Assembly: GCA_026025795.1 (NCBI GenBank)
Contig: JAPEUG010000051.1
Coordinates: forward strand, 45,782-65,781
DNA from: Thelocarpon superellum
Lineage: Eukaryota
Length of the DNA: 20,000 nt
Reading direction: 5' to 3'
Made by a program: the position numbers and the translations under genes. The notes beneath the pieces are model-generated. The model had not been told where the DNA came from. It saw only the letters and a list, made by a program, of their open reading frames with translations, and did not search any database. Positions 1 to 20,000 of this stretch are shown here, in pieces (positions within the stretch are counted from its first letter, which is position 1; each line of letters starts with the position of its first letter).

Positions 1-239
1 ACTCCCGTCCGTGCACTCCTGGGTGTTCCTCATCGCCACTCTAGCTGGCCTCGACGTGGCAGACTCCACGCATCCTTTCCCGACGTCAATCGACCACTCA
101 TCTGGGGAATGCACCTTCGAGCCACCCGAGTGTCTCACGCCGGAGTCTGTTGAGCCCCAGCATTCTTCGCTCCCCCCGGAGCTGCGACCGACGGGCCTCG
201 TAGTGACACCGCGAGGAGCTCCCGACGCCCGTCGCCATC

Positions 240-2461
240 ATGTCGTGGAAGCTGACAAAAAGTATGTGATGCTCCTTGATCCTCACGCTCACTTCCATGG
301 GTGATCCATCGTGCCGTGTGCTATTGGTGGTCGAGCTCGCCCAGATGTAGCGTTGCTGAACGGGCCAAAGCTGACTCCATAATAGAGCTCAAGGATACGC
401 ATCTTGCACCTCTGGCTAATACCTTCAACCGATCCTCGTCCACCTCCACTATCACTCCCGTTGACGCGTCCAAGGATAGTCTCAACAGCAGCAGTACTAG
501 CGACAATGGCATTGGTGGGTCACCTCTTTCGAATGACGGTCTGGCCGGGCCGGGTGCTGACCTCATCACAGCCGCGTCAGAGGCCAATGCGTCCCCGCCC
601 GCGGCCCCGGTGAAGCCGGGGATCCTCATCGTCACGCTCCACGAGGGCAAAGGCTTCTCGCTGCCGCCGGAGTACCAAGCCCGCCCGCCGTCATCATCGC
701 AGCCGCAGGGCTCGTTAGCGGCCGGCGGCGGCGGCGGCTTCTCCGTCTCGGGCTCGCTACGTGGCCCACCATCCATGGCGCCCAGCCACACGGGCGTATC
801 TTCCTCGCTTTCAAGTTCCACAACCCTCGGCTCCAACACTGGCACCGGCGGCATCAATGCTGTGCCCACCAATCATGGCCGCTATTCCTCCAAGTATCTC
901 CCCTACGCCCTGCTCGACTTTGACAAGCTCCAGGTATTCGTCAACGCGGTGTCGGGCTCGCCGGAGAATCCCCTCTGGGCTGGTGACAACACGGCCTACA
1001 AGTTCGATGTGTCGCGCGTGACGGAGCTATCGGTGCAGATCTATCTGCGGAACCCTAGTGCCTCGCCCGGATCGGGCCGCAACGAAGACATCTTCTTGGG
1101 CGTGTGCCGGGTGAACCCGCGATTCGAAGAGTCCAAGCCCTTCGTGGAAGACCCCAAGAGCAGCAAGAAGGATAAGGAGAAGGCGGCCGCGGCCTTTGCC
1201 CAGCAAGAGCGCACTCGCGGACAGATCGGATCGGAGTGGCTGGAGGTGTCGTATGGCACGGGACAGCTGAAGATCGGGGTCGAGTACGTGGAGAACCGAG
1301 CGCGCGCGCTGAAGATCGAGGACTTTGAGCTGCTCAAGGTCGTGGGCAAGGGCAGTTTCGGCAAGGTCATGCAGGTCATGAAGCACGACACCCACCGCAT
1401 CTACGCCCTGAAGACCATCCGTAAAGCGCACATCATCTCGCGGTCGGAAGTGGCGCACACGTTGGCGGAACGCTCGGTCCTGGCGCAGATCAACAACCCC
1501 TTCATCGTGCCCTTGAAATTCTCCTTCCAGTCCCCCGAGAAGCTCTACTTGGTCCTGGCCTTTGTCAACGGCGGCGAGCTCTTCCACCATCTTCAAAAGG
1601 AGCAGCGCTTCGACATCAACCGGGCTCGCTTCTACACGGCGGAGCTACTATGTGCCCTGGAGTGCCTGCACGGCTTCAACGTCATCTACCGCGACTTGAA
1701 GCCCGAGAACATCCTGCTCGACTACTCGGGTCACATCGCGCTGTGCGACTTTGGCCTCTGCAAGCTGGACATGAAGGACGAGGACCGGACGAACAGTGAG
1801 CTGTATGGATTCCTCTTGAAATCGATGCTGACCAATTGATAGCCTTCTGCGGCACGCCCGAGTACCTGGCCCCAGAGCTGCTCTTGGGTCAAGGCTACAC
1901 CAAGACGGTGGATTGGTGGACGTTAGGCGTGCTCTTGTACGAAATGCTTACGGGGCTTCCGCCCTTCTACGACGAGAACACGAACGAGATGTACCGCAAG
2001 ATCCTCTCGGAGCCCCTACACTTCCCCGGACCCGAAGTGGTGCCCCCGGCGGCGAAAGATCTTCTTACCCGTCTACTCGATCGGAACCCGCAGCGACGCA
2101 TGGGCTTTAACGGCGCGTCGGAGATCAAAGCGCACAACTTCTTTCATGCCATCGACTGGCGCAAGCTGCTCCAGCGCAAATACGAGCCAACCTTCAAACC
2201 CGACGTGGTATGTCTGCTGGCTGCACTCCGTGACTTGATGGTCACGCTAATCCTGACGTGTAGGCTGATGCCCTGGACACGGCCAACTTTGACCGTGAGT
2301 TCACCTCGGAGGCGCCGACCGATTCCTTCGTCGAGGGCCCCATGCTCTCACAGACGATGCAGCAGCAGTTTGCGGGCTGGTCGTACAATCGCCCCGTCGC
2401 CGGGCTGGGTGACGGTGGTGGGAGCGTCAAAGATCCCGCGTTTGGTAGCGTGAGCGGGTAG
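240..2461 (+). CDS. ypk1: AGC-family Ser/Thr kinase Ypk1/Gad8 (YpkA) ortholog; 4 exons: 240-261, 386-1795, 1843-2207, 2264-2461 (664 aa)
   Basis: Spliced N-terminus MSWKLTKKLKDTHLAPL. C2-like region PYALLDFDK...FDVSR. Kinase motifs GKGSFGKV, YRDLKPEN, DFG, and activation loop TNTFCGTPEY joined across intron 1796-1842. C-terminal hydrophobic motif FAGWSY. Introns 262-385, 1796-1842 and 2208-2263 are all GT..AG with GCTGAC/GCTAAT branch sites and keep the frame. Confidence 0.95.
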
Positions 2462-3526
2462 CTACCCGGTCAGTCCACGTGCGAGAGATAGACATGACGA
2501 AGATGACGATGCACTACACTGCGAGGCATGATGGACAGGAGCACTTCAAATGGGGTCGGAGGTGACGGTGAATGGGAATAGTTTGCAGCAGATCTCCACA
2601 CACCAATGCCGGGACGTGCCGCACTCTGGGCACTGGCGTCTACCAGCGGCGTCACCTCTCAGGTAGTAGCGAGCGAGATCAAAATACAACGTGTCGGCGT
2701 GTCGGCGTGCGTTGTACAGCTCGATCGATGTAATGCCAGATGGGAGCCACGTCCCTTGCCCTGTCTAGGTCGTTACTTGGTAGCGGATCAGTGCGACCAG
2801 AGAACAGCACAACCAACGGTCATCTGCGTGAGAAGACGACAAAGCGTCATTCGCTGCCTGCGTTCCTCAGTACGAGTATGGCCGCACACCCGTCAAACTA
2901 CAATGTGAACCAACTTCGTGTCTTTGCCGCACATTTCTGGGCTCGCCGCGCTCATCAGCATGCGAGAGGCAGGTATTTCTGCGGCTCTCTTCCCGAGTAA
3001 TCTTGGCGTGCTTACGCTCGAAAGAGCCAAGTTCCGCTGTTTTTGAATGGGAGTACCGTAGGGCAAAGGAACGGGCCTCGCACGAGAGACCGGAGGTATT
3101 GCGCGGATGCATGAGCGACGACGGGTCAACGCCACGGCGTAAATGACGCTAATGGTGGGGCTGTTGGGCGGAACGACAAGACTTGACGGGACCAAAGCGA
3201 CAGCGAAGGGAGTGGACTAGGCCTCCGAAGCTGCCGAGTCGAACCCCTCCATCACCACGTCACATGCAGTCACCGTGCGGTGCTGGCAGTGGCAGGCCAA
3301 ACAGTCCCCGTTAATCATCGCTGACGCACTTCTTTCTCAGCAACAGCTCTTCGCTCGCTCCCTCCCCGCCCGCCTCAGCTCAATTTCTCCTCTCCCCCAC
3401 TCCCTCCAGTTGAGCCCTCGACGTGCCATTGAAAGCTCGTAGCTCGCACTCGAAGCTTCATACACTTCTTGCTCCTTATCTCCACCTTCACGCCACCAGA
3501 GCCCAAAGCCACACTCGATCCTTACG

Positions 3527-5427
<1,901 letters not shown>

Positions 5428-6031
5428 GGTCGTTCTGGGAGCGAGCCGATGAAAAAAAGACTGGTGCTGGAGAAATGGGGTTGATAAGGAGATCCAAGTA
5501 CGGGAGGAGGTAGTAAGGTGGCAATCCGAGCATATCAAGATATGACATATCGAGGGTCGTACTCGGTACTTAAGAAGAGGAAGCAGAATGCGAGTGAGAA
5601 GACGTGTGTCTACTCAAACACAGATTCAGATTCAATTTCAGATGTAGATTGGACCGTCTCTTCTTTTCTCTTTCTACCTTCCTACCTACCTATCTACGGG
5701 GAACGGGATAGCTACACGATTGTTCCATGAATGTCCACAGTGCTATGTTCAGTGGCGGTGATGAAACTGACCACCGAGGCCCAATCAAACGGGTCAGCGT
5801 CATCCGCGGGTGGGGACGCTGGTGCTTCAGGTAGTGGTGGGCCATACTGGCTGGGCTCGGCGCTCCCCAAAGGCCACAAAGATTGCATGCATGCAATGAG
5901 TATGGTAGACGGAGTAGACTCGATTACACTTCTGTGTTGTTTCTCTCTCTTCTCTCCTCTCTCTTCTTTCTTTCGTGCTCGCTCGCTCGATACTCGCTGG
6001 TACGCTGACTCACTTGCTTCCTCCCTTCCTG

Positions 6032-6121
6032 CTTCCCTCCCTACCTCGTTTCATCGCTCCGTCATTCCATTCTCCCTCCCCACTTCCCTCCCTACCTCGT
6101 TTCATCGCTCCGTCATTCCAT
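6032..6121. repeat. 39-bp exact direct repeat (6032-6070 and 6083-6121, period 51) in a pyrimidine-rich intergenic/3'UTR region
   Basis: CTTCCCTCCCTACCTCGTTTCATCGCTCCGTCATTCCAT occurs twice, 12 nt apart. Confidence 0.9.
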
Positions 6122-6183
6122 CCTCGTCAATCCATCATTGAGTCAATCCAGCAAATTCAGTAAACCATTCAAATCAAATCAAA

Positions 6184-8256
6184 TCATAATTCCAGCTGCA
6201 ACTCCGTCACGCGCTGGTACATCTCTAGTGCGCTATCGCTGTCTCGAAACTACGTCTTCATGTATTAGTCATCGGAGTCATGTGAAGATGTGTGTACGGA
6301 GGGTGAGACACGGGAGACGGGAGACGGGAGAGGGGAGAGGAGCGACTATATCACCTTCAACTGCATCATGGTGGGTTTCCCCCCCTCTAGAATGGTCAGC
6401 ATGATGGACCGACTGGATTTCGTCGACGTGGGCACGGCGCCCTCGGGACTGAGCAGTTTCATGTTCTTGTAGATGGGCGCATTGAGAATGACGCGGTACA
6501 CGCCCGACGCGCGCATCAGTAGTCGCGCGCTCGTCTTCATCGTCGTGTCCACGCCTTCATCCTCCTCCTCGTCTTGTTCTTCTTCTTGCCCGTTGCCGCC
6601 TTCGTTGCCTTCGTTGCCTTCGTCCTCGTGGCTGGAGGGCGGCGGAGGGCGCGACGCGTTCACTTTTAACACTCCCGCGCCTCGCTCCTTCCATCCGTGC
6701 TCCGCTGCGTTGTCGCCGCGCATTAGATGGTACAATTTCGCGTGGCCGGAAAAGACCGTCTCTTCGTCTTCTTCACCCGTCTCGACTGCATCGTGATGTC
6801 TGTTAGCGTGCTGGACTCTCATATGGCCACTTCCCCCTGCTCACCCTCTTGTTGTTGGAACCGGCGGTCTTCGCTGGCTTGTCTTGCCTTCTCACCGTCC
6901 TCGCCATTGCCGTCAGCATCACCATCACCCTCGTCGTCCTCGTCGTCATCGTCTTCATCATCGCCTTCTGGCGCTCCAAATGCCTTGGACGGATGGTCAC
7001 TCAGCCCAATGATCCCCGTCCCTGTCTTGGAGGTGAAGCTTGTGAGTCCACCCTTGGATCCGCCGAAGCCACCCGTAAGACCACCACCAAGACCTTCGCC
7101 AAGTTTTCCAAATCCAGACGTAGTATTGGAGCCAAAGACCAAGGGCGTGCCGCCCAGCGCTCCTCCGAATGTGCTCGACGACGGAGATTTTTTCGCCGCC
7201 AACCCGGCGAAGCCTGAGGCTGTCGGATTGCTCGCCCCGAGCGTGCCAAATGGAGAGGCATTAGATCCAGCCAGGGCGGCAAATCCTGATGCAGCAAAGG
7301 CCGATGAGGACTGTTCCGATGCCTCTTTGCTCTCGTTTGCTTCGCTCGAGGTCCCTACAGTATTTCCCGACTTCGGGCTGCCTAACGTGGCAAACGGTGA
7401 GATAGCTGACGTATTGGCGAAGCCGCTGGTGGGAGGGACCTTCGAAAGTAGTCTCAGCAACGTAGATAGCTTTACAGCTTGGACCCCAACATACCTTGGC
7501 GGGCTCCTTGGATTCCTTGCTTACCGCTTCTTGCGACGCGTCTCGATATCGCTTCTTCTCCGGTTGATCGCGGAAGATTCGGCTCGTTCGATTGGTTGTC
7601 GTCGTTACTCGATCTGGTTCCTCCGACCCTCTTTGCTCCTCCGTAGACTCGTCCTTCGCGGGCTCATCCTCCCTAGCGTGATCTTTGTCGAATTGGTCCC
7701 GGCTCCGCTTCTTCTTCGGCGATGCCAGTCGTTCCTTGGCATCCTCCATGGACGCATCGGCAGTGGCTGAGGGCGACACAGGTGTATCGCCAATGGTTGG
7801 GGAAGAGCTGGTAGGAACATTCTCCGCGTCGTTCTCCTGCGCGGGGATCGATGCGATTGGCGTCTGAGGCCGATCTGCCGACGCATCTTCATCACCGGCT
7901 GCGGGCCTATCCGAAAGCTCCAAGATCCCTTCCATTCCTCCCTTGGTGGTCAAGGTCGTCGAAGAGGGGACGACGGCTCCATCCTTTCCTTCGATCTTGC
8001 GTTCAACGGCGGGTCCTCCAGTGGCCGCACCGTTCTCCCTCTCGTCTCCTTTCTTATGGGACGTATGGGATGAGGAACGTGCGACGGATGTTTGTGCCTG
8101 CTCCAGGACGTCATCCACGCCTCCCTCTGATCCTGACGCTGTCGACCGCATCTTGCCCGACTGATTTAGCACACCCAGGCTCGCGTTCTTGAGCTTTTCT
8201 CGCACGGGACGCTCATTATCATTGTCGCTGGGCGAATCTTCTTCGGTGGAGGGCAT
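6184..8256 (-). CDS. FG-repeat, RanBD (RanBP1-domain) protein, Yrb2/RanBP3/Nup56-like; 4 exons: 8256-7495, 7439-6845, 6785-6355, 6249-6184 (~617 aa)
   Basis: Acidic N-terminus with NLS-like PKKKRSRD and PEKKRYR. Central FG/GF-rich region (SPFG, TFGG, SGFG, GGFGG, AFG). C-terminal RanBD: VETGEEDEETVF...WKERGAGVLKVN...ARLLMRASGVYRVILN. Introns 7494-7440, 6844-6786 and 6354-6250; the last has a CTAAT branch site and adds terminal exon FRDSDSALEMYQRVTELQLEL*. Confidence 0.82.
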
Positions 8257-9429
8257 TTCGGGTGTCAGGCCGTAGTAGGAAGGGTGGAGTCGGTTGACGT
8301 GGGTCTAAATGAAACAAAGCAAGTCAAGTCTGTTCAAGGCGGAGGATCAGCGCCGATCCCAATGATTGTATGCGTCGGGCCGTTGGGAATGCCTTCACAG
8401 AGCCTCATTTGTAGCTTGCGGCCGTAGAAAGGTTGAACGTGAGGGTAGGGGCCTGACCTATTGCGTTGGATAAGTAGCAGCCGCAGAGGGAAAGGACCCT
8501 GGACTGTGCAGTGGGATCACTTGTGTTACTCGCACGACGAGATGGCCTTCACCGTTGACCGTTCACGAAGGCCTTAGTCTGATCACGCCCGGTGCATTGC
8601 CAAAGCCGCAAGATTGAGTCCACTAGGACCGTCGTGGTCAAGAGGCTCGTGGACGGAGACACTCTCTCCACAGAACGGTACCAAGCGGCCCTACGAAGCG
8701 TAGTGGCCACGAGACCGGCCTCGAGAGGGTCTTCGGGGAACGGCGGGTATGGACAGATCTGTCTCGAGGGTGGCTCTATCGAGGAATTGACCGCTCACAT
8801 GCGTAGGCACCGGTCAGTTTCCGATACGAGGTCGGCCTCGATTAATTCAGGTGGGGGGTGACGGGGTTTTCTGGTCCCGTCCGCTCAACACGCGGGCGCC
8901 GGAGACGGCAGAGTGCACAACAGAGCCAAGAGATCCGATGATCCGAGACTTACGAGATTCGACGGGGATGAGGGTTCGTGAAAGGAGAGAGTCGGGCAGC
9001 CGGGCAGCAGCAATAGCGACAGTCTGGCCGGTGAGATGTGGTTACGCATTGATAGGCCAGGACCGCGAATTAGCGACCGACGTGCCCCCGCAAATCACAC
9101 GTCAATCTCGCGCCGCGGTGTCGTGGGCGTGGGGAGGCCCACTTGCCGCGGGTCCGTAGTGCAGAATCAAACCGGCACCGGAGCCAGTCAGAGCATTGCC
9201 CAGGCCACCGACGCGACCGCTGCTGGTCCTCTTCGAGGTCGCATTCGACTCTCCCTCCGAGCGTCGACGCAAGATTACGCTTGACGCGTGCATGGCTGGC
9301 ACTTGGCACTTGGCACAGCGTCCTGGATACATGTCTGCCTATCCGTCCTGATACATCAAGGTGCATTTACAGTGATCCGATAAAGAGATGAAGGAGCCAA
9401 GGGGTATTCGGTGGACCACGTGCTCCAGC

Positions 9430-10484
9430 TCAGCTGATGAAGCAGAGACATCCCAGGCCCACGTAGAAGACGAACAGCGGGTAGACGGCAATCCCCACCC
9501 GATTCTTCACCACTCCCGACCCGCCCAAGATACTGACGCCCGCTGCCAAGGACCAGCCCACCAAGACAATGTAGACGGGGATGCGAGCGATCGTCGGCAA
9601 GTGTAGGGCGCTGAACATGGCCGCCAGCACCAAGGGAAAGAGCGTGTAGCCGATGAGACAGATCGACTGGAAGAATGAACTGTCTCACTGCGTCAGCTCG
9701 GGTGGTGGGGTGAGTATTCGACTGCTCCAGCGACTCACATGTTTCCGCCGAGTAGCTTGATCTGCAGCGTCACCACCGCCTCACCGATCCAGACCATGGC
9801 AAAGACGCCCGAGAAGACGAGGGACTTCTGTGCCTCTTGGGCGGAGAGCGAGAGGAGTAAGGAGAGCAGCAGACAAAATACGAGCGGGCCCCTGTACAAG
9901 ACCGGTGAGCATAGAAGATCATGGCGGCCCGGAGTGATGGGCCGTATCATACCACAAGTCCCAATCGCGCAGGCCCTCGCTCATGCCTCCTTGAAGCACC
10001 ACGTCGGCGTCTGGCCACCGACCGACCCCCAATAAGCCGCCAACCCCTTCGCGCTGGGCACCACCAATGCCGCCGCCTCGTTGCAGAACGCCGCCCAACA
10101 AGTACTTGGGCCAAAGCACCTGGCGCATCTTCTCCCACACCGCCAGCAGGTCACGGGACAACGTCTCCCATACACTCTCATCAATGGTGTTGGTCGGTGC
10201 GCGCCGATCCTCGCCGGGAATCGAGGAGGTTAGGTACGATTGGTTTAGAGGGTTATTGGACGATTGTGGCTGGATGTGGCCCGTCAACGGCGCCCGTTGA
10301 GACGTGCTCGCAATCGGATCATCGAGATCATCCAAGGTCGCTGGTGTGCCATGTATCAGCGTTATTCGAGAGAACGATGGCCGTTCACGATGGGATCTGG
10401 CGTACCGTCATCCGGATCTATCAGATCAGGCTCGACCGAAGGGCTTGCATGATTATCATACGGGTTCGACGATGAGCTTGCCAT
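9430..10484 (-). CDS. Yip1-domain Golgi/ER membrane protein (Yip4/YIPF6-like); 4 exons: 10484-10406, 10340-9953, 9891-9739, 9679-9430 (289 aa)
   Basis: Motifs NTIDESVWETLSRDL, LRDWDLWGPLVFCLLLS, KLLGGNISFFQSICLIGYTLFPL and AVYPLFVFY, with multiple TM helices. Three GT-AG introns (10405-10341, 9952-9892, 9738-9680) restore the frame. Confidence 0.9.
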
Positions 10485-11195
10485 GGTCGGCTGGCGACGG
10501 CAATCATCCACTCTTCAGTTTCGCGCGTCACTGCTCACCCGAGCGGCTCCGTTGCGACCAGGACGTCCGGGTCGAGATGGCGGAAAACGTTAACCCGAAG
10601 CTGTTGGGGCTCAAGATCCTGACCAAACGTTGGCGAGGGACAGCTAGACCTTCCGACCGTTCGGTTCGCTGACTGCAGGTCCGACCTATTCCCGTCACGG
10701 GACTCGAGCTATTTGCCTTTCTTCCTCCTTTTAGTGGTCCACCCTGCCAACATTGCTCACAGAATACATTGACCATATAAGACTCATCGCGTGATTCTAT
10801 GCTTTGGAGGTTGGGCAATGTCTAGACACGTACTCGAATCGTAACTAAGCATTTCATCACGCGGCAGACGGCTAGATCGGTCCGGCAGTCAGGCTTCGGC
10901 AGGGTGGCGCGGCTATTTAGCACCAGTCGCCCAGAGGAAGTGGGTTTCACTAGGCAGGGAGACGATGTTCGAAGTTCCTTGTAGTTAGCCAGTTAGCCAC
11001 TTACTTAGGTAACTGCCACAAAACCGGATACGCCTCTCTAAGCCGCCTGCGGTATGAAACCGGGCAGGTCGTTAAAGAACGTCATCACACCCGCTAATGA
11101 TGTAGCTCTGCAGCGAGGGACGATGAACCAGGGAAATATAAGAGAAGACATGGCTCAATCATCCTCTGCAAAACATCATCTCTATTCAGCTGAAC

Positions 11196-11529
11196 ATGGC
11201 GGACCTCTACTTTATTCTCACCATGGTTATGGCCATCTTTACCATCCTCACCGTCGCCCTCGTTGGCGCATGGTACGGAGGGTACCTCGAACCGATCATC
11301 GTTCGCGTGACCAAGTTCATCTTCATCTACAAAGCCAAGGCCGAAGAAAAGGCGTTGGAGGCGCAGGGGAAGAAGGCTGGGGTGGATTTCGTCAAAGGTA
11401 CCTTTCCTCCGACCCCACTCTCGCATGATATCCGCGGCACGTGCTCACTGATCAACAGGGGACTTGCATGGAAACAAGCAAGCCGACGCCGTCGAAAACG
11501 AGGGCTTGGGCGCACTGAAGAAGCTCTGA
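11196..11529 (+). CDS. Small single-pass membrane protein of unknown function; exons 11196-11397 and 11459-11529 (90 aa)
   Basis: ATG in AACATGG context and a hydrophobic N-terminal helix (LYFILTMVMAIFTILTVALVGAWYGG). A 61-nt intron GTACCT...CTGAT..CAACAG gives a charged tail KAKAEEKALEAQGKKAGVDFVKGDLHGNKQADAVENEGLGALKKL*. Confidence 0.7.
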
Positions 11530-11806
11530 TAATATTGGCACGATTCAAGCCCTGATCCTGCTGCGATTTGTGGAGAAAAATGGAGCCTGCTGTACTTCTG
11601 TGCCGATGGTAGAATGTAAACTGGTGTTGCGGCTGTGCAAAAACAAACGATAGACCTACATGCCTGTGAAGTTTAGCTGCACAGTTTTTGGACAGAATAG
11701 CATTCTCTGGAGACCGGAAATTAAAGTCGATGAGGTAGAAAGATCCGCCCAATGATGCAAGTACGGATGATAAATCCGATGTTGAGGAATAAACTTGAGT
11801 TGAGTT

Positions 11807-11813
11807 TATATAA
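11807..11813 (+). promoter_or_regulatory. Putative TATA element upstream of the tRNA-Pro gene
   Basis: TATATAA lies 31-25 nt upstream of the mature tRNA 5' end (11838), the typical TFIIIB/TBP position. Confidence 0.5.
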
Positions 11814-11873
11814 TAGAATAGGCCACTTAACTCGACCGGCTCAATGGTCTAGTGGTATGATTGTCGCTTCGGG

Positions 11874-11937
11874 ATTTCATCGCCTGAGTGTTAGAAGCAC
11901 TCTTCTGCGGTTACACTTTGGTGAAGCCATAGAAAAA
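11874..11937 (+). other. Canonical-position (37/38) tRNA intron, 64 nt
   Basis: Starts one base 3' of the anticodon and lacks GT-AG ends. Contains hairpins GAGTGT/GCACTC and TTTCATC/GGTGAAG. Confidence 0.85.
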
Positions 11938-11959
11938 TGTGACAGGTCCCGGGTTCAAA

Positions 11960-12009
11960 GTAAATCTTTCATCCTAACTCCTTTGACCCATTAACTTACT
12001 GTTCGTTAG
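11960..12009 (+). other. 50-nt GT-AG (spliceosomal-type) intron inserted in the tRNA T-loop between positions 59 and 60
   Basis: GTAAAT donor, branch-like CTAAC (11974-11978) and TTAAC (11991-11995), pyrimidine-rich body, TTAG acceptor. Exact removal restores T-loop TTCAAAT. Confidence 0.75.
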
Positions 12010-12040
12010 TCCCGGTTGAGCCCCAACTCAACTTGCCTTC

Positions 12041-12046
12041 TTTTTT
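12041..12046 (+). terminator. RNA polymerase III terminator (T6) of the tRNA-Pro gene
   Basis: TTTTTT begins 18 nt after the discriminator base. Confidence 0.7.
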
Positions 12047-12333
12047 GCCCCTCTCTCGAATGAAATTTGGTTAATCTGCGGGGAGAGGGCGATCGGGAAG
12101 GTATCCGATCGGTCAAGTGACCCGCCACGATTGGCCACCATTGCTCAGCGGTCATTCTTAGGGGCCATGCTCGCCCTGGATCTCCCCACCAGCTAGCGGT
12201 AACTCCCGTCCAGCATTACGATACATGCTTCTGAAAGGCCTTGCCCTCACACCCCGACACCTCGGACGTGCCCACCGAGACAAGTATATGGGCTGCTTGA
12301 AGATGTAGCACCATCACATTCATCGAGTGGAAG

Positions 12334-14433
12334 ATGGTTCTCCAAGACTTCTTTCTCCCCAAGACGAGCGCTTCAAGTCGAAAAGCACGCCGCGGCTTGT
12401 CGTGGAGCTCCTCGTCCTTGACGCGCTCCTTTCCGGCCCGCGCCCCAGCCCAAGATGCCAGGTACATTTGGGACGAGGCGATGCTGGAGGAGGAAAAGTC
12501 GCCAGAGGAGGCGGATCTGAAAACGCTCAACGGCTCTCTCGCTCTGCTGGCCTCGATCTTCCCGGACGTGCAGCCCGAGGTCTTCCGAGAGATGCTCTCC
12601 AGCTACGGCGAGGAGAGCAGGCTGCATGTTGTCACGGAGGCGCTCCTCAAACACAAGGCCAAGTGGGTGCGAGGTCAGTGGCGAGTACCCGGGAAAGACG
12701 GTCCTGCGGGACCGACGAGATCAGCGGCGGCGTCAGCAAATGCTGGCGGGGCAATGAGCCTCGCGGTCGAGGAGCGCTTTCGCAGTGAACCCTACAAAAG
12801 AGCGGTACGCGGGGCTCTCTACCAGGAATTCCGAGATCTATCACACTCCGCCATCAACGCCGTGCTTGCCGAGCACAACTACTCCTATACCTTGAGCCGG
12901 CCGACGCTCGTCGCCCTCTCCTCCAAGTCATGGCGCTCCTCGCTCTCCTCCTTCTTCACGCGACGCAAACCATCCGTGTCCATGTCTACGGCGGTCAACC
13001 CGCTGCTCGTGTGGCGCCTGGTCGAGGGCGGGACGGACGAGTCGATCCCGATGCTACGGAGCACGGGCTCCGCCGAGCTGGACCGAGAACTGTTTGAGTC
13101 CTTGATTCGCCCCCTACAGCAGACCACCAAGGAGGCCAAGGAAGACCGAGACCACGAGATGGCGCTGCAGGCAAACGAGGCCGAGGCCGAGGCGGTCAAC
13201 GCCATGTACGAATGCGGATGCTGCTTCTCATCGACGACATTTGAACAGATGGTGGCCTGCGACCGAGGGGGGCACTGCGTTTGCTTCAGCTGTGTACGCC
13301 ACGTGGTCCAGGAAGCGCTCTTCGGGCAGGGCTGGGCAAAGAACGTGGATGGGGGTGGCAAACTCCGGTGCATTACACCCATGCCGGACGATCGACTGGA
13401 CTGCGAGGGCCGCATCCCCTCCGACTTGCTTCATCGAGCTCTAGTGGAAGAACGCGGAGGGGAAGAGGTGTGGCAGAAGCTGGAGGAACGAGTCGCCAGC
13501 GACGCATTACAAAAGAGCCAAGTCCCGCTGGTACGATGTCCGTTCTGCCCCTACGCCGAGGTGGACGACGTCCAGATCCACGCGTCGAGCGACACGTGGC
13601 GCATCAAACGAGCGGGCATGTGCTCGCTCACGACCATTCTCCTAGTCATGGTGTCGGGGGCCTTTTCCTTCTTCCTCTCCTTCTTCCTCCTCATCACCAT
13701 CCTCACGCTTCTACACCCCTCGACTCCCTCCCTCCCCGCCCAACTTTCCACGCAGCTCTCCGCCTCACTCACGCGCCTGGCCCGACGCCGACGCGGGCTG
13801 AAATTCACATGCCAATCGCCCATGTGCGCCCGGTCCTCGTGCATGTCATGCGAGAAGGAATGGCGCGACATCCACATCTGCTACGAGTCGGAACGGCTCG
13901 CGTTGCGCGCACACGTGGAACGGGCCATGTCATCAGCGGTCAAGCGGACGTGTCCAAGATGCAATCTCTCCTTCGTCAAGGCATCGGGATGCAACAAACT
14001 GACGTGCGTGTGCGGGTACCACATGTGCTACGTTTGCCGCAAGGAGATTGGAAACGAGGGCTACCGGCACTTCTGCGAGCACTTCCGGCCCAAGGGCGCC
14101 GGGGCCTGCGAAGTCTGCGACAAGTGCGACCTGTACCGCGCCGAGGACGAGGCGCGCGCGGTGCGCCAGGCGGCGGAGGACGCGGAACGCGAATGGCGCA
14201 GCAACGAGACCGGTGCAGGCGGCCGCGCGCTCGAAGATTGGCGGTGGGAACGGCGGGATGACTTTGCCGGCACGAGTGGCGGCTTGAGCGGCATCGGCAG
14301 TGGTAGTGGCGGTGGGGCAGGTGCAACGTGGCTCCGGCCGAGTACATGGCAGGGCTGGACGCATCTTCAGAAGAAAAGCGCAGCACAAGATGCGTTTGAC
14401 TGGCTGGTGGAGAATCTGGTGGAGCTCCCATGA
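12334..14433 (+). CDS. RBR (RING1-IBR-RING2) E3 ubiquitin ligase, RNF216/TRIAD3-like, with N-terminal CUE-like motif and a TM segment; intronless, 699 aa
   Basis: RING1 ECGCCFS...CDRGGHCVCFSC...LRC. IBR CPFC...FTCQSPMCARSSCMSC...HIC. RING2 CPRCNLSFVKASGCNKLTCVCGYHMCYVC with the catalytic Cys in GCNK. Tail YRHFCEHF...CEVCDKCDLY. N-terminal LLASIFPD CUE-like motif. Confidence 0.85.
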   Translation: MVLQDFFLPKTSASSRKARRGLSWSSSSLTRSFPARAPAQDARYIWDEAMLEEEKSPEEADLKTLNGSLALLASIFPDVQPEVFREMLSSYGEESRLHVVTEALLKHKAKWVRGQWRVPGKDGPAGPTRSAAASANAGGAMSLAVEERFRSEPYKRAVRGALYQEFRDLSHSAINAVLAEHNYSYTLSRPTLVALSSKSWRSSLSSFFTRRKPSVSMSTAVNPLLVWRLVEGGTDESIPMLRSTGSAELDRELFESLIRPLQQTTKEAKEDRDHEMALQANEAEAEAVNAMYECGCCFSSTTFEQMVACDRGGHCVCFSCVRHVVQEALFGQGWAKNVDGGGKLRCITPMPDDRLDCEGRIPSDLLHRALVEERGGEEVWQKLEERVASDALQKSQVPLVRCPFCPYAEVDDVQIHASSDTWRIKRAGMCSLTTILLVMVSGAFSFFLSFFLLITILTLLHPSTPSLPAQLSTQLSASLTRLARRRRGLKFTCQSPMCARSSCMSCEKEWRDIHICYESERLALRAHVERAMSSAVKRTCPRCNLSFVKASGCNKLTCVCGYHMCYVCRKEIGNEGYRHFCEHFRPKGAGACEVCDKCDLYRAEDEARAVRQAAEDAEREWRSNETGAGGRALEDWRWERRDDFAGTSGGLSGIGSGSGGGAGATWLRPSTWQGWTHLQKKSAAQDAFDWLVENLVELP

Positions 14434-14465
14434 GGATGAAGTATTTACTTAATCGTATGCCTATA

Positions 14466-14506
<41 letters not shown>

Positions 14507-14534
14507 CAACCATCATCACAACCATCATCATCAC
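14466..14534. repeat. (CAT)n microsatellite between convergent genes
   Basis: (CAT)13, then CAC AAC (CAT)2 CAC AAC (CAT)3 CAC. Confidence 0.95.
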
Positions 14535-14550
14535 TGTACTTCCGTACGCA

Positions 14551-15951
14551 CTAGGTCAGATTGCGGCGCAACACCGCGTTCCCCCCCTTCTTCATGGACA
14601 CCAGCACGCCCTCGACAGCGGCGCGTTTCCGCGCGACGGCCTCCTCACGGATCCGTATCTCCTCTTCAAAGTCTCGTGCCACATTCCGCCGGCGCTCGCG
14701 CGCCGCCGTGCGCCGCGCCACGTGGTCCGCGAAGCGCGCGACGAACCAGTCGCCGCATTCCTCCCACGTCTGTGTGCTTAGCGCGTTGCAGAACCCGCGC
14801 TGCTCCGTCTCTGCTTGCGTCGCCATGTGCGATAGCTGCTCGGAAAGCGGTAGGGCTGCCTGTGCGCTGGATAGGGCGTATGTGGGCCCCGTGGCCGAGG
14901 GATCCTCGTCGAATGTCTCCGCTGCGAGCGTTGCGTAGGTCATTCGTGACAGTGTCGCAGGGCTGTAGTCTAACTTGGTCTCGGGCTCCATTTGGTGCCG
15001 TGCGGGCCCGCCGTGGCCTCCTGCCTTTCCTGAGGCGGGCGAGCCGGAGGCATCGTCGTCGAGGTCGTCCTCTGCGAGATCGCTGGCGTCAAATACGTTG
15101 TGGTCGTCGCTTTGGGGAGCTTGCGTCCCTTGGTGGTGTACGCGTGATGGATCCAGGGCCTTCTTGACGACGCTGGTGCGATGTCGGTGGCTCTTCTCCC
15201 CTTTGTGGCCTCGGAGCTCGAGGAGCTGGTCCGGTGGATCTTGATTCTCCGTCTGCGCCTCTGCGCGGACATTCGATCGTCCGCGACCGCTGAGAGGGGG
15301 GTCTGCACGACGTCGCTCGTTCACCTTGTCCGTCTCTCGCCGTGCCTCGGCCATCTGCTCTTTCGTAAACGTCATCGTCGGGTCCTCTTCCACCGGCATA
15401 TCTTCCTCGTCTTCACTCTCGCTTTGCTCGAGGGCGCTGGCTTCCTCGATCGCTTCTACGGGCGAAGCAGCCGGGGAGAGAATTCTGGGGGGCGCCATCG
15501 GCCGGAGATTTTCCGCCACGATCCGGGAGGGACGGTGCATGGCCAGTCTCACTCCCGGCCCAGGTGGCCTCGAGAGCTGTCTCGGCACGTCTTGAATCCC
15601 TGCAGACATGGTGGCCTCACTTCCGATTGTCGACTCGTCGATCTGGTCCACGTCGGTGTCGTAGACGTCTCCGCCTGGGCCGGGTCCGTTGTTCGCCCAC
15701 TGCCTTTGCACCATGGGCTGGTCCTCTCGCGTCCTCACTGTGGATGTTGATCCGTGCCGCACTGGTGCGGCCCATGCGCGTGGGGCCGTGGCGGGCTCGT
15801 GTGACTGTGGCGTCTTTCTCAGCAGCGGGTACGCCTGGCTTGCTTGCTCCACGACACCAGCAGCTGCAGGCTCGTCGTGTGTTGGCGCGCCGCCCGATGA
15901 GATGCTGTGGTATCCATGCCCTCGGACAAAGTCTTGCATCTTCCACGGCAT
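14551..15951 (-). CDS. ECM11 C-terminal-domain protein (466 aa; may instead start at MQDFV, 15939)
   Basis: Disordered N-terminal region followed by the ECM11-like pattern LDYSPATLSRMTYATLAAETFDEDP...EQRGFCNALSTQTWEECGDWFVARF...RRRNVARDFEEEIRIREEAV...MKKGG. Confidence 0.75.
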   Translation of the reverse strand: MPWKMQDFVRGHGYHSISSGGAPTHDEPAAAGVVEQASQAYPLLRKTPQSHEPATAPRAWAAPVRHGSTSTVRTREDQPMVQRQWANNGPGPGGDVYDTDVDQIDESTIGSEATMSAGIQDVPRQLSRPPGPGVRLAMHRPSRIVAENLRPMAPPRILSPAASPVEAIEEASALEQSESEDEEDMPVEEDPTMTFTKEQMAEARRETDKVNERRRADPPLSGRGRSNVRAEAQTENQDPPDQLLELRGHKGEKSHRHRTSVVKKALDPSRVHHQGTQAPQSDDHNVFDASDLAEDDLDDDASGSPASGKAGGHGGPARHQMEPETKLDYSPATLSRMTYATLAAETFDEDPSATGPTYALSSAQAALPLSEQLSHMATQAETEQRGFCNALSTQTWEECGDWFVARFADHVARRTAARERRRNVARDFEEEIRIREEAVARKRAAVEGVLVSMKKGGNAVLRRNLT

Positions 15952-16649
15952 GCCGAAGCTGGCTTGGTGTAATCCGGCGTTTCATCGATCGCACAGGTTC
16001 AGCGGAAGCGTGCACCGTGCCATGCGGTATTCTCGTGCCTATGGAGCATGGCGAGTAGTGCCGTGTCGTGGCACAACGTGGATCAAACGAAAAGCTTCAT
16101 TGTCCTTGGAAAGATTGTCGTTGAGTGGGGAAAAGTAAACTTGGGGAGTTGGAGCTGTCACTATCCACGGGTCTTTGCATCTCTGTGTGTGAAAGAAGAA
16201 TATGATTGAACATGGCAGCTATCAACACAACGAAACAATACCAGCCGCAGGCGAAGTGTTCTGACTTTCTGACTCGCGATGAGCGATCGTATCGACGGGG
16301 ATGAGGGTCCGATACGCGCATCATTCTCCTACTTAAGCACTCCGTGTGCGTCTGTACTAGACTCTGTTTCTACAGCTTTTCATCTCAAGTGCGTGAATAA
16401 AACCTCGGGTCTCGAGCCAAAGTTATTAGTCCATGGAGATATATCGGCCCAAGCTACTTTCCTGCGGCTGGACAGCGACCAAATCCGTAGGAAGTCACAA
16501 GGAAACAAAGGTCCGTGACTACATCCCCAAGCATTCAAAATTCGCACTCAGTCCTTTTCCACTCCATAGCACAAGATCAGATGCCGTGACAAGTATAAAG
16601 TGTAACAGAACGCTCGCTTGCCAACATGAAAAACCGAGACGAAGCCATG

Positions 16650-18326
16650 CTAGAGCCAACGAAAGCCTTGCTCCTCTTCGCCGACCGGATTCGCTCCCAC
16701 AGGCAGCCGCTCATTGTGCGGACCCGGGTTGACTCCCAAAGGATACTGGCGGGCCGACCAATTATCTGGCGAGCTGTAGCTGGGTGGACTGGACAACGGG
16801 TCGCCATAGTCCCGCTTCGGAGCTTGCCCTGGCTCCGCGTGTTCCGACTCGGGAGCCCAGACGGGCAGGCCGTCTGGGGGCTGTGCTTCTCCGGAGGGCA
16901 CACCACGCCCGTACTCTGCCAAGGTTCCATTGATGCCGGTGAGAGACCAGGCGAAGACAGCCACTTCACGGATGGACGTCATGAATTCCTCCATGGGCGG
17001 ACCATTGGTGGCCTGGCCAGCGTAGACTGGGTGGGCGAGCACGGCAGAAGAGCTTGGGAAGAGGCTCCCTTGCAAGGCATGCATCTCATGGGCCGGAGGC
17101 ATGATCGGCGGGGCCGCCCATGGGGAGGCAAAGACGCCGTTGGTATACACTTGAGGTTGCGGTGAGGTCATGACTGTCGAGACGATCGGTCGCGCCCGGC
17201 GGAGCACCACCACCATGCCATCCGAGGTGCATGAAACAACCGCCTCAACCTCGATGGCGTCATCGTCTATGCTGGGAGGTGTACGTCGTTGTCCTTCGTC
17301 CGACACGGACATGGACGAGCTTGATGAGGCCGCGCCCCGCATCTCGCCGAAGACGTTGATGTCGGATCCAGCGCCGAGGTCCGTCCCCGAGGACGACCGA
17401 GAGTCGAGACTGGATGACCCTGTCGGCTCAGCCCGCATAAAGACGTCGGCGTCTGGACGACCGTTGAGGTGCACCCCGCCGTCATCATCCTCGTCGCTGC
17501 TGGGTCCGTCCGTCATGGGGTGGTCTGCATGGCCACGACGTGGATCGCGGAACCAGAAGCGGAGATAGGCAATCGAATCGTTCGCTTTGGCTCCCTCAAG
17601 ACATCGGATGGCGCTGGGAAGGCAATTCTCTTGGATACACTCGTAGAAGCTCTTGCCCTTGGCCTCTTCCGCCGTCACCCCCAGCACCGTCGAGAGCGCC
17701 GTGGTGGCGTACATGATGGCCAAGGTGCGCGTGAAGCGATTGAGGAAGAGCGCGGCCCGTGGCTCGTGTTTGCGGATATTGGGTGCCTCGATAAACTTGG
17801 TCGACAGGTGTGACAGCATGTGGTACCGCGGGTCGCGCGGCGAGGACGAGAATAGCCGTCGAATGATCGGCGCTTCTACCGCGCGCTCTGTGGATCGATG
17901 TTAGGCGCATGGCACGCGAGAGACAAGGCGCTGCGGCGTGCTTACTCTGGCTCTTCATGCCTCGGCGATAGATGCTGGTGCTCGCCACCAAGACATCGTA
18001 GACCACGGTAAAGACACATTCGCAGCCGACCCAGTGGCCGTACTTGCTGCGAATCCGGCAGTAGTTCAACACCGCCGCCTTATCCATCTGCACCCCGCGA
18101 CCGTGCACCGAGCGCGCGAAGGGAATCTCATCGGGATGGAAGTAGTCGAAGCAGGACCGCCCGATGACTTCCTGCGGCCCGTATCCCAGGATATCGATGA
18201 TCGAGTCCGATGTATAAAGTAATCGAGCATCGCCCGAGAGGTCTTGACCAGCGTCAGCTCACAGACCGGGCAGTGATGGCCCATGGAATGGGACGTACCG
18301 TGAATGGAGATGAAGGTGGTCTCCAT
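16650..18326 (-). CDS. Fungal PAS-domain protein; 3 exons: 18326-18299, 18242-17946, 17887-16650 (520 aa)
   Basis: Spliced N-terminus METTFISIHDLSGDARLLYTSDSIIDILGYGPQEVIGRSCFDYFHPDE (PAS fold). A second PAS-like segment AIMYATTALSTVLGV...GKSFYECI...IAYLRFWFRDP...EVEAVVSCTSDGMVVVLR. Introns 18298-18243 and 17945-17888 are GT-AG with GCTGAC/CCTAAC branch sites. Confidence 0.85.
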
Positions 18327-19320
18327 GGTGAAGACAGCCGGAAAAGGAGGCTCTTATCCTAGGCTGCGCACTTACTGGAAGGGCAGTACGATAGCCGTAC
18401 CCCGCGATGAAGACGGATGCGGGCGATAAGACAGCTGTAGGACAATTGCTTCCACCAGTTGAGCGCAGCCTTTAGTTGCGGCCGTCAAGGAGGGGTGAGA
18501 AGCGGCGGGCGGGGTGGGGCGAAGAAAGAGGTCGACGGCTGCTGAGGGACGGCCAAATCCTCCGACTGCAGGCAAGCATTTATATCTTCAACCGAGAGCA
18601 GCTGACAGTGGTCAAAGGTTAGCCATGAGTCCCATCACGACGCGGATTGACTCTGCGCACCGCGCAGCGATGAGGCTTGAGAGATACAACCCCAACGGAG
18701 AGGAGTCAGCCTTCCCGCATCCGCGCATCACTAAGCCATGGGCTATGTGCGGCGCCGAGGCGTTGTGGGAGGAAAAGAGGCCGGGGTCCAGACTTACCCC
18801 AGGGCCCAGACTTTCCTCCACCACCTCTGCGGTTACAGCCCAATCCACGCCCCTGATATCGGTCGAGGTGCCGAGCGTGGAGTGCCGCCGCGTGATTATT
18901 TGTGCGACACAGAGACCGGTCCGAGCCAGTCACCGGCGCCTCGTTTTGAACGCGCCAGGCAAGAAGGAGCTCGTTGGCTGGCGGCGGAGTTTGGCGGAAG
19001 AGAGGGAAGGATGGAGGGGATCGATCGAGAAGAAGACCACAGGAGCTGCGCGCAGACCGGGATGGGGAGGCGAATGTACTCGCCGTAACCTTGTCCAAGC
19101 CGAGCCTGTCCAAGCCGACCATGCACTCTCGGAATCTGGGTTTCGCTCACAGCGCCAGGGCAAACAGTGGGCGAGGTCGAGCCATGCACGAGAGGGAAGA
19201 CGGCCGTTGGTGCAACATCGATTGAGGAGAGGCCGCACGATGAACAACGGGATGCTCCTCACGCGCTCCGTCGGTACCTGTACTTCTCGGATGCTGGATG
19301 CTGGATGCGCCGGAGGACAA

Positions 19321-19365
19321 AGAGCCGTGAGAGCCGTGAGAGCCGTGAGAACCGTGAGAGCCGTG
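19321..19365. repeat. 9-bp tandem repeat (AGAGCCGTG)x5 upstream of the PAS gene
   Basis: AGAGCCGTG x3, AGAACCGTG, AGAGCCGTG. Confidence 0.85.
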
Positions 19366-20000
19366 AGACTAGGCGGAGCCGTGGGGATGGCAAAAGCAGC
19401 AGCGGCAGCAGCAGTGAACTCAGAGTCACGGAGAGAGCCGCTACAAGAAAGTGGCGCGGATGGGAGACGGTCGAGGCTCACAGTGACGGTGATGGCGGGA
19501 GGGATATGAATGGACGACTAGTACAGGTGCTGGCAGACCCCACAACGCCTCGACCGCGTCGAGTACGCGGACTAGGCGAGCAGATACCGAAGCGGAGCAG
19601 ACCGATGGCCTGTTGCACGGAGTTTCAATGGCGGCGAGTGGAATCTGTGCACCCACCGATGAGCCAGGGCATGGAGGGTTATCCACGATGGCGTGCAGGG
19701 CGGCGATGCGAGTGGCCCAGCAGAAAATGTGGCCAGGGTCGATGCAGTGCCAAGTGTGGATGGGCGTAGCCATGGAGCAACATGGAGGCGTTGCTGCACA
19801 TGGGCATGAAAGTGCAGATCGGCCGACCATTTCTCGATGTCCGCCACCGGGCCGCGTGGAGGGGCGCACAGAGAGTGCGCTTGAGAGGCTGCGGGCTCCC
19901 CCAGCAGGCCACCTTTTTCCACCGCCCCTGCCCCGGCCGAGCAATGCCGAACCGTACGAAGTACGGTGGGGACCAAGTCACTTCGTACCTTGCCTACTTG

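What the first reader, a model, noticed from the sequence alone, without database searches (positions are those of the whole stretch)
11838..12023. Tripartite tRNA that would need two different splicing machineries
Seen: the same gene carries a non-GT-AG 64-nt intron at canonical 37/38 as well as the GT-AG insert at 59/60, giving exons of 36, 22 and 14 nt. Established: eukaryotic SEN recognises the folded mature domain of the pre-tRNA. Inference: the T-loop intron would probably have to be removed first (nuclear spliceosome) before SEN/Trl1 removes the anticodon intron. That would be an ordered two-pathway maturation, tying the supply of tRNA for CCG codons to spliceosome activity.
Basis: partly seen in the sequence, partly recalled or inferred. 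Interest (0 to 1): 0.8.

Follow-up and report, generated by a model that had tools for sequence, protein, structure and literature searches.

The report
tRNA-Pro gene with two intron types
A proline tRNA gene of a lichen-related fungus is cut into three pieces by one ordinary tRNA intron and one intron that looks like those of protein genes, an arrangement kept in a second species, so this tRNA probably needs two unrelated splicing machines.

Summary
Window 11838-12023 (+) has exons of 36, 22 and 14 nt, a 64-nt intron at 37/38 and a 50-nt GT...AG insert at 59/60. Standard finders see nothing. With the insert removed in silico, ARAGORN calls a clean tRNA-Pro(CGG).

New evidence: one metagenome scan found the same gene in a second organism (L002/L003). 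Exons are 71 of 72 identical. Both interruptions lie at the same two sites, but their sequences and the flanks are no more alike than shuffled DNA. That points to selection on all three exons, so a live gene.

Both inserts are 50-57 nt, like local mRNA introns (46-84 nt). They start GTAAAT/GTACGT, carry branch-like motifs 15 and 32-33 nt before a TAG end, and have no bulge-helix-bulge.

Best reading (0.6): an ectopic spliceosomal intron in a tRNA gene, alongside a normal SEN-type intron. No RNA data were available, so splicing, polymerase and order remain inferred. Six literature searches found no precedent for tRNA. The nearest are U6 snRNA and lichen rDNA spliceosomal introns, and the multi-intron tRNAs of Cyanidioschyzon.

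The parts
11807..11813 (+). TATA-like element (TATATAA), 31 to 25 nt before the first base of the tRNA
   Evidence: Read. L002/L003 have ATAAAT at about -37 to -32. Its role as a Pol III (or Pol II) upstream element is inferred.
11838..11873 (+). Exon 1 (36 nt): acceptor 5' strand, D arm, anticodon stem 5' strand, anticodon CGG, G37
   Evidence: 36 of 36 bases identical in L002 and L003.
11874..11937 (+). Intron 1 (64 nt): canonical tRNA-type intron at 37/38, starts ATTTC, no GT-AG, longest T run 3
   Evidence: ARAGORN places it in the anticodon loop. L002 has a 43-nt intron at the same site that shares only the first ATTTC. The A at -3 from its 3' end can pair with U32 (read).
11938..11959 (+). 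Exon 2 (22 nt): position 38, anticodon stem 3' strand, variable loop, T stem 5' strand, T loop positions 54-59
   Evidence: 21 of 22 identical in L002; the one change is in the unpaired variable loop.
11960..12009 (+). Insert 2 (50 nt): candidate spliceosomal intron at 59/60, splitting the B-box region
   Evidence: GT...AG borders, no internal AG, longest T run 3, 36% G+C. Not repeated elsewhere in the window. No BHB and no stable fold. L002/L003 carry an unrelated 57-nt GT...AG insert at the same site.
11960..11965 (+). Candidate 5' splice site GTAAAT (A instead of the usual G at +5)
   Evidence: L002 has GTACGT. Local mRNA introns start GTGAGT, GTAAGT, GTGAGT, GTACGT and GTACCT.
11974..11978 (+). 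CTAAC, branch-point-like motif, its A 32 nt before the insert's last base
   Evidence: L002 has CTGAT with its A 33 nt before the end.
11991..11995 (+). TTAAC, branch-point-like motif, its A 15 nt before the insert's last base (the likelier branch site)
   Evidence: L002 has TTGAT at the same distance (15). PGI intron 4 has TTAAC at 17.
12007..12009 (+). Candidate 3' splice site TAG
   Evidence: TAG in L002/L003 as well, but the AG was required by the search pattern.
12010..12023 (+). Exon 3 (14 nt): T60, T stem 3' strand, acceptor 3' strand, discriminator C73
   Evidence: 14 of 14 identical in L002/L003. It pairs without a mismatch with exon 2 (5 bp) and exon 1 (7 bp).
12041..12046 (+). T6 run, 18 nt after the tRNA's last base: Pol III terminator-like
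   Evidence: L002 has T5 starting 9 nt after the gene, then T7. Function inferred.

Best explanation
This is a live nuclear tRNA-Pro(CGG) gene of a lichen-related ascomycete. The window's PGI gene encodes exactly the protein that NCBI names from a Thelocarpon superellum MAG.

Its transcript carries two unrelated introns. One is a canonical tRNA intron at 37/38, cut by the tRNA splicing endonuclease (SEN) and joined by tRNA ligase. The other is an ectopic mRNA-type (U2-type GT-AG) intron at 59/60 in the T loop, removed by the spliceosome as a lariat.

The gene is most likely transcribed by RNA polymerase III, as the intron-bearing U6 gene of fission yeast is. It has a TATA-like box at -31, an intact A-box region, no T run longer than 3 inside either intron, and a T6 run 18 nt downstream. 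Because a 50-nt insert in the T loop prevents the D-loop/T-loop elbow that SEN, RNase P, RNase Z and the CCA enzyme read, the spliceosomal intron is probably removed first.

Shown here: the anatomy, conservation of exons and of both insertion sites in a second species, resemblance to local mRNA introns, and absence of a BHB. Inferred: that the gene is expressed, the spliceosomal mechanism, the polymerase and the order.
For: 1. Removing 11960-12009 gives a flawless tRNA-Pro(CGG) with a 64-nt canonical intron.

2. Of the 10 loci found by one metagenome scan, 2 (L002, L003; the same species, differing at 2 bases of intron 1) are the same gene. Exon identity is 36/36, 21/22 and 14/14. Identity elsewhere is at shuffle level: intron 1 32/64 (shuffles 29.8+-1.7), upstream 60 nt 31/60 (32.8+-2.1), downstream 60 nt 30/60 (31.9+-2.3). 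Insert 2 is slightly above, at 36/57 (30.6+-1.9). blastn and tblastx find nothing shared but the exons. A dead gene carrying an old insertion would not keep a 14-nt third exon intact.

3. The inserts are 50 and 57 nt. Five local mRNA introns are 46, 47, 61, 62 and 84 nt.

4. Both inserts pass an intron grammar (R at +3, T at +6, YAG, yTRAy 8-40 nt from the end) that random GT..AG sequences pass at 0.013 and 0.019. Both have CTRAY at 32-33 nt and yTRAy at 15 nt before the 3' end.

5. There is no BHB. The central helix has 1 of 4 (window) and 0 of 4 (L002) pairs. The T-arm piece has no fold beyond shuffles (z 0.36 and 0.18).

6. Pol III-compatible features appear in both species: no T run over 3 in any of the introns, and T5-T6 within 20 nt downstream.

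7. There is precedent for spliceosomes acting on non-Pol II transcripts. Spliceosomal introns occur in U6, U1, U2 and U5 snRNA and in rRNA genes (passages of PMC5855946). Lichen-fungus rDNA holds ectopic spliceosomal introns, and yeast removes one from a Pol I transcript (passages of PMC8527467).

8. CCG is 51 of 150 proline codons in five window ORFs.
Against: - There are no RNA data of any kind. Expression, splicing, lariat formation and a mature tRNA are all unshown.
- My search pattern required GT and AG at the insert's ends. Their presence in L002/L003 is therefore by construction, and homologues with other borders could not have been found.
- The intron grammar was written after seeing the sequences, and only 2 of 4 real PGI introns pass it.
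- The window's 5' site GTAAAT lacks the usual G at +5. The exon side (AAA|GT) is not the usual AG|GT.
- The insert replaces the last three positions of the B box. The locus is not among the 7 window matches to GGTTCRANNCC at up to 1 mismatch, so TFIIIC binding may be impaired.
- Absence of an internal AG is unremarkable in the window (P 0.43) and only mildly notable in L002 (P 0.04).
- Only two lineages are known.
- I could not check for an uninterrupted tRNA-Pro(CGG) elsewhere in the genome.
Confidence: 0.6

Rival explanations
1. Spliceosomal removal, but from a Pol II transcript. The tRNA lies 308 nt downstream of the stop codon of a small co-oriented gene (11196-11529) and 310 nt upstream of another co-oriented ORF (12334-14433). 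Read-through or a separate Pol II transcript would be spliced co-transcriptionally, and RNase P/Z would then release the intron-1-bearing pre-tRNA for SEN.
For: Gene, tRNA and gene all lie on the + strand. The B box is disrupted at the DNA level. A TATA box at -31 serves Pol II as well as Pol III. Spliceosomes normally work on Pol II transcripts (passages of PMC8527467).
Against: A T6 or T5 run directly behind the gene and the absence of T4+ runs inside the introns, in both species, are what a Pol III unit needs and a Pol II unit does not. The A-box region is intact. No conserved flank points to a shared host transcript. U6 shows that Pol III transcripts can be spliced.
Confidence: 0.13
2. A live tRNA gene whose T-loop insert is removed by a protein endonuclease plus ligase rather than by the spliceosome. 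Candidates are a relaxed activity of SEN as in Cyanidioschyzon or archaea, an Ire1-like cut, or an unknown enzyme. The GT-AG ends would then be incidental.
For: Every non-canonical nuclear tRNA intron seen in the passages read is of the endonuclease type; C. merolae tRNA-Ile(UAU) has introns at 12/13, 37/38 and 53/54 (PMC9602550). The window's 5' site is weak (GTAAAT). The GT-AG in the second species was imposed by my search pattern.
Against: There is no bulge-helix-bulge in either species (1/4 and 0/4 central pairs) and no stable or shared fold. [quoted passage not shown] Read, the junctions do not sit in 7-nt CNG|CNGN-type loops; that motif appears in a passage of PMC12530127. L002's GTACGT, the branch-like motifs at matching distances and the typical intron length are unexplained by this rival.
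Confidence: 0.12
3. An inactive copy. A tRNA-Pro(CGG) gene was disabled by a 50-nt insertion in its T loop and B box. CCG codons are read by another tRNA-Pro(CGG) gene or by tRNA-Pro(UGG).
For: Standard finders reject the locus. The B box is broken. There is no evidence of expression. Of the 10 other eukaryotic tRNA-Pro matches seen, 8 are uninterrupted, 1 is cut by a contig end and 1 is aberrant, so interruption is abnormal. The rest of the genome could not be searched.
Against: Exons are 71/72 identical between two organisms whose introns and flanks are randomised. That includes the 14-nt exon 3 beyond the insert, with every stem pair kept. The insertion site is shared while the insert sequences differ, so the insert is old and the exons have been maintained ever since. 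Terminator-like T runs are kept in both species.
Confidence: 0.12

Closest known systems
mRNA-type (spliceosomal) introns in U6 snRNA genes of Schizosaccharomyces pombe and other fungi, and in U1, U2 and U5 snRNA genes of Rhodotorula (review PMC5855946, passages and reference list seen)
   Same: A short GT-AG intron sits inside a conserved, structured, non-coding RNA gene. For U6 that gene is transcribed by Pol III. The introns are lineage-restricted and the intron size is about 50 nt (the S. pombe size is recalled, not from a call).
   Different: The host RNA here is a tRNA, not a spliceosome component, so the 'reverse splicing into an RNA at the catalytic centre' origin does not obviously apply. 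The S. pombe U6 intron carries a B-box-like sequence (title of Frendewey 1990 in the reference list), whereas here the intron interrupts the B box. This gene has a second intron of another class.
Ectopic spliceosomal introns in the nuclear rDNA of lichen-forming ascomycetes (Bhattacharya et al. 2000, as cited in PMC8527467; passages seen)
   Same: Spliceosomal introns in genes not transcribed by Pol II, in lichen-related Pezizomycotina. This is the same broad group as the window's organism. Removal by the host spliceosome has been shown by transfer into yeast.
   Different: Those are Pol I rRNA genes. No tRNA case is mentioned in the passages read.
Multi-intron nuclear tRNA genes of the red alga Cyanidioschyzon merolae, e.g. 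tRNA-Ile(UAU) with introns at 12/13, 37/38 and 53/54 (PMC9602550, passages seen)
   Same: A nuclear tRNA gene in three or more pieces, with a canonical anticodon-loop intron plus a T-arm intron.
   Different: All C. merolae introns have hBHBh' motifs and are tRNA-endonuclease substrates. Here the T-loop insert has no BHB and has GT-AG and branch-like signals. The site differs as well (59/60 against 53/54).
Archaeal non-canonical BHB tRNA introns (Marck and Grosjean 2003, cited in PMC9602550; otherwise recalled)
   Same: Introns outside 37/38, including in the T arm.
   Different: These are archaeal and BHB-dependent. The BHB was tested here and not met.
Scan note e1-4091646: tRNA-Ala gene of an Ostreococcus-like alga 'split by an mRNA-type (spliceosomal-looking) intron' (AI note, not checked by me)
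   Same: A second candidate spliceosomal-type intron in a nuclear tRNA gene, found independently in this scan.
   Different: A green alga rather than a fungus. The position and evidence are unknown to me, and no second, canonical intron is mentioned.

Membership tests
Nuclear tRNA gene (tRNA-Pro, Pol III type 2 promoter) | Cloverleaf with 7-bp acceptor, D, anticodon and T arms; 7-nt anticodon loop | tested here: met
   Met only after in-silico removal of 11960-12009. ARAGORN then calls tRNA-Pro(cgg) with all stems paired.
Nuclear tRNA gene (tRNA-Pro, Pol III type 2 promoter) | Recognised on the genomic sequence by standard tRNA models | tested here: not met
   ARAGORN finds 0 genes with and without -i. 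Rfam finds 0 matches at gathering score and at E<=1.
Nuclear tRNA gene (tRNA-Pro, Pol III type 2 promoter) | Contiguous B box (GGTTCRANNCC; motif recalled) | tested here: not met
   The locus is not among the 7 window matches at up to 1 mismatch. The DNA reads GGTTCAAAGTA, so the last CC is replaced by the insert's first bases.
Nuclear tRNA gene (tRNA-Pro, Pol III type 2 promoter) | Oligo-T terminator shortly downstream and none inside | tested here: met
   T6 at 12041-12046. The longest internal T run is 3, in both species.
Nuclear tRNA gene (tRNA-Pro, Pol III type 2 promoter) | Sequence kept under purifying selection | tested here: met
   71/72 exon bases are identical to L002, while flanks and introns are at shuffle level.
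Nuclear tRNA gene (tRNA-Pro, Pol III type 2 promoter) | Mature, CCA-ended, charged tRNA exists | not testable with these tools
   No RNA run was listed.
Canonical eukaryotic tRNA intron (SEN + tRNA ligase): intron 1 | Position 37/38, one base 3' of the anticodon | tested here: met
   ARAGORN places the intron there. The site is the same in L002/L003.
Canonical eukaryotic tRNA intron (SEN + tRNA ligase): intron 1 | Anticodon-intron pair (position 32 with the intron base at -3 of the 3' site; feature named in PMC10275265) | tested here: met
   Read: U32 with A(-3) in the window, and U32 with G(-3) in L002/L003.
Spliceosomal U2-type GT-AG intron: insert 2 | GT at the 5' end, AG at the 3' end | tested here: met
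   In L002/L003 this was imposed by the search pattern.
Spliceosomal U2-type GT-AG intron: insert 2 | Extended 5' site GTRNGT, as in local introns | tested here: inconclusive
   The window has GTAAAT (no G at +5) and L002 has GTACGT (a full match). The local introns read 4 x GTRNGT and 1 x GTACCT.
Spliceosomal U2-type GT-AG intron: insert 2 | Branch-point motif (CTRAY-like) at a suitable distance from a YAG | tested here: met
   TTAAC (window) and TTGAT (L002) at 15 nt, and CTAAC and CTGAT at 32-33 nt. Both inserts end TAG.
Spliceosomal U2-type GT-AG intron: insert 2 | Length within the organism's intron size range | tested here: met
   50 and 57 nt, against 46, 47, 61, 62 and 84 nt for local introns.
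Spliceosomal U2-type GT-AG intron: insert 2 | Excised as a lariat; exons joined in RNA | not testable with these tools
   No RNA data.
BHB-type non-canonical tRNA intron (archaea, C. merolae, nucleomorphs): insert 2 | Two 3-nt bulges holding the cut sites, separated by a 4-bp helix | tested here: not met
   The central helix has 1/4 pairs (window) and 0/4 (L002); the mirrored form has 1/4 and 2/4. MFE folds show no such motif.
Ire1/HAC1-XBP1-type intron: insert 2 | Cut sites in 7-nt loops of short hairpins with a CNG|CNGN-like consensus (passage of PMC12530127) | tested here: not met
   The junctions read CAAA|GTAA and TTAG|TCCC in the window and CAAA|GTAC and TTAG|TCCC in L002. There is no G before the 5' cut and no such hairpins in the folds.

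The most novel reading that the evidence does not exclude
This is the first nuclear tRNA whose maturation needs both the spliceosome and the tRNA splicing endonuclease. A spliceosomal intron entered the T loop of tRNA-Pro(CGG) in an ancestor of at least two lichen-related ascomycetes and has been kept since. It makes decoding of a common codon (a third of proline codons in the window) depend on mRNA-type splicing of a probably Pol III transcript. Such genes are invisible to tRNAscan-type tools, so some 'missing' isoacceptors in fungal (and, per scan note e1-4091646, algal) genomes may be hidden in this way.
Probability: 0.5. Interest if true: 0.88.

Novelty: new variant of a known kind. Interest (0 to 1): 0.78.

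Why it matters
Textbooks treat spliceosomal introns and tRNA introns as separate systems acting on separate transcript classes. A passage of PMC12530127 calls the intron types 'completely unrelated'. A conserved tRNA gene that needs both would matter in four ways:

1. It would extend the short list of spliceosome substrates outside Pol II (U6, other snRNAs, lichen rRNA) to tRNA.
2. It would give a natural system for asking how a spliceosome assembles on a 190-nt, probably uncapped, highly structured Pol III transcript, and how that is ordered with RNase P/Z, SEN and CCA addition.
3. It would bear on how new spliceosomal introns arise, for example by reverse splicing into abundant nuclear RNAs.
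4. It would show a blind spot of tRNA annotation. Here ARAGORN and Rfam both report nothing, so this genome would be scored as lacking tRNA-Pro(CGG).

The link to lichen-related fungi, which already carry ectopic spliceosomal introns in rDNA, suggests a lineage-wide tendency worth surveying.

Tried and rejected
RNA evidence: no RNA holder was listed for window 11300-12600, so nothing can be said on expression.

Whole genome: none is held. I could not look for other tRNA-Pro(CGG) genes or for other tRNA genes with such inserts.

Other organisms' contigs:
- One contig each of X3 (moss metagenome) and X6 (organism B) carries exon 1, a different 28-letter intron 1 and exon 2. The alignment ends at 11959, exactly at the exon 2/insert border (shorter side 25 letters).
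I cannot tell whether those genes have an insert. That the alignment did not extend into a shared G or GT hints at none, which is weak.
- X7 (organism C) shows a tRNA-Pro-like piece (11845-11879) whose intron also starts ATTTCA. Its T loop was not shown.

Context of L002/L003: these records are not held for the genome search. The only coding-looking flank ORF of L002 found no homologue. The second organism is therefore unnamed and its distance from the window's organism unknown.

Further scans: a T-loop-insert pattern without the GT-AG requirement gave 0 hits in genome contigs and 0 in viral contigs. The other 8 of the 10 metagenome hits are chance matches inside coding-looking DNA with no tRNA.

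Mobile element: the insert and intron 1 have no other copy in the 20-kb window. I saw no terminal inverted repeat or target duplication at the borders.

Antisense intron: the minus strand of the insert contains GTAAGT, but L002's does not (read). Dropped as chance.

Conserved structure in the insert: the window's insert can pair with the T-arm/5' site and L002's with the anticodon-stem 3' strand. The partners differ and the z-scores are near 0. Dropped.

Absence of internal AG: not significant in the window.

Earlier scan notes: nothing for this genome or for look-alike stretches.

Literature: searches found no paper describing a spliceosomal intron in a tRNA gene, and (Thelocarpon, genome, intron) found nothing relevant. 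The library lacks most subscription journals, so this is not proof of absence.
Full report
**The observation**

- exon 1: 11838-11873 (36 nt)
- interruption 1: 11874-11937 (64 nt, ATTTC...AAAAA)
- exon 2: 11938-11959 (22 nt)
- interruption 2: 11960-12009 (50 nt, GTAAAT...GTTAG)
- exon 3: 12010-12023 (14 nt)

Standard tools see no gene here. ARAGORN gives 0 genes with and without its intron option. Rfam gives 0 matches at gathering score and 0 at E<=1 over the whole 20 kb.

It has a 64-nt intron in the anticodon loop, a 7-bp acceptor stem and a 5-bp T stem without a mismatch. The second interruption lies between T-loop positions 59 and 60. A placement one base to the left would also give a legal T loop, so GT-AG at 59/60 is the natural reading but not the only one. 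No other tRNA-like element turned up in the window.

**The organism and the neighbourhood**

The window holds fungal genes: a protein kinase, phosphoglucose isomerase (PGI) and ECM11.

The PGI fragment is 100% identical to P0001, which NCBI names 'MAG: glucose-6-phosphate isomerase [Thelocarpon superellum]'. The window reproduces all 553 residues of P0001 once four introns are removed. Thelocarpon is a pezizomycotine ascomycete of the order Thelocarpales. The next-best PGI matches are mostly other lichen-forming fungi and allied lineages such as earth-tongues.

The tRNA lies between two co-oriented genes. Upstream is a small gene (11196-11529, P0121, one 61-nt intron). Downstream is a 699-aa ORF starting at 12334.

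Around the tRNA are a TATATAA at -31 to -25 and a T6 run 18 nt after its last base.

**The key new result: a second species**

One scan of metagenome contigs looked for the T-arm halves separated by GT-N(30-60)-AG. It gave 10 loci. Eight are chance hits in coding-looking DNA. Two, L002 and L003, are the same tRNA gene; they are nearly identical to each other and differ at 2 bases of intron 1.

In these, exon 1 is 36/36 identical to the window, exon 2 is 21/22 (the change is in the unpaired variable loop) and exon 3 is 14/14. A 43-nt intron sits at 37/38. A 57-nt GTACGT...TTTAG insert sits at exactly 59/60.

Outside the exons nothing is shared:

| Region | Identity to window | Shuffles |
|---|---|---|
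| intron 1 | 32/64 | 29.8+-1.7 |
| upstream 60 nt | 31/60 | 32.8+-2.1 |
| downstream 60 nt | 30/60 | 31.9+-2.3 |
| insert 2 | 36/57 | 30.6+-1.9 |

blastn and tblastx against the whole window match only the exons.

The two organisms have therefore diverged to saturation in unconstrained DNA, yet all three exons remain intact, including the 14 nt beyond the insert. I read this as purifying selection on a working gene whose T-loop interruption is old. The caveat is that GT and AG were demanded by my pattern, so their presence in L002/L003 is not independent. Homologues with other borders would have been missed.

**What kind of interruption is insert 2?**

It resembles local mRNA introns.
- The four PGI introns and the P0121 intron are 47, 46, 62, 84 and 61 nt long.
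- They start GTGAGT, GTAAGT, GTGAGT, GTACGT and GTACCT.
- They end CAG, TAG, AAG, TAG and CAG. Some have CTGAC, CTAAT or TTAAC 9-17 nt before the end.

The tRNA inserts compare as follows.
- They are 50 and 57 nt long, start GTAAAT and GTACGT, and end TAG.
- Both have a yTRAy motif whose A lies 15 nt before the last base (TTAAC, TTGAT).
- Both have a CTRAY motif at 32-33 nt (CTAAC, CTGAT).

A grammar of R(+3), T(+6), YAG and yTRAy 8-40 nt from the end is passed by random GT..AG sequences of matching composition at 0.013 (50-mers) and 0.019 (57-mers). Both inserts pass it. I wrote this grammar after seeing the sequences, and only 2 of 4 PGI introns pass it, so it is moderate support only.

The alternatives fit worse.
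- Bulge-helix-bulge: the 4-bp central helix would have 1/4 pairs in the window and 0/4 in L002.
- Stable fold: the T-arm pieces fold no better than shuffles (z 0.36 and 0.18).
- Ire1-type cuts: the junctions do not resemble the loop motifs (read; motif).
- Self-splicing: 50 nt is far too short for a self-splicing intron (established knowledge).
- Mobile element: the insert has no other copy in the window.

**Intron 1 is ordinary**

It sits at 37/38, lacks GT-AG and starts ATTTC in the window and in L002/L003. A contig of organism C has the same start. An A or G at -3 of its 3' end faces U32, as the anticodon-intron pair requires (read; feature named). Other fungi carry different introns at this site. 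All 8 complete, non-aberrant eukaryotic tRNA-Pro genes that I found as contaminants of prokaryote MAGs have no intron and an intact T loop. They came from 10 pattern matches in 9 loci, of which one is cut by a contig end and one is aberrant.

**How it most likely works**

Shown:
- the anatomy;
- its conservation in a second species;
- the intron-like signals;
- the absence of a BHB;
- Pol III-compatible features in both species, namely no T run longer than 3 in any intron and T5-T6 within 20 nt downstream.

Inferred:
- The gene is transcribed, probably by Pol III. Fission-yeast U6, a Pol III transcript, carries a spliced mRNA-type intron.
- The spliceosome removes the T-loop intron.
- The reconstituted mature domain then lets SEN and tRNA ligase remove intron 1. 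SEN reads the mature domain.
- This order has an analogy in Cyanidioschyzon, where D- and T-arm introns are removed before the anticodon intron.

Points against:
- The insert destroys the last three positions of the B box.
- The window's 5' site lacks G at +5.
- There is no RNA evidence at all.

A Pol II route cannot be excluded, for example read-through from the co-oriented upstream gene.

**Relevance to decoding**

CCG is 51 of 150 proline codons (34%) in five window ORFs. I could not learn whether another tRNA-Pro(CGG) gene exists, because no genome is held. The claim that CCG decoding depends on the spliceosome therefore remains open.

**Comparison with what is known**

- Spliceosomal introns in non-coding RNA genes are known for U6, U1, U2 and U5 snRNAs and for rRNA.
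- Lichen fungi carry ectopic spliceosomal introns in rDNA, and yeast can splice one out of a Pol I transcript.
- Nuclear tRNA genes in several pieces are known from Cyanidioschyzon, with BHB introns.
- I found no paper describing a spliceosomal intron in a tRNA gene. The library lacks most subscription journals.
- One unchecked note of this scan (e1-4091646) reports an mRNA-type intron in a tRNA-Ala gene of an Ostreococcus-like alga.

I therefore class this as a new variant of a known kind: an ectopic spliceosomal intron, now in a tRNA, combined with a canonical tRNA intron.

**Verdict**

- The gene is very probably functional (about 0.85).
- The insert is probably spliceosomal. Taken together with function, my confidence is about 0.6.
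- The order and the polymerase are untested.
- Interest is high for tRNA and splicing specialists, pending a simple RT-PCR or tRNA-seq test.

Noticed in passing
window 3527-5427 (+): The PGI gene has four short introns (4027-4073, 4608-4653, 4903-4964, 5240-5323). Its product is letter for letter P0001, named from a Thelocarpon superellum MAG. A contig of organism B skips 4605-4657 with 7 other letters between, so that intron seems absent or replaced there.
   Followed up: partly
window 11196-11529 (+): A small gene for a 90-aa protein with an N-terminal hydrophobic stretch (P0121, 'hypothetical protein'). It has one 61-nt intron (11398-11458) starting GTACCT, a 5' site without G at +5. It has only 3 other relatives in the protein search.
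   Followed up: partly
window 11838-12023: The gene is invisible to ARAGORN and to all Rfam models even at E<=1. Routine annotation of this genome would therefore report tRNA-Pro(CGG) as missing.
   Followed up: yes
window 11874-11878; L002 348-352: Intron 1 starts with ATTTC in the window and in L002/L003. A contig of organism C (X7) matches through ATTTCA, although the rest of the introns is unrelated. This may be a constraint on the first intron bases next to G37.
   Followed up: no
window 4347-4716, 7591-7835, 8115-8283, 10097-10394, 11226-11382, 14094-14437: Short contigs of one moss-metagenome run (X3; one study) match the window with 1-4 differing letters each, at depth about 3. The same or a very close fungus appears to be present there at low abundance.
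   Followed up: no
window 11570 and 11952: In run X1 (possibly the source) one contig at depth 46 of 152 lacks one base at 11570. A contig also begins at 11952, inside exon 2. This suggests a second haplotype or strain in that sample.
   Followed up: no
window 6925-6963: Many contigs of X1 and X6 have loose ends here, and the tool skipped 5938-6046 as repeats. This is low-complexity, acidic-repeat-like coding DNA shared by several loci or organisms.
   Followed up: no
L011-L019 (genome contigs): Nine short contigs filed under bacterial MAGs or isolates carry typical eukaryotic tRNA-Pro genes, some in tandem with other eukaryote-type tRNAs. This is probably eukaryotic contamination of those assemblies.
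   Followed up: no
window 9430-10407 (-): ORF pieces on the minus strand look like a Yip1-family membrane protein. This is my reading of the translations and was not tested against Pfam.
   Followed up: no

Follow-up and report, generated by a model that had tools for sequence, protein, structure and literature searches.

Nuclear introns fall into three classes separated by substrate, and those of tRNAs belong to a protein endonuclease pathway. The locus described here raises the question of whether a nuclear tRNA gene can also carry a spliceosomal intron, and whether such an intron could be spliced to give a working tRNA. The host, a single locus in a metagenome-assembled genome (MAG), encodes nuclear tRNA-Pro(CGG) in a Pezizomycotina ascomycete that is lichen-associated, and its T-loop is interrupted by a 50-nt segment with GT and AG at its ends. 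The fungus is labeled Thelocarpon superellum on the basis of its PGI, which shows 100% identity to a MAG protein carrying that name; protein matches also name public MAGs of Thelocarpon impressellum, Sarcosagium campestre, Piccolia ochrophora, Caeruleum heppii, Sclerophora, and Chaenotheca. We analyzed the gene within a 20-kb window, by which we mean the whole stretch of DNA under study. A first-pass annotation had proposed a spliceosome-processed tRNA. That proposal is upheld in part: by its signals, length, structure, and rarity, the insert has the features of a spliceosomal GT–AG intron, and the processing itself is put forward here more tentatively.

Anatomy and Detection of the Interrupted Gene

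The whole tRNA-Pro(CGG) gene occupies 11838..12022 on the + strand, as do all of its parts, and consists of three exon pieces and two intervening sequences, as delineated by ARAGORN after removal of 11960-12009 and by a stem-pair check. Exon 1 (11838..11873, tRNA positions 1–37), assigned on the same two bases, contains the 5′ strand of the acceptor stem, the D arm with the A box, the 5′ strand of the anticodon stem, and G37, with the CGG anticodon at 11870-11872. It is followed by a 64-nt tRNA intron at the canonical 37/38 site (11874..11937; ARAGORN intron (37,64)), an intervening sequence absent from the first-pass description. Exon 2 (11938..11959, positions 38–59) comprises the 3′ strand of the anticodon stem, the variable loop, the T-stem 5′ strand CCGGG (11949-11953), and the first six T-loop bases, TTCAAA (11954-11959). 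The 50-nt insert (11960..12009), which reads GTAAAT...GTTAG and represents the candidate spliceosomal intron, lies between positions 59 and 60. Exon 3 (12010..12022, positions 60–72) supplies the last T-loop base, T12010, the T-stem 3′ strand CCCGG (12011-12015), and the 3′ strand of the acceptor stem; the discriminator C73 (12023) comes directly after it.

With the insert removed, the acceptor stem pairs at 7/7 positions, the anticodon stem at 5/5 with one G–U, and the T stem at 5/5, all G–C, while the D stem forms three pairs and a U–U. The pair check and ARAGORN thus agree with the earlier statement that the acceptor stem is complete and the rest of the tRNA intact. A cloverleaf with a 7-nt T-loop forms only once 11960-12009 has been removed (ARAGORN and pair list).

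The native sequence yielded zero tRNA calls from ARAGORN and, from Rfam, no tRNA match at the gathering threshold, nor any at E ≤ 10 over 11750-12100, much as the first-pass annotation had anticipated for standard tRNA searches. An Rfam match to mir-320 at 12034-12100 (− strand), obtained at a permissive threshold, was discarded as spurious, since its 16.5 bits fall far short of the gathering score, 55.5. Upon deletion of 11960-12009, ARAGORN called a tRNA-Pro(CGG) whose canonical site holds a 64-nt intron. A search for tRNA halves split by GT..AG segments, an idea that also came from the first-pass annotation, was run within the 20-kb window: each of 8,490 such segments (40–100 nt, both strands) was deleted and the sequence rescanned, and the sole tRNA call arose from the 50-nt segment starting at 11960.

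Borders of the Insert

The tRNA fold alone cannot set the borders of the insert, since ARAGORN accepted all eight cut registers tested, from −4 to +3. The borders are instead set by an insert-free tRNA-Pro contig from DNA run X3, another sample. This contig is identical over 11935-11959, with zero other letters, and passes from 11959 straight into TCCCGGCTGAGCCC, joining exactly at the GT|AG borders. Its T-loop, TTCAAAT, is reproduced only by cut register 0, and moving the cut by −1 or +1 already alters the loop; the 7-nt loop that had been predicted from an exact GT/AG cut is therefore the loop of the insert-free relative. GT occupies the first two and AG the last two positions of a segment whose borders were established independently of either motif.

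The sequence at these borders contains no terminal repeat or target-site duplication. Within the 20-kb window, to which the comparison with introners and transposons was confined, there is no second copy of the insert, near-identical or otherwise (best other match, 9 nt), and no similar copy of the gene was found. In contigs of runs X1, X3, and X4, tRNA-Pro-like copies agree with the gene as far as 11873/11874 and differ from it thereafter, which is the pattern that a canonical intron border should give. Run X2, with 0.07 of the window's words, contributed no contig.

Splice Signals and Rarity

The insert opens with the donor GTAAAT (11960..11965, +), which agrees with GTAAGT at five of six positions and has A at +5. 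Two branch-site candidates follow on the same strand: CTAAC (11974..11978), with A11977 located 32 nt before the last intron base, and TTAAC (11991..11995), with A11994 located 15 nt before it and a pyrimidine-rich tract thereafter. The acceptor TAG (12007..12009, +) is the first AG after both candidates, as a reading of the sequence from either CTAAC or TTAAC to the terminal TAG reveals no other. The insert hence contains a branch motif of the CTRAY type 8–40 nt from the acceptor, with YAG as the first downstream AG. These coordinates match the first-pass reading of the donor, CTAAC, TTAAC about 15 nt from the 3′ end, and TAG. That reading also held that PGI intron 4 of the window appears to use a TTAAC branch; the motif is present there, as a candidate branch only.

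We compared the insert with six local mRNA introns, taken from two deposited gene models whose threading onto the window is exact. These measure 47, 46, 62, 84, 55, and 59 nt, and the 50-nt insert falls inside their range of 46–84 nt, so that the similarity in length noted in the first pass holds for this sample (n = 6). The donor departs from them. The extended donor consensus is GTRNGT, with G at +5, and all six local introns have G at this position versus A in the insert, although six are too few to exclude +5 A donors. Base composition was counted neither for nor against the insert (G 0.10, T 0.40), as it resembles only PGI intron 3 (G 0.13), with the six pooled introns at G 0.25.

The combination of signals is rare. 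Out of 39,900 50-mers on both strands of the window, 124 have the form GT..AG and seven the form GTRNRT..AG; exactly one, the insert itself, adds to these YAG and a YTRAY branch 8–40 nt from the 3′ end. When all lengths from 40 to 110 nt were allowed on both strands, the full signature had 11 matches, the insert among them. These counts bear on whether the segment could be a 50-bp repair filler or a mobile-element fragment that acquired its GT..AG ends and branch motifs by coincidence. Rare coincidences can emerge from a scan of very large size, and the imperfect donor would suit such an origin, but the signature was unique to the insert among the 50-mers, the insert-free X3 contig fixes the borders without reference to the motifs, the borders have neither a target-site duplication nor a terminal repeat, and the window holds no other copy. 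We regard a random insertion as improbable.

Two Apparent Types of Intron in One Gene

The intron at 37/38 is strongly structured (−19.4 kcal/mol, z −2.80; 2/200 shuffles fold as well), does not have GT at its 5′ end, and is presumed to be a substrate of the tRNA splicing endonuclease. The 50-nt insert is unstructured (−0.7 kcal/mol, z +0.49; 125/200 shuffles fold as well). Its site is nonetheless a recurrent position for ectopic introns, with 59/60 listed as a non-canonical intron position in Archaea in PMC4090602. The insert could accordingly be viewed as a second endonuclease-type intron, cut at a bulge-helix-bulge (BHB)-like motif in the manner of Archaea, Cyanidioschyzon merolae, and nucleomorphs, and archaeal-looking inserts do occur at the same place, within an identical T-arm sequence, at metagenome loci L005/L077, L017, L057, L064, L063, L071, and L075.

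The sequence around the insert argues against this view. Neither a BHB nor a relaxed hBH motif was found in 32 register/offset combinations, as the central helix never reached 4/4. The best central helix, at 3/4, occurs only at cut borders 11960/12010, a register other than GT|AG, and the GT|AG register is missing from the ten best combinations listed, which pair at 2–3 of four positions. Moreover, fungal endonucleases are described as position-dependent on the mature domain (PMC4090602), and the insert disrupts that domain. Removal by the SEN endonuclease, which the first-pass annotation had named as an alternative, is thus very hard to support. Taken together, where the insert begins and ends, its branch motifs, its length, its unstructured nature, and how rare its signature is all agree that the insert looks spliceosomal, not BHB-type or random, and with high confidence we assign the 50-nt segment as genuine spliceosomal-type intron sequence.

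Support in DNA Reads

Both insert junctions are present in contigs of DNA run X1, with zero differences and a depth of 104–136. X1 is the only strong DNA match, containing 0.93 of the window's words, and is possibly the very sample from which the window was assembled; it is hence not independent confirmation. An assembly artefact had been raised in the first pass; an assembly or binning artefact, in which the insert would be absent from the organism's DNA, could draw on this possible shared origin, on the metagenomic source of the window, and on the fact that the X1 contigs break at 11952-11981, where the depth steps from 103.9 to 136.1. However, each junction lies inside a single X1 contig at a depth above 100, and the exon/insert junction is common to two X1 contigs, so that a chimera would presuppose that this junction exists at two loci. 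An artefact is, in our judgment, the least credible of the explanations considered. As for the break itself, record filtering applies to the display of contigs, and we did not adopt a second haplotype or a second copy as its cause because this filter drops records.

Transcription Signals and the Fate of the Gene

A TATATAA element (11807..11813, +) is located at −31 to −25 from the first tRNA nucleotide. No other TATATAA exists on the + strand of the 20-kb window, and the 25 nt around it are 72% A+T in a window that is 58% G+C. In some fungi, Pol III genes make use of a TATA box upstream. Downstream, a T6 run (12041..12046, +) resembling a Pol III terminator lies 19 nt after the gene, as one of only two + strand T6 runs in the window, and neither intron contains a run of four or more T. 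The A-box region is intact. The B box retains its first 8 of 11 positions, carried by exon 2, and the last three are displaced by the insert; these three include the site of the conserved C61. The truncation may weaken TFIIIC binding. The host is a tRNA gene, with an A box, T6, and part of a B box, and does not correspond to the Pol II host typical of spliceosomal introns, to which U6 and rRNA are the known exceptions. To our knowledge, no Pol III transcript other than U6 is a spliceosome substrate.

The gene is intergenic and lies 311 nt upstream of a single-exon, 699-aa RING-finger gene on the same strand (start, 12334). Since TATA elements serve Pol II too, the element at 11807 might drive, for example, a long leader of the RING-finger gene through the tRNA. 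The insert would then be an ordinary leader intron, removed co-transcriptionally, and RNase P and RNase Z might or might not subsequently release the tRNA. Pol II is the polymerase to which splicing is normally coupled, and tRNAs are efficiently excised from Pol II transcripts, both of which would accommodate such a route. Nevertheless, Pol III is indicated by the T6 run and by a tRNA gene architecture that is complete, and intron gain exactly inside an intact tRNA would still be needed, meaning that transcription by Pol II changes the route and not the oddity. We consider this route unlikely.

A weightier alternative is that the gene is recently dead. An intron inserted by reverse splicing or intron transposition could have left the gene poorly transcribed, or its transcript unspliced and degraded, and the locus would then be a young, undecayed pseudogene, with CCG read by other tRNA-Pro genes. 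The B box is cut after position 59, and the +5 A of the donor sets the insert apart from the local introns. In addition, the same DNA run contains other tRNA-Pro-like genes (loose ends at 11873/11874), possibly from another organism or with another anticodon. T-arm insertions in eukaryotic tRNA genes are, moreover, generally taken as pseudogenes, according to PMC4090602. Intact flanks and stems would likewise be expected soon after death, and the DNA is accommodated almost as well by a dead gene.

Several observations nonetheless favor a living gene. No second defect was found in the tRNA-Pro gene, in which the stems, G37, C73, the TATA element, T6, and all splice signals are intact. No X1 contig was seen to join across the insert, as an insert-free allele would, in a sample that is polymorphic 350 nt upstream, albeit this is weak evidence because contigs drop rare variants. 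One X1 contig also runs unbroken through the 5′ exon; judging by how contigs break, this makes it less likely that the sample holds a second gene at high depth whose 5′ exon is identical. Demand for the CGG tRNA is suggested by codon usage, with CCG the most-used proline codon in the sampled coding sequences (18/46). We rate a recently dead gene as a serious possibility, though one that falls well short of an even prospect.

Relatives and Precedents

The literature searched contained no precedent for a spliceosomal intron in a tRNA, in keeping with the first-pass remark that no established case was known. A metagenome scan for the same T arm with T-loop inserts gave, among the matches listed (at least 119 loci), no fungal-like GT..AG insert. 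Those matches include 103 T-arm sites with an ordinary T-loop and 22 that read otherwise, some of the latter being archaeal-looking T-loop inserts and the rest unrelated sequence. The scan pattern is unspecific, as an ordinary tRNA with a chance TCCCGG downstream also matches. An orthologue or a second example of an interrupted tRNA-Pro was not found among the matches listed.

The closest parallels come from other structural RNAs. The host group lies near fungi with documented ectopic spliceosomal introns in rRNA genes. In lichen-fungal rDNA, as described in PMC8527467, such introns are spliced out of Pol I transcripts by the host, and yeast too can do so. The rRNA introns of lichen ascomycetes (Bhattacharya et al. 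2000, as cited in PMC8527467) are, like the insert, short (e.g., 57 bp) GT–AG introns with mRNA-type signals, and their host is again an abundant structural non-Pol II RNA of lichen-associated Pezizomycotina. The parallel has limits, since the host there is rRNA, a Pol I product, and here a 73-nt tRNA, a Pol III product; the rDNA introns are also many, conserved across taxa, and of demonstrated removal (PMC8527467), whereas the tRNA insert is one locus seen in DNA.

A Pol III precedent is provided by the S. pombe U6 gene, whose intron is removed by the spliceosome, as recounted in PMC5855946. As in the tRNA-Pro gene, an mRNA-type intron there interrupts a small structured Pol III transcript with A/B-block logic and an upstream TATA, and U6 is functional with its intron even though the gene is the sole copy (PMC5855946). 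The same paper notes that the U1, U2, and U5 genes of Rhodotorula also have introns. Unlike a tRNA, U6 lies within the spliceosome's active center, which explains the insertion there (PMC5855946). The S. pombe intron furthermore carries a B-box match (title of Frendewey et al. 1990, as cited in PMC5855946), whereas the intron described here cuts the B box.

Among tRNA genes, the insert resembles the ectopic introns of Archaea, C. merolae, and the nucleomorphs of cryptophytes and chlorarachniophytes in that a tRNA has more than one intron, with one in the T arm, and these also share the 59/60 site and are missed by standard finders (PMC4090602, PMC3728597, PMC9602550). Those introns are, however, BHB-defined and endonuclease-cut (PMC4090602), whereas the insert is unstructured, lacks a BHB, and displays the GT, AG, and branch motifs. 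Another comparison is offered by tRNA pseudogenes of eukaryotes in which the D or T arm has an insertion (PMC4090602). The likeness consists of a single gene copy with a T-arm insert in a host with canonical tRNA splicing; the difference is that the pseudogenes have short insertions in one of many synonymous genes, and here a 50-nt unit with exact splice signals interrupts an otherwise perfect gene.

Proposed Maturation and Origin

Based on this anatomy, we propose that the gene would be transcribed from its own Pol III signals, namely the TATA at −31, the A box, the partly retained B box, and the T6 terminator. In the precursor, a "T-loop" of 57 nt would block the tRNA elbow, such that RNase P, RNase Z, and the splicing endonuclease would be held off. 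The spliceosome would recognize GTAAAT, the CTAAC or TTAAC branch, and TAG, acting possibly on the Pol III transcript or on a read-through Pol II transcript. The 50 nt would leave as a lariat, and the 7-nt T-loop would be restored. The precursor would at that point be on the normal pathway, with the structured 64-nt intron taken out by the endonuclease and ligase.

In this scheme, the T-loop intron is the first to be removed, and a working tRNA-Pro(CGG) would be produced from a gene with two mechanistically different introns, a GT–AG intron in the T-loop and an endonuclease intron at 37/38. We advance this two-intron route as a tentative proposal, to which we give slightly less than even weight. 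That the insert is spliced at all to give a working tRNA is, by the same sequence evidence, a proposition we leave just on the doubtful side of balance.

For the origin of the insert, we infer reverse splicing as a fitting mechanism, as it would account for the exact GT..AG borders and for the absence of a target-site duplication. A reverse-splicing origin has been proposed for the U6 and rRNA introns (PMC5855946 and PMC8527467, respectively).

Implications

If the proposed processing is correct, this gene would represent the first spliceosomal intron in a tRNA. A spliceosome-dependent tRNA would break the substrate-based separation of intron classes and would mean that the spliceosome can act on a Pol III product that is only 73 nt long and tightly folded. 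Ectopic spliceosomal introns, as known from lichen-fungal rRNA, would in turn be extended to a third polymerase class. With insertion borders defined to the single nucleotide, the gene would also offer a clean, minimal natural substrate for the study of reverse splicing as a way of gaining introns, and it would connect with the puzzle of how spliceosomal introns spread into the rRNA genes of lichen fungi.

The gene escapes ARAGORN and Rfam and would presumably escape tRNAscan-type pipelines too, so the tRNA sets of lichen fungi may be under-counted. Under the proposed reading, such genes would form a population that tRNAscan-type annotation overlooks, and deleting each GT..AG segment before rescanning offers a simple way to find more.

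Should the gene be dead, the locus would still capture a stage that is rarely seen, in which an intron has just entered a gene for a non-coding RNA.

Results and Discussion

The tRNA-Pro(CGG) gene of Thelocarpon superellum spans 11838–12022 on the forward strand and is split into three exon pieces. Exon 1 (11838–11873) ends in G37 and is followed by a canonical 64-nt intron at site 37/38 (11874–11937). Exon 2 (11938–11959) ends after the sixth T-loop base, and a 50-nt insert (11960–12009) separates it from exon 3, the last piece of the gene (12010–12022). The tRNA and insert sequence quoted in the first-pass annotation was confirmed; the canonical intron had gone unmentioned there, and its presence means that the gene contains two intervening sequences, not one. 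ARAGORN detected no tRNA in the native window, and Rfam returned none at the gathering score and none at E ≤ 10 over 11750–12100. Upon deletion of 11960–12009, ARAGORN called a tRNA-Pro(CGG) with a 64-nt anticodon-loop intron. As had been proposed, the rest of the tRNA is intact: with the insert removed, all stems pair, the acceptor stem at 7/7 and the anticodon stem at 5/5 (one of them G-U), while the T stem has 5/5 G-C pairs and the D stem three pairs and a U-U.

The insert borders were defined using a 103-nt contig from DNA sequencing run X3, which represents the tRNA-Pro gene of another organism from the same study. This contig differs from 11838–11873 at two positions, has a different 28-letter stretch replacing most of the canonical intron, and is identical to 11935–11959, after which it continues directly with TCCCGGCTGAGCCC, lacking the insert; without an interruption, the T-loop therefore reads TTCAAAT. 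When the cut was placed in each register from −4 to +3, TTCAAAT arose from register 0 alone, which corresponds to GT|AG; neighboring registers gave other loops. The claim that a GT/AG cut yields this 7-nt loop thus agrees with an insert-free gene. Given that ARAGORN accepts 8/8 registers, the borders are set by the X3 comparison rather than by the fold. No repeat was found at the insert borders.

The insert starts with GTAAAT, contains CTAAC (A11977) and TTAAC (A11994, 15 nt from the end), and terminates in TAG, the first AG downstream of both motifs. Among 39,900 50-mers on both strands, 124 were of the form GT..AG and seven GTRNRT..AG; adding YAG and a YTRAY branch at 8–40 nt left one, the insert itself. 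With lengths of 40–110 nt and a slightly stricter rule, 11 matches were obtained on both strands, including the insert. Only one of four introns in the glucose-6-phosphate isomerase (PGI) gene passed this rule, so several real introns have less clean signals than the insert. When 8,490 GT..AG segments of 40–100 nt were deleted one by one and rescanned, a single tRNA call resulted, at 11960 with 50 nt removed. Two deposited gene models thread exactly onto the window and provide six mRNA introns (47, 46, 62, 84, 55, and 59 nt), so 50 nt is typical, as noted in the first-pass annotation. The one imperfection is donor position +5, which is A in the insert versus G in 6/6 modeled local introns. The TTAAC previously named as the branch of PGI intron 4 (5240–5323, 84 nt) is present, but its assignment is uncertain, as an AG lies between it and the modeled acceptor. 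Coincidental insertion of a sequence resembling an intron is improbable. The insert is very probably a true intron sequence of the spliceosomal type, placed exactly between positions 59 and 60, where the T-loop bulges out and is exposed. The most economical route to this position would be reverse splicing, with reverse transcription and recombination as the subsequent steps.

An alternative is that the insert is a second endonuclease intron, and 59/60 is a known archaeal tRNA intron site (PMC4090602). Among the metagenome loci listed, several (L005/L077, L017, L057, L064, L063, L071, and L075) carry inserts of 40–70 nt after TTCAAA and before TCCCGG, with the same T-arm sequence as the tRNA-Pro gene, and look like archaeal tRNA genes with 59/60 introns. 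The canonical intron folds at −19.4 kcal/mol (z −2.80; 2/200 shuffles as stable), a strong structure that suits an endonuclease-type tRNA intron, whereas the insert is unstructured (−0.7 kcal/mol; z +0.49; 125/200 shuffles as stable). In neither geometry of the bulge-helix-bulge (BHB) motif did any of four cut registers give a 4-bp central helix; the best had 3/4 pairs, at borders 11960/12010 only. The missing helix makes a second intron of the archaeal or red-algal type unlikely, and we consider an endonuclease intron very improbable. In constrained and free folds, UCAAAG (11955–11960), comprising the exon end and first intron base, pairs with CUUUGA (11981–11986) in the insert; this predicted pairing would mask the donor site.

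An artefact is scarcely credible, as both insert junctions lie within contigs of DNA run X1, which contains a fraction of 0.93 of sampled window words. One contig (11613–11981, depth 103.9) includes the exon/insert junction and another (11952–12600, depth 136.1) includes both junctions, each with 0 differences. These contigs exclude assembler error; as X1 is possibly the sample from which the window was assembled, they do not replicate the insert independently. Among X1 contigs, none bridges the exons with the insert missing. The tRNA locus has no variant contig, unlike 11498–11642, where two haplotypes (depths 105.6 and 46.3) differ by seven substitutions and one deletion within ~85 nt; since contigs can lose rare variants, the missing insert-free contig is weak evidence of fixation. 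In the filtered records, X1 contigs break at 11952–11981, a 30-mer over the exon/insert junction at which depth rises from 103.9 to 136.1; the break might reflect either an error branch at low depth or another sequence that has this junction. Separately, a 30-letter flank upstream of a tRNA-Pro-like gene (a loose end before 11840) occurs at low depth (3.4 in X4) in both X1 and X4, which are separate samples, suggesting a co-inhabitant organism shared between lichen metagenomes.

The tRNA is intergenic, and the downstream gene encodes a single-exon, 699-aa RING-finger protein starting at 12334. Splicing of the insert only inside a Pol II read-through transcript is distinctly unlikely. Also encoded in the window are a protein kinase, PGI, and proteins with RanBP1 and ECM11 domains, as well as a PAS protein. 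One exon of PGI matches, at 100% identity, a 553-aa protein at NCBI named "MAG: glucose-6-phosphate isomerase [Thelocarpon superellum]" (Ascomycota, Pezizomycotina, Thelocarpales), with next-best matches in lichen-associated Pezizomycotina at ≤94%. In another lichen fungus, a model of 1,192 aa (P0072) fuses protein kinase and PGI, the same two genes that adjoin at 280–5427; it probably arose by the merging of two gene models and hints at conserved synteny.

Upstream of the tRNA, TATATAA (11807–11813, −31 to −25) is the only + strand copy in the window; downstream, a T6 run (12041–12046, +19) is one of only two on the + strand. Neither intron contains a run of four T. Beyond the insert, no defect was detected in the gene's stems, TATATAA, T6 run, or intron T runs. 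In the coding sequences of PGI and the RING gene, proline is most often encoded by CCG (18/46). The insert displaces the last 3 of the 11 positions of the B-box consensus, which could weaken the internal promoter. With the 64-nt canonical intron, A and B boxes lie ~96 nt apart, slightly over the normal 30–90 bp given in PMC5855946. A B-box core, GTTCG, occurs near the insert 3′ end (12001–12005), with TCC of exon 3 six bases on, and recalls the B-box match within the S. pombe U6 intron (Frendewey et al. 1990, cited in PMC5855946); it may be chance (~4–5% for a 50-mer). The gene could be a young pseudogene, which is possible if on the doubtful side. A 2014 review states that D- or T-arm insertions in eukaryotic tRNA genes are mostly read as pseudogenes, with nucleomorphs and C. 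merolae as exceptions in which BHB motifs are important (PMC4090602).

Consistent with the first-pass annotation, which knew of no established case, the literature searched, with subscription journals mostly outside its coverage, yielded no description of a tRNA gene with a spliceosomal intron. A 2018 review lists spliceosomal introns for U6, U2, U5, U1, and rRNA, not tRNA, and discusses reverse splicing as their origin (PMC5855946). It describes U6 as transcribed by Pol III, from a promoter that in yeast combines an A/B block and TATA, and the single S. pombe U6 gene as having its intron excised by the spliceosome. "Ectopic" spliceosomal introns also occur in lichen-fungal rDNA, where one of 57 bp, from Cladonia grayi, is excised correctly from Pol I rRNA even when the host is S. 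cerevisiae (PMC8527467). Judged from sequence, the tRNA-Pro(CGG) of T. superellum may plausibly, at somewhat under an even chance, be a functional tRNA processed by the spliceosome.
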